This document shows, one piece after another, positions 1-53,184 of a DNA stretch of 53,184 bases. A program made the translations under genes and the position numbers. Within the stretch, counting starts at the first letter, position 1. The number at the start of each line of letters is the position of its first letter. Source of the DNA: an uncultured Gemmatimonadaceae bacterium (GTDB lineage: Bacteria > Gemmatimonadota > Gemmatimonadetes > Gemmatimonadales > GWC2-71-9); NCBI GenBank assembly GCA_964501735.1, contig CAZCVG010000001.1:1-53184 (forward strand), written 5' to 3'. A model generated the notes under the pieces. The model worked only from the letters and a program-made list of their open reading frames with translations. It did no database searches and was not told the DNA's origin.

Positions 1-47
1 CTCTCGACTTCGTCATCCACCCAGAGGATGCTGCGGGGACGGGGCAT
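1..47 (-). CDS. 5' end of a response-regulator-like gene running off the left edge (partial)
   Basis: ATG at 45-47 (complement) opens MPRPRSILWVDDEVE. This hydrophobic-DDE start is typical of CheY-like receiver domains. Only 15 codons are visible. Confidence 0.3.
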   Translation of the reverse strand, partial: MPRPRSILWVDDEVE

Positions 48-120
48 GGCAGAAGTATAGACGGGCGCGGCCCCGCCCGGCCGCCGGACGGCCTGCCCGC
101 CATCCTGCTACACTTCCCGC

Positions 121-1131
121 ATGACGGCTCCCCGGATCCTGCTGGTCCGCTTCAGCTCGCTCGGTGACGTCCTGCTCACGACGCCGCTGATCCGGGCCTT
201 GCGGACCCGGCATCCGGCCGCCACAATCACCGCACTCACCAAGGAGTGCTGGGCGCCGCTCCTCTCCGCGAACCCGCACCTCAACGAAGTCATCACCGCG
301 GCCCCGGGCGACCGGCTCGTGGCCCTGGCCAGGCAGCTCCGCCGGGCGGACTTCACCCATCACCTGGACCTGCATGGCAGCGTCCGCAGCCGGGTGTTGC
401 GCCTCCTGGTCCCCGGTCCGTGGCACGGGTACGATGCCCGCCGGCGGGAGCGCAAGCTGCTCCTGCACGCCCGGCAGGACACCTATCAGGGACAGGTGCC
501 GGTGGCGGAGCGGTATTTCGAGGCGGCCCGGTCCCTCGAAGCGGCCCCGGATGGCGGGGCGGCCGAGCTGTTCGTGAGTCCCGCCGCCGAGCTGCGCGCC
601 GAGGACTGGCTCAGGCAGGCGGGCCTGGTGCCCGGCGCCCCGCTGGTGGGCCTGGTCCCGGGGGCGGCGCACGCCACCAAGCGCTGGCCGCTGGTGCACT
701 GGAAGAAGCTGGCCCGCGGCCTGACCGACCGCGGCCTGCACGTGGTGGTGATCGGCGGCGCAGCCGACGTGGCGGCGGGCACCGAGATCGCGGCCGCCCT
801 GGGGCGCCACGGCGCCAGCGCCGCCGGGCGGCTCGACCTGCAGGCCAGCGGCGCGCTCATCCGCCGCGCCCGCGTGGTGGTCACCGGCGACAGCGGGCCG
901 ATGCACCTCGCCACCGCGGTGCACACCCCGGTGGTGGCGCTGTTCGGTCCGACGGTGGAGCAGTTCGGCTTCTTCCCCTACCGGGCCCGCGCCACCGTGC
1001 TGGAGCGGCAACTGGCCTGCCGGCCCTGCAGCAGCAAGGGCGGACCGCGCTGCCCGCTGGGACATCATCGCTGCCTCACCGAGATCCTTCCCGAGGAGGT
1101 CATGGCGCGCACGCTGGAGTGGGTCACGTGA
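121..1131 (+). CDS. glycosyltransferase family 9 (ADP-heptose:LPS heptosyltransferase-like)
   Basis: 336-aa ORF. N-terminal ILLVRFSSLGDVLLTTPLIRALR and C-terminal GDSGPMHLATAVHTPVVALFGP are the two hallmark GT9 blocks. Codons are GC3-rich. Confidence 0.85.
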   Translation: MTAPRILLVRFSSLGDVLLTTPLIRALRTRHPAATITALTKECWAPLLSANPHLNEVITAAPGDRLVALARQLRRADFTHHLDLHGSVRSRVLRLLVPGPWHGYDARRRERKLLLHARQDTYQGQVPVAERYFEAARSLEAAPDGGAAELFVSPAAELRAEDWLRQAGLVPGAPLVGLVPGAAHATKRWPLVHWKKLARGLTDRGLHVVVIGGAADVAAGTEIAAALGRHGASAAGRLDLQASGALIRRARVVVTGDSGPMHLATAVHTPVVALFGPTVEQFGFFPYRARATVLERQLACRPCSSKGGPRCPLGHHRCLTEILPEEVMARTLEWVT

Positions 1132-1517
1132 CCGGGTGGGACCCCGCGGCCGTCGGGCTCCTGACCCTGCTCCCCAAGGCCGGCCGGGGTCCCCGGCGCG
1201 AGGGGATCTTCGCGCTCTGGCTCACCCTGCGGGTGGCCCAGGACTGTCTCCTCGACCCGCCGCTCGGCGAACGGGCCTCCCGCCGCCGGCTATTGGCGCT
1301 CGAGGCCCGGCTCTCCAGCCTCACGGTGCCGCCGCCCCTTCGCCGCGCCCTGGCCGCCGCCCTGCTGCAGCTGCGGGAGGCCCGGCCCGAGGCCGTGCCG
1401 CTGGCGCTGGCGGCGCTGGTCGCCCCGGCCCGCGACGCCGTCGGCGCCGAGGCCGGCGACGCCATGCAGCTCGCCTGGCGGAGCGCCCGGCAACGGGTCG
1501 CCGCCCCGGCCCGGTGA
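1128..1517 (+). CDS. hypothetical Ala/Leu/Arg-rich helical protein (129 aa)
   Basis: GTG at 1128 overlaps the GT9 stop (GTGA). The frame is the tail of track ORF 246..1517. Codons are GC3-rich and no motif is recognisable. Confidence 0.45.
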   Translation: MTGWDPAAVGLLTLLPKAGRGPRREGIFALWLTLRVAQDCLLDPPLGERASRRRLLALEARLSSLTVPPPLRRALAAALLQLREARPEAVPLALAALVAPARDAVGAEAGDAMQLAWRSARQRVAAPAR

Positions 1518-1542
1518 CGCCCGCCGCCTTATCTTTCTCTCC

Positions 1543-2421
1543 ATGCGCCCCGCCGACCGCCCCATCTCCCCCGCGGAGGCCCTTGTCGCCCGGATTGACG
1601 CCCGGGACCCGGGCCGCCCGGTACCGCCGCCCAGCCCCACCGGGGAAACCATTGTCACCGGCTTCCCCTCGATAGACCGGCAGCTCGGCGGCGGCTTCCG
1701 GCGTCAGGACCTGGTGGTGCTGGCGGGAGATGTCGGCGCCGGGAAGTCCGCCCTGGCCCTCGGCATCGCGCTCCGGAGCGCCCGGGCCGGCACCCCGGTG
1801 CTCTACCTCTCGGGCGAGATGTCCGAGGAGCGGCTGTTCGAGCGGGCCCTGGCCCTCGAGGCCCGCCTGCCGGTAGACGCGCTCCGCCGGGGCGACCTCG
1901 ACGAGCTGACCCGCGCCTCGGTGGGCGCCGCCGCCATCCGGCTCCGGGACCTCCCGCTCATCGTCCGCCCCCTCCCCCACGATCCGCGGCAGCTGGACGA
2001 ATCGCTCCGCACCGTGCCCCGGCGCGCCCTCTGCGTCATTGATGAACTGCAGCTGGTCCAGCCGCTGGTCGTGGGCGAGACCCCGGAGCAGTCGCTGGCC
2101 TCCACCGCCCGGAGGCTCAAGCAGATGGCCCTGGACGAGGAACTGGCCATCCTGGCCGTGGCCCAGCTCCCCCGGCTCCGGCCAGGACGCCTCGACCCCC
2201 GCCCCACCCTGGACGACCTCGGCGGCGGCGGCGTGGTCAAGCAGGTGGCCGATGTCGTCCTGGCGCTCTACCGGGAGGAGATGTACCGGCCCGGGGTCGG
2301 GGTGGAGGGCGCGGTGGAACTGATCGTCGGGAAGAACCGCAACGGACCGACCGGGTACCTGGACCTCTATTTCTACCGCCAGTGGCTCCGGTTCGAGGAC
2401 ATGCTGGACCCCGACCGCTGA
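1543..2421 (+). CDS. stand-alone DnaB-helicase C-terminal (RecA-fold) domain protein
   Basis: Walker A GDVGAGKS, Walker B CVIDELQLV, AQLPRL, TLDDLGGGGVVKQVADVV and GKNRNGPTG line up with the DnaB ATPase-core motifs. Only about 40 residues precede the core, so the DnaB N-terminal domain is absent. Confidence 0.75.
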   Translation: MRPADRPISPAEALVARIDARDPGRPVPPPSPTGETIVTGFPSIDRQLGGGFRRQDLVVLAGDVGAGKSALALGIALRSARAGTPVLYLSGEMSEERLFERALALEARLPVDALRRGDLDELTRASVGAAAIRLRDLPLIVRPLPHDPRQLDESLRTVPRRALCVIDELQLVQPLVVGETPEQSLASTARRLKQMALDEELAILAVAQLPRLRPGRLDPRPTLDDLGGGGVVKQVADVVLALYREEMYRPGVGVEGAVELIVGKNRNGPTGYLDLYFYRQWLRFEDMLDPDR

Positions 2422-2506
2422 ACCGCGGCGGGCACCGGAGCACCCGCCGGCCGCCCCAGTCTCCCGCCCAGCCAGCCGCCGGACTCCTCCCGTCAGCCGG
2501 GTGAGT

Positions 2507-2551
2507 CACCCACAAAGCAAGCGGGGAGCCTCCGTCCGGATGGCTCCCCGC
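2507..2551 (-). terminator. intrinsic terminator of the lipoprotein gene
   Basis: GCGGGGAGCC(TCCG..CGGA)GGCTCCCCGC stem at 2521-2551. On the minus strand it is followed by GCTTGCTTTGTGG and lies 26 nt after the stop at 2577. Confidence 0.55.
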
Positions 2552-2576
2552 GATGATTTCCGCTATCGTGGGCGCG

Positions 2577-2945
2577 TCAGTTGATCTTGGCGCCGGCCAC
2601 GTCCACCAGGGTACCGGAGCCCTCGCCCGGCCTCACGTTGACCCACAGCGGCGGGCCATTCTGTTCCGCGTAGAAGGCGAAGCTCCCGTCCGGCATCTTC
2701 GACTCATTGACCAGCCGCCATGGGGCCCGGGACAGCGCCTCGCGATAATAGGTGGCCACCTCCTCCACCCCGACCGGCGTCCGGAAGCGGAGCTGCACCG
2801 CATTCTCCCCGTCGTCCCGGCCGAGTCCCTCGGCGCCGGGAGGGATCGGGACGTTGGCGAGGCGATCGCCCAGGTCGGGCTTGGGTCTGGGTTCGCTGCA
2901 GGCGGTCAGGCCGGCCAGGGCCGCAAGGAAAAGGAAGCGTCGCAT
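2577..2945 (-). CDS. small lipoprotein, function unknown (122 aa)
   Basis: Internal ATG (2943-2945 complement) of track ORF 2577..3296 gives MRRFLFLAALAGLTAC. This is a signal peptide plus an L-T-A-C lipobox. The upstream extension is Pro/Arg-rich junk. Confidence 0.7.
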   Translation of the reverse strand: MRRFLFLAALAGLTACSEPRPKPDLGDRLANVPIPPGAEGLGRDDGENAVQLRFRTPVGVEEVATYYREALSRAPWRLVNESKMPDGSFAFYAEQNGPPLWVNVRPGEGSGTLVDVAGAKIN

Positions 2946-3057
2946 AGGCGGGGGAGAGTAGCGAGGGTGACGGGCTGGTGGCAAGCGGCCCTCGGCGGAT
3001 GCATGGCCAACGCCCTGACCCCGCCTTATCTTCCGCCCGAACCTGCAGGAGTTGCCC

Positions 3058-3801
3058 ATGGCCGGCCATAGCAAATGGAAACAGATCAAGCGCAAGAAGG
3101 CGATCACCGACGCCCGTCGGGGCGCTTCGTGGACCAAGGTCATCCGGGAAATCACCGTGGCCGCCAAGGCGGGCGGCGGCGATCCCGGCGGCAATCCGCG
3201 GCTCCGCACGGCCATTGACGCGGCCAAGGCCGTCAACATGCCGGCCGACAACATCGAGCGGGCCATCAAGAAGGGCACCGGCGAGCTGGAGGGCACGGTC
3301 TACGAGGAAGTGACCTACGAAGGCTACGGGCCGGGCGGGGCGGCGATCATCATCGAGGCCACCACCGACAACTCCACCCGGACGGTGGCGGAGATCCGCC
3401 ACGCCTTCAGCCGCAACGGCGGCAACCTCGGCGCCACCAATTCGGTGGCCTGGATGTTCGACCGTAAGGGGCAGCTGTTCCTCGACGCCACCCGGTATCC
3501 GGAGGACGCGACCCTCGAGGCCGCGCTCGAGGCCGGGGCCGAGGACTTCGCCCGGGAGGGCGAGCAGTACGTGGTGGCCACCACGGTCGGGGGCTTCCAC
3601 GCCGTGCAGGACGCCCTGCGGGCCCGGCAGCTGGAGATCGAGTCGGCCGAGATCGCCATGGTGCCGAAGACCACCGTGAAGGTCGAGGGCAAGCAGGCCG
3701 AGCAGATGCTCAAGCTCATGGAGGCGCTCGAGGATCTCGAGGACGTCTCCAAGGTCTTCTCCAATTTCGACATTGACGCCAACGAACTGGCGGAGGCCTG
3801 A
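3058..3801 (+). CDS. yebC: YebC/PmpR-family transcriptional regulator
   Basis: MAGHSKWKQIKRKKA N-terminus, and the classical position upstream of ruvC. Confidence 0.92.
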   Translation: MAGHSKWKQIKRKKAITDARRGASWTKVIREITVAAKAGGGDPGGNPRLRTAIDAAKAVNMPADNIERAIKKGTGELEGTVYEEVTYEGYGPGGAAIIIEATTDNSTRTVAEIRHAFSRNGGNLGATNSVAWMFDRKGQLFLDATRYPEDATLEAALEAGAEDFAREGEQYVVATTVGGFHAVQDALRARQLEIESAEIAMVPKTTVKVEGKQAEQMLKLMEALEDLEDVSKVFSNFDIDANELAEA

Positions 3802-3818
3802 CTGACCGGGCCGGGACT

Positions 3819-4313
3819 GTGAAGGTGCTGGGGATTGACCCGGGCACCGCGGTGACCGGCTATGGGGTGGTGGACGCGGGGGAGCGAGGCGCCTTGCGGC
3901 TGCTCGAGTGCGGCGTCATCCGGCCCGCGCCGCGCACCCCGCTCGCGACCCGGCTCCGGCAGCTGCACGACGACGTGACCGCCCTGCTCCAGCGTCATCA
4001 CCCCGATGTCCTCGCCGTCGAGGAAGCCTTTCACGCCCGGAGCGCCCGGACCACGCTGGTGCTCGGGCATGCCCGCGGGGTCATCCTGCTGGCCGGCGAG
4101 ATCGCCGGCGTCACCCTGGCGGAGTATTCCCCGGCCATGATTAAGAAGACCGTGACCGGGCGCGGGGCGGCGATGAAGCCGCAGGTCGGGTACATGGTTG
4201 CCCAGCTGCTGCGGCTCCGGGAGGCCCCGGCCCCGGCCGATGCCGCCGACGGCGTGGCGGTGGCGCTCACCCATCTCCTCCGCGGCGCGGCCGCCCGGCG
4301 GCTCGCCCGATGA
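3819..4313 (+). CDS. ruvC: crossover junction endodeoxyribonuclease RuvC
   Basis: VLGIDPGTAVTGYGVV start motif. Length is 164 aa. Overlaps ruvA by ATGA. Confidence 0.92.
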   Translation: MKVLGIDPGTAVTGYGVVDAGERGALRLLECGVIRPAPRTPLATRLRQLHDDVTALLQRHHPDVLAVEEAFHARSARTTLVLGHARGVILLAGEIAGVTLAEYSPAMIKKTVTGRGAAMKPQVGYMVAQLLRLREAPAPADAADGVAVALTHLLRGAAARRLAR

Positions 4314-4900
4314 TCGCCCTGGTGAGCGGCGTGCTCCGGGAGCGCGACGGCGACACCGTGCTCATCGAGACGGCCAGCGGCCTGGGCTACGCCGTCACCG
4401 TGCCGCTCGGCGTGCTGGAGCGGCTGCCTCCCAACGGGGAAGCGGTGCGGCTCCACACCGAGCTGGTGGTGCGGGAGGACGGCTGGGCCCTGTACGGCTT
4501 CGACCGGACCGGCGAGCGGGCCGTGTTCCAGCGGCTGCTGTCCGCCTCGGGCTTCGGCCCCCGGCTGGCACTGGCGGTGCTCTCCACCCTGGGGCCGGAG
4601 CGGGCGGTCCGGAGCATCCAGCAGCGGGACCTCGCCACGCTGTCGTCGGTGCCGGGGATCGGCCGCAAGAAGGCCGAGAAACTGGCCGTGGAGCTGGCCG
4701 ACCGCTTCTCCGCCCTGCCCGGGGAGCTGCCGGCGGGGCCGGCCAGTCCCTCCGACGACGCCACCCAGGCCCTCATCCGCCTCGGGTATTCGCCGGCCCT
4801 GGCCGAGGAAGCGGTCCGCGAGGCCCTCGCGGCCGGCACCAGCGGCACCGCCCAGGTGATCCGGGCGGCGCTGGTCTCGCTGGCCGGCAAGCGAGGGTGA
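4310..4900 (+). CDS. ruvA: Holliday junction branch migration complex subunit RuvA
   Basis: MIALVSGVL start and the helix-hairpin-helix block VPGIGRKKAEKL. Length is 196 aa. Confidence 0.92.
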   Translation: MIALVSGVLRERDGDTVLIETASGLGYAVTVPLGVLERLPPNGEAVRLHTELVVREDGWALYGFDRTGERAVFQRLLSASGFGPRLALAVLSTLGPERAVRSIQQRDLATLSSVPGIGRKKAEKLAVELADRFSALPGELPAGPASPSDDATQALIRLGYSPALAEEAVREALAAGTSGTAQVIRAALVSLAGKRG

Positions 4901-4949
4901 GCCGCCCGCCCGCCGTGTCCACCGCATCACTATCACGGGAGTCCGCCGC

Positions 4950-5126
4950 ATGACCGTTGCCGCCACCACCGCCGAATGGATCTGCACCCGCTGCGGCAGC
5001 ACCAACCGCCGCCTGGTCGCCGCCACCACCGGCCAGACCACCGACCGCTGCGTCCACTGCCACGCCCGGCACACCATCGAGCCGGATGACCGGCCGGTGC
5101 GCTGGAACGCCACCCTGCGGGCCTGA
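4950..5126 (+). CDS. 58-aa zinc-ribbon protein (CxxC...CxxC), not in the ORF track
   Basis: GGGAG lies 8 nt upstream of the ATG. Translation is [58 protein letters not shown]. Nearly all codons end in G/C. It fills the ruvA-ruvB gap exactly. Confidence 0.6.
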
Positions 5127-5134
5127 CCAGCGCG

Positions 5135-6157
5135 ATGTCCCGCCTGCAGATCACCACGCCCGAGCCGCTGCCCGAGGAGAGCGGCGCCGACGCGGCGCTC
5201 CGTCCCGGGCAGCTGGAGGAGTTCGTCGGGCAGGCCCAGGTCAGGACCTCGCTCCGGATCGCCATTGACGCGGCCCGGCACCGGGGGGACCCGCTGGACC
5301 ACCTGCTCCTCTTCGGCCCGCCCGGCCTGGGGAAGACCACCCTGGCGATGCTGCTGGCCCGGGAGATGGGCGTCCAGCTCCGCACCACCTCCGGGCCGGT
5401 GCTGGAGAAGCCGGGCGACCTGGTCGGCATGCTCACCACGCTGCAGGCGGGGGACATTCTCTTCATTGACGAAATCCACCGGCTCCGTCCGGTGCTGGAG
5501 GAGTTCCTCTATCCCGCCATGGAGGACTTCCGGGTGGACGTGCGGATCGCGGACGGTCCCAACGGCCAGACCATTCCCATGGCCATCGAGCGGTTCACCC
5601 TGATCGGAGCCACCACCCGCTTCGGGCTGCTCACGCCGCCGATGCGGGCCCGCTTCGGCATGGTGGAACGGCTGCACTTCTACCCGCCCGAGGATCTCCA
5701 GGTGATCATCCGCCGCTCGGCCAAGATCCTGGGCGTGGCCGCCGACGACGAGGGCACCGGCGAAATCGCCCGGCGCAGCCGGGGCACGCCGCGGGTGGCC
5801 AACCGGCTGCTCCGCCGGGTGCGCGACTATGCCCAGGTCAAGGCGTCGGGCACCATCACCGGGCCGGTGGCCCGCGAGGCGCTGGGGCGGCTCAACGTGG
5901 ACGAGTTCGGCCTGGACGACATGGACGCCCGGCTGCTCACCACCCTGATCGAGAAGTTCGGCGGCGGGCCGGTGGGGCTGAACACCCTGGCCATCGCGGT
6001 GGGCGAGGACAGCTCCACATTGGAAGAAGTGTACGAGCCGTACCTGATCCAGCAGGGGTTCCTGGAGCGGACCCCGCGCGGGCGGGTCGCGACCCCGCTT
6101 GCCTACCGGCGCTTCGGCTTCACTCCGCCTGCCGGCGCCCAGGAGTCCATGCTCTGA
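5135..6157 (+). CDS. ruvB: Holliday junction DNA helicase RuvB
   Basis: [14 protein letters not shown] Walker A and [10 protein letters not shown] Walker B. Length is 340 aa. Confidence 0.95.
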
Positions 6158-6171
6158 TCCGCAGCACCCCC

Positions 6172-7197
6172 ATGCCGCTTGCCACCTCGGATTTCGACTA
6201 CCAGCTGCCGCCGGAGCTGATCGCCCAGGAACCGCCCGCGGCGCGGGGCGAGAGCCGCCTCCTGGTCCTGCCCCGGGGCGGCCCGCCCGCCGACCGGCGC
6301 TTCGCCGACCTGGTGGACCTCGTCCCGCCCGGCGACCTGCTGGTCCTCAACACCACCCGGGTGCGCCACGCCCGCTTCCTCGGCACCCGCCCCAGCGGGG
6401 CGCCCGCCGAGGTGCTGCTGCTTCACCCGGCGCCCGGGGGCGGGTGGGTGGCGATGGGCCAGCCGGGCAGCGCGCTCCGGCCCGGCAAGCGGGTGGCCCT
6501 GGGCGGCGGCGCCTTCATCGAGACGGTGGCGCTGCTGGACGGGGGATACCGGGAGGTGCGCTTCGTGGGAATGCCTGACACGGAGGCCATCGCCCGCTTC
6601 GGCCGGCTGCCCCTGCCGCCCTACATTGACCGCGCCCCCACCGCCGCCGACGAGCAGCGTTACCAGACGGTGTACGCCGAGCGGGAAGGCAGCGTGGCGG
6701 CGCCCACCGCGGGGCTCCACTTCACCCCCGCGCTGCTGGCGGCGCTCGAGGCCCGGGGCGTGCGGATCGCCCGCCTGGACCTCGAGGTGGGCCCCGGCAC
6801 CTTCAAGCCGGTGGAGGTGGAGGACCCCACCAGCCACCCGATGCATCCCGAATGGTACGAGATCCCCGAGGCCGCCGCGGCGGAGATCGCCGAGACCCGG
6901 CGCCGGGGCGGCCGGATCTGGGCGGTGGGCACCACCGTGGTGCGGGCGCTGGAGAGCTCCGCCGGCCCGGGCGGAACGGTCGTGGCCGGGCGGCGCGAGA
7001 CCCGGCTGCTCATCACCCCCGGCCATGCCTTCCAGGTGGTGGACCGGCTGGTCACCAACTTCCACCTGCCCCGCTCCACCCTGCTCATGCTGGTGGCCGC
7101 CTTCGGCGGCTACGCCGAGGTCATGCAGGCCTACCGGCACGCGGTGCGGGCCGGCTACCGGTTCTATTCGTACGGCGACGCCATGGTGGTGGTGTGA
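6172..7197 (+). CDS. queA: tRNA preQ1(34) S-adenosylmethionine ribosyltransferase-isomerase
   Basis: FDYQLPPELIAQEP N-terminus and the FYSYGDAM C-terminus. Confidence 0.92.
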   Translation: MPLATSDFDYQLPPELIAQEPPAARGESRLLVLPRGGPPADRRFADLVDLVPPGDLLVLNTTRVRHARFLGTRPSGAPAEVLLLHPAPGGGWVAMGQPGSALRPGKRVALGGGAFIETVALLDGGYREVRFVGMPDTEAIARFGRLPLPPYIDRAPTAADEQRYQTVYAEREGSVAAPTAGLHFTPALLAALEARGVRIARLDLEVGPGTFKPVEVEDPTSHPMHPEWYEIPEAAAAEIAETRRRGGRIWAVGTTVVRALESSAGPGGTVVAGRRETRLLITPGHAFQVVDRLVTNFHLPRSTLLMLVAAFGGYAEVMQAYRHAVRAGYRFYSYGDAMVVV

Positions 7198-7232
7198 CCG
7201 GACCGGTTGCGTTATCCGTTCCCCTCGCCTGA

Positions 7233-8709
<1,477 letters not shown>

Positions 8710-8713
<4 letters not shown>

Positions 8714-9246
8714 CGATCCGGGACCTCCACCTGCTGGGCTCACCGGTGCTGCGCGAGGAGAGCGCCCTGGTGGCCGCGGTGGACGACGAGGTCCGCCGCT
8801 TCGTGGACGACCTCTTCGAGACCATGTATGCCGCCCGCGGCATCGGCCTGGCCGCCAACCAGGTGGGGGTGGCGCGCCGGATCGCGGTCATTGACGCCGA
8901 CGGCGAGAAGCTGGTGCTGATCAACCCCAGGATCCTCGAGGTCAGCGGCTCGGAGACCGGCGAGGAGGGCTGCCTCTCCATTCCCGACTACTTCGGCGAC
9001 GTCACCCGTCCCGACCGGATCGTGCTGGAGGCGCTGGACGCGGACGGGCAGCCGTACCGCCGGGAACTCGCCGGCCTGCCCGCCCGGGCCGCGCAGCACG
9101 AGATTGACCACCTCGACGGGATCCTGTTCCTGGATCACCTCAGCCTGCTCAAGCGGCAGCGCATGCTGTCCCGCTGGCGCAAGGAGCACGCCGGCGACAC
9201 CAGCTACGTCCGCCCCGTCAGCCCCACGTCGGCCGAGCGCCCCTGA
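8710..9246 (+). CDS. def: peptide deformylase
   Basis: GIGLAANQVG, EGCLSIP and HEIDHLDG, the three Def motifs. Confidence 0.95.
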
Positions 9247-10166
9247 TGCGCGTGGTGTTCTTCGGCACCCCCGAGTTCGCCGTGCCCTCCCTCCGGGCGC
9301 TGCTGGAGGAAGGCTTCGAGGTCGCCGCGGTGGTCACCCAGCCGGACCGGCCGCACGGGCGCTCCCGCAGCCAGCTGGTCCCGCCGCCGGTGAAGCTGGT
9401 CGCCCAGGAGGAGGGCCTGCCCGTCCTCCAGCCGGAACGGCCGGTGGGCCCGTTCGCCGAGGCGCTCGCTGCGCTCGAGGCCGACCTCGGCGTGGTGGTG
9501 GCGTACGGCCACATCCTCAAGCCGGAGATCCTGGCCATTCCCCGGCGCGGCATGCTCAACGTGCACGCCTCGATGCTGCCGGCCCTGCGCGGCGCCGCCC
9601 CGATCCAGTGGGCCATCCTGCAGGGCCTCGAGACCACCGGGGTGAGCATCATGCAGATGGAAGCGGGCCTCGACAGCGGCCCGGTACTGCACCGGATCGA
9701 AACCGAGATCGCCGCCGACGAGACCGGCGCCGAACTGGCCGAGCGGCTGGCCGAGCTGGGCGCCGCGGCCCTGGTCGAGGCCCTGACCATGCTGGCCGCC
9801 GGCGAGGTGCTGGCCCGCCCGCAGGACCACGCCCGGGCCACCTACGCGCCCAAGATCACCCGCGAGCTGACCCGGCTCGACTGGGCCAAGGACGGAGCCC
9901 GCCTGGCCCGCGTGGTGCGTGCCTTCGACCCCGAGCCCGGCGCGTGGGCCACGCTCGAGGGACAGGAGGTCAAGCTGTTCGGCGGCCGTGCGGCCAACGC
10001 GGGTGGGGAACCGGGGACCGTCCTCGCCGCCGGCGACGTGCTCCGCATCGCGGCCGGCATCGGCGCGCTGGATGTGGCCGAGGTCCAGCCGGCGGGGAAG
10101 AAGCGGATGGCTGCCGGCGAGTGGGCCCGGGGCCGGGGCGTGGCCGTGGGACAGCGGTTCGCATGA
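9246..10166 (+). CDS. fmt: methionyl-tRNA formyltransferase
   Basis: MRVVFFGTPEFAVPSL and HASMLPALRGAAPIQWAIL. Confidence 0.95.
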   Translation: MRVVFFGTPEFAVPSLRALLEEGFEVAAVVTQPDRPHGRSRSQLVPPPVKLVAQEEGLPVLQPERPVGPFAEALAALEADLGVVVAYGHILKPEILAIPRRGMLNVHASMLPALRGAAPIQWAILQGLETTGVSIMQMEAGLDSGPVLHRIETEIAADETGAELAERLAELGAAALVEALTMLAAGEVLARPQDHARATYAPKITRELTRLDWAKDGARLARVVRAFDPEPGAWATLEGQEVKLFGGRAANAGGEPGTVLAAGDVLRIAAGIGALDVAEVQPAGKKRMAAGEWARGRGVAVGQRFA

Positions 10167-10798
10167 GGCCGCTGCCCCGCCTGCACGCCGTGACCGATGC
10201 CGCGGTGCTGGCCCACGAGGACCTTCCCGTGCGGGCCGCGGCCCTCGCCGCGCTGGGGAGCGCGGTGGCCATCCACGTGCGCGACCGCTCCGCCCTGGCG
10301 GGGGTCCTGGTCGAGCGCACCACGCGGATCCAGCGCCTTGCCGCGCCGCCGGGTGCCGCGGTGTTCGCGAGCGCCCGCGGCGACATCGCCGCCGCCCTCG
10401 CCACCCAGGGCCTCCACCTCGGCCAGGCCGACCTGGCGCCGGGGGAAGTCCGGCGCGCCCTCGGTGAGCGCTGGCACGGCTGGCTCGGCGTCTCGGTCCA
10501 TACTATCGAGGAAGCCCGGGCGGCCCGGGACGGCGGCGCCGACTACCTCATGGCCGGGAACATCTACCCCACCGCCACCCATCCCGGCCGGCCGGCCCGC
10601 GGCCTCGGCTTCGTCGAGGAGGTGGCGGAGCTGGGCCTGCCGGTCATCGCCATCGGCGGACTCACCGCCGGCCGGGCCGGCGCGGCGAAGCAGGCGGGCG
10701 CCTGGGGCGTCGCCGCCATTTCCGCGCTCTGGTACGCCGACGATGCCTATGCCGCGGCGGTGGCCCTCGTCGCGCCCTGGACCGACGACGCCGCATGA
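10163..10798 (+). CDS. thiE: thiamine-phosphate synthase
   Basis: ATG at 10163 overlaps the fmt stop (ATGA). The frame is the tail of track ORF 9104..10798. Motifs are LHAVTD, GADYLMAGNIYPTATHPG and IAIGGL. Confidence 0.85.
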   Translation: MRPLPRLHAVTDAAVLAHEDLPVRAAALAALGSAVAIHVRDRSALAGVLVERTTRIQRLAAPPGAAVFASARGDIAAALATQGLHLGQADLAPGEVRRALGERWHGWLGVSVHTIEEARAARDGGADYLMAGNIYPTATHPGRPARGLGFVEEVAELGLPVIAIGGLTAGRAGAAKQAGAWGVAAISALWYADDAYAAAVALVAPWTDDAA

Positions 10799-11004
10799 CC
10801 CACCTGCGCCTGATCCTCAACGGCGATCCCCGGGTGGTGCCCGGCCCAGCCACCGTGGCCGACCTGCTCACCCACCTCGGGCTGGACCCGCGGATGATCG
10901 TGGTGGAGCTGAACCGCGAGATCATCCGCCGCCCCCGGCTCGGCGAGGTAACCCTCAAGGAGGGGGACCAGGTGGAGCTGGTCCACTTCGTGGGCGGCGG
11001 CTGA
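10795..11004 (+). CDS. thiS: sulfur carrier protein ThiS
   Basis: 69 aa, ending ELVHFVGGG (C-terminal Gly-Gly). Lies between thiE and thiG. Confidence 0.9.
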   Translation: MTHLRLILNGDPRVVPGPATVADLLTHLGLDPRMIVVELNREIIRRPRLGEVTLKEGDQVELVHFVGGG

Positions 11005-11074
11005 ACGGCCCTCGGCCGCAACGCCCCACCGGATCCTGTCGCCCCGCCCCACGCCTCCCGCTTAACTTCCCCGC

Positions 11075-11851
11075 ATGAACGACTCGACACTCAGCATCGG
11101 CGGCCGGACCTTCCGTTCCCGGCTGCTGGTCGGCACCGGCAAGTACCGCAGCAACCAGGAGATGCTCGCCGCCATCACGGCGTCCGGGGCGGAGGTGGTA
11201 ACCGTCGCGGTGCGCCGTGTGGACCTGGACCGCACCAAAGAGGAGGGCGTGCTCCATCACCTCGACCCCGGCCGGTTCTTCCTGCTGGCCAACACCGCTG
11301 GCTGCTACAGCGCCGGGGAGGCGGTCCGCTACGCCCGGCTGGCCCGCGAGGCGGGATTCAACGAGTTCATCAAGCTGGAAGTGATCGGGGACAAGGAGAC
11401 CCTGCTCCCCGACACCGAGGGGCTGCTCGCCGCCACCCGCACCCTCGCGGCGGAGGGCTTCCAGGTCATGGCCTACACCAACGACGACCTCATCACCGCG
11501 CTCCGGCTGGAGGATGCCGGTGCCGCCGCCGTGATGCCGCTCGCCTCGCCCATCGGCAGCGGGCTGGGGCTGCTCAATCCCTACAGCATCCGCACGATCA
11601 AGCGCCGCCTGACAGTGCCGGTGCTGGTGGACGCCGGCGTGGGCACCGCCTCGGATGCCTGCATCACGATGGAGCAGGGCGTGGACGGCATCCTCATGAA
11701 CACCGCCATCGCCGAGGCGGCCGATCCCGTGGGCATGGCCACCGCGATGCGGCTGGCGGTGGAGGCGGGCCGGCTCGCCTACCTGGCCGGCCGCATGCCG
11801 CGGCGCGAGGTCGCCGTGCCGTCGAGCCCGGACACCGGGATGGTGGGGTGA
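11075..11851 (+). CDS. thiG: thiazole synthase
   Basis: GTGKY, IKLEVIGD and VMPLASPIGSGLG blocks. Confidence 0.95.
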   Translation: MNDSTLSIGGRTFRSRLLVGTGKYRSNQEMLAAITASGAEVVTVAVRRVDLDRTKEEGVLHHLDPGRFFLLANTAGCYSAGEAVRYARLAREAGFNEFIKLEVIGDKETLLPDTEGLLAATRTLAAEGFQVMAYTNDDLITALRLEDAGAAAVMPLASPIGSGLGLLNPYSIRTIKRRLTVPVLVDAGVGTASDACITMEQGVDGILMNTAIAEAADPVGMATAMRLAVEAGRLAYLAGRMPRREVAVPSSPDTGMVG

Positions 11852-13224
11852 AGAAGGCGCGCCGGGCGGCGCCCGACAGGGAGGCCGGGCCGGGGGCCGG
11901 GATTGTCGCGCCGTCTGCGGCGACGCCCCCCTCCGGCCTGGCCCCGAGGCTGGCCGCCTACCGCGTGCTGCGGGCCACCGAGAGCGGCGAAGCCTTCGAG
12001 CCGGCCCTGGACCGGACCCTGGGGGACCTGCCCGAGCCCGACCGGCGGCTGGCGCACGAGCTGGCCGCCGGCGTGCTGCGCCAGCGCCACGACCTGGATG
12101 CCCGCCTCGGGCCGCTGGTCCATCGCGGCTGGACCAGCGTCCAGCCGGAACTGCGCGACGTGCTGCGGCTGGGGGCCTACCAGCTCACCGCCCTCGACCG
12201 GGTCCCGGCCCACGCCGCCGTCTCCACCACCGTGGAGCTGGCCCGTGCCGAGCTGGGCGAAGCCGCCGCCCGGTTCGCCAACGCGCTCCTGCGAGGACTG
12301 GGCGGCCGGGCCGCCCCGCCCCCGCCGGGCGGCGACCTCGCCCGCAATCTCGCCAACCGCTACTCCCACCCGCGGTGGCTGGTGCGCCGCTGGCTGGACC
12401 AGTTCGGCGCCGCCGAGACCGAGACCCTCCTGCAGTGGAACAACAGCCGGCCCGCGCTCATCCTCCAGCCGGCCCGCACTTCGCTCCCCGACCTGCAGCG
12501 CACCCTGTGGGAGCAGGGCATTGCTTCCCGGCGGGCGCCGTTCGACGCGGGGCTGGTCGTCGAGGCCAGCCGGCCGGCGGACCTGCCGGGCTTCGCCCAG
12601 GGCGGATTCGTGGTGCAGGACGCAGCACAGGCGCTGGTGGCCCGGTTCGCCGCGGTCCCCGAGGGCGGCATCGCCTACGACGCCTGTGCCGCGCCGGGGG
12701 GAAAGACCATCGCCCTGGGCCAGGCCGCCCGGCGGGTGATGGCCGGCGAACTGCGCCGGGACCGGACCCTCAGGCTGGTGCAGAACGTGGAGCGGGCGGG
12801 CAGCGGCCGGGAGCATGTCGTCGTCGCTTCGGCGGAACACCCGCCGTGCCGGGCGGTGGACCTCGTCCTGCTCGACGCCCCCTGTCTCGGGACGGGCACC
12901 TTCGGCCGCCACCCCGACGCCCGGTGGAAGGTCTCGGTGGAAGCCCTGGACCGGCTGGCCGGCCAGCAGGCCGGGCTGCTTGCCGGGGCGGCGGGCGCGG
13001 TGCGGCCGGGAGGGTGGTTAGTTTACGCGACCTGCTCACTGGAACCGGAAGAGAACGAGAACCAGGTGGACACCTTCCTTGCCGCGCATCCGGCCTTCCA
13101 TCGGGATCCCCCGCCCGGGATGCCGGCCGAGCTCCTCACCGGCCGGGGGGACCTCCAGCTCCTGCCCCAGCGCCACGGCACCGATGGCGCCTTCGCCGCC
13201 CGGCTGCGCCGGAGGCCGGCGTGA
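11848..13224 (+). CDS. rsmB: 16S rRNA (cytosine967-C5)-methyltransferase
   Basis: DACAAPGGKT SAM site, DAPCLGTGTFGRHPD and YATCSLEPEENE catalytic-Cys blocks, and a NusB-like N-terminus. Confidence 0.9.
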   Translation: MKKARRAAPDREAGPGAGIVAPSAATPPSGLAPRLAAYRVLRATESGEAFEPALDRTLGDLPEPDRRLAHELAAGVLRQRHDLDARLGPLVHRGWTSVQPELRDVLRLGAYQLTALDRVPAHAAVSTTVELARAELGEAAARFANALLRGLGGRAAPPPPGGDLARNLANRYSHPRWLVRRWLDQFGAAETETLLQWNNSRPALILQPARTSLPDLQRTLWEQGIASRRAPFDAGLVVEASRPADLPGFAQGGFVVQDAAQALVARFAAVPEGGIAYDACAAPGGKTIALGQAARRVMAGELRRDRTLRLVQNVERAGSGREHVVVASAEHPPCRAVDLVLLDAPCLGTGTFGRHPDARWKVSVEALDRLAGQQAGLLAGAAGAVRPGGWLVYATCSLEPEENENQVDTFLAAHPAFHRDPPPGMPAELLTGRGDLQLLPQRHGTDGAFAARLRRRPA

Positions 13225-13991
13225 GGTTCAGCCGGCCCAGCGGCGCCACGGGCAGCCCGGGGTTCTTCCGCACCATCGCCGGCCGCCGGCTGCTCCGCCA
13301 GGTCGCCGTGGTGATCGCGGCATTCCTGGTGGGCTACCTCGTGAACGTTTTCTGGCTGTTCCCGGCGCCGCTCTTCTCCAAGGAACATGCCGTGCCCCGG
13401 CTGCTCGACATGGGCGCGACCGAGGCGCGGACGAGGCTGGAGGCGCAGGGCTTCCGGGTCCGCGTGGAGGACCAGCAGACCGATGTGAGCGCACCCCAGG
13501 GCACGGTGGTGTGGCAGGATCCCCCGCCGGGGGTGGTCGTGCCGCCCAACAGCCAGGTCGCGATCATCGTGAGCGAAGGCCCCCCCGATGTCCCGGTGCC
13601 GGACGTGGCGGGGTTTCCGCGGCTGCTGGCGGAGCGGGTCCTGGCCGCGGCGGGATTCAAGATCGGCGGTATTGACACCCTGCCCGCCTCCCCCGAGCCG
13701 GGCATCGTGATCCAGACCCGTCCGGCCTCCTCGGTGGGCCGGCCGGTCGGGACCCCCGTCACCCTTGTCATCAGCAGCGGCCCCGCCGAGGTTACCGTGC
13801 CGACCGTCATCGGGCTGCCGCTGCCGGTGGCCCGGGAGCGGCTCGAGGTCCTCGGCCTGGCGGTCGGGAAGGTCACCGGGCGCACCGCGCCGGGCCGGGT
13901 GGAGGGGATGGTGCTGGAACAGCGTCCGTCCGGCGGGGCCCGGGTGGCCCGGACCACCAAGGTGGACTTCATCGTTACACGCAAGGACTAG
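13221..13991 (+). CDS. membrane-anchored PASTA-repeat protein without a kinase or transpeptidase domain
   Basis: GTG at 13221 overlaps the rsmB stop. It has a cytoplasmic stub of about 30 aa, a TM segment VAVVIAAFLVGYLVNVFWLF, then three PASTA-like repeats (VPRLLDMGATEAR.., VPDVAGFPRLLAE.., VPTVIGLPLPVAR..). Confidence 0.75.
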   Translation: MRFSRPSGATGSPGFFRTIAGRRLLRQVAVVIAAFLVGYLVNVFWLFPAPLFSKEHAVPRLLDMGATEARTRLEAQGFRVRVEDQQTDVSAPQGTVVWQDPPPGVVVPPNSQVAIIVSEGPPDVPVPDVAGFPRLLAERVLAAAGFKIGGIDTLPASPEPGIVIQTRPASSVGRPVGTPVTLVISSGPAEVTVPTVIGLPLPVARERLEVLGLAVGKVTGRTAPGRVEGMVLEQRPSGGARVARTTKVDFIVTRKD

Positions 13992-13993
13992 CG

Positions 13994-14659
13994 ATGGCCG
14001 TGCGTATCGCCCCCAGCCTGCTCTCCGCCGACCTCGGCCGCCTGCGCGAACAGGTGGAGGCGGCCCTCGCGGGCGGGGCCGAGTGGCTGCACGTGGACGT
14101 GATGGATGGCCGCTTCGTGCCCAACCTCACGTTCGGCGCGCCCCTGATCCGCGCCCTCCGCCGCTTCACCGATGCCCCGCTGGACGTCCACCTCATGGTG
14201 GCCGAGCCCGAGCGGTTCATTCCCGAGTACGCCGACCTCGGCGTGAACGTTTTCACCTTCCATCCCGAGGCCACTACCCATGTGCAGCGGCACCTCGCTG
14301 CGATCCGGGAACGGGGGATGGCGGCGGGGCTGGCCCTGAATCCCTCGAGCCCGCTGGCCCTGGTCGAGGAGGTGCTGGCCGACATGGACCTGCTGCTGAT
14401 CATGAGCGTCAATCCCGGCTATGGGGGGCAGTCCTACCTCCCCGCGGCCACGGCCAAGATTGCCCGGGCGCGCGCCCTGCTGGAGCGCCACGGCGCCCGC
14501 GCCACGCTCGAGGTTGATGGGGGCATCACCCTGGACACCATCGCGGCGGCGTGGCGGGCGGGGGCGGATACCTTCGTGGCGGGAACGGCCGTCTTCGGGG
14601 CGCCTGACGTGGCCGGTGCGGTCCGCGGTCTCCAGCAGTGCTGCCGCGAGAGGGCCTGA
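13994..14659 (+). CDS. rpe: ribulose-phosphate 3-epimerase
   Basis: HVDVMDGRFVPNLTFG and MSVNPGYGGQ blocks. Confidence 0.95.
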   Translation: MAVRIAPSLLSADLGRLREQVEAALAGGAEWLHVDVMDGRFVPNLTFGAPLIRALRRFTDAPLDVHLMVAEPERFIPEYADLGVNVFTFHPEATTHVQRHLAAIRERGMAAGLALNPSSPLALVEEVLADMDLLLIMSVNPGYGGQSYLPAATAKIARARALLERHGARATLEVDGGITLDTIAAAWRAGADTFVAGTAVFGAPDVAGAVRGLQQCCRERA

Positions 14660-14663
14660 CCCG

Positions 14664-15260
14664 ATGACCAAGCAGTGGCTCCTGGTGCTCAGCGTCCTGG
14701 CCGGCCTGGTGATCGGCGGCGCCGCCCTGGTGGTGTACGGACCGGGCAAGGCGGCGGTCTCCGCCGGCAGCAAGGCGCCCAACTTCCGGGTGATGGACCT
14801 GGCCACCGGCGACAGCGTCCGGCTGCGCGATCACTACAAGGGCCACGTCACCCTGATCAACATCTGGGCGACCTGGTGCATCCCCTGCAAGATCGAGATG
14901 CCGGCCATGCAGCGGGTGTACGATTCGCTGGGGCCGCTGGGCTTCCGCATCGCGGCCGTGAGCATCGACCAGGAGGGCCCCGAGGTGGTGCGCCAGTTCA
15001 CCCAGAGACTGGGCCTCACCTTCGACGTGCTCCACGACCGCAGCGGCGCCATCCAGAACGCCTATCAGACCACCGGGGTGCCCGAGAGCTTCCTCCTGGA
15101 TACCACCGGGATCATCATGAAGCGGGTCATCGGCGCCCACGACTGGGCCTCCCCCGTCAACGTGGCCCTGATCCGCCGGCTCCTCGGCGACACCAGCGTC
15201 GTGGTCGGCACCCCGATCAGCGACCGCGCGCCGGCCGACACCCTGCCCCCCGGCCGGTGA
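14664..15260 (+). CDS. TlpA/ResA-family thiol:disulfide oxidoreductase (membrane anchored)
   Basis: Internal ATG of track ORF 14421..15260. Has an N-terminal TM segment and a WATWCIPC thioredoxin motif. Confidence 0.85.
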   Translation: MTKQWLLVLSVLAGLVIGGAALVVYGPGKAAVSAGSKAPNFRVMDLATGDSVRLRDHYKGHVTLINIWATWCIPCKIEMPAMQRVYDSLGPLGFRIAAVSIDQEGPEVVRQFTQRLGLTFDVLHDRSGAIQNAYQTTGVPESFLLDTTGIIMKRVIGAHDWASPVNVALIRRLLGDTSVVVGTPISDRAPADTLPPGR

Positions 15261-15310
15261 GCCGGCCGGCACCCCGGCGCCACGGCGCCGGGCCGGGATC
15301 GCCCTGACCG

Positions 15311-16366
15311 ATGCTGCTCGCCATCGAGACCTCCTGCGACGAGACCTCCGCGGCCATCCTGGGCCGGGACGGGGAGCGCCCCACTCTCAAGAGCCTGGTC
15401 ATCCTCTCCCAGGACGTGCACCAGGTCTTCGGCGGCGTGGTGCCGGAACTGGCCAGCCGGGCGCACCTCGTCACCATCCAGCAGGTGGTGGACCGGGCCC
15501 TGGAGGATGCCGGCACGAGCCTCGAGGAACTCGGCGGCATCGCCGTCACCGCCGGGCCGGGGTTGGTGGGAGCGCTGCTGGTCGGGGTGATCTACGGCAA
15601 GACCCTCGCCTACCGGCTCGGGATCCCGCTCATCGGCGTGCACCACCTGGAGGGGCACCTGTTCGCCCCCGTGCTGGAGCACCCCGGGCTGGAGCCGCCC
15701 TTCGTCGCCCTGCTGGTGAGCGGCGGCCACACCCTGCTGCTCGACGTCACGGCCTGGGGCGCCTACCGGCTGCTGGGCACCACCCGCGACGACGCCGCCG
15801 GCGAGGCGTTCGACAAGGTGGGCACCCTGCTCGGGCTGGGCTATCCCGGTGGTCCCGCCATCGAGCGCCTGGCCACGGCAGGCAACCCCGGGCGGTTCCG
15901 GTTTCCCCGCCCGATGCTGCGTGAGACAGCGGTGCCGGGGCCCGACCGCTACACCTTCTCGTTCAGCGGGCTCAAGACCGCCGTGCTGCGTGCGGTGCAG
16001 CAGAGCGATGACCTGGAGCGTGACCGCCCCGACCTGGCGCGGGGCTTCCAGGATGCGGTCGTCGAGGTGCTGGTCGAGAAGGCCGCCGCGGCCATCGAGA
16101 GCCTGGGGTACCAGACCCTGGTGCTCGGCGGCGGGGTCGCCTGCAACGGCGCCCTCACGGCCGCCGCCCGCGAACGGGTGGGGCCGGGAAGCCGGGTGGT
16201 GGTCGCCTCGAATCGCCTCAATACCGACAATGCCGCCATGATCGGCGCGGCGGGGCTCTTCCGGCTGGGCCGGGGGGAGCGCGCCGGGCTCGACCTCGAA
16301 CCCCGGGCCGATCTACCTTTCCCGGGCCTGCTCACCTCCGCCACCCTCCACGGAAGTCCCCGATGA
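15311..16366 (+). CDS. tsaD: tRNA N6-adenosine threonylcarbamoyltransferase
   Basis: LAIETSCDETSAAI and GVHHLEGHL metal site. Confidence 0.95.
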   Translation: MLLAIETSCDETSAAILGRDGERPTLKSLVILSQDVHQVFGGVVPELASRAHLVTIQQVVDRALEDAGTSLEELGGIAVTAGPGLVGALLVGVIYGKTLAYRLGIPLIGVHHLEGHLFAPVLEHPGLEPPFVALLVSGGHTLLLDVTAWGAYRLLGTTRDDAAGEAFDKVGTLLGLGYPGGPAIERLATAGNPGRFRFPRPMLRETAVPGPDRYTFSFSGLKTAVLRAVQQSDDLERDRPDLARGFQDAVVEVLVEKAAAAIESLGYQTLVLGGGVACNGALTAAARERVGPGSRVVVASNRLNTDNAAMIGAAGLFRLGRGERAGLDLEPRADLPFPGLLTSATLHGSPR

Positions 16367-17196
16367 ACATCTATCCCTTCATCGTCAAGGTCGGCCCCCT
16401 CGAGATCACCGGCTACGGGATCATGATGATGGTGGGCTTCCTCGTCGGCGGCTGGCTCATCACCCTCGAGCTGCGGCGCCGCGGGCTGTACGAGGAGTAC
16501 GCCGCCGACATCACCGTCGCCGCCGTCATCGGCGGGATCGTCGGCGCCAAGCTCTGGTACTGGGCCATGAACGGCGGCAGCCTCTTCTCCCGCGGCGGGC
16601 TGGTCTGGTACGGCGGGTTCGTCGGGGGATTCCTGGCGGTGATGCTCAACGGCTGGCGGCTCAAGGTCCCCATCCGCTGGACCTTCCATCTCTGCGCCCC
16701 GGCCCTGGCCGCCGCGTACGCCCTGGGCCGCATCGGCTGCTTCATTGTCAACGATGACTACGGCCACCCCACCGACCTGCCCTGGGGCGTCAAGTTCCCG
16801 CAGGGGCTGCCGCCGTCCACCGCCGAGCAGATGACCCACCAGTTCGGCATCGCCGTCCCGGCCGGCACCGATCCCGCGACAGTGCTGGCGGTCCATCCCA
16901 CCCAGCTGTACGAGGCGGCCATCATGCTGGGGGTGTTCGCGCTGCTGTGGCGGCTCCGGCTCCAGGCCCGCGCCATCGGCTGGATCTTCGGCATCTACCT
17001 GCTGTGCGCCGGGGTGGAGCGGTTCCTGATCGAGATCCTGCGAGCCAAGGACGACCGCTTCTTCGGGCCGCTCACCATCGCCCAGGTGGTCAGCATCGGC
17101 CTGGTCCTGGGCGGAGCCATCCTGCTCCAGCGGCTGCGGGAGGACGACAACCTGGCCCCCGGACCATACCTCACGCGCAGCCCGGCGGCGTCCTAG
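16363..17196 (+). CDS. lgt: prolipoprotein diacylglyceryl transferase
   Basis: YGIMMMVGFLVG, GRIGCFIVNDDYGHPTDLPWGV, polytopic membrane profile. Confidence 0.92.
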   Translation: MNIYPFIVKVGPLEITGYGIMMMVGFLVGGWLITLELRRRGLYEEYAADITVAAVIGGIVGAKLWYWAMNGGSLFSRGGLVWYGGFVGGFLAVMLNGWRLKVPIRWTFHLCAPALAAAYALGRIGCFIVNDDYGHPTDLPWGVKFPQGLPPSTAEQMTHQFGIAVPAGTDPATVLAVHPTQLYEAAIMLGVFALLWRLRLQARAIGWIFGIYLLCAGVERFLIEILRAKDDRFFGPLTIAQVVSIGLVLGGAILLQRLREDDNLAPGPYLTRSPAAS

Positions 17197-17210
17197 AAAT
17201 GTCGTTGAGC

Positions 17211-17259
17211 GGCAATTTTTGCCGGCATTTATTGCCGCACCGGCAAAATTATCCGGCAA
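17211..17259 (+). promoter_or_regulatory. cluster of GGCAA/TTGCC half-sites (candidate enhancer/UAS for an NtrC-type activator)
   Basis: GGCAA-TTT-TTGCC (17211-17223), GGCA-N5-TGCC (17224-17236) and the perfect TTGCCG-CAC-CGGCAA (17232-17246). CCGGCAA is repeated at 17240 and 17253. Confidence 0.45.
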
Positions 17260-17291
17260 GAAATGCAGGCACGAAAACGTAAGGCACTGCA

Positions 17292-17304
17292 AATCAACAA
17301 CTTG
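17292..17304 (+). promoter_or_regulatory. IHF core binding site
   Basis: AATCAACAACTTG matches WATCAANNNNTTR exactly. It lies between the palindromes and the -24/-12 element. Confidence 0.45.
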
Positions 17305-17319
17305 CGAAAATGTGATTTA

Positions 17320-17335
17320 TGGCACATGGCCTGCT
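17320..17335 (+). promoter_or_regulatory. sigma54 (-24/-12) promoter
   Basis: TGGCACATGGCCTGCT versus the consensus TGGCACG-N4-TTGCW. GG (17321-22) and GC (17333-34) are at the canonical 12-nt offset. Confidence 0.5.
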
Positions 17336-17345
17336 ATTTAACCGG

Positions 17346-17490
17346 GCGTGCGGCACTACAACGGTGCCCAACCGGAAGTGGCGGGCCGAAGAAGAGTGGA
17401 GCGAACATCCCGTTCGTCTCCGTCTAAACTCAGGGGGCGGTCCGTCACCCCACCACTGCAAGACGCCGGCTCGATTCGAGCCGGCGTTTT
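17346..17490 (+). ncRNA. candidate sigma54-dependent small RNA (family not recognised)
   Basis: The predicted start is about 12 nt after the -12 GC. Stem-loops are at 17352-17368, 17397-17421 and 17433-17451. The only open frame uses rare A/T-ending codons. It ends at the intrinsic terminator. Confidence 0.4.
17462..17490 (+). terminator. rho-independent terminator
   Basis: ACGCCGGCTCG-att-CGAGCCGGCGT is an 11-bp stem, followed by TTTTGCGTT. In the reverse orientation the T-tract is weaker. Confidence 0.75.
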
Positions 17491-17580
17491 GCGTTCCGGG
17501 GACTGGTGTCGCACCGTGACCGCAGGGGTAGTGCCCCAGGTCGGCGCCGCGGGCCGAGGCCCGGGGGAAGGACCGCCGGA

Positions 17581-19707
17581 TCAGGCTCCCGGCCGCCGTG
17601 AGGTGCTGCGCAACAGCAGGCTCTTGAGACGCTCCACCTCGGCGCGGAGCTGGGCCAGGTCGGCGTCCATGCGGTCGAGCGCGCGCAGCATGTCCTGCTC
17701 CACCCGCATGGGACGCTCTTCCGGGATCTGGGCTTCGGCGCTCCGGGCTTCGGGAGCGTCGGGGACCATCACCTGGGTCACCTCCAGGCGCCGGGGCTCG
17801 ATGACGAACGTCCAGACCAGCCCCGCCACCAGCAGGAGGACCAGCACACCCTGGAGCGCGAGCGACTCCACGGTGGGGTAGATGCCGAGGGCCGGGAGCC
17901 GGGGCGCCCAGGCGACGATCGTGGTGCCGATCACGCCGCCCTCCTGCAGCTCGGCGATGCCCTTCCCGGCGAACACGAAGGCCATGTAGTAGAGGAACGC
18001 GCTGGTGACCCCGAAGAAGGGCTTGAGCGGAATCTTCACGCCCCAGCGGTTGATCGCGAAGTACACCAGCGCCAGCACGGCGCCGCCCACCACCATGCCC
18101 ACCACCACCGGGAGCGCCGACCCGGCGCTGGCCAGGAACAGCGCCTTGTAGAACAGCACGGTCTCGAACCCCTCGCGATACACCGCCAGGAAGGCCACCG
18201 AGGCGAGGGCCAGCGCCGAGCCGCTGGTCACGGCGTCCTGCACCCGCCCCTTCACGAACCGGTTCCACTTGGCCACTTCCATCTTGGAGAGCAGCCAGTA
18301 GCTCACGTAGAAGAGCATCACCGTGGCCACCAGCATCACGCCGCCCTCCAGCGCCTCCTGCCGGGCACGGCTCACCTGGAAGATGGTCTCGAGCAGCAGG
18401 GCGGTGAGCAGGCTCGCGCCGATGGCGGCCACCACCCCGATATGCATGTCCCGCCGGCGCTCCCCCGCCCCGGTGCGCACCAGGAAGGTCATGAGCGCGC
18501 CGACCACCAGGATGGCCTCGAGGCCTTCGCGGAGCAGAAGGACGAAGGACTGCAGGAAGAGGTTGAGCGGCGAGAGCCGGTCCCCCACGGTGCGCTCGGC
18601 GTTCTCGAGGTCGCCCAGCAGGCGCACATGGAGGGTCCGCAATTCGGCCGCGGTGGCCCCGCCCGCCGCGCGGGTGCGCAGGTTGGCGAAGCCGGCCTCG
18701 AGGGAGTTGGCCAGGCCCGGGTTCTTGGCCCGCACCCCGCGCTCCACCTGCTCGAAGGTCATGTAGGCATCGAAGGCCGTGCTGCTGGCGTCCTCGCCCA
18801 GGCCGGCGCTGGCCAGCGCCAGCGCCGAGTCGAGTTGCGCCCGCACCCGGGCGAAGACCGGGCCGACCGCATCATGGTCGGTCTCCTGGGTGGCAAAGGT
18901 GCGAATCGCGGCGACCCGGGCCCGGGCCTCCACTGCGGCTGGATCGAGATCCGGTGCGGCGGCCAGGGCCAGCTCCACATCCGAAAGCCGGGCGGTGCTG
19001 CCGAACTCGCGAAGGGCGGCGGGCACCTCGCCCCGGGGCGCCGGCAGCCGGAGGGTTGACGCATACACCGCCACCGCCCAGCGCTCCTCGGCCGTGAGCC
19101 GGTTCTCGTAGGCCGGCATGGCGGTGCCGGCCACGCCGATGGTGATCCGGCGGTAGAAGTCGAGCGGGGTAACGGTGGCCAGTCCGCGGTAGTCGCTCAG
19201 GTCAGCGGGCATGGGGTCCAGTGCCTGCCCGGCGGGACCGTCGCCACGCCCCACCCCGCCGTGGCACGAGGCGCACTGGGTCTGGTACACCTGGGCGCCC
19301 AGGCTCAGGGCCGGCGCCCGGGCCGGGATCTCGTCCAGAGAAACGTTGAAGCGGGTGGCGAGGGCACTGGAAAGCTCCCGGGCCAGCAGGGTCAGGCTGT
19401 CCGGCGGCGCGGTACGCGCCACCATCGCCAGCATCCGGTCAAGGTTGGCGATGGCATCCCGGCCGGCCTCATGCGGCAGGAGACCGGCGCTCCGCCGCGC
19501 CTCCGTCAGGAAGAGCCGCGCCTCGTCCACTTCCGGGGCGAGGACCACCTTGCCGTCCTTGACGCCGAGGCTGTATTCCTGCGCGGCCAGCGCGGTGGTC
19601 GCCGCGATCCGGCGCACGGTGGCCGTCTGGTCATCCTGGGGCGCCGCAATCGGGAGGGCTAGCAGCGAGGCGATCAGGGGAGCCGCAGCGATGAGAACCA
19701 TTCTCAA
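17581..19707 (-). CDS. cytochrome c - FTR1/EfeU iron permease fusion protein
   Basis: Has a signal peptide and a CASCHG heme-c motif about 145 residues in. The C-terminal half is polytopic with two REXXE motifs (REGLEAIL, REGFETVL). The tail is a coiled coil. Confidence 0.85.
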   Translation of the reverse strand: MRMVLIAAAPLIASLLALPIAAPQDDQTATVRRIAATTALAAQEYSLGVKDGKVVLAPEVDEARLFLTEARRSAGLLPHEAGRDAIANLDRMLAMVARTAPPDSLTLLARELSSALATRFNVSLDEIPARAPALSLGAQVYQTQCASCHGGVGRGDGPAGQALDPMPADLSDYRGLATVTPLDFYRRITIGVAGTAMPAYENRLTAEERWAVAVYASTLRLPAPRGEVPAALREFGSTARLSDVELALAAAPDLDPAAVEARARVAAIRTFATQETDHDAVGPVFARVRAQLDSALALASAGLGEDASSTAFDAYMTFEQVERGVRAKNPGLANSLEAGFANLRTRAAGGATAAELRTLHVRLLGDLENAERTVGDRLSPLNLFLQSFVLLLREGLEAILVVGALMTFLVRTGAGERRRDMHIGVVAAIGASLLTALLLETIFQVSRARQEALEGGVMLVATVMLFYVSYWLLSKMEVAKWNRFVKGRVQDAVTSGSALALASVAFLAVYREGFETVLFYKALFLASAGSALPVVVGMVVGGAVLALVYFAINRWGVKIPLKPFFGVTSAFLYYMAFVFAGKGIAELQEGGVIGTTIVAWAPRLPALGIYPTVESLALQGVLVLLLVAGLVWTFVIEPRRLEVTQVMVPDAPEARSAEAQIPEERPMRVEQDMLRALDRMDADLAQLRAEVERLKSLLLRSTSRRPGA

Positions 19708-19790
19708 CCAGTGTTTGTGGGTGACAATAAACTAGAGCGCCACCATCGGAATTGGAAGTGGCCGCCACCCGCGCCGCTACCTTTCAGCCC

Positions 19791-21341
19791 ATGACCTCCA
19801 TCCCCGCGATTGATCCCGCCACCGGCGAGGTGTTCGCCGACACCCCCGCCACCGACCTGGCCGAGATCCCGCTGCTCGTGGCCCGGGCCCGGGTGGCACA
19901 GCAGGAGTGGGCCCGCCGCCCGCTGGGGGCGCGGCGGCGGGTGATCGCCCGGTTCCAGGAGCTGCTCTATCACCGGCGGCAGGAGATGGCGGAACTGGTC
20001 AGCCGCGAGAACGGCAAGCCGGTAGCCGAGGCGCTGCTGACCGATGTGGCGGTCACCCTCGACCTGGCCCGCTTCTACCTGGCTCATGCCGAGCGGGTGC
20101 TCCGGCCGCGGCGGGTGCATCCGGCCAATGTCGCCATGCTGGGACGGCATGGCCGTGTGCACTGGGAACCGATGGGTGTCATCGGGATCATCTCCCCCTG
20201 GAACTACCCGCTGCTCCTGCCGTTCGGCGAGATCATCGCCGGCCTGCTGGCGGGGAACGCGGTGCTGCTCAAGCCCAGCGAGTTCACCACCCGGTGTGCC
20301 GTCCTGGGGGTTTCACTCCTCCACGAGGCCGGGCTGCCACCAGACCTCTGCCGGGTGATCGCCGGCGCCGGCGACGCCGGCCGGGGCCTGCTCGACGCCC
20401 GGCCTGACAAGGTTTTCTTCACCGGCAGCGTCGCCACCGGCCGCAAGGTGGCGATGCGCGCGGCCGAGCAGCTGATCCCCATCAACCTCGAACTGGGGGG
20501 CAGCGACCCCGGCATCGTCCTGGCGGACGCCGATCTCGAGCGGGCGGCCAGCGGGGTGCTGTGGGCCCGCTTCACCAACGGGGGACAGACCTGCGTGGCG
20601 GTGAAGCGGCTGATCGTCGAGCGCCCGGCCTACGAGCGGATGGTGGAGCTGCTGGTGGCCGGGGCGCGGCGGCTGCAGCTGGGTCCCGGGCTGGTCCCGG
20701 GCAGTGACGTCGGCCCGCTGATCCGGGAGGCCCAGGTGCGGGAACTCGAGCGCCAGCTGGCGGCGACTGTGGCGCTGGGCGCGCGGGTGCGCACCGGGGG
20801 CCGCCGCCGCCCCGACCTCGGCCCCACGTTCTTCGAGCCCACCATCGTGACCGAGTTGCCGCTCAGCGCGCCGCTCTGGCGGGAAGAGGTGTTCGGCCCG
20901 GTCCTGCCCATCGTCCCGGCGGACGACGCCGAGCATGCGCTGCGCCTCGCCAACGACAGCGACTTCGGCCTGTCAGGCAGCGTCTGGACCGGCGACCGCG
21001 CCCGGGGCCGGGCGCTGGCCCGGCGCCTGGAGGTGGGCGCCGCCATGGTCAACGATGCCACCACCCACGTGGGCATCGCCGAAGTGCCGCACGGCGGCGA
21101 GAAGCAGTCCGGTCTGGGGCGGACCCATGGGGAGCACGGCCTGCTGGAGACCTGCCGGCCGCGGTACGTCGGGGAGGACTGGCTCGACTGGATGCAGAAG
21201 CCCTGGTGGTTCGGGTACCACGAGGAGAGCATGGCCGCGCGCGACGCCTTCCTCCGGTTCGCCTTCGCCCCGCGCTGGTGGGACCGGCTCCGGGCGCTTC
21301 CCAGGGCCCTGGGCCTGTTGCGGAACCGCCGGGGCCTCTAG
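19791..21341 (+). CDS. aldehyde dehydrogenase family protein
   Basis: IDPATGEVFA N-terminus, ELGGSDP, GQTCVAVKR catalytic Cys, EEVFGPVLP. The track ORF starts at a TTG at 19752, but the ATG at 19791 fits the family N-terminus better. Confidence 0.88.
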   Translation: MTSIPAIDPATGEVFADTPATDLAEIPLLVARARVAQQEWARRPLGARRRVIARFQELLYHRRQEMAELVSRENGKPVAEALLTDVAVTLDLARFYLAHAERVLRPRRVHPANVAMLGRHGRVHWEPMGVIGIISPWNYPLLLPFGEIIAGLLAGNAVLLKPSEFTTRCAVLGVSLLHEAGLPPDLCRVIAGAGDAGRGLLDARPDKVFFTGSVATGRKVAMRAAEQLIPINLELGGSDPGIVLADADLERAASGVLWARFTNGGQTCVAVKRLIVERPAYERMVELLVAGARRLQLGPGLVPGSDVGPLIREAQVRELERQLAATVALGARVRTGGRRRPDLGPTFFEPTIVTELPLSAPLWREEVFGPVLPIVPADDAEHALRLANDSDFGLSGSVWTGDRARGRALARRLEVGAAMVNDATTHVGIAEVPHGGEKQSGLGRTHGEHGLLETCRPRYVGEDWLDWMQKPWWFGYHEESMAARDAFLRFAFAPRWWDRLRALPRALGLLRNRRGL

Positions 21342-21351
21342 CGGCCCGGTG

Positions 21352-21750
21352 TCAGGCGGGAGCGACCGTCCGGGTCACCACCGCCACCGCGCCGGCGGTG
21401 GCGTCCGAATGGGACAGCGACAGGTGCACCACCAGCGGCCCATGCTGCCGCACCAGGTCCCGGGCCAGGCCATGAAAGGTGAGGTACGGCCGGCCCTCGG
21501 TTTCCCGCTCCACTTCCATGTCCTGCCAGCTCACCGCCCGGGCCCCGGGCAGGGCCTGCAGCGCCTTGTAGGCGGCCTCCTTGGCGGCGATCCGCGCGGC
21601 GATGTGCATCGCCGGCCGGTGCTTGAGCACCACGTACTCGCGCTCCCGCCCGGTCAGGAAGCGGGCGATGACGCGGTCGCCGTGGCGGGCCATCATGCGC
21701 TCCACCCGGGCAATGTCCACCAGGTCAATGCCGATGCCGATCAGGTCCAT
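21352..21750 (-). CDS. acpS: holo-[acyl-carrier-protein] synthase
   Basis: Internal ATG of track ORF 21352..21918 gives MDLIGIGIDLVDIARV..., with FLTGREREY, AAKEAAYKAL and LSLSHSD. Confidence 0.9.
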   Translation of the reverse strand: MDLIGIGIDLVDIARVERMMARHGDRVIARFLTGREREYVVLKHRPAMHIAARIAAKEAAYKALQALPGARAVSWQDMEVERETEGRPYLTFHGLARDLVRQHGPLVVHLSLSHSDATAGAVAVVTRTVAPA

Positions 21751-22496
21751 CGGGCCCACAGAGCCTCCACGGCGGGTCGGAGCGGCGCCGGCACCGGGAC
21801 ATAGCCACCCAGCACCAGGCCGAGGTAGAGCGCCGCCCCGAACAGCAGCACGCCTACCAGGGTGAGCGGCCAGCCGGCCCGCCGCCAGCGGCGGAGGTCC
21901 TCGGCCTCGGCGTCCCACTCGCGCCCCTCGCGGGCCAGCGCGTCCTCGAGGGCGAGCCAGGCCGCCTCCAGCCGGCGGGCCAGGGTGAGCAGGGCCTCCT
22001 GCCAGGCGGCCACCGCGTCGGGCGCGGCCCGCTGGCTCCGGGCCGCCGAGAGCGCCCGGTCGAGTTCCCCCAGCGCCTCACGGAAGCCGGCGTCGCCCTG
22101 GGAGAGCCGGGCCGCGATGGCGTGCACCTCACTGGGCTCCAGCGGGAGCCGCCGCGCATGACGGGCGGGCAGCCTGGCCTCCGCCGCGGCCGCGGCCAGC
22201 CGGAGGTTGACCTGCTGGGCCACCCGCTCCGCCACCGCGCGGACGGTGCGGACCCATACCTCCTCCAGGGCGGTGTGCGTCAGGGTGGTCAGGGCCAGCT
22301 CGCGGTCGCCCTCGCGGGCCCAGCGCCGGGCGTCGCCGGCATGATCGAACACCTGGGAGACCAGCAGGATCCGCAGGTCGTCCACGGGCACCCAGGGTGG
22401 CGCCGAGCCCGGCAACACGGGGGGTGGGGCCACCAGCCGGCCCAGGGCCGGCCCCAGCTCCGGGATGATGAGCGATGGCCTCGCGGTGCCGGTCAT
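21741..22496 (-). CDS. hypothetical helical protein with a C-terminal transmembrane anchor
   Basis: 251 aa, Ala/Arg/Glu-rich helices. TM segment WPLTLVGVLLFGAALYLGLVLGG. Start and stop overlap both neighbours. Confidence 0.6.
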   Translation of the reverse strand: MTGTARPSLIIPELGPALGRLVAPPPVLPGSAPPWVPVDDLRILLVSQVFDHAGDARRWAREGDRELALTTLTHTALEEVWVRTVRAVAERVAQQVNLRLAAAAAEARLPARHARRLPLEPSEVHAIAARLSQGDAGFREALGELDRALSAARSQRAAPDAVAAWQEALLTLARRLEAAWLALEDALAREGREWDAEAEDLRRWRRAGWPLTLVGVLLFGAALYLGLVLGGYVPVPAPLRPAVEALWARWT

Positions 22497-23092
22497 GCCG
22501 TGCTCCAGGTGGGCGGCTCGCCGGCGAGGTCAGCCTCGGCCAGCACCGCCGGCCGGCCGGTGCGGGTCTCGTACCGGAGGGTGAAGGCGAACAGCGCCTC
22601 GGGCAGGCACTCCGCCCGCGCCAGGCCGAGCCGGGTGATGACCGCTTCCATCCCGGCCGGGGTGCCCTCGATCTCGGCGAGGACATCCATGCGCGGGTAC
22701 CACTCCAGCCGGACCGCCGTGCCTGACAGCTCGTACACCTCCACGTAGCGGTCAATCACCTGCACCGCCTGGTAGCCCAGGGCCTCCAGCACCGCCAGCA
22801 TGGCGGCGCCGTCCTCGGCCCGGCACTCCAGCTCCTCCCGGCGCTTGTAGCCCTCCGGGCTCAGGCTCACCGGGCCCTTCCAGGCGAGGACCGCCCGGCC
22901 GGGCGACGGAGCCGCGGCCTCGTAGCTCCGGACCCGCAGTACTTCGTCCCGCTCGGCCAGCGCGCCGGCCCGGTCGAGGCGGCGGTCCCGCATCATGCCC
23001 CGGAAGCCGCGGCTGGCGCCGGCGTCCTGCAGGCGGGCCCGGAGCGCGGGGGGGTCGGCCACCACGGTCTTGAGCTCCAGTTCAGTCGCCAA
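22493..23092 (-). CDS. CYTH-domain protein (class IV adenylate cyclase / triphosphatase fold)
   Basis: TTG at 23092 gives (M)ATELELKTVV, the N-terminal ExExK CYTH signature. The rest of track ORF 22493..23755 overlaps the HAD gene out of frame. Confidence 0.75.
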   Translation of the reverse strand: MATELELKTVVADPPALRARLQDAGASRGFRGMMRDRRLDRAGALAERDEVLRVRSYEAAAPSPGRAVLAWKGPVSLSPEGYKRREELECRAEDGAAMLAVLEALGYQAVQVIDRYVEVYELSGTAVRLEWYPRMDVLAEIEGTPAGMEAVITRLGLARAECLPEALFAFTLRYETRTGRPAVLAEADLAGEPPTWSTA

Positions 23093-23780
23093 GGATCGCC
23101 TCGAGCACCCGTTCGGTCTCGGCCAGGTCGGCGAAGACGGCGTGGGCACCGGCCTCGGCGAGGGCCGAGGTGGAGTAGGCGCCGGTCGCCACCCCGATGG
23201 CCCTGGCGCCGATGTCGCGCCCGCAGGTGACGTCGGCCGGGGTGTCGCCGATGATGACGACATCATGACCGCGGGGTTCGCGCCCGAACCAGGGCAGCGC
23301 CCGGCGGGCGGCGATGGCCGGCAGGTCGGGCCGGTGGGGCGAGTCGGAGCCGAAGGCCCCCACCCGGAACCGGCCCGGCGCGATGCCCGCCGCGCCGAGC
23401 TTGAGCGAGGCGCCGGCGGCCATGTTGCCGGTGAGGAGGCCCAGCAGCACCGAGGTGCTCGCCTCCAGGGCGTCCAGCAGGCCGGGCACGCCGGGCATAA
23501 TGGTGGTGACGGAACGGGGCTGGCGCAGCTCCTCCTCCAGCAGGCCGACATACCGGTGGCAGACGTCCTGGATGAACGAGGGGTCGGCCGCGCCGGGGTG
23601 ACCGGCCAGCACCAGCAGCTCGCCCACGATCTGGGGATCGGTCTTGCCGTCGAAGCGCACCCGCTCGAAGGCCGACTGCTCGGCCAGCTCGGCGGCCAGC
23701 GCCGCGGTGAGGGCGCGCCGGCCCGCCCCCGCGGTGAGCAGGATGGTGCCGTCAATGTCGAGGAGCACGAGCTTGTTCAT
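23082..23780 (-). CDS. HAD-IA family hydrolase (phosphoglycolate-phosphatase-like)
   Basis: MNKLVLLDIDGTIL (DxDGT), LLTGN, and a GDTPADV motif IV. Confidence 0.85.
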   Translation of the reverse strand: MNKLVLLDIDGTILLTAGAGRRALTAALAAELAEQSAFERVRFDGKTDPQIVGELLVLAGHPGAADPSFIQDVCHRYVGLLEEELRQPRSVTTIMPGVPGLLDALEASTSVLLGLLTGNMAAGASLKLGAAGIAPGRFRVGAFGSDSPHRPDLPAIAARRALPWFGREPRGHDVVIIGDTPADVTCGRDIGARAIGVATGAYSTSALAEAGAHAVFADLAETERVLEAILGD

Positions 23781-24562
23781 TCCACCCGCCTGACCGCCAC
23801 CAGCTGGGTGCGCAGGACCATCGCCCGGCTGCCGGGGCCCCACGGCTCCATGACCAGCCCGCCGCAGGCGACGGTGGAGTGGATCAGGGTGTCGTTGGGT
23901 CCCTGGAACGCGACGTGGGTGATGCGCTCGCCCCGCTCGCTGAAGAAGAGCAGGTCGCCGGGCCGCTGGTCACCGGGGGCCACGGCATGGCCGGCCGAGA
24001 CCTGCTGGGCGGCATCGCGGGGGAGCGTGACGTCGCGGGCCAGGAAGGTGGTCTGGACCAGGCCCGAGCAATCCACCCCCCACGGGGTGAGGCCGCCCCA
24101 CTGGTACGGGGTCCCGGCGAAGGTGCGCAGGGCCCAGAGGTCGGGGGAGGCGGCGCGGGCCCGGGCGCCCACCCGGGTGAACGGGGTGACGCCGCCGGCG
24201 ATCACCACGCCCCGGCGGCCGTCGGGCAGGTCCACCAGCGGCTGGGCCAGCCCGACCCGGGCGCGCACCGGGAGGCGGACGATGGTGCCGTCGTCCACCC
24301 GCACCACCGCCCCCTCGCTCCACCCGGAAGCGGAGTCGCGCCAGGCCCGGGCGATTTCGTGGTCGGTCTCCAGGGCGTAGCCCCGGTGGACCCAGCCTTC
24401 GTACCGGTCCTGGTCGAGGCGCACCCGGCGCCACTCGCCCTGGGTCTCGACCACCCTGGCGGTTTCTCCCAGCACCAGCTGGGTGACCTGTTCGCTCCGC
24501 AGGCTGGGCTCGCGGTGCACTGGCGCCACGCCGGCCAGCCCGATCAGGGAGGTGGTGCTCAC
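23777..24562 (-). CDS. NlpC/P60 (C40) cell-wall peptidase with an SH3-like N-terminal region
   Basis: TPYQWGGLTPWGVDCSGLV catalytic Cys block and ITHVAF His. The GTG start at 24562 overlaps the upstream small-ORF stop (GTGA). Confidence 0.85.
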   Translation of the reverse strand: MSTTSLIGLAGVAPVHREPSLRSEQVTQLVLGETARVVETQGEWRRVRLDQDRYEGWVHRGYALETDHEIARAWRDSASGWSEGAVVRVDDGTIVRLPVRARVGLAQPLVDLPDGRRGVVIAGGVTPFTRVGARARAASPDLWALRTFAGTPYQWGGLTPWGVDCSGLVQTTFLARDVTLPRDAAQQVSAGHAVAPGDQRPGDLLFFSERGERITHVAFQGPNDTLIHSTVACGGLVMEPWGPGSRAMVLRTQLVAVRRVE

Positions 24563-24720
24563 TTCGCGGCGCACTCCCGGCAGAGGACCACGCCCTTGAA
24601 GGTGCACATGAGGCAGATGAAGGTGCCGCACCCCTGGCAGGGGTAGCCCTCCGACGCCCGCTCCTCCTGGCCGCAGGCGCGGCAGGTCATGGCGTCTTTT
24701 TCCTTGGTCTCGATCTTCAT
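24559..24720 (-). CDS. 53-aa cysteine-rich zinc-finger protein (4 x CxxC), not in the ORF track
   Basis: AAGGAG lies 7 nt upstream of the ATG. Translation is MKIETKEKDAMTCRACGQEERASEGYPCQGCGTFICLMCTFKGVVLCRECAAK. Codons are GC3-rich. The stop overlaps the NlpC/P60 start. Confidence 0.65.
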   Translation of the reverse strand: MKIETKEKDAMTCRACGQEERASEGYPCQGCGTFICLMCTFKGVVLCRECAAK

Positions 24721-24750
24721 GGGAGCTCCTTCCGTGAAACCGGGCCGCCG

Positions 24751-26097
24751 CTATCCGGCGATGGCATAGCGCTTGATCTTGTTGATGAGCGTGGCCCGCG
24801 AGATGCCCAGCTCCTCCGCGGCGCGGGTCCGGTTGCCCCCGTGGTGCCGCAGGGTCCGCTCGATGTGGGCCCGCTCCAGTTCATCCAGGGTCATCGGAGT
24901 GTGGCGCCGGTCGCCCGGGCCGGGCCGGTTGCGGAACTCGGCCGGCAGGTGCTCGATCCCCACCGCCGGCTGTCCCCGGGCCAGGATCAGGGCCCGTTCC
25001 AGGATGTTGCGCAGTTCGCGGACGTTTCCCGGCCATCCGTGCGCCAGCAGCCGCTCCAGGGCCTCGGGGCCGATCGCGGCGGGGGCGCCGGAAATATGCC
25101 GCTGCAGCTGGTTGACGATGGCCAGGAGCAGTGTCAGGCGGTCTTCCCGCGGCCGCTCCCTGAGCGGTGGCAGGGTCACCGGCAGCACGCTGAGGCGGTA
25201 GGCCAGGTCCTCGCGGAAGGCCCCCGCCTCGACCCGGACGGCGAGGTCGTGGGCAGTGGCGGCGATGATGCGGACGTCGGCGCTCAGGTCGCGGCTGCCG
25301 CCGACCCGGCGGAAGCTGCGGGTCTCCAGCAGCCGGAGCAGCTTGGGCTGGAGCTCGGCGGGCAGGTCGGCGATCTCCTCGATGTACAGCGAGCCCCCTG
25401 CGGCGGTCTCCACCAGCCCGGGGCGCCGTTCCCGGGCCTGGTCCACCGTGGCCGACTCGGCCCCGAACAGGTCGGCATCGAGGTCGGCCGCCGAGCGGCC
25501 GAAGAGGGAGGCCGAGACGAAGGGGCCGGCGGCCCGCGGGCTCAGCTGGTGGACCAGCCCGGCCAGCCAGCCCTTCCCCACCCCGCTCTCGCCCCGGATC
25601 AGGACGGCGGTGCGCTCCGACAGCGACACCAGCCCGACCTGGGTCAGCAGCTCGCGCATCATGGGCGAGCCACCCAGCGATTCCAGCGCGTCGTCCGGCG
25701 CCGCCCGGAGCAGGAGCAGCTCGTTGAGCCGCTTGAGCCGGACTTTGTCGGCCACCCGGGCCACGGCGGCGAGCAGGTGGTCGAGATCCACCGGCTTGGT
25801 GAGGAAGTTCTCGGCCCCCAGCTGCATCGCCTGCACCGCGGTGGCCACGTCGGCATGCCCGGTGAGCAGGATGACGGCGGCGTTGCGCTCGCGGAAGCGG
25901 GCCAGCGCCTCCAGCCCGTTCACGCCCGGCATGCGGAGGTCCAGCACCACCACCTCGGGCCGCAGGCGGTCGTAGGCGGCCAGTCCCGATTCGGCATCGA
26001 GTTCCCGGGCCACCTCATACCCGCCCCGCTCGAACACCTGGCCGATGGCGCGCAGCACGCCCTCGTCATCGTCTACCAGCAGCACTGAATCAGGCAT
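24751..26097 (-). CDS. NtrC-family response regulator (receiver + AAA+ + Fis-type HTH) with a degenerate GAFTGA loop
   Basis: Internal ATG gives MPDSVLLVDDDEG. Has VLDLRMPG, Walker A GESGVGKG, FREDLAYRL, WPGNVRELRN and the C-terminal HTH AAEELGISRATLINKIK. Confidence 0.88.
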   Translation of the reverse strand: MPDSVLLVDDDEGVLRAIGQVFERGGYEVARELDAESGLAAYDRLRPEVVVLDLRMPGVNGLEALARFRERNAAVILLTGHADVATAVQAMQLGAENFLTKPVDLDHLLAAVARVADKVRLKRLNELLLLRAAPDDALESLGGSPMMRELLTQVGLVSLSERTAVLIRGESGVGKGWLAGLVHQLSPRAAGPFVSASLFGRSAADLDADLFGAESATVDQARERRPGLVETAAGGSLYIEEIADLPAELQPKLLRLLETRSFRRVGGSRDLSADVRIIAATAHDLAVRVEAGAFREDLAYRLSVLPVTLPPLRERPREDRLTLLLAIVNQLQRHISGAPAAIGPEALERLLAHGWPGNVRELRNILERALILARGQPAVGIEHLPAEFRNRPGPGDRRHTPMTLDELERAHIERTLRHHGGNRTRAAEELGISRATLINKIKRYAIAG

Positions 26098-28333
26098 GCG
26101 GACTCCTTGCGATCCTGGTGGGATCGCGCGGCAGCTGCAGCGCGAACCGGGCCCCGCCCTCGGCGCGATTGCCGCCGGTGATCTCGCCGCCGTGCGCCCG
26201 GACGATGCCGTGCGACAGCGACAGGCCCAGCCCCGTGCCCTTGCCCTGCGGCTTGGTGGTGAAGAACGGCTCAAAGATGCGCGACAGCGCCTCCGGGGGG
26301 ATCCCCGGCCCGCTGTCGAGCACCTCGAAGCCAACCCAGTCCGCCGTGGACCAGGTGCGAACCAGCCCTTCCCGGCGCCCGGCCTGCTCCATGGCCTGGG
26401 CCGCGTTGACCAGCAGGTTGGTGATCACCTGGCGGACCTGGTCGGGGTCGGCGCTGACCATCGGGAGCGTCGGATCCAGCCCCAGGGTCCAGATGGTGCC
26501 CGGCGCCGCCAGCGCCGGCGTGGTGGCGAAGGTCTCGCGCACCAGCATGTTGAGGTCGGCGTCGCGGCGCTCCAGCGGCCGCTGGCGGGCGAAGGTGAGC
26601 AGGTCGGTGACGATCCGGGCGGCCCGCATCGCCTCCTGCTGCACCGTCTCCAGGCCGCGGCTCAGGTCCTCGGCATCCCCGGGATCGAAGCGCAGGGCCT
26701 GGGCCATCGCGGCAATCCCGGCCAGCGGGTTGTTGAGCTCGTGGGCCACGCCCGACACCAGTGCGCCCAGGGCGGCCATCTTCTCGGAGTGGGTGAGCCG
26801 CTCGCGCAGCTCCACCTCCTCGGTCACGTCCCGGCCGATCCCCAGGACCGCCCGCAGCCCGCCCCGCTCCTCCACCGGGACGATCACCGCCGCCGCCTGA
26901 CGCAGGGCCCCGTCGGCCCGGCGGAAATGAAACAGGAAGTCGCGGGTCTCGCCCTGGAAGCTGCGGGCCAGCTCGCCCGCGACGTAGTCCCACTCGGCCG
27001 GCACCACGAAGCTGTCGAGGCGGGCCGCCGCCTCCGGCCCGGCCACCCCGGCCAGCCGGATCGCGGCGCGGTTGGCGGAGAGGAAGCGATGGTGGCGGTC
27101 CAGGGTGAAGATGGCCACCGGCGCCCGGTTGAACAGGGCGCGAAAGCGGCGTTCCGAGCGCCGCAGCGCCTCGGTGGCCAGCCGCTCCCGGGTCACGTCC
27201 CTGGCGACCGCCACCACCCCGGCCGGTGTCCCCCGCTCCTCCAGCTCGGCCACCGAGACATCCGCAATGCGCACCCCGTCGGGGCGGCGGATGAGGGCCT
27301 CGTAGCGCCGGGGACCCTCGCCGGCGTGCTCCCGCGCTTCCTCCGGCAGCAGGGCGCTCAGCGGCCGGCCCACCAGCTCGGCGGGCGGCCGGCCGAACAG
27401 CTCGCCCGCCGCCGGATTGGCCAGCACCACCTGCCCCGGCGGGTCGGTCAGCAGGATGGCCTCCATGGCGGTGGCGACCAGCCGGCTGTAGCGGGACTCG
27501 AGCCGAACGTAGTGCGTCACGTCGTCCACCGCGATGACGAACCCGCCGTCGCGGCGCGGCGTGACGCTCAGCACCGCATGCTGCCCCAGCCGGGTGTCCA
27601 GGAACCGGCTGGTGCGCTGGCCGCTGAGCCGGGCCTCGCCCAGCGGGTCCCCCGCCCGGGGCCAGCCGGCGAACACCCGCTCAAGCGGCAGTCCCGGCAG
27701 GTCGGTGACCTCCACGCCCGCGATGGTGGCCATGAAGCGGTTGGCGCGCTCGATCCGGCCCGCCGCGTCCACCAGGGCCAGCCCGTTGCCGGTGCCGTCG
27801 AAGGCGGCCTGCCACTCCTGCTTGACCCGCACCACGGTCTCGGTGAGGCGGCTGCGGCCGATGGCCAGGGCGGAGAGGTCGGCGAAGGCGCGGGCCAGGG
27901 TGCGTTCCCCTGAAGCATAGGCCTTCGGTGCGTCATGATAGAAGGCCAGCCACCCCATGACCCGCCCGCCGTAGCTCAGCGGGAGGGCCGCCACGCCGGC
28001 GAACCCCTCCGCCTGCACCGCGCGGTGGATCGGGCTGGTGGTATCGGTGCGGGCATCCTCGGCGAAGTAGGCCTCCCCCCGGACGGCGCTGCCGGCCGCG
28101 TGGGTCTCGCGATAATGCTCCAGCACCTCGGCCAGGTAGGCCGGCGACAGCCCCACGACCAGCTCGGCCCGGGCCACGCCGGTATGCTCGTCCAGCAGGA
28201 ACAGCGCCGCCCGCTGGGCGCCGAAGACCCGGATGCCCTCGTCCACCACCGCCGCCATGGTGCCCGCGGCGTCCTCGGTCCCCGCCAGCAGGTGGGCCAC
28301 CCGGCCCAGCGCGGTAACGTGGGACCCGCTCAT
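26090..28333 (-). CDS. cytoplasmic GAF / multi-PAS sensor histidine kinase
   Basis: ATG at 28333 overlaps the upstream stop (ATGA). H-box VAHELNNPLAGI, N-box NLLVNAAQAM, DSGPGI, GTGLGLSL. No TM segments seen. Confidence 0.88.
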   Translation of the reverse strand: MSGSHVTALGRVAHLLAGTEDAAGTMAAVVDEGIRVFGAQRAALFLLDEHTGVARAELVVGLSPAYLAEVLEHYRETHAAGSAVRGEAYFAEDARTDTTSPIHRAVQAEGFAGVAALPLSYGGRVMGWLAFYHDAPKAYASGERTLARAFADLSALAIGRSRLTETVVRVKQEWQAAFDGTGNGLALVDAAGRIERANRFMATIAGVEVTDLPGLPLERVFAGWPRAGDPLGEARLSGQRTSRFLDTRLGQHAVLSVTPRRDGGFVIAVDDVTHYVRLESRYSRLVATAMEAILLTDPPGQVVLANPAAGELFGRPPAELVGRPLSALLPEEAREHAGEGPRRYEALIRRPDGVRIADVSVAELEERGTPAGVVAVARDVTRERLATEALRRSERRFRALFNRAPVAIFTLDRHHRFLSANRAAIRLAGVAGPEAAARLDSFVVPAEWDYVAGELARSFQGETRDFLFHFRRADGALRQAAAVIVPVEERGGLRAVLGIGRDVTEEVELRERLTHSEKMAALGALVSGVAHELNNPLAGIAAMAQALRFDPGDAEDLSRGLETVQQEAMRAARIVTDLLTFARQRPLERRDADLNMLVRETFATTPALAAPGTIWTLGLDPTLPMVSADPDQVRQVITNLLVNAAQAMEQAGRREGLVRTWSTADWVGFEVLDSGPGIPPEALSRIFEPFFTTKPQGKGTGLGLSLSHGIVRAHGGEITGGNRAEGGARFALQLPRDPTRIARSPHA

Positions 28334-29229
28334 GCCCGGGCCGCCGGGGCGAGCACCCGGATCGCATCGGGGATGACCTCGACCGTGAAGGGGGTGACCC
28401 CGTGCGGCTCCCCGTCGAGTTCCACCGGCTGCTCCACCTCGGTCTCCACGGTGATGACCCGGCCGCGGGCGTAGCGCACGAACCGCGGCTCGTCCCGGCC
28501 GCCCCGCAGGAGTTCCCACACGGCCCGGACGCTGTCCAGCAGCCCGTCGGCCCGGATCACCACCACGTCCAGGAGCCCGTCATCGGGAGCGATGCCCTGG
28601 CGGAGCCGCACCAGGGGCGGGATGACCTCTCCGCAGTTGGCCACCAGCACCAGCGCGGCATCGGCCTCGTAGCTGGTGCCGTCCACCGTGATGTGGTGGC
28701 GGATGCTGCGGAGCTCCGGCATCAGCCGGAGGGTGGTGGCGATGTAGGCGGCGAAGCGCCAGCGGTGCTTCTCGGAGGCGCTGGTCCCCGCCATCACCCG
28801 GGCATCGTAGCCGGCCCCGCAGGCCACGGCGAAGTAGTGCGGGCCATCCTCGCGCTGCATCCGGCCGAGGTCGAGGGACATCGGCTTGCTCCGGAGCATG
28901 GCCCGAGCGGCGCGGACGGGGGACAGCGGAATCCGCAGGTTGCCGGCCAGCAGGTTGCCGGTCCCACCCGGGATCACGCCGAGGGCGGTGCCGCTCCCCA
29001 CCAGGGCGGCGGCGGCCTGCATGGTGGTGCCATCGCCGCCAAACACCCCCACCACATCCAGTCCCTCCTCCACCGCCTCGGCGGCGAAGCGCCGCGCATC
29101 CCCCGGCCCGCCGGTGGCGCGAAGCTCGACCGTCCAGCCCCCCCGCTCCAGGGTCTCCACCACGGCCCGGATGCTGAGCTCCTGGGTGCGGGCGGCGGCG
29201 GGGTTGGTGATGACCAGGGCGCGGGTCAT
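28330..29229 (-). CDS. diacylglycerol/lipid kinase catalytic-domain protein (YegS/BmrU-like)
   Basis: MTRALVITNPAA start, VFGGDGTTMQAA (GGDGT) and IPGGTGNLLA. Confidence 0.85.
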   Translation of the reverse strand: MTRALVITNPAAARTQELSIRAVVETLERGGWTVELRATGGPGDARRFAAEAVEEGLDVVGVFGGDGTTMQAAAALVGSGTALGVIPGGTGNLLAGNLRIPLSPVRAARAMLRSKPMSLDLGRMQREDGPHYFAVACGAGYDARVMAGTSASEKHRWRFAAYIATTLRLMPELRSIRHHITVDGTSYEADAALVLVANCGEVIPPLVRLRQGIAPDDGLLDVVVIRADGLLDSVRAVWELLRGGRDEPRFVRYARGRVITVETEVEQPVELDGEPHGVTPFTVEVIPDAIRVLAPAARA

Positions 29230-32200
29230 CAGTACTCCCGCTCCCACAGCACGTCGAGACCGACCTGGTACTTGTTCACCGACAGGGCCGGCTGGTTCAG
29301 GGCCACCTGGCAGGAGTACGAGGGCTCGACGCTGGTCTTCAGCCGGAGCTCCCGGGTCATCCTGAACTCGGCGTTGGGATAGAACCGCTGGGTGTTGGTG
29401 CAGAGGTCCGCCACCAGGGTCACGTACCAGCGCCGCCCGATCTGCCACCCGGCGGCCACCTGGGCCAGCTGCGCGGAACTGCTCTGCCCCGACAGGCCGA
29501 CTGAGCCGCCCGCGCCGGTGCGGATGTCAATGAAGTCAATCGGCACTCCGAGATCGCTGATCAGCGCCCGCTGGATCTCGCTGGAGAAGGCGCTGGTGAG
29601 GTAGGAGAGCCCGGCCTGCACCGCGGCGTACTGGCTGCCCTGCCCCCCCTGCCCCTGCAGGCTGAACGTCGGGCGCCCGAACATCAGGTACGACACCAGT
29701 TCGGTCTGCGACAGCGCCGGCCGGCTGGCGGTCGGGGCGCTGGAAAGCTCCAGCCGGGGCTGCAGCATGGTGCCGGTGATCCGGGCCACCACGGGGATCT
29801 CCTCGCTGGTCTCCGCGGCGATCACCGTGTGGGTGGCCTCGATGTCGAGCTCGGCGTTCAGGTCGGGGGTGCCGAAGTAGCGCACGGTGCCCCGGTCCAC
29901 GGTGAAGTCACGGGTGACCAGCCCGCCGATCCGGAGGGCGTAGTTGCCGCGCACCGCATTGAGGGTGCCGTCGTAGCGGTAGCGCTCGCGGACCTTGGCC
30001 ACGGTGAGCGAGCCGTCGAGCTGGATGTTGGCCTCGCCGGAACGCAGCCAGAAGCTCTCGCCCATCTCGATGCGCAGGGTGTCGATGGCCAGCGAGTCGA
30101 GGAACCGGCTCTGGAAGTTGGCGCCCAGCCGCTCGGTGTGCACCAGGTTCAGGTCAATGAGGGTCGAGTCCCCCGGATTCTCCAGGTCCACGATCCGCTT
30201 GGTGATCAGGTCGGCGAAGTGGAGGTCGCCCTCGTCGGCGGTGACACGGCCGGTGAGCCGGGGGCGCACCAGCGGCCCGGCCAGGGAGAGGGTGCCCGAC
30301 GCGTCGAGCGTGAGGAACCTGCGGTCGTCAATGAACCGGAACCGCCGGGCCCGGAGCGTGAGGGCCAGCGCCGGGCGGGTGAGCTGCTCGAGCCGGAGCA
30401 CGCCGTTCACCCGGATGGTGCCCGGTCCGCTGCCGGCCACCAGGGAGTCAATCACGATGGAATCCCCGGTGAGCCTGGCCGACGCGAAGGTGTTCTCGTA
30501 CCGCACCCCCAGCCCCGGCACCGTGGCGAAGGCGTCCCGCACCTGGATCTCTCCACCCAGCCGGGGCTGCTGCCACCGGCCGCCGATGGTCACATCGGCC
30601 CGCAGGGTGCCGCGGACCCGCCGCAGGTTGCGGGTGAAGGCCTCGGCCACGCCGAGGTCGGTGCTGTCGGCCAGGATGCGCACGAAGAGCGGCCCGTCCA
30701 CCTGGCGCTCGGGCACCGCCTTGAGGGCCAGGTCCAGCGGCAGCTGGGCCTCGACCCGCACCACCGGCTGCCCGGTCTTCCACAGGAGGACGTTGGCCTC
30801 CAGCCGCCGGTCGGCATAGTCCACGATGCCCTGCACGAACGGCGACCCGAACTCGCCGAAGGAGAGATCGGCCAGCGACCCGGTGCCACGCAGGGTGGGC
30901 CGCGCCGCGGTCCCGCCCACGACGAGGTCCACCTGGATGCCCCCGGACACGCCGCTGGTGTCGCGCTGGAGGAGGGTGTACACATCCCGCAGGCTCAGCC
31001 CCGCCACACTGACGGCCAGGTTGCCGGCGTCCCGGCCCGGCACGGTTCCCTGGAGGGTGATGGAGCCGCTCCCATCGGCCGCCTCCAGCGCCACCGGCAG
31101 CAGCGTGATCCGCCCGGTGCCCAGGCCCGCCGTCACCGGCCGGCGCAGCCGCCAGGCATGCTCGGGGAGCAGGGCCACCAGGCTGTCCACCAGCAGCAGG
31201 CTCGAGTCGGCCGCCCGCCACCAGCCGCCGCCGCCCGAGAGGGTCGCGCCCTCGCCGACCGTCCCCGCACCCTGCCAGCGGAGCGAGTCCTGGTACCCGC
31301 CGGCCACGAGGTTGAGGTCCTTGAGGGCCCACTTCCCCACCAGCAGGCTGTCGCTCCGGACGGCGCCGCCCATCTCGGGCCGGGCGGCGCGGTTCCACCC
31401 GAAGCCCGCCGCCAGCTGCGGCGCCCACACGCCCCGCCAGCGGAGCGCGCTCCCCTGGGCCCACATCAGGAGCCGCGGTTCCCGCAGGGTGCCGAGGAGA
31501 TCCACTTCCCCGCGGGCCCGGCCGCGGAGGGGCTCGGCTGCCTCGAGCGTGTCGTCCGGCGCACCGGCGTAGGTGGTGAGCAGGGAATCGAAGTGGGTGA
31601 GGCTCTCGGCGAGGAAGGTGCCGTGGACCCGGCTCCCGGTCTCGGTCCGCCAGCCCACCGAGCCGCTGGCGCCCAGCCGGCCCGCCAGCCAGCCCAGGGA
31701 GAGAGTATCCACGGTGACAACGGCGCCGGTGCCCCGGGCCTCGAAGTGGAGCGTGTCGAAGCCGACCTCCCGGAACCGGCCCGCGCCGAGGTCGAGCCGG
31801 AGGGTGCCATCGGGGCCGGTGGTGGTGTCGTACACGCCGTCCACGGCGAGGGCGCCATCGAGGGCGGTCGCCGGCCCCTGGCCGGTGAGGCGGCTCAGGT
31901 CCAGCCGCTCGAAGCGGGCGGTCAGGCCCTCGGTCCGGAGCCGGCCCGGTCGCGGGCCGACTCCGCCCCGGAGTGTCAGGCGGCCCAGCTCGCCCGAGAG
32001 GTCCAGCGCGGTGAAGAAGCTGTCGGGCGTGCCCGCCAGCTCCACCTGCCCCCGGACGGTGCCCTGCACCGGGATCCCCGGGTAGCTGCGCCGCACACCG
32101 TCGAAGGCGAGCGGCGCGACGTCCAGCCGGGCCTGGAAGCCCAGGGTGTCGGTGCGGGTGTCGAGGACGACGCTGCCGCTGGCCCGGCTCTCGGGCAGCT

Positions 32201-33653
32201 CCCCGTCGCGGTGGGCCAGCGCGCCCCGGTACTGCACCTGCCGCCACGGGCCCTGCAGGGCGCCCCGCAGCTGCAGCCGGCCGAGGAGCTCCACCGCCGG
32301 CGCGAGGCGGCGCACCGTCCGCAGGTCCACGTCGGCGGTGTCCACCTGCAGGGTGTCGAGCACGGCGCCCTCGGCCCCGCCCAGCACCACGTGCCCGGCC
32401 ACCCGCAGCCAGGTCTCGGCGCCGCCGGGGATGTCGCGATCGAGATACCGGACGTCGGCGTTGAGGTCGAGCCCGTCGAGGAAGCCGTCGCCGCTCACCC
32501 GGCCGGTGAGGGTTCCCCGGAGCGGCAGGGTGTCGAGGTAGGGCCGGGGCACGTCGAGGTCGAGCTCGGCGAGTTCCAGCGCCATCCCCTCGACGCCCAG
32601 GCCGCGGGCCCGGTCGAGCAGCACGGTCACGTCGCCGGTGACCCGGCCGCTCCGGCCGGCGAGGCGGAGGGTGGTGAGCGCGTAGGCGGTGAGGTCATCG
32701 CCGCGCGATTCCGCCCGGACGTCGCCCCGGCCGGTCATGGCGGGGAAGTCGGGCGAGATCCAGCGCAGGTCAGCCAGGTTGACCCGCGGGGAGGAGAGGG
32801 TGAAGTCGTACAGCAGCGGCCCGCGGGGCCAGGTCACGAAGCCCTCGCCCCGGGCCCGGCTGTCAGGCAGGGCGCCCCGCTCGAGGGTGAACCCCAGGCT
32901 GTCCCCGCGCTGCCAGACGTGGGCGGCCAGGTCGGTGATGGTGAGGGCCGGGTCGGAGAGCCGGGCCTGGAGGCCGGCGATATCGATGGTGAGCGGGTCG
33001 CGCGCCGGCGAGCTGATCTGGAGCCGCGCCAGGCGCGCCTGCAGCGAGTCGAACTGGATCACCCGCCGCAAGCCCGCGTCGGTGGCCAGCAGCACCCGTC
33101 CCGGGCGGGCCCGTTCCGCCGCGATGGCGGAGTCTCGCGCCCGCGGCCCGAGGCCGTCGGGCGGGGCCCAGGGCAGGCGCAGCTCGATCTCCCCGCCGGT
33201 GATCGCCACGTCCCTGAGCAGCACCAGGGGCGGCGTCCCGCCCCCGCCGCCGCCCTCGCCCAGCCGGAAGATCTCCTGGTAATTCCACCGCCCGCCGGCC
33301 CGGCGGTCGAGCCACACCCGCGGCGCCGTCAGCTCCACGTTGGTGAAGACGAACCGGCGGGCCAGCAGGTTGGGCAGCAGGTAGCGGGCCCGCAGCCGGT
33401 CCACCTCGGCGAACGGCCGGCCCAGGGTGTCCCGGATGGCCACCGACTCCAGCTCCACCCCCTCGAACAGGCTGCCCCCCAGACGGCCCACCGTGAACTG
33501 CCCCCGGAACAGCCGGCTCAGCTCGCCGCCGGCCAGCCGGCCCAGCGCGGCGTTCCCCGCGCCGGTGTACAGCAGCGCCGCCCCCGTGCCCAGGGCCGCG
33601 GGGATGGGGGCGAAGGTCAGCGCCACCAGGAGGCGAAGCAGGAACCGCCGCAT
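29229..33653 (-). CDS. tamB: translocation and assembly module protein TamB (AsmA-like)
   Basis: 1474 aa with an N-terminal signal-anchor MRRFLLRLLVALTFAP. It has a long beta-rich repetitive body and a DUF490-like C-terminus. It lies immediately downstream of, and overlaps, an Omp85 gene. Confidence 0.8.
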   Translation of the reverse strand: MRRFLLRLLVALTFAPIPAALGTGAALLYTGAGNAALGRLAGGELSRLFRGQFTVGRLGGSLFEGVELESVAIRDTLGRPFAEVDRLRARYLLPNLLARRFVFTNVELTAPRVWLDRRAGGRWNYQEIFRLGEGGGGGGTPPLVLLRDVAITGGEIELRLPWAPPDGLGPRARDSAIAAERARPGRVLLATDAGLRRVIQFDSLQARLARLQISSPARDPLTIDIAGLQARLSDPALTITDLAAHVWQRGDSLGFTLERGALPDSRARGEGFVTWPRGPLLYDFTLSSPRVNLADLRWISPDFPAMTGRGDVRAESRGDDLTAYALTTLRLAGRSGRVTGDVTVLLDRARGLGVEGMALELAELDLDVPRPYLDTLPLRGTLTGRVSGDGFLDGLDLNADVRYLDRDIPGGAETWLRVAGHVVLGGAEGAVLDTLQVDTADVDLRTVRRLAPAVELLGRLQLRGALQGPWRQVQYRGALAHRDGELPESRASGSVVLDTRTDTLGFQARLDVAPLAFDGVRRSYPGIPVQGTVRGQVELAGTPDSFFTALDLSGELGRLTLRGGVGPRPGRLRTEGLTARFERLDLSRLTGQGPATALDGALAVDGVYDTTTGPDGTLRLDLGAGRFREVGFDTLHFEARGTGAVVTVDTLSLGWLAGRLGASGSVGWRTETGSRVHGTFLAESLTHFDSLLTTYAGAPDDTLEAAEPLRGRARGEVDLLGTLREPRLLMWAQGSALRWRGVWAPQLAAGFGWNRAARPEMGGAVRSDSLLVGKWALKDLNLVAGGYQDSLRWQGAGTVGEGATLSGGGGWWRAADSSLLLVDSLVALLPEHAWRLRRPVTAGLGTGRITLLPVALEAADGSGSITLQGTVPGRDAGNLAVSVAGLSLRDVYTLLQRDTSGVSGGIQVDLVVGGTAARPTLRGTGSLADLSFGEFGSPFVQGIVDYADRRLEANVLLWKTGQPVVRVEAQLPLDLALKAVPERQVDGPLFVRILADSTDLGVAEAFTRNLRRVRGTLRADVTIGGRWQQPRLGGEIQVRDAFATVPGLGVRYENTFASARLTGDSIVIDSLVAGSGPGTIRVNGVLRLEQLTRPALALTLRARRFRFIDDRRFLTLDASGTLSLAGPLVRPRLTGRVTADEGDLHFADLITKRIVDLENPGDSTLIDLNLVHTERLGANFQSRFLDSLAIDTLRIEMGESFWLRSGEANIQLDGSLTVAKVRERYRYDGTLNAVRGNYALRIGGLVTRDFTVDRGTVRYFGTPDLNAELDIEATHTVIAAETSEEIPVVARITGTMLQPRLELSSAPTASRPALSQTELVSYLMFGRPTFSLQGQGGQGSQYAAVQAGLSYLTSAFSSEIQRALISDLGVPIDFIDIRTGAGGSVGLSGQSSSAQLAQVAAGWQIGRRWYVTLVADLCTNTQRFYPNAEFRMTRELRLKTSVEPSYSCQVALNQPALSVNKYQVGLDVLWEREY

Positions 33654-35764
33654 CAGAACGGCTGCCCGAAGCTGAAGTGGTAGGTCAGCCGGCTGCCCCG
33701 CTCCTGCACGAAGTCGGTCTGGACCAGCTGCAGGGTGCCGTCGTCCCGCTGCAGGTACAGGGCGCCCGGCGGCTGGCTGTAGCCGTTGTAGCCGATGTCC
33801 AGGCGCGCCGGGCCAAGCGGCGTGTTGAGCCGGACCCCGACCCCGGGGGTCACCCGGACCTGCACCGGCGCGAACTCGGTCTTGCCGCGCTCATAGAGGG
33901 TGCCGGCATCAATGAACGCCGCCAGGCGCAGCCGGGACTTCCAGAACGGCGCCGGCACCCGGAGCTCCACCTGCCCCACCGCCAGGGTGTTGCCCCCCGT
34001 GGCGGAAAACCTCGGCCGCAGGGTTCCGTCGGCCAGCGCGGCCGAGTCCGCGGCGGTCAGCGTGTCCCGGCGCAGGACGTAGACCACCGGCCCCAGCCCG
34101 TTGCGCTCGAAGCCCCGGACATCGTTCGCCCCGCCGGCGTAGAACCGCTCCTCCGGCGGAATGAAGTTGCCGCTGGCGCTGTCGAGGGTGACCCGCGGGC
34201 TGAAGATCGCTCCGGCCCGCAGGTGCCAGCTGAGCACCGCCCCCGAGCGCCCCAGCGGCTGGTACCAGGCGGCGTCGCCGGTCACTCGGGTGAAGGTCTG
34301 CAGCGCCGCCGAGCCGGTGTAGCGCGAGCTGTGGCTCAGGTTGAAGGCGTACAGGTGCCCCCGGGAGGGATCGAGCGGGTTGTTGGAGCGGGGCCAGCTG
34401 ATGCCGGCCGTGACCACGCCCAGCAGCCGGCGCTCGCGCAGCCGGGACGCATCCTCCGGCGTGCAGGCGTTGAAGAACGCGCAGAAGGTGCCGGGACTGG
34501 CCTCGGTGCCGCCGAAGGAGAGCCGGTAGGCCAGCGTCACCGGGACGATCCGCGCCGTCTCCCGGCGCAGCCCCAGGCTCACGCCCACTTCCTCCCGGCG
34601 GTAGATCGCGAACTCCGACCGGCGCTCCGCGAACAGGCTGAGCGTGCCGGTGATGTCAGGCGTGAAGAACCGCGGCTGCCGCACCGCGGCGGTCAGGTTG
34701 TAGTTGGCCAGCGCCGACCCGATGGGATCATCCTTGAGGCCGGAACAGATGGAGTTCTCCAGGCCGAAGCCCAGCGGGTCGCCCACGCCGACCTTGGACA
34801 CCCGGCCGCTGATATCGAGCAGGCGGCCCGTCCCCAGCAGGTTGCGGTCGGTCCATCCCCCCACCCCGCGGAAGCAGTCGTTGGTGGCAAACCCGACCCC
34901 CGCGCGGATCCGGTGGGGCGGCCCCTCGGCCACCGCCACCGTGATGGGGACCTCGGTGCTGTCGCTGTCGTAGCGGCTGGAGTCGATGGTGACCGTGGCC
35001 AGGCGGAACAGCTCGGTCGTGTACAGCTTCCGCTGGCTCTGGAAGATGTCCTTCTGGGAGAACCGGGACCCGGGGCGCACCGTGAGCAGCTGGCGGATGA
35101 ACGTGGTGTCCACCCCGGCCGCGCCCTCCACCCGCACCGCCCCGAACCGGGCGGCCACCCCCGGGGCGACCTCCAGCGAGACCGACGCCGTGCGGGCCTC
35201 GCGATCCACCGTGTAATTGCGGAAGACCTCGGCCGCGGGGTAGCCCCGGTCGCGCAGGCGGGTGACGATGGTGTCGGCGCTGGCCTGGAACAGGAACCGG
35301 TCGAAGGGCGCGCCGAGCTTGAGCGGCAGGGCGTCGAGGATGTCCCCCCGCGAGGGGATGTCGTCGAGCCCCCCCACCGCGAGCGCCGTCACCCGGACCG
35401 GGGCCCCCTCGGTGATCCTGAATGTCAGGTGGACCGACTCCCCCGCACGCCGCACCAGGGTATCCACTTTCACCTCGAGAAACCCGCTCTGCCGGTAGAA
35501 CAGTGTCAGGCGCAGCACGTCCCGGCGGAACTCGACCGGGTCGAAGTACCGCTTCTCCCCCAGGCCGATCCACCGCACCAGCCCCGAGCGTGCGAACCAG
35601 CTCGAGTTGGTGGTGCCGATGGCGATGCTGAGGGAATAATCGGGAATGGACTCGTTCCCCTCGAACGCCAGGCCGCGCACCACCGGCGCGCTCTCTTGTG
35701 CGGCAGCCGGCATCGCCACGGCGGCGGCGATGAGCAGCCCGAAGAGCCGCGCGCGGCGCGTCAT
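33653..35764 (-). CDS. Omp85-family outer-membrane assembly protein (TamA/BamA-like, POTRA + beta-barrel)
   Basis: MTRRARLFGLLIAAAVAMPAAAQE signal peptide and POTRA-like repeats. The C-terminus is YHFSFGQPF, with the terminal aromatic typical of OMP barrels. Confidence 0.85.
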   Translation of the reverse strand: MTRRARLFGLLIAAAVAMPAAAQESAPVVRGLAFEGNESIPDYSLSIAIGTTNSSWFARSGLVRWIGLGEKRYFDPVEFRRDVLRLTLFYRQSGFLEVKVDTLVRRAGESVHLTFRITEGAPVRVTALAVGGLDDIPSRGDILDALPLKLGAPFDRFLFQASADTIVTRLRDRGYPAAEVFRNYTVDREARTASVSLEVAPGVAARFGAVRVEGAAGVDTTFIRQLLTVRPGSRFSQKDIFQSQRKLYTTELFRLATVTIDSSRYDSDSTEVPITVAVAEGPPHRIRAGVGFATNDCFRGVGGWTDRNLLGTGRLLDISGRVSKVGVGDPLGFGLENSICSGLKDDPIGSALANYNLTAAVRQPRFFTPDITGTLSLFAERRSEFAIYRREEVGVSLGLRRETARIVPVTLAYRLSFGGTEASPGTFCAFFNACTPEDASRLRERRLLGVVTAGISWPRSNNPLDPSRGHLYAFNLSHSSRYTGSAALQTFTRVTGDAAWYQPLGRSGAVLSWHLRAGAIFSPRVTLDSASGNFIPPEERFYAGGANDVRGFERNGLGPVVYVLRRDTLTAADSAALADGTLRPRFSATGGNTLAVGQVELRVPAPFWKSRLRLAAFIDAGTLYERGKTEFAPVQVRVTPGVGVRLNTPLGPARLDIGYNGYSQPPGALYLQRDDGTLQLVQTDFVQERGSRLTYHFSFGQPF

Positions 35765-35809
35765 GAAATCAGACAGGCGGAGGGCCCCCACGGGGGCCCG
35801 GAGGCAGAA

Positions 35810-35838
35810 TTGACGACATGGTCCAAGTGCTGTAGGAT
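35810..35838 (+). promoter_or_regulatory. sigma70-type promoter for dacB
   Basis: TTGACG, a 17-nt spacer, then TAGGAT. It lies about 55 nt upstream of the ATG at 35892. Confidence 0.45.
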
Positions 35839-35891
35839 GGCGGGGTTAGCGGGGAGAGTCAACGCATTTCCCACTCTCGGATGGGGGCTGG

Positions 35892-37427
35892 ATGAAAACC
35901 AGATGGCTGGCCGGCGTCCGCCGGCCGATTACCCTCGGCCTGGCGCTCCTCGCCGGCGGCCTCCCGGCCCCGCTCCCCGCCCAGGCCCTGCCCCGGAGCG
36001 CCGTCCGCCAGCTCGACTCCCTGCTCGACGCGGCGCCCTTCCACCGCACCCTCTGGGGCGTCGCCCTGGTGGACCCGCAGGGCCGGCTGCTCTACGGCCG
36101 CAACGCCGACCGCCTGTTCGTCCCGGCCAGCAACACCAAGCTGGTCGTCAGCGCCGTCGCCGCCGCGCTCCTGCCCGGCGACTGGGCCGTCCCGACCAGC
36201 CTTTACGCCGCCGGCCCGGTGGCCGACGGAGTGGTGCACGGCGACCTGGTGCTCTATGGGCGGGGGGATCCGACCTTCGGGCGCCGCTGCTACGCCACCG
36301 ACAGCACCCTGCCCGGGGTGTGCGATGCCGATCCCGCCGCCCGGCTCCGGCTCCTCGCCAGCCGGCTCCGGGACGCCGGCGTCCGGGTGATCCGCGGTGA
36401 CCTGGTGGGCGACGGTAGCTGGTTCGACGCCGAACTGATCCACTCCGGGTGGAACGCCTACGACCTCAACTGGTGGTATGCCGCCCCGGTCTCGGGCCTG
36501 GGCTTCAACGACAACAGCGTGGACATCACCTGGCGCCCCGGCGCCGCGGTGGACGCCCCGGCGGTCCTCAGCCTGGACCCCGACCTGGGCGATGTCACCA
36601 TTGAGAACCGCACCCGCACGGTGGACATCGGCGGGGACTCCGACATCGGCGACCGGATGTTCCGCCGGGAAGGCACCCTCGGGCTGTGGGCCGAGGGCAC
36701 GGTGGCGCTGGACCACGTGGGCGGCACCGAGTCCTACGCCATGCCCGACCCGAGCCTCTTCACCGCCCGGGCCCTCCGCCAGGCGCTGGCGGAGGCCGGC
36801 ATCTCGGTGCTGGGCACCACCCGGAGCACCACCGATTCCCTGCGCTACCTCTCGGCCCGCCAGGCGCCGCCGCTGGCCGAGGTCACCGGCCGGCCGCTCC
36901 GCGACTGGGTCTTCCCCATCCTCAACACCAGCCAGAACTGGTACGCCGACATGCTGCTCAAGCAGCTGGGCCGCCAGTTCGGGGGCGACGGCAGCTGGTC
37001 CGGTGGCCTGGCGGTGGAGCGGCGCTTCCTGATTGACTCGGTGGGCCTCGACTCCACCCTGTTCGCCCTCTCCGATGGATCGGGCCTCTCCGCGGCCAAC
37101 CTGGTCTCGCCTCTCGCGTTCACCGGGCTGCTCCGCTACATGCGGGGTCATCCGGGGTTCGCCACGTTCGCGGCCGGGCTGCCGCAGGCGGGCCAGACCG
37201 GGTCGCTCCGCAACCGCTTCCGCGACACGCCGCTGGCGGGACGGGTCGCCGCCAAGACCGGCAGCATCGCCCGGGTGAACACCCTCTCGGGCTACTTCAC
37301 CCTTCCCGATGGCCGGACATTCACCTTCTCGGTGCAGGCCAACCACCAGACCGCCGGCGGGCGCCGCACCATCGCGCAGATTGACAGCATCGTGGTCGCG
37401 ATGGCGCGGGCCGTGTCGCGGAGATAG
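35892..37427 (+). CDS. dacB: D-alanyl-D-alanine carboxypeptidase/endopeptidase (PBP4, peptidase S13)
   Basis: Signal peptide, ASNTKL (SxxK), SDGSGLS (SxN-like) and KTGSI (KTG). Confidence 0.88.
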   Translation: MKTRWLAGVRRPITLGLALLAGGLPAPLPAQALPRSAVRQLDSLLDAAPFHRTLWGVALVDPQGRLLYGRNADRLFVPASNTKLVVSAVAAALLPGDWAVPTSLYAAGPVADGVVHGDLVLYGRGDPTFGRRCYATDSTLPGVCDADPAARLRLLASRLRDAGVRVIRGDLVGDGSWFDAELIHSGWNAYDLNWWYAAPVSGLGFNDNSVDITWRPGAAVDAPAVLSLDPDLGDVTIENRTRTVDIGGDSDIGDRMFRREGTLGLWAEGTVALDHVGGTESYAMPDPSLFTARALRQALAEAGISVLGTTRSTTDSLRYLSARQAPPLAEVTGRPLRDWVFPILNTSQNWYADMLLKQLGRQFGGDGSWSGGLAVERRFLIDSVGLDSTLFALSDGSGLSAANLVSPLAFTGLLRYMRGHPGFATFAAGLPQAGQTGSLRNRFRDTPLAGRVAAKTGSIARVNTLSGYFTLPDGRTFTFSVQANHQTAGGRRTIAQIDSIVVAMARAVSRR

Positions 37428-37435
37428 CGGCCGCC

Positions 37436-37915
37436 ATGCAGATCCTCCTCATTCGCCACGCCGATGCCGGCGACCGGGACCCCGCCGCGTGGCCCGACGA
37501 CCGCAACCGGCCGATGTCCGCCAAGGGAGCCAAGCGCCACCGCCGGGCGGTGAAGCGCCTGCGCCGGGCCGGACTGGTGCCCACCCTCCTGCTGGCCAGC
37601 CCCTGGACCCGGGCCTGGCAGACGGCCGAGCTGACCGCGGCGCTGCTGGGCGGGCCGCCCCCGGTGGCCTGCCCGCCGCTCACCGACACCCCCGACCTTG
37701 GCGCCCTCGCCAAGGCGGTGGGCGACCAGCCGCCCGAGGCCATCGTGGCGCTGGTCGGGCACGAGCCCTGGCTGGGCGAACTCGCCGCCCTGCTCCTGAC
37801 CGGCGACTCGGCGGGGGTGACCATCGACTTCCCCAAGTCCGGCATCCTGGGCCTGGAGAGCGACCACTTCCGCGGCGGAGCGGCCGCGCTGGAGTTCTTC
37901 TGGCGCCCCAAGTAG
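37436..37915 (+). CDS. sixA: phosphohistidine phosphatase SixA
   Basis: MQILLIRHADAG (RHG-type motif) and LVGHEPWL. Length is 159 aa. Confidence 0.8.
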   Translation: MQILLIRHADAGDRDPAAWPDDRNRPMSAKGAKRHRRAVKRLRRAGLVPTLLLASPWTRAWQTAELTAALLGGPPPVACPPLTDTPDLGALAKAVGDQPPEAIVALVGHEPWLGELAALLLTGDSAGVTIDFPKSGILGLESDHFRGGAAALEFFWRPK

Positions 37916-37977
37916 GCCGGGGCGCGGCAGTGGCAGCCAGGTAACCGCGCGCGAAGGCCTCTGGTTACCTTCCCGCC

Positions 37978-39357
37978 ATGCCCAGCCTTCTTTCCCTGCG
38001 GATAGCGATCGTGGGAACCGGACCGTCCGGTTTCTACGCCGCCGAGCACCTGCTGAAGCACGCCGGCGACGCCACCATTGACCTCTTCGACCGGCTGCCC
38101 ACGCCCTTCGGGCTGGTGCGCGGCGGAGTGGCGCCCGACCACCAGAAGATCAAGTCGGTCACCCGGGTGTTCGAGCGCATCGCCGCCGATCCCCGGGTCC
38201 GGTTCTTCGGCAACGTGCTCATCGGCCGCGACCTGACCCGGGCCGAGCTCAGCCGGCACTACCACGCCATCATCTATGCCTGCGGCGCCCAGAGCGACCG
38301 GGCCCTGGGCATCCCCGGCGAGGGGCTGCCCGGCAGCCACCCGGCCACCGACTTCGTGGGCTGGTACAACGGACATCCGGACTACCGCGGCCGGGGCTTC
38401 GACCTCACCCAGGCCGGCGTGGCGGTGATCGGGATGGGGAACGTGGCGGTGGACGTGGTGCGCATCCTCGCCCGGACGCCCGCGGAGCTGGAGCGGACCG
38501 ATATCGCCGACTACGCCCTGGATGCCTTGCGGACGAGCGGCGTGCGCGACATCTACATGATCGGGCGGCGGGGACCGGTGCAGGCGGCCTTCACCCACCC
38601 CGAGCTGAAGGAACTGGGCGAGCTGCCCGGCGCCGACATCCACGTCCGGGCCGAGGATCTCGAACTGGATGCCGGCAGCGCGGCCCGGCTCGCTGGCGGC
38701 GACGACAAGACCGCGGAGAAGAACCTGGCCACGCTCCGGGAATTCGCGGCGAGACCCTCGTCGGGAAAGCCCAAGACCATCCACCTCCGGTTTCTCGAGT
38801 CCCCCCTCGCGCTGGTGGGCGGGGCACGGGTCGAGGAGCTGGTGCTGGGCCGCAACCGGCTGGTGCCCGGGAACGGCGACGACCTCCGGGCGGAGCCCAC
38901 CGGCGAGTCGGCCCGGCTGCCCGCCGGCCTGGTGTTCCGGTCGGTCGGCTACCTCGGCACCGGGATCCAGGATGTGCCGTTCGATCCCAGGCGTGGCATC
39001 ATCCCGAGCAACCGCGGCCGGGTCGAGCAGCCGGCCGGGGTGGTGGTGCCGGGCGAGTACGCGGTGGGCTGGATCAAGCGCGGGCCGAGCGGGGTGATCG
39101 GGACCAACAAGCCCGACGCGGTGGAGACGGCCACCCTGCTGCTGGAGGACGCGGCCGCCGGCGCCCTGCCCGCGCCGGCCGACCCGGCCCCGGAGGCGGT
39201 TGACCGGCTGCTGGCCGGACGCGGGACGCGGGTGGTGCGCTGGCCCGACTGGCAGCGGCTGGACCAGCTCGAGCAGGCCCGGGGCAAGGCCGCGGGCCGG
39301 CCCCGCATCAAGTTCACCGACGTGGAAGAGATGCTGCAGTTGTCAGGCGTGCCCTGA
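37978..39357 (+). CDS. FprA/adrenodoxin-reductase-type NADPH:ferredoxin reductase
   Basis: IAIVGTGPSGFYAA FAD Rossmann motif, a second VAVIGMGNVAVDV NADP motif, and GWIKRGPSGVIGTNK. Confidence 0.82.
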   Translation: MPSLLSLRIAIVGTGPSGFYAAEHLLKHAGDATIDLFDRLPTPFGLVRGGVAPDHQKIKSVTRVFERIAADPRVRFFGNVLIGRDLTRAELSRHYHAIIYACGAQSDRALGIPGEGLPGSHPATDFVGWYNGHPDYRGRGFDLTQAGVAVIGMGNVAVDVVRILARTPAELERTDIADYALDALRTSGVRDIYMIGRRGPVQAAFTHPELKELGELPGADIHVRAEDLELDAGSAARLAGGDDKTAEKNLATLREFAARPSSGKPKTIHLRFLESPLALVGGARVEELVLGRNRLVPGNGDDLRAEPTGESARLPAGLVFRSVGYLGTGIQDVPFDPRRGIIPSNRGRVEQPAGVVVPGEYAVGWIKRGPSGVIGTNKPDAVETATLLLEDAAAGALPAPADPAPEAVDRLLAGRGTRVVRWPDWQRLDQLEQARGKAAGRPRIKFTDVEEMLQLSGVP

Positions 39358-39420
39358 CGCCGCGGGCGCCGGTGGCCGCCGGCCACCCGCCCCTCCCGGA
39401 CCCCAGCCCTCGAGGCCGCC

Positions 39421-40539
39421 ATGGCATCACGCCGTTCCCTGGGTGGCATCCTGCTCCTCGCCCCGCTGGCCGCCTGCGGCGCCCTGGGGCAGGGGTGGAA
39501 TGCCTGGACCAGCGACCGCCCGCCGGCCCCATTGGTGGAAGCCACCGTCGCCAGCGATGCCCGGCTCGACTCCACCGGCGCCATCCACGGGAGCTTCGTG
39601 GGCGAGGGCACCAGCCGCCAGGTCACTCTGGTCACCAGCGACACCACCATCATCGCCGCCCTGGCCCGGCGCTACCGGCCGGAGCGGGACCGCCGGGGCG
39701 ACCTCTGGTCCTGGCTGGCGGCCCGCGGGCGCCTCTCGGTCAACATCGACCCGGTGGACGACTCGGCCCTGGTGGCCCAGCCGGTCATGGTGGGGTCACC
39801 CCAGGGGCACACCCAGGTGCGGCTCCGGGCCCTCACCCTGCGGGGGTCCCGGTGCGGCTGGCGCGGCACCCGGGCCGAGCTGGTGGTGGAGCCGGCCCGC
39901 ACCGGCGACCAGCCGTCGCTCCGCGGCCCGGTGGCCGGGTCGTTCCTCGACGAGGCCAGCTTCCTGGTTGTCAGGCGGCTCGAGCACCGGGAGCCGGTCG
40001 AGGGGCCCGCGCCGGCCCTCACCGACTCGCTGCTGGAGTGGACCGCCCGGGCCATGGACTCGCTGCTGGCCGGGGAGCTCGCCCCGCGGGACCTCCCCCT
40101 GGCCCGCGCCGCCGGCGCCAGCCTGAGCCTCAACGGCCTGGAGGATGACGACGCCGCCGACGTGCTCTCGTTCCGGCTCGACGACGGGCGGGTCCGCCAC
40201 GCGGTGTCGCTGCGCGAGCGTCGCCGTACCGCGCGCGGCACCGAGGTGCTGGCCGCCACGGTGATGATCTGGGACGCCGCCGGGGCCTGGCAGCAGGTGG
40301 TCTTCCGGCCCACCCTGCTGGAGTACCGCCGCCACCGCATGGTGCGCGCCTATGGCGGCCTGACGGCGCCGCTGTTCTGGCGCCGGCTCGAGCCGGTCAG
40401 CGGCTTCGCCTTCGGGCGGGATTACCTCTGGATGGAGCAGGTGAATGTGGAGGATGGCAGCGTGCTGTGGGTGATCCTGGAGCCCCGGGGCAACACCATC
40501 GTGGCCGCCGCGGAGATGGAGGGCCCGTGCCGGGACTAG
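39421..40539 (+). CDS. hypothetical lipoprotein (372 aa)
   Basis: LLLAPLAACG lipobox. No recognisable catalytic motif. Codons are GC3-rich. Confidence 0.6.
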   Translation: MASRRSLGGILLLAPLAACGALGQGWNAWTSDRPPAPLVEATVASDARLDSTGAIHGSFVGEGTSRQVTLVTSDTTIIAALARRYRPERDRRGDLWSWLAARGRLSVNIDPVDDSALVAQPVMVGSPQGHTQVRLRALTLRGSRCGWRGTRAELVVEPARTGDQPSLRGPVAGSFLDEASFLVVRRLEHREPVEGPAPALTDSLLEWTARAMDSLLAGELAPRDLPLARAAGASLSLNGLEDDDAADVLSFRLDDGRVRHAVSLRERRRTARGTEVLAATVMIWDAAGAWQQVVFRPTLLEYRRHRMVRAYGGLTAPLFWRRLEPVSGFAFGRDYLWMEQVNVEDGSVLWVILEPRGNTIVAAAEMEGPCRD

Positions 40540-41084
40540 ACCCCACCCCGGGCACCCAGCCGCTCCGCCTCGGCACCGAGCGGCTCCTCCTGGCGCCGTT
40601 CGAGGCCCCGGCGATCCAGGCCCTGCTCGAGGCCGACCAGCCGCGGCTGGAGCGCCTGACCGGCTTCCGGTTCCCCGCGCCACTCGGGCCCCCGCCGCTC
40701 ACCGAGGAAGTCCTGCCCATGGTGCGCGACCGCCTCATCGCGGATCCCGCCAGCCTGGGCTGGTGGACCTGGCTCACCGTCGAGCGGGCCTCGGGCCTGG
40801 TCACCGGCGCCATCGGGTTCGGCGGGCCGCCCGACGCCGACGGCGCCGTCATGATCGGCTACGCCACCTACCCTGGCGCCGCCTCACACGGCTTCGCGAC
40901 GGAGGCCACCCGCGCGCTGGTCAGCTGGGCCCTGGCCCAGCCCGGGGTGATCCGCGTCTGCGCCAGCATCCCCCCGGAAAACGCCGCCGCCCGCCGGGTG
41001 GCCGAGAAGGTCGGCATGCGGGTGGCCGGCACCGTCTGGGAGGAGGAGATCGACGACGTCCTCCTCTACGAGATCCGGGCCTAG
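40527..41084 (+). CDS. GNAT-family N-acetyltransferase (RimJ/RimL-like)
   Basis: GTG at 40527 overlaps the preceding gene. Motifs are RLLLAPF, GAIGF.., GYATYPGAASHGFATEATRALVSWA and NAAARRVAEKVGM. Confidence 0.75.
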   Translation: MPGLDPTPGTQPLRLGTERLLLAPFEAPAIQALLEADQPRLERLTGFRFPAPLGPPPLTEEVLPMVRDRLIADPASLGWWTWLTVERASGLVTGAIGFGGPPDADGAVMIGYATYPGAASHGFATEATRALVSWALAQPGVIRVCASIPPENAAARRVAEKVGMRVAGTVWEEEIDDVLLYEIRA

Positions 41085-41158
41085 CGCCCGCCCCGGCCGG
41101 GCCACCGAGGCCCGTGCCGCCGATGGCTGCCGACCCCGCCGCAGGCTATGTTCCCGCC

Positions 41159-41704
41159 ATGAAGATCTACACTCGCACCGGTGACGCCGGCGAAACCGGC
41201 CTGTTCGGGGGCGAACGGGTGCCCAAGGACCACGTCCGGGTGGCGGCCTACGGCGACGTGGACGAGCTCAACAGCGCCATCGGCGTCGCCCGGGCCACCC
41301 CGCCGGCGCCGTTCATGGACAACCTCCTCGAGAGCATCCAGCGCGACCTCTTTGCCCTCGGCGGCCAGCTGGCGACGCCCGATCCCGGCAAGGTGCGGGC
41401 GGCGCTGGAGAAGGCGAGGCTCGACGAGTCCCGGGTGGCGGCCTTCGAGCGGGTGATGGACGAGGCCGAACGCGAACTGCCCCCGCTCCGGGCGTTCGTC
41501 CTTCCGGCCGGCACCCCCAAGGCCGCCGCCCTCCACCTCGCCCGGACCGTCTGCCGCCGGGCCGAGCGGAGCGTGGTGCGCCTGGCCCATGAGGCCGACC
41601 TCCCGGAGCTGTTCGTGGTCTACCTCAACCGGCTGTCCGACCTGCTCTTCACGCTGGCCCGGGTGGCCAATCACCGCGACGGAGCCCGCGACGAGACCTG
41701 GTAG
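41159..41704 (+). CDS. PduO-type ATP:cob(I)alamin adenosyltransferase
   Basis: MKIYTRTGDAGETGLFGG N-terminus and YLNRLSDLLF. Confidence 0.9.
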   Translation: MKIYTRTGDAGETGLFGGERVPKDHVRVAAYGDVDELNSAIGVARATPPAPFMDNLLESIQRDLFALGGQLATPDPGKVRAALEKARLDESRVAAFERVMDEAERELPPLRAFVLPAGTPKAAALHLARTVCRRAERSVVRLAHEADLPELFVVYLNRLSDLLFTLARVANHRDGARDETW

Positions 41705-41752
41705 GCCCTCGGCCAAGGCCCGCCACTCACCCCGACCGCCTGAACCGACCCG

Positions 41753-42886
41753 ATGCCCGTCATCCCCGTTCACCACGCGCTGGGCCAGTACGATGTCATC
41801 GTTGAACCGGGGAGCCTGCTCAACCTGCCGGACCTCATGGCCCGGACCATGGGCCGGCGCAAGCTGGTCCTGATCACCGACGACACCGTAGGCCGGTACT
41901 ACGACGAATGGACCCGGGGCGCCGCGGAGAAGCGGGAGCCCGGCGCCCCGCCATCCGGGGCCCGCGCCCGGCTCCGCTGCGAGGCCCGCCTGAGCTTCCC
42001 CGCCGGGGAGGCCAGCAAGCGGCGCGAGACCTGGATCCGGCTGTCCGATGAGATGCTGGCGCTGGGACTCGACCGCCAGGCCGGGGTCGTGGCCCTCGGC
42101 GGCGGCGTGGTGGGCGACCTCGCCGGCTTCGTCGCGGCCACGTTCATGCGCGGGATCCCCCACGCCCAGATCCCCACCACCCTGCTGGCCATGCTCGACG
42201 CGTCGGTGGGCGGCAAGGTCGGGGTGGACACGCCGCTGGGTAAGAACCTGATCGGCGCCTTTCACCCGCCGGCCGTGGTCGTGGCCGACCCCCTCACGCT
42301 GCTCAGCCTCCCCGACCGGATCTTCCGGTCCGGCCTCCCCGAAGCGGTCAAGCACGGGCTGATCGCCGACGCCAGCTACTTCTCCTGGATCGAGGCCAAC
42401 GCCGGGCCACTCCTCGCCCGTGACCTCGAGGCCCTGACCCACCTGATCCGGCGGAGTGTGGAGATCAAGTCGGCGGTGGTGAGCGAGGACGAACGGGAGG
42501 GCGGCCGGCGGGCCATCCTCAACGCCGGGCATACCATCGCCCACGGACTGGAGCACGCCTCCGGCTACCGCCTGCCCCACGGGGAGGCGGTGAGCCTCGG
42601 CCTGATCGCGGAGTGCCGGATCGCGGAACGGCTTGGCCTGGCCCCGGGTGGCCTGGCTGAACGGGTCCGGGGCGTCCTCGACGCCCTCGGGCTGCCCACC
42701 GAGTCTGGCCCCCCCGCGCCCGTGGCGCGGGTTCTGGAGGCGATGCACCAGGACAAGAAGAACCGGGAGGGCCACGTACGCCTCGCCCTCCCGGTTCGGC
42801 TGGGCGCGATGCATGACGGGGAGGGCGATTGGACCGTCCCGGTGACCGAGGAACTGCTGGCCAGTGCGGTGGCGGGGCTGTCCTGA
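41753..42886 (+). CDS. aroB: 3-dehydroquinate synthase
   Basis: GGGVVGDLAGFVAATFMRGI, DASVGGKVGV and LNAGHTIAHGLE. Confidence 0.92.
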   Translation: MPVIPVHHALGQYDVIVEPGSLLNLPDLMARTMGRRKLVLITDDTVGRYYDEWTRGAAEKREPGAPPSGARARLRCEARLSFPAGEASKRRETWIRLSDEMLALGLDRQAGVVALGGGVVGDLAGFVAATFMRGIPHAQIPTTLLAMLDASVGGKVGVDTPLGKNLIGAFHPPAVVVADPLTLLSLPDRIFRSGLPEAVKHGLIADASYFSWIEANAGPLLARDLEALTHLIRRSVEIKSAVVSEDEREGGRRAILNAGHTIAHGLEHASGYRLPHGEAVSLGLIAECRIAERLGLAPGGLAERVRGVLDALGLPTESGPPAPVARVLEAMHQDKKNREGHVRLALPVRLGAMHDGEGDWTVPVTEELLASAVAGLS

Positions 42887-42965
42887 TCCACATATCCTCG
42901 GGCCGGTTTTCCCCCAAAAGGCACATCTCAACACTTCGTATCATCAAGTTATTCATTGACTTAAC

Positions 42966-42994
42966 TCTCGCCTACCAGTAGGTAGGTGTGAGTT
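42966..42994 (+). promoter_or_regulatory. distal sigma70-type promoter (P2) of the sigma-factor gene
   Basis: TTGACT, a 17-nt spacer, then TAGGTA. The -10 is embedded in the inverted repeat CCTACC-agta-GGTAGG (42981-42996). Confidence 0.35.
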
Positions 42995-43070
42995 CGGCGC
43001 CTCCGAACGGTGGATAAGTCCCGCAACGGGGTGCCAATGAACGATTTGTGATGTGGATATCAATTTCTGC

Positions 43071-43099
43071 TTGACCACTTTTTATAGGCGTCCTATATT
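43071..43099 (+). promoter_or_regulatory. proximal sigma70-type promoter (P1) of the sigma-factor gene
   Basis: TTGACC, a 17-nt spacer, then TATATT. This is the best sigma70 match in the window and leaves a leader of about 70 nt. Confidence 0.55.
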
Positions 43100-43175
43100 C
43101 GCACACCCATCCGGCGGCCATTGCCTCGGCCGCGCCCCTAGCGCCACAACCAGCCGATCGTCACGCGGAGCTTGC

Positions 43176-44069
43176 ATGTCTGCGCTGAAACAGAGCCGGG
43201 CCAAGGCCTTCTTTCGTCCCACCGCCAGTGGTGCCTTCGACCAGTACCTCCAGGACATCCAGAAGCTGCCGATGATCACCGACCCGGCCGAGGAGAAGCG
43301 GCTGGCGCGGCTGGCCCAGCAGGGGGATGAGCGAGCGGCGGAGCGGCTGGTGACGGCCAACCTCCGCTTCGTCATTTCCTACGTGAAGAAGTACCAGGGT
43401 CACGGGCTGGACCTGTCGGAACTGGTCGCCATCGGCAACGAAGGGTTGCTCAAGGCGGTGCGGAAGTTCGATCCCGACCACGGGGTCAAGTTCATCTCCT
43501 ACGCGGTGTGGTGGGTCCGGCAGGCGGTGCTCAAGGCGCTGGCCGAGCAGACCCGCAGCGTGCGCATCCCGCTCAACCAGAACTCGGCCCTCATCAAGAT
43601 GTCGCGGGCCGAGACCTTCCTCTCCCAGGAACTGGGCCGGGAGCCGACCGACGAGGAGATCGCCACCGCGCTCAACGACTCCGTGGACAACATCCGCTCC
43701 GCCAGGCGCATGACCTCGGCGGAGCTTTCGCTGGATGCCCCGGTGGAGCGGAGCGACAAGAGCAGCGGCACCCTGGGCGAGCGCTTCGCCGGCACCCAGG
43801 GCGGCGACATCGAGGAGAAGACCGACGCCCGGCTGATGCGCGAGTTCATTGACCGCATCTTCCAGCGCTATCTCACCCCCCGCGAGCGCAAGATCCTGTA
43901 CCTCTACTACGGCCTCGAGGAGGGCAGCGAGGCCCTCACCCTCGAGAAGATCGGCGAGCTGCTCGGCGTCACCCGCGAGCGCATCCGCCAGATCCGCGAG
44001 CGGGCCTTCGAGAAGCTGCGCGAGTCACCCGACGTCAAGGGACTCAAGGGATTCTGGGTGGCGGCGTAG
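43176..44069 (+). CDS. RpoD/SigA-family sigma-70 factor lacking region 1.1 (297 aa)
   Basis: FDQYLQDIQKLPMIT (region 1.2), NLRFVISYVKKY and FISYAVWWVRQAV (region 2), TLEKIGELLGVTRERIRQIRERAFEKLR (region 4.2). The ATG is chosen because P1 lies inside the longer track ORF. Confidence 0.88.
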   Translation: MSALKQSRAKAFFRPTASGAFDQYLQDIQKLPMITDPAEEKRLARLAQQGDERAAERLVTANLRFVISYVKKYQGHGLDLSELVAIGNEGLLKAVRKFDPDHGVKFISYAVWWVRQAVLKALAEQTRSVRIPLNQNSALIKMSRAETFLSQELGREPTDEEIATALNDSVDNIRSARRMTSAELSLDAPVERSDKSSGTLGERFAGTQGGDIEEKTDARLMREFIDRIFQRYLTPRERKILYLYYGLEEGSEALTLEKIGELLGVTRERIRQIRERAFEKLRESPDVKGLKGFWVAA

Positions 44070-44090
44070 CGCCGGCCGCCCGCACCGACC

Positions 44091-44126
44091 GAGGGGGAGC
44101 CCGGCGCCCGCGCCCGGCTCCCCCTC
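44091..44126 (+). terminator. GC-rich hairpin after the sigma-factor gene (possible terminator)
   Basis: GAGGGGGAGCCCGGCG-cccg-CGCCCGGCTCCCCCTC with one mismatch. The T-tract is poor (GTTGCGT). Confidence 0.35.
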
Positions 44127-44151
44127 GTTGCGTCGCACTATATTCACAGCC

Positions 44152-44808
44152 ATGCCCTCCCGTCTTCCCCTGTTTCCCCTCCAGCTGGTGCTCTTCCCGG
44201 GCGAGCCCGTGCCGCTCCACATCTTCGAGCCGCGCTATCGCCAGCTGCTCGAGGACTGCCTCGAGGGGGACGCCCGCTTCGGCATCACCGCCGACGCCAG
44301 CCCTGGCCCGGGCACGGTGGGCTGCGTGGCGGAGATCCGGGGAACCCAGCCGCTCCCCGACGGCCGCAGCAACATCGTGGTCGTGGGCGGCGAGCGGTTC
44401 GCGGTTCGTGACCTGCTGGACGAGGGGACGCCCTACCTGGTGGGGAGCGTGGAGCTGTTCGCCGACCGGCCCGGCACCGCCCCGCTGCCGGCCGAGCTGG
44501 AGGAGCTCCGGGAGCTGGCGACCGAGTACCGCTCCACCCTGGCCGTCCTGGCCGACAGCCCGGGCCCGGCCCCCGAGTGGTCCGAGGACGCCGAGGCGTT
44601 CACCTTTCAGGTCGCGGCCATCTCGCAGCTGGACCTCGAGGCCAAGGGACGGCTGCTCGCCTTTCGCTCTACCCGGGAGCGGGTCCGGATGCTGGCGGGC
44701 GCGCTGCCGGCGCTGCTGCAACTGGCCCGGGGGCACGCCGCCGTGCACGTGCGGGCCCGTTCCAACGGCAAGGGGCACCCGGGGCACGATATCGTCACCG
44801 ACGGATGA
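44152..44808 (+). CDS. Lon protease N-terminal (LON substrate-binding) domain protein
   Basis: LPLFPLQLVLFPGEPVPLHIFEPRYRQLL. Confidence 0.85.
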   Translation: MPSRLPLFPLQLVLFPGEPVPLHIFEPRYRQLLEDCLEGDARFGITADASPGPGTVGCVAEIRGTQPLPDGRSNIVVVGGERFAVRDLLDEGTPYLVGSVELFADRPGTAPLPAELEELRELATEYRSTLAVLADSPGPAPEWSEDAEAFTFQVAAISQLDLEAKGRLLAFRSTRERVRMLAGALPALLQLARGHAAVHVRARSNGKGHPGHDIVTDG

Positions 44809-46220
44809 ACCAGGCCCTGGTGGCGGCACTCGGCGGCATCGTCGGCGGGCGCTGGGTCCGGCACCGGCCGTCGGAACTGGCCACCTATGCCGCTGACGGG
44901 CTTCCCACCCACGAATCCCAGCCCGGGCTGGTGGTCCTGCCGGCCAACAAGGCGGAGGTGGCCCGGGTGCTCAGGCTGCTGCACCTGCTGCAGGTCCCCT
45001 TCGTGGCCCGCGGCGCCGGTACCGGCCTCTCCGGCGGCGCCCTGGCAGGAGCGCCGGCCGTGCTGGTCACCCTGACCCGGATGAACCGCATCCTGGAGAT
45101 CCAGCCCGCCCGGCGGCGGGCCCGGGTGGAGCCGGGCGTGATCAACGCCCGGCTGTCGGAGGCGGCGGCCGCCTTCGGCCTGCACTACGTCCCCGACCCC
45201 TCCAGCCAGAGCGCCTGCACTATCGGGGGGAACGTGGCCGAGAACGCCGGCGGCCCCCACTGTCTCAAGTACGGTGTCACCACCAACCATGTCACCGCGC
45301 TCGAGGTGGTCCTCGCCGACGGCAGCACCGTGCGCCTGGGCTCGGCGCCCGGCGAGCCGTGGGGGCCGGACCTGGTGGGCCTCTTCGTCGGCAGCGAGGG
45401 GATGTTCGGCATCGCGGTGGAGATCACGGTGCGGCTGGAACCGGTTCCCCGCGCCGTCCGGACCATCTTCGCCGACTTCCTCGAGCTCCGCTCGGCGGGC
45501 GTGGCGGTGTCCGCGATCATCGCTTCCGGCATCGTGCCCGCGGCGCTGGAGATGATGGACCAGTCCTGCATCCGCGCGGTGGAGGCATCCATCTATGCCA
45601 CCGGCGCCCGGACCGACGCGGCCGCCATGCTGCTGGTGGAGCTGGATGGCTCCCCCGAGGCGGTGGAGGCCGAGGCGGCACTGGTGGAGCGGCTGCTCCG
45701 CAGCCACGGGGCGCGCGAACTGCGCAGCGCCACCTCCGCGGCCGACCGGGCCCGGCTCTGGCAGGGCCGCAAGAAGGCCTTCGGCGCGCTGGGACGGATC
45801 GCGCCGGACCTGGCGGTGCAGGACGCGGTGGTGCCCCGGTCGGTGCTGCCGGACATCCTCGATCGCATCGCCGAGATCCGGGACCGCCTGGACCTCCGGA
45901 TCAGCAACGTCTTCCACGCCGGGGACGGGAACCTCCACCCCTGCATCAGCTTCGACCGCCGGGCTCCGGGCCAGACCGCGCGGGTCGAGCAGGCCAGCCG
46001 GGAGATCATGGAGGCCTGCCTCGGCGCCGGCGGCAGCATCACCGGCGAGCACGGCGTGGGGAGCGACAAGCGCGATTACATGCCGCGGGCCTTCAGCGCC
46101 GGCACCCTCGACCTGATGTGCGAGGTCCGCCGGGCCTTCGACCGGGACGCCCGGGCCAACCCGGGCAAGGTGGTGCCGGTGCACCTGTGCCGCGAGTGGC
46201 GGCGGGCGGGTGTCCCATGA
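44805..46220 (+). CDS. glcD: glycolate oxidase subunit GlcD (FAD-linked oxidase)
   Basis: ARGAGTGLSGGA FAD site and the HAGDGNLHP block. Followed by glcE and glcF. Confidence 0.88.
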   Translation: MNQALVAALGGIVGGRWVRHRPSELATYAADGLPTHESQPGLVVLPANKAEVARVLRLLHLLQVPFVARGAGTGLSGGALAGAPAVLVTLTRMNRILEIQPARRRARVEPGVINARLSEAAAAFGLHYVPDPSSQSACTIGGNVAENAGGPHCLKYGVTTNHVTALEVVLADGSTVRLGSAPGEPWGPDLVGLFVGSEGMFGIAVEITVRLEPVPRAVRTIFADFLELRSAGVAVSAIIASGIVPAALEMMDQSCIRAVEASIYATGARTDAAAMLLVELDGSPEAVEAEAALVERLLRSHGARELRSATSAADRARLWQGRKKAFGALGRIAPDLAVQDAVVPRSVLPDILDRIAEIRDRLDLRISNVFHAGDGNLHPCISFDRRAPGQTARVEQASREIMEACLGAGGSITGEHGVGSDKRDYMPRAFSAGTLDLMCEVRRAFDRDARANPGKVVPVHLCREWRRAGVP

Positions 46221-47434
46221 GCGTGGTCCTCGATCGCCTGCGGCAGCTGCTGGGGGCCGAGGGCGTGGAGCAGGACCCGCGCGGCCTGCCCCGGGCCGTC
46301 CCGGAGAGCGATGACGCGCTCGCCCTGGTGTGTCAGGCGGCGGGCCAGGAGGGCTGGAAGGTGCGGGTCGAGGGCCGGGGCAGCTGGGTCCCGCTCGACG
46401 GGCCCGCCGACCTCGCCGTCTCCACCCGGGGACTCACCCGGATCGCCTCGGTGAGCCCCGACGACCTCGTCGCCACGGTGGACGCCGGAGTGCCGCTCGA
46501 CGCCCTGCGCGCCGAGCTGGAGCGGCACCGGCTGTGGCTGGCGCTGGACCCGCCCGGCCGCCCCGACCGCACCATCGGCGGTGTCGTGGCCAGCGGCACC
46601 GCCGGCCCGCTGCGCCACGGCTTCGGGCCGGTGCGTGATCATGTGCTGGGGTGCACCGTCGCCACCGGCGACGGCCGCCTGGTGGAGGCGGGCGGACGGG
46701 TGGTAAAGAACGTGGCGGGCTACGACCTGACCAAGCTCCACGCCGGCGGGTTCGGGGGGTTCGGCATCATCACGGCGCTTCACCTGCGGCTCCGGGCCCA
46801 GCCTTCGGTGGACCGAACGCTGGTGGCCCGCGGGGAGCGTGGCCCCCTGTGGGAAGCGGCCCGGCGGGTGCTGGAGGCACGGGTGGGCACCGTCGTCCTG
46901 GAGCTGCTCTCCCCGGGGCTCACCGCCCGGACCGAGTGGTCCCTCGCCGCCCGCCTGACCGGGACGGAGGCGGGAGTCGAGGCCGAGTGCGGTGGGCTGG
47001 AGGGCCTCACCGGGATCCCGTGGGAGCGGCTCCCGCCCGAGGGAGCCGGCGCCTTCTGGAACCTGGTGGCGCGGGCGCCGCTGGCCGGGAGCGTGTCGCT
47101 CCGGCTGGCGACGCTGCTCGATGGGGTGGAAGACTCGCTGGACCTGGTCACCGAGCTGCTCGACGACGGCATTCTCTCCGCCGGCGCCGCCAGCGGCGCC
47201 CTGCGGTGGGCGGGTGACACCGACGCGGCCACGCTGCTCGCGCTGCGGCAGCGGGCGGCGGTGCGCGAGATTCCGCTCACCCTGGAGCGGGCCCCCTGGC
47301 CGCTCCGGCGGCAGGTCGGCCACTTCGGCGCCTACCGGGAAGGAGTGGGCCAGCTGGTGGACCGGCTGCGGGAGACCTTCGACCCCGGCCGGAATCTCGC
47401 CGTGGCGCTCGAGGGAGAGCGGGACCCGGCGTGA
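46217..47434 (+). CDS. glcE: glycolate oxidase FAD-binding subunit GlcE
   Basis: ATG overlaps the glcD stop. Has a VKNVAGYDLTKL block and lies between glcD and glcF. Confidence 0.8.
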   Translation: MSVVLDRLRQLLGAEGVEQDPRGLPRAVPESDDALALVCQAAGQEGWKVRVEGRGSWVPLDGPADLAVSTRGLTRIASVSPDDLVATVDAGVPLDALRAELERHRLWLALDPPGRPDRTIGGVVASGTAGPLRHGFGPVRDHVLGCTVATGDGRLVEAGGRVVKNVAGYDLTKLHAGGFGGFGIITALHLRLRAQPSVDRTLVARGERGPLWEAARRVLEARVGTVVLELLSPGLTARTEWSLAARLTGTEAGVEAECGGLEGLTGIPWERLPPEGAGAFWNLVARAPLAGSVSLRLATLLDGVEDSLDLVTELLDDGILSAGAASGALRWAGDTDAATLLALRQRAAVREIPLTLERAPWPLRRQVGHFGAYREGVGQLVDRLRETFDPGRNLAVALEGERDPA

Positions 47435-48693
47435 CCACGTCCGTGGACTTCAGCACGCTCGATCCCTGCGTGCACTGCGGGTTCTGCCTGCCCGCCTGCC
47501 CCACCTACCTGGCCACCGGCGACGAAGCCGACAGCCCGCGGGGCCGCATCGTCCTGATGCGGGCGCTGGGGCGGGGCGAAGCTGGCCCTAACGATCCTGC
47601 GCTCCGGCAGCATCTCGATGCCTGCCTCGGGTGCCGGGGTTGCGAACCGGTCTGCCCGGCGGGTGTGGGGTACGGCCGCGGACTCGAGGCCGCCCGGGAA
47701 CTGCTGGCCCGCTCCCGCGGGATCCGGCCGGCGGCCCGCCTGCTGCTCGCGGTCTTTTCCCGCCGGTGGCTGTGGCGTCCGCTATTCGCATTGGCCCGGT
47801 GGTTCCGAAACCTTGGGCTTGCCCGGCGGGGCGCGGGCCGGGGTCGCATTGGCTTCGGCGTGGGCATGATCGCGGCGTCTGCACCGGGAGAAGCGGCACC
47901 CGCCGGGGCCGTGGCGCACGCTGCCCGCCAGGCGCCATCCCGCGGCCGGGTGGCGCTCTTCCGCGGCTGCGTGATGGACGGCCTGTTCGGCCATGTGCAC
48001 CAGGCCACCCGGCGCACCCTCGAGGCCAACGGCTACATCGTCATCGAGGTGGCCGGGCAGGCCTGCTGCGGCGCGCTGCACGCTCATGCCGGCGATCGGC
48101 CGGGCGCCGAGCGTCTGGCCCTCCAGAACCTCGCGGCCTTCGCGGACCCGGTGGACTACATCGTCGTCAACAGCGCGGGATGCGGGGCCATGCTCAAGGA
48201 GTACGGCCACCTCCTGGGCACGGGCCCCGCAACGGCCTTGGGCGCCCGGGTCCGTGACGTGACCGAACTCCTCGCCTCGGCCGGCCCGCGCCGGGCCGGC
48301 TCGCTCCCACTGGAGGTAGCCTACGACGCCCCCTGCCACCTCCAGCATGCGCAGCGGGTCCATGAGGACCCCCTCACCGTGCTCGGCGCCATTCCCGGGC
48401 TCCGGGTCCGGCTGCTACCCGGCAGCGACCAGTGCTGCGGCGCCGCCGGGATCTACTCGACCATCGAGCCGGCCATGTCGCAGGCGGTGCTCTCCGCCAA
48501 GATCGCCGAGATCGGCCGGGCCGAGCCGCGCCCCGCACTGGTGGCCACCGGAAACCCCGGGTGCCTGATGCAGATCGGGGCCGGGTTGCTGGCGGCGGGG
48601 CTCCCCATCCGGGCGGTGCACCCGGTCGAACTCCTCGACCAGGCCTACGCCGCCGGTGGCCTGTACGAGGCCCCGGGCCAGCCCGGCCCCTGA
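47431..48693 (+). CDS. glcF: glycolate oxidase iron-sulfur subunit GlcF
   Basis: CVHCGFCLPACPTY and CLGCRGCEPVCPAGV ferredoxin motifs, plus two CCG domains (CCGA). Confidence 0.9.
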   Translation: MTTSVDFSTLDPCVHCGFCLPACPTYLATGDEADSPRGRIVLMRALGRGEAGPNDPALRQHLDACLGCRGCEPVCPAGVGYGRGLEAARELLARSRGIRPAARLLLAVFSRRWLWRPLFALARWFRNLGLARRGAGRGRIGFGVGMIAASAPGEAAPAGAVAHAARQAPSRGRVALFRGCVMDGLFGHVHQATRRTLEANGYIVIEVAGQACCGALHAHAGDRPGAERLALQNLAAFADPVDYIVVNSAGCGAMLKEYGHLLGTGPATALGARVRDVTELLASAGPRRAGSLPLEVAYDAPCHLQHAQRVHEDPLTVLGAIPGLRVRLLPGSDQCCGAAGIYSTIEPAMSQAVLSAKIAEIGRAEPRPALVATGNPGCLMQIGAGLLAAGLPIRAVHPVELLDQAYAAGGLYEAPGQPGP

Positions 48694-48732
48694 CCGGGTG
48701 CGGACCGGGCACCTTCCGCTATCTTCCGCGCC

Positions 48733-49392
48733 ATGGACCGAGCCATCCTCTTCGATTTCAACGGCGTCATCGTGGACGATGAGCCGCAGCACTGCGAGGC
48801 CCTGATCGAGACCCTCGCCACCTACGGCTACGACCTGGACCGCGACCGCTACTACCGCGAGTACCTCGGGTTCGACGACCGCGAGTGTTTCCGCTACAGC
48901 TTCCGCCAGATGGGGCTCTCCACCGAATCGGCCCGGATCCAGGAGGCTATCGCGCGCAAGGCAGAGCGCTACGAGCGCGCCATCCGGGCCTCCATGCAGC
49001 TGGTGCCGGGGTCGGCGGACTTCATCCGGGCCGCCGCCGCCAGCGGGCTCCGGCTGGCGGTCGTCTCGGGGGCCCTGCGCCGGGAGATTGACCTGGTGCT
49101 CGATGAAGCGGACCTGGCCGGGTATTTCGAGCTGATCGTCGCGGCCGAGGACGTGAGCGCGTGCAAGCCCAATCCCGAGGGCTACCTCCTGGCCAGCCGG
49201 GCGCTCGGCCTGCCGGGGGAGCGGTACGTCGTCATCGAGGATTCGCTGCCCGGCCTCCAGGCCGCCCATCAGGCGGGACTCCGCTGCGCCATGGTGAGTA
49301 CGTCCCATCCCGCCCACGAGCTGGCCGGGGCCGACCTGGTCTGGCCCTCGCTCGAGGGACGGCATCCCGACGACCTTCCCTGGAGCCGTTGA
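48733..49392 (+). CDS. HAD-IA family hydrolase (beta-phosphoglucomutase-like) with a DxN motif I
   Basis: AILFDFNGVIVDDE, VVSGA and IEDSLPGLQAAHQAG. Confidence 0.8.
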   Translation: MDRAILFDFNGVIVDDEPQHCEALIETLATYGYDLDRDRYYREYLGFDDRECFRYSFRQMGLSTESARIQEAIARKAERYERAIRASMQLVPGSADFIRAAAASGLRLAVVSGALRREIDLVLDEADLAGYFELIVAAEDVSACKPNPEGYLLASRALGLPGERYVVIEDSLPGLQAAHQAGLRCAMVSTSHPAHELAGADLVWPSLEGRHPDDLPWSR

Positions 49393-50366
49393 GCGTGGCC
49401 GTGCCTACCCTGGATGCCACCCGGCTCCACCGCCTTCAGGAGGGCGCGGTGGCGGTGCGAGACCAGCCCGCGATGTTTGAGGTGCAGGGCCCGGGTGCCC
49501 TCGCCTGCATGCAGGGGCTCCTCACCAACGACCTGGAACGCGCGGGAGAGGAGAGCCTTGTCTTCGGGGCATTGCTCACCCCCAAGGGGGCCATCGTGGT
49601 GGACCTCTGGGTCCTCCGAACCGGTGGCCGCCTGCTGCTGGTGGCGGAGGCCGCCGCCCGGCAGCCGGCCACGGAACTGCTCCGCCGGTCGCTGCCACCT
49701 CGCCTGGCCGCCGTCACCGACCGCACCGGTGAACTCGGCGTGGCCTGGCTGTATGGCCTGGCCCTCGAGGAAGCGCTCGCCCAGACCGGGCTGGCCCCGC
49801 TGCCGGAGGAGGGCCGGGTCCTGGTGGCAGGGGACCTCCAGCTGGCCCGCCCCCCGGCGAGTGCCCCGTTCCGTGCCCTGCTGGCCGGTCCGATGGACGC
49901 CCTGGGCGCCGCCCTCGAAACCAGCGGGCTACCCGAAGGCGACGGGGACGACCGGGAAGCGGCCCGGATCCTCGCCGGGTGGCCCCGGCTGGGGGCCGAG
50001 ATTCAGGAACGGACCCTGGTGCAGGAGGTGCGGTTCGACGAGATCGGCGGGGTGTCTTACACCAAGGGCTGCTATACCGGACAGGAGACCGTGGCCCGGC
50101 TGCACTTCCGGGGACACGTGAACCGGGAACTCCGCGGACTCGCCTGGGACGGCCCCCCCGCCCTGGTGGACCGCGTGGTGGTGGATCAGGACGGGCTCGA
50201 GGTCGGCCGGGTGCGCTCGGTGGTTGCGGTTCCCGGCTGGCTGCTCGGGCTGGCCCTGCTCCGCCGGGAAGTTGAGCCGGGCGCCCAGGTGGTCGCCGGG
50301 GGGCATCCCGCGACCGTCGTCCACCTCCCCTTCGAGGAAGCCTACCGGCAGACGGCCGCGGGTTGA
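49389..50366 (+). CDS. ygfZ: folate-binding Fe-S cluster repair/tRNA-modification protein YgfZ
   Basis: The family signature is the KGCYTGQE motif (YTKGCYTGQETVARL). The start is uncertain (TTG 49389 or GTG 49395). Confidence 0.82.
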   Translation: MSVAVPTLDATRLHRLQEGAVAVRDQPAMFEVQGPGALACMQGLLTNDLERAGEESLVFGALLTPKGAIVVDLWVLRTGGRLLLVAEAAARQPATELLRRSLPPRLAAVTDRTGELGVAWLYGLALEEALAQTGLAPLPEEGRVLVAGDLQLARPPASAPFRALLAGPMDALGAALETSGLPEGDGDDREAARILAGWPRLGAEIQERTLVQEVRFDEIGGVSYTKGCYTGQETVARLHFRGHVNRELRGLAWDGPPALVDRVVVDQDGLEVGRVRSVVAVPGWLLGLALLRREVEPGAQVVAGGHPATVVHLPFEEAYRQTAAG

Positions 50367-50382
50367 GCCTCCCGGAACGCAG

Positions 50383-50412
50383 AAGGGCCGCCCTGGAAGG
50401 CGGCCCTTTCGC
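50383..50412. terminator. bidirectional intrinsic terminator
   Basis: AAGGGCCGCC-ctggaa-GGCGGCCCTT is a 10-bp stem with T-rich flanks on both strands. It sits between convergent ygfZ and the mini-lipoprotein gene. Confidence 0.65.
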
Positions 50413-50441
50413 TTACGGCAGTGGCTACTCGGCGCCGGGCC

Positions 50442-50615
50442 TCAGTGGGACGCGCTGTCCCGCACCATCGTGGTGTCGTGCTGCATGCCCGGCATGGCGG
50501 AGTCGGTCATGGCCGGGGCAACCGCGGTGGTGGTGTCGGCGGCCGGGGCGGCCTCCTCCTTCTTGCCACAGGCGGCGACCACCAGGATCGCGGCAAGGGC
50601 GAGGTACTTCTTCAT
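50442..50615 (-). CDS. 57-aa lipoprotein with a Met/His-rich tail
   Basis: GAGGAA lies 4 nt upstream of the ATG. Translation is MKKYLALAAILVVAACGKKEE...AMTDSAMPGMQHDTTMVRDSASH. This is the internal start of track ORF 50442..50690. Confidence 0.65.
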   Translation of the reverse strand: MKKYLALAAILVVAACGKKEEAAPAADTTTAVAPAMTDSAMPGMQHDTTMVRDSASH

Positions 50616-50843
50616 CGGTTCCTCTGACTGTGAATTGTGGCCTGCGGCGTGTCCGTCCGGGCGGAAGGGAGCCCGGGAAAAGGCGCGCACAAGTTAGTCA
50701 GGCGCTTCCGGCTGTCAAGCGGTGGCAGGGGGCAAAGCGCCGAGCCGGCCCGGGCGGGGAACGGGGCGGGCCGTCCGGGGGTAATCCGGTGATCTGGATC
50801 ACACCCCGGCCCACCCCGGCCGGTATACCGGTCCCCGCGCACC

Positions 50844-52322
50844 ATGGTATCCTCCAGCATGACCCGACTCCCCCAGACCCTCGGCGACCTGCGGCAGTCA
50901 CCCTGGTCCGAGGCCCCGCTCCGGGGCCGGACCGTGCGGGACGAGATCCGCGCCAACCTGCTCCGGATGCTCGAGGCCGGCGCCCCGCTCTTCCCCGGCA
51001 TCGTGGGCTACGAGGACACCATCCTGCCGCAGCTCACCAACGCCCTGCTGGCCCGGCACCATTTCATCCTGCTCGGCCTCCGGGGGCAGGCCAAGAGCCG
51101 CATCCTCCGGCAGCTGGTGCGGTTCCTGGACGAGCGCATCCCCATCGTGGCCGGGAGCGAGGTGAATGACGATCCCTTCGCGCCGATCTCCAAGTACGCC
51201 CGGGAGCGCCTGGGCGAGACCGGTGACGCCACCCCGATCGCCTGGCTGGGCCGGGACCAGCGCTACATCGAGAAGCTGGCCACGCCCGACGTCACCGTGG
51301 CCGACCTGATCGGCGACGTGGATCCCATCAAGGCGGCGCGAGGCGGGCACCTGCTCTCCGACGAGCTGACCATGCACTTCGGGCTCCTGCCCCGCGCCAA
51401 CCGCGGCATCTTCACCATCAACGAGCTGCCGGACCTCTCAGGCAAGGTCCAGGTGGGCCTGTTCAACATCATGCAGGAGGGCGACGTCCAGATCAAAGGC
51501 TACCCGGTGCGGCTGCCGCTCGACGTGCTGCTCGCCTTCACCGCCAATCCCGAGGACTACACCGCGCGGGGCAAGATCATCACCCCGCTCAAGGATCGGA
51601 TCGGGTCGGAGCTCATCACCCACTATCCCCGCACGGTGGAGCTGGGCATGGCCATCACCGCGCAGGAGTCGTGGACCGCGCGGGGCGGCCGGCCGGTGCG
51701 GGTTCCCGACTTCATCCAGGAGCTGATCGAACGGGTGGCCTTCGAGGCCCGGACCGACAAGCGGGTGGACCGGCGTTCGGGTGTGAGCCAGCGGCTCCCG
51801 ATCAGCGTCCTCGAACACGCCATCTCGAGCGCCGAGCGGCGGGCCCTGCTCGCCGGCGAGTCCGAGGTGGTACCGCGAGTGAGCGACGTCTACGCCGCCC
51901 TGCCGTCCATCACCGGCAAGCTGGAGCTGGAGTACGAGGGAGAGCTGCAGGGCGGGGAGACCATCGCGCGGGACCTCATCCGGCGGGCCGCGGGCGCTAC
52001 TCTCACTGAGCGGCTGGGGGAAATCGGCCTCGAGGGCATCGTGGCCTGGTTCGACGGCGGGGGAGCCCTCAAGGTGCTGGGCGACGAGCGCACGCCCCTC
52101 TGCCTCAAGGGCTTCGGCGTGGTGCCGGGGCTGGTGGATGCGGCGGTGGCCGGCCAGCTCTCGGCCCGGGACGACGGCCCCACCATGGTGGCCGCGTGCG
52201 AGCTGATCCTCGAGGGCCTTGCCGCCCACAAGCGGATCAGCCGCAACGAGGAGCTGGGCTACACCAGGGCTCGTCCCGAGCGAAAGGACCCGATGGGCGG
52301 GAAGGGGCTGGGGCTGGGGTGA
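50844..52322 (+). CDS. BchI/ChlI-like (Mg-chelatase-type) AAA+ ATPase of unknown function
   Basis: Walker A GLRGQAKS, a Walker-B-like IFTINELPDL, and length and layout of the roughly 490-aa chelatase-like family. An ATG at 50859 is an alternative start. Confidence 0.7.
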   Translation: MVSSSMTRLPQTLGDLRQSPWSEAPLRGRTVRDEIRANLLRMLEAGAPLFPGIVGYEDTILPQLTNALLARHHFILLGLRGQAKSRILRQLVRFLDERIPIVAGSEVNDDPFAPISKYARERLGETGDATPIAWLGRDQRYIEKLATPDVTVADLIGDVDPIKAARGGHLLSDELTMHFGLLPRANRGIFTINELPDLSGKVQVGLFNIMQEGDVQIKGYPVRLPLDVLLAFTANPEDYTARGKIITPLKDRIGSELITHYPRTVELGMAITAQESWTARGGRPVRVPDFIQELIERVAFEARTDKRVDRRSGVSQRLPISVLEHAISSAERRALLAGESEVVPRVSDVYAALPSITGKLELEYEGELQGGETIARDLIRRAAGATLTERLGEIGLEGIVAWFDGGGALKVLGDERTPLCLKGFGVVPGLVDAAVAGQLSARDDGPTMVAACELILEGLAAHKRISRNEELGYTRARPERKDPMGGKGLGLG

Positions 52323-52380
52323 GGCGGCGGGACGGAAACGGCCAGCGAGACTCGCAGGCCAGGGAGAGTGGCCCTCCCGG

Positions 52381-53010
52381 CTATTGAGCGCCCCAGCCCC
52401 GGCGCCTGGCCTCGGTCACGATGACCCCGGCAGCGCCGGGCAGGCCCAGGAGCCCGGTGTTGAGGACCATGTGGAAGTGGGAGGGGTCGTCCCAGTCGCG
52501 GCCGTAATGCTCCCGGTGATAGCGGGCCCGGTGGGCGTCGGTGCGGTCCATGGTGCGTTCCGCCGTCTCCGCGTCCAGCCCCTCGGCGTCCATCGCGAGC
52601 CGGATGCGGAAGTCCCGCGGGGCAACCAGCTTGACGTGAAGCGCGTTCCCCGGCTGCCCCAGCACCGCCGGCGCCGCCCGTCCCACCAGCACCACCCGCC
52701 CTTCGGCCGCCACCTCCCGCACCACCAGCTCGGTGAACCGCACCACGTCGGGCTCCTCGGCCCGCACAGCCACGCCCAGCTCGGGGACCGGGTATTCCTG
52801 CGAGGCATTGGCCAGGGCCCGGGCCAGGCGCTCGACGAACCCCGGGACGCGCTCGTCCTGGGCAGCCACCAGGTCCGCCGACAACCCCGCCCGCTCCGCG
52901 ACCCGGTCCACGATCTCGTTGTCCACCACGCTCCACCCCAGCCCCTCTGCGACCAGCTGGGCGACCTCGGATCCGCCGGCGCCGTATTGGCGGGAGATGG
53001 TGATGATCAT
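52381..53010 (-). CDS. cytidylate-kinase-like family P-loop protein
   Basis: Internal ATG gives MIITISRQYGAGGSEVA, the N-terminal P-loop of this family. The upstream part of track ORF 52381..53085 is Pro-rich junk. Confidence 0.75.
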   Translation of the reverse strand: MIITISRQYGAGGSEVAQLVAEGLGWSVVDNEIVDRVAERAGLSADLVAAQDERVPGFVERLARALANASQEYPVPELGVAVRAEEPDVVRFTELVVREVAAEGRVVLVGRAAPAVLGQPGNALHVKLVAPRDFRIRLAMDAEGLDAETAERTMDRTDAHRARYHREHYGRDWDDPSHFHMVLNTGLLGLPGAAGVIVTEARRRGWGAQ

Positions 53011-53093
53011 GAGGAGGAGGATTGGTAAGGGAGATTGATGGGGCAGGAGAATGACTGGCGGGAAAGGCGGTCCCGGCCACCACACATGGACCG

Positions 53094-53157
53094 GCCCGTC
53101 CTACCGTCTTACTGTCCGACCGTCCGACCGTCCGCCTGTCCGCCTGTCCGCCTGTCC
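53094..53157. repeat. tandem 8-bp repeat (eight units, consensus GMCYGTCC)
   Basis: The units are gcccgtcc taccgtct tactgtcc gaccgtcc gaccgtcc gcctgtcc gcctgtcc gcctgtcc, head to tail. Confidence 0.9.
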
Positions 53158-53184
53158 GCCCCTATAGTCTTATCCCTGCCCGCG

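Follow-up and report, generated by a model that had tools for sequence, protein, structure and literature searches.

What is encoded between lgt and the gene that converges on it in this Gemmatimonadales DNA? In the window (the whole stretch analysed, 53,184 nucleotides), lgt occupies 16363-17196 on the + strand (Pfam LGT, 1.4e-50; the protein is 94% identical to a homologue from a Gemmatimonadales MAG) and faces a - strand ORF at 17581-19707 with FTR1 and cytochrome c domains. Looking up the exact lgt protein sequence returned no record. The gap between them measures 384 bp, the figure given in the preliminary description, all of whose coordinates agree with the sequence. The high AT content reported there was also found: no other 120-nt stretch of the 53-kb window is as AT-rich as 17214-17333, whose GC content is 0.45 as against 0.73 overall. 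We consider it highly probable that 17209-17490 is a stand-alone gene for a structured regulatory RNA of about 145 nt read by sigma-54 RNA polymerase; its start, sigma-54 dependence and termination are inferred from the sequence and its conservation (Table 1). The RNA family was previously uncatalogued, although the regulatory kind to which it would belong, that of enhancer-dependent sRNAs, is already known.

Table 1. Features of the lgt-FTR1 gap, in window coordinates; centres are relative to the predicted transcription start
Feature	Position	Strand	Remarks
Putative activator palindrome 1, GCGGCAATTTTTGCCGG	17209-17225	.	centre ~-129; 11/12 positions of CCGGMA-N5-TKCCGG
Putative activator palindrome 2, CCGGCATTTATTGCCGC	17222-17238	.	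centre ~-116; CCGG common to palindrome 1
Putative activator palindrome 3, CCGGCAAAATTATCCGG	17240-17256	.	centre ~-98
Palindrome-like unit 4, CCGGCAAGAAATGCAGG	17253-17269	.	centre ~-85; 11/12 positions; this window's lineage only
IHF-like site, AATCAACAACTTG	17292-17304	+	~-54 to -42; exact match to consensus WATCAANNNNTTR
TGTGAT just 5' of -24	17311-17316	+	with promoter GCACA gives TGTGA-N6-GCACA; conserved in clade-1 relatives only
Sigma-54 -24/-12 promoter, TGGCACATGGCCTGCT	17320-17335	+	GG 17321-22, GC 17333-34; canonical spacing
Predicted primary transcript, ~145 nt	17346-17490	+	start inferred from -12 element; end is the terminator T-run
5' hairpin P0	17349-17370	+	sequence variable, structure conserved
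Conserved 76-nt core module	17376-17450	+	nhmmer, covariance model, covariation
P1, 11-bp stem	17378-17388/17438-17448	+	core module
J5', AAGAA	17389-17393	+	core module
P2, GAGU/ACUC	17394-17397/17428-17431	+	core module
P2b/P3 hairpin	17398-17421	+	core module
J3', AGGGGG	17432-17437	+	core module
Single-stranded tail, CCCACCACUGCAAG	17449-17462	+	between P1 and terminator
Intrinsic terminator, 11-bp stem ACGCCGGCUCG/CGAGCCGGCGU	17463-17490	+	stem 17463-17487; loop AUU, then UUU(U)

The proposed promoter and its putative enhancer

Among the elements upstream of the RNA is the -24/-12 promoter, whose GG and GC dinucleotides lie at the canonical offset, as first proposed. Of 128 distinct upstream regions, 105 have a perfect TGGCA-N7-TGC motif and most of the others a near-match; in relatives, its T/G/G/C/A and T/G/C columns are 96-100% conserved around a variable spacer, and the conserved RNA follows the element at a fixed distance of 35-49 nt. 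The window form is TGGCAC-N5-CTGC. Two matches to TGGCAC-N6-TGCT are found in the window against 0.08 expected; the second, at 4566, was rejected as a chance occurrence because it falls within a coding region and is not accompanied by palindromes. The ORF around 4566 contains a helix-hairpin-helix-like GIGRKKAEKLA stretch and is presumably ruvA-like. Alignment of related loci, a check proposed at the outset, shows the -24/-12 element to be kept in most relatives but not in all: nine loci carry a sigma-70-type promoter (TTGACA-N17-TAnnnT) in the same place, and no palindrome cluster was found in these nine.

The enhancer itself differs somewhat from its preliminary description. Clustered palindromic units are present and their positions are kept in relatives, but the conserved unit is a 17-bp palindrome, CCGGMA-N5-TKCCGG, of which the previously noted GGCAA-TTT-TTGCC and GGCA-N5-TGCC form the cores in palindromes 1 and 2. 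The LuxO-like TTGCCG-CAC-CGGCAA, described there as perfect, is the junction of palindromes 2 and 3, and relatives do not conserve it as a unit. With at most one mismatch allowed, the 17-bp motif occurs eight times in the window (2.25 expected), four of these occurrences lying at 17209-17269. In clade-1 relatives the counterparts of palindrome 1 have their centres between -129 and -134, and those of palindromes 2 and 3 are centred at -116 to -121 and -96 to -101 in relatives; palindromes 1 and 3 are about 32 bp apart, or three helical turns. The function of unit 4 is doubtful since only two loci have a site near -85. Across 39 loci, palindromes of this first type are centred at -131, -118 and -99 relative to the predicted start; 32 loci carry 17-bp palindromes of a second type, YGTCRA-N5-TYGACR, with centres at about -110 and about -176. 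As read from these alignments, the putative activator palindromes hold fixed positions and are of two lineage-specific types.

The match to the IHF core reported between the palindromes and the promoter is exact. Relatives from both clades retain no more than an AA-N4-TT core, with A at 58-69% and T at 88%, and this core, as AA-N4-TT(A/G), lies some 20 nt 5' of the -24 element at the same offset in the two clades. Palindromes, IHF-like site and -24/-12 element are found in that order, in keeping with the glmY-like geometry suggested earlier.

A sigma-54 homologue is listed for Gemmatimonas aurantiaca T-27, the type species of the order (Francke 2011, PMC3162934, supplementary file 1). Seven kb from the RNA, the window encodes its only NtrC-family regulator, a response regulator with a Sigma54_activat domain; where contigs are long, its synteny with the RNA is conserved. 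This protein was rejected as the likely cognate activator: it has no GAFTGA, the corresponding loop being degenerate in the window's clade and GAFTDA in the other, and it is probably not the activator because its DNA-reading helix-turn-helix is identical in both clades, where the palindromes differ. Neither the window nor the 4-kb flanks encode a protein with a GAFTGA motif. We propose that a putative NtrC-family enhancer-binding protein binds the CCGGMA-N5-TKCCGG palindromes at about -129, -116 and -98, and that an IHF-like bend near -48 would carry it to the closed complex at TGGCAC-N5-CTGC. Promoter opening would then be driven by ATP hydrolysis, so that the RNA would be made only under the activator's signal.

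Structure, conservation and spread of the core module

The region downstream of the promoter, for which three stem-loops had been claimed, folds into three stem-loop domains (17346-17492; -76.5 kcal/mol, z = -5.8). In 108 of 110 relatives the leader reaches a folding energy of -5 kcal/mol or better; P0 is absent from three loci, in which the promoter abuts the core. The core module was found in 182 copies in 151 related genome and metagenome loci of the Gemmatimonadales, with two tandem modules in 29 of 128 distinct loci, and both nhmmer and the covariance model recovered the window copy, the latter at 88.6 bits (E 3e-20). RNAalifold places 23 pairs in the module, 13 of them with compensatory changes; 99.0% of cells are paired versus about 41% in slid controls (range 33-45%), and none of 500 shuffles reaches the observed pairing values. 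An independent metagenome set gives 99.1% paired cells and 12 compensated pairs, such that the covariation test called for in the preliminary description supports the structure with compensatory changes at 12-13 of the 23 pairs. The transcribed strand is fixed by the abundance of G-U pairs and by the model scores, 88-94 bits in the forward and 14-18 in the reverse orientation. This strand-specific covariation strongly supports the assignment of the core module as a structured non-coding RNA.

Within the module, 21 invariant columns are concentrated in two internal-loop strands, and the purine-only internal loop formed by CGAAGAAGAGUGG and ACUCAGGGGGCG is the most conserved part. The loop, AAGAA opposite AGGGGG, is bordered by invariant CG/GAGU and ACUC/CG, and J5' and J3' are predicted to be unpaired with a probability of 0.93. 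Helix P2 shows no double change in the alignment and the exact geometry of the loop therefore stays a prediction. Diverged modules in two loci (L059 and L033) retain P1 and CAGGGGGCG and have lost the 5' strand AAGAAGAG. A mutual information search for pseudoknots or additional tertiary pairs returned only the known helices and clade-linked indel columns. We also considered a small-protein gene and rejected it: the module is not coding, since the distance between its invariant blocks varies modulo 3 (all three classes are occupied, by 31, 39 and 95 sequences), and none of the frames is free of stop codons. Tandem duplication in many relatives and retention when the promoter type changes mark the core module as the probable functional unit of the RNA.

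The 11-bp GC-stem terminator reported at the end of the transcript was located at the expected place, and 115 of 139 distinct relatives likewise have a hairpin followed by a T-run after their last module. A consensus terminator scan missed the window terminator because its T-run is short, 3-4 U; as a possible U-rich 3' end of the kind found in Hfq-binding sRNAs, the 3' U-run measures only 3-5 nt.

No Rfam 15 family matched at its gathering threshold anywhere in the window in a covariance-model scan, consistent with the earlier statement that the transcript is no recognised RNA such as tmRNA or 6S. Relaxed scans of the window gap and of two further loci (L010 and L076) returned only sub-threshold, terminator-driven matches. 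Pxr (RF01812) gave the one weak match within the gap. Membership in that family was rejected: with 19 bits the match falls short of the threshold of 80, it is on the strand opposite the RNA, and it owes its score to the terminator hairpin.

Possible modes of action

As covariation shows, the RNA comprises the variable 5' hairpin, the conserved 76-nt module and the intrinsic terminator, the module being an 11-bp stem that closes the purine-only loop, with CGAAGAAGAGUGG on its 5' and ACUCAGGGGGCG on its 3' side, around a variable hairpin. It would act in trans through the invariant loop. How it might do so can be suggested only tentatively: in the reading we prefer, by analogy with NrsZ, the exposed G-rich strand CUCAGGGGGCG may serve as a base-pairing or kissing seed, one per module. 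Reverse complements of the two invariant strands were not conserved in the flanking genes of 200 loci, and a duplex scan against 37 start regions of the window gave nothing beyond z of about -2.9.

A protein decoy or sponge, in which the purine tracts of the loop titrate a global RNA-binding protein, is the main alternative, possible though doubtful. The distal face of Hfq binds (A-R-N) motifs, CrcZ titrates Hfq/Crc, and RsmY/Z titrate CsrA. In keeping with such a role, AAGAAGAGU and AGGGGG are purine-rich tracts that resemble ribosome-binding sites, the former, which does not vary among standard modules, conforms to (A-R-N)3, both strands of the internal loop are invariant where the usual seed-like single strands vary, the whole module is duplicated in tandem in the 29 loci mentioned above, and the searches just described revealed no complementary target nearby. 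On the other hand, the diverged modules of L059 and L033 lack AAGAAGAG, and with it the (A-R-N)3 tract, yet keep CAGGGGGCG, which argues against binding to the distal face of Hfq as the core function. The A-R-N triplets are, moreover, invariant even at their N positions, a stronger constraint than Hfq requires. A CsrA/RsmA-type site is likewise absent, since no GGA occurs in a hairpin loop and the only GGA of the module alignment lies inside helix P2b, the exposed strand reading AGGGGG. It is also conceivable, if rather unlikely, that the invariant purine loop, rather than being an mRNA seed, forms a specific pocket for a protein or a small ligand, in which case the RNA would represent a new structured class acting as a sigma-54-controlled decoy or sensor.

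The preliminary description had placed the seeds elsewhere, in the C-rich AUCCC loop and the CACCCCACCAC tail, which would pair with G-rich ribosome-binding sites and repress translation. This now appears improbable. Predictions leave the hairpin loop unpaired, as well as part of the tail, and in relatives the tail often reads CACCUC(C/U), a sequence resembling the anti-Shine-Dalgarno sequence. CACCUC, which is the core of the latter in 16S rRNA, occurs in the tails of 49 out of 101 single-copy modules and of 22 out of 26 first-copy ones. CCUCC, however, is found in only 20 of 101 single-copy tails and in one of 24 second copies, and the P3 loop varies freely (AUCCC, CUUCGG, UUCU and others), clade 2 having a structural loop of the UUCG type. 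Loop and tail are thus far less conserved than the two purine-rich loop strands, which are the invariant part, and are therefore weak candidates for seeds.

Action in cis on lgt or on the cytochrome-c/FTR1 gene, whether as an antisense RNA, through transcription interference or as a bidirectional terminator, is very unlikely. It could be suggested by the strictly conserved position of the RNA: genome and metagenome loci show the order tsaD-lgt-[RNA] followed by the convergent cytochrome-c/FTR1 gene, and in L051, where a 900-aa ORF is inserted after lgt, the RNA, now 3 kb from lgt, still adjoins FTR1. The short T-run could, in addition, allow read-through. Against it, L022 retains the RNA although its downstream neighbour is a gene other than FTR1 and lies on the same strand, lgt and FTR1 remain convergent in loci that lack the RNA, simple interference needs no invariant structured core, and no complementarity to the neighbouring genes was found. 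The ORF inserted in L051 was also considered as a regulator and rejected; it has no Pfam domains.

Scarcely credible, finally, is the view that there is no independent gene and that the region is the 3' UTR of lgt with promoter motifs present by chance or for another purpose, a small-protein gene or a riboswitch: lgt has no strong terminator of its own (a terminator scan flagged only a weak hairpin and T-run at palindrome 1) and ORFs of 54 and 66 codons overlap the RNA region in the window, but the eight specified promoter bases recur at a fixed distance in the 105 loci with perfect matches, the palindromes co-vary with the promoter type, the nine TTGACA-type promoters in the same place are independent, no reading frame is conserved, and a riboswitch would have nothing to control, a terminator and then a convergent gene coming directly after the RNA in nearly all loci.

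Related systems and meaning for the phylum

The closest parallels to the proposed stand-alone sigma-54 gene are found among enhancer-dependent sRNAs of other bacteria. glmY and glmZ of Enterobacteriaceae, which depend on GlrR/QseF, have three activator sites, an IHF site and a sigma-54 promoter, replaced by a sigma-70 promoter in some species (PMC3045617). The gene described here resembles them as a stand-alone sRNA gene with a -24/-12 element, three putative activator sites (some 100-240 bp upstream in the comparison) and, in between, a candidate IHF site, and in that some lineages exchange the sigma-54 for a sigma-70 promoter and keep the RNA. It differs from them in phylum, in having no homology in sequence or structure (no Rfam match), no link to RapZ or glmS and no neighbouring two-component system demonstrated to be its cognate one, and in its activator sites, CCGGMA-N5-TKCCGG or YGTCRA-N5-TYGACR here and TGTC-N10-GACA in glmY/glmZ.

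NrsZ of Pseudomonas aeruginosa, which depends on NtrC/RpoN, lies in a tail-to-tail gap and consists of repeated modules with spacer hairpins (PMC4253122). A promoter of the TGGCAC-N5-CTGC type, the tail-to-tail gap and repeated, conserved stem-loop modules, set apart by spacer hairpins and each bearing an identical short motif, are common to both RNAs. NrsZ, however, has three modules, carries its motif in a hairpin loop (ACAGGCAG) and adjoins ntrC; the RNA described here is a new one, with an internal-loop motif, one or two modules and no homology to NrsZ. The Vibrio Qrr RNAs (LuxO/sigma-54) are similarly enhancer-dependent, with palindromic activator sites and an Hfq-type layout ending in a terminator, but they show no homology to the present RNA, and TTGCCG-N3-CGGCAA is not a conserved unit here. 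The seeds of the Qrr RNAs contain pyrimidines and are single-stranded. We note that a G-rich seed between two helices is unusual for base-pairing sRNAs. CrcZ and CrcY of Pseudomonas, controlled by CbrB, would share with it sigma-54 dependence and repeated A-rich or purine motifs that could bind a protein in place of an mRNA; in CrcZ, an RNA of about 400 nt, there are six A-rich motifs, and the A-R-N-like tract of the present RNA is dispensable in some variant modules. Pxr of Myxococcus is comparable as an sRNA from outside the classical Proteobacteria, but the present RNA, with its sub-threshold match, is not a member of that family.

Gemmatimonadota are abundant soil and wastewater bacteria. 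Neither Rfam 15 nor the searchable literature yielded a description of a regulatory RNA from this phylum, and in the latter we likewise found no published study of sRNAs or RpoN in Gemmatimonadetes/Gemmatimonadota. The locus offers a conserved sRNA family of some 150 loci, with a covariance model, a defined promoter and an enhancer, and would extend the enhancer-dependent sRNA design known from glmY and qrr (activator sites, IHF, -24/-12) to a distant phylum. Comparison of the loci suggests that the RNA core stayed unchanged as its transcriptional input underwent three or more rewirings, involving two different enhancer types and a sigma-70 promoter. One RNA core read, according to lineage, from either of two enhancer types or from a sigma-70 promoter may thus be regarded as a natural experiment in regulatory rewiring, and the palindromes may provide a handle on the cognate enhancer-binding protein and its regulon.

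A structured RNA between lgt and the FTR1 gene

Sequence inspection agrees with the preliminary description of a convergent 384-bp gap between lgt and the FTR1 gene, here a cytochrome-c/FTR1 fusion, in which several elements follow one another in order [Table]. As claimed there, the gap is exceptionally AT-rich: positions 17214-17333 (GC 0.45; overall 0.73) rank first among all 120-nt stretches of the 53-kb window. The second most AT-rich stretch (42887-43175, GC 0.48-0.52) lies upstream of a sigma factor gene and contains TTGACC-N17-TATATT (43071-43099) and the DnaA-box-like motifs GTGGATAAG and TGTGGATA; the cumulative GC-skew minimum falls near 45 kb. Because homologues of the FTR1 fusion align only from about residue 43, the true start of this gene is probably later than listed.

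Features of the window discussed in the text
Feature	Position	Strand	Remarks
lgt	16363-17196	+	Pfam LGT, 1.4e-50
Palindrome cluster	17209-17269		four 17-bp units fitting CCGGMA-N5-TKCCGG, <=1 mismatch each
IHF core AATCAACAACTTG	17292-17304		exact match
Sigma-54 -24/-12 element TGGCACATGGCCTGCT	17320-17335		GG and GC at sigma-54 spacing
76-nt RNA core	17376-17450	+	
Cytochrome-c/FTR1 fusion gene	17581-19707	-	Cytochrome_CBB3 domain and FTR1 iron permease; listed length 708 aa
NtrC-family response regulator	~24751-26097	-	REC, Sigma54_activat (150 bits), Fis-type HTH
Sensor kinase	26090-28519	-	GAF, PAS x3, HisKA, HATPase
Sigma-70-family sigma factor	43176-44069		regions 1.2, 2, 3, 4

The 147 nt 3' of the promoter fold at -76.5 kcal/mol (z = -5.8). 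A 5' hairpin comes first, then a long stem-loop with interruptions, and last a terminator hairpin whose 11-bp GC stem is followed by a short run of U, in keeping with the structured, terminated transcript proposed earlier. The lgt protein shares 94% identity with its counterpart in an uncultured Gemmatimonadales MAG, and the 80 closest species-level genomes are all Gemmatimonadales/Gemmatimonadota MAGs except one labelled Acidimicrobiia (L054), which is without the element. BLAST and nhmmer searches of the gap across these 80 loci found the core in 56, on the lgt strand and about 200 nt past the lgt stop; 22 loci carry it twice in tandem, at a spacing of about 110 nt. Scanning metagenomes with the two invariant blocks added 120 loci, and a covariance model supported about 63 of the first 80 of these. 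Where flanks suffice, lgt, preceded by tsaD, lies upstream on the same strand in every metagenome locus, and most of those with downstream sequence have the convergent FTR1 gene. The element is carried by 151 of 201 sources (182 copies), and the 128 distinct upstream regions comprise 99 loci with one module and 29 with two, each module of the latter preceded by its own spacer hairpin.

Some lineages lack the element or keep decayed remnants, namely (in local coordinates of each locus) a promoter and truncated core fused to the terminator (L007, ~4960-5060), tail and terminator only (L029, ~4840-4890) or the ACUCAGGGGGCG part only (L070, ~4860-4930), which at the sequence level show lineage-specific loss of the locus. 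REP-like palindrome repeats GCGACTGAAGTCGCG replace the RNA in the post-lgt gap of L024, L031 and L034 (~4830-5100), an open reading frame coming next in L024 and L034. In L051, lgt and the RNA gene are separated by an inserted open reading frame of ~900 aa without a Pfam domain (4897-7551), and the RNA gene still adjoins the convergent FTR1 gene.

RNAalifold analysis of 78 copies resolved the core into helices P1 (11 bp), P2 (4 bp) and P2b and a P3 hairpin. Covariation in the stems, named in the preliminary description as a check, is evident: double, compensatory changes occur at 13 of 23 pairs, this structure leaves 99.0% of cells paired versus 33-45% with partners slid, and none of 500 shuffles matched the observed values. 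An independent metagenome alignment gave 99.1% paired and 12 compensated pairs, values biased in favour of structure by its fitting to the covariance model. Mutual information revealed no pairs beyond the known helices. Frequent G-U pairs and covariance model scores of 88-94 bits forward and 14-18 bits reverse assign the RNA to the + strand. A coding gene was rejected since the spacing of the invariant blocks takes all values modulo 3 (0, 1 and 2 in 39, 95 and 31 sequences) and thus keeps no reading frame. Comparative evidence identifies the element as a structured, non-coding RNA on the + strand.

Conservation and rewiring of the promoter

The palindrome cluster accounts for half of the window's matches to its motif (expected total, 2.25), and the -24/-12 pattern recurs once, at 4566, within a coding region; both the IHF core and the -24/-12 element are as first described. 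We note that palindrome 1 and its T-rich spacer (17200-17224) were flagged as a weak terminator-like hairpin that may double as the lgt terminator, no other obvious one being found before the RNA promoter. TGTGAT, 4 nt ahead of TGGCACA, creates a CRP/FNR-like near-palindrome, TGTGA-N6-GCACA (17311-17329), which overlaps the -24. Its conservation is confined to the window's clade, and it could serve a second regulator.

Among relatives, a perfect TGGCA-N7-TGC stands 35-49 nt ahead of the core in 105 of the 128 upstream regions, with 12 further near-matches; in three loci the -24/-12 is only ~11 nt from the core and the 5' hairpin is missing. In the window's clade, the centres of the 17-bp palindromes lie at -131, -118 and -99 from the inferred start, the outer ones 32 bp apart, with at least two sites in 39 loci. 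In a more distant clade the palindrome, also of 17 bp, is YGTCRA-N5-TYGACR; its sites, seen in 32 loci, have their midpoints at about -110 and -176. Both clades keep AA-N4-TT(A/G), the centre of the IHF consensus, ~20 nt upstream of the -24, and sigma-54 is present in Gemmatimonas aurantiaca, type species of the order (supplementary file 1, PMC3162934). Nine loci (L030, L155, L167, L191, L177, L113, L131, L135, L084) have, in place of the -24/-12 element, a sigma-70-type promoter, cTTGACAg-N17-TAnnnT (TTGCCG-N18-TACATT in L030), and no palindrome cluster. The eight metagenome loci among them (all but L030) share the P1 variant AAGUCCCAGGACG. These alignments show conservation of the -24/-12 element, the terminator and positioned palindromes co-varying with promoter type, and document a promoter rewired three ways across lineages.

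An invariant loop and its possible mode of action

We propose that an NtrC-family activator would bind the palindromes and be brought to the sigma-54 holoenzyme by an IHF-like bend, such that the ~145-nt RNA would be produced on the activator's signal and act in trans through its invariant loop. The window's own NtrC-family two-component system (24751-28519) lies 7.3 kb from the RNA, and long contigs have the same regulator at 6.3-7.5 kb. It is probably not the cognate activator, because its GAFTGA loop is degenerate in the window (ESATVDQA, resembling the GAFTGA-less NtrX chain 5m7n) and in L192 and reads GAFTDA in orthologues of the more distant clade, and its HTH is identical in the two clades, whose palindromes differ.

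The 21 invariant columns fall mostly in two strands, CGAAGAAG(A/G)GUGG and ACUCAGGGGGCG, of an internal loop that separates P1 from P2 and consists of purines only; within it, AAGAA and AGGGGG are predicted to be unpaired (probability 0.93). Diverged modules in L059 and L033 retain P1 and CAGGGGGCG and have lost the AAGAAGAG strand, which suggests that the G-rich strand matters most. We tentatively favour base-pairing or kissing by this strand; a search of the neighbouring genes and of the window found no target complementarity. Titration of a protein, by analogy with CrcZ, is a slightly less probable mode of action; AAGAAGAGU fits an Hfq (A-R-N)3 tract. The C-rich, anti-SD seeds first proposed are less likely again and may be accessory. 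These segments are poorly conserved: the P3 loop varies freely, and among single-copy modules about half have CACCUC in the tail, while 20 of 101 have CCUCC there. Cis or other roles take the remaining probability.

A new family of familiar design

The element is real and its earlier interpretation supported. No Rfam 15 family matches the RNA, relaxed scans yielding terminator-type noise only; nor did the searchable literature yield a paper on sRNAs or RpoN in this phylum. For glmY/glmZ, three activator sites, IHF, a -24/-12 and lineage-specific sigma-70 replacement were established experimentally (PMC3045617); the pattern predicted here matches. The sigma-54/NtrC sRNA NrsZ has repeated stem-loops that present one motif each (PMC4253122), a layout shared by the two-module loci with their spacer hairpins. 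The RNA therefore represents a new family whose regulatory design is already known from glmY, qrr, nrsZ and crcZ, and whose unusual features are its invariant purine internal loop and the three-way rewiring of its promoter.
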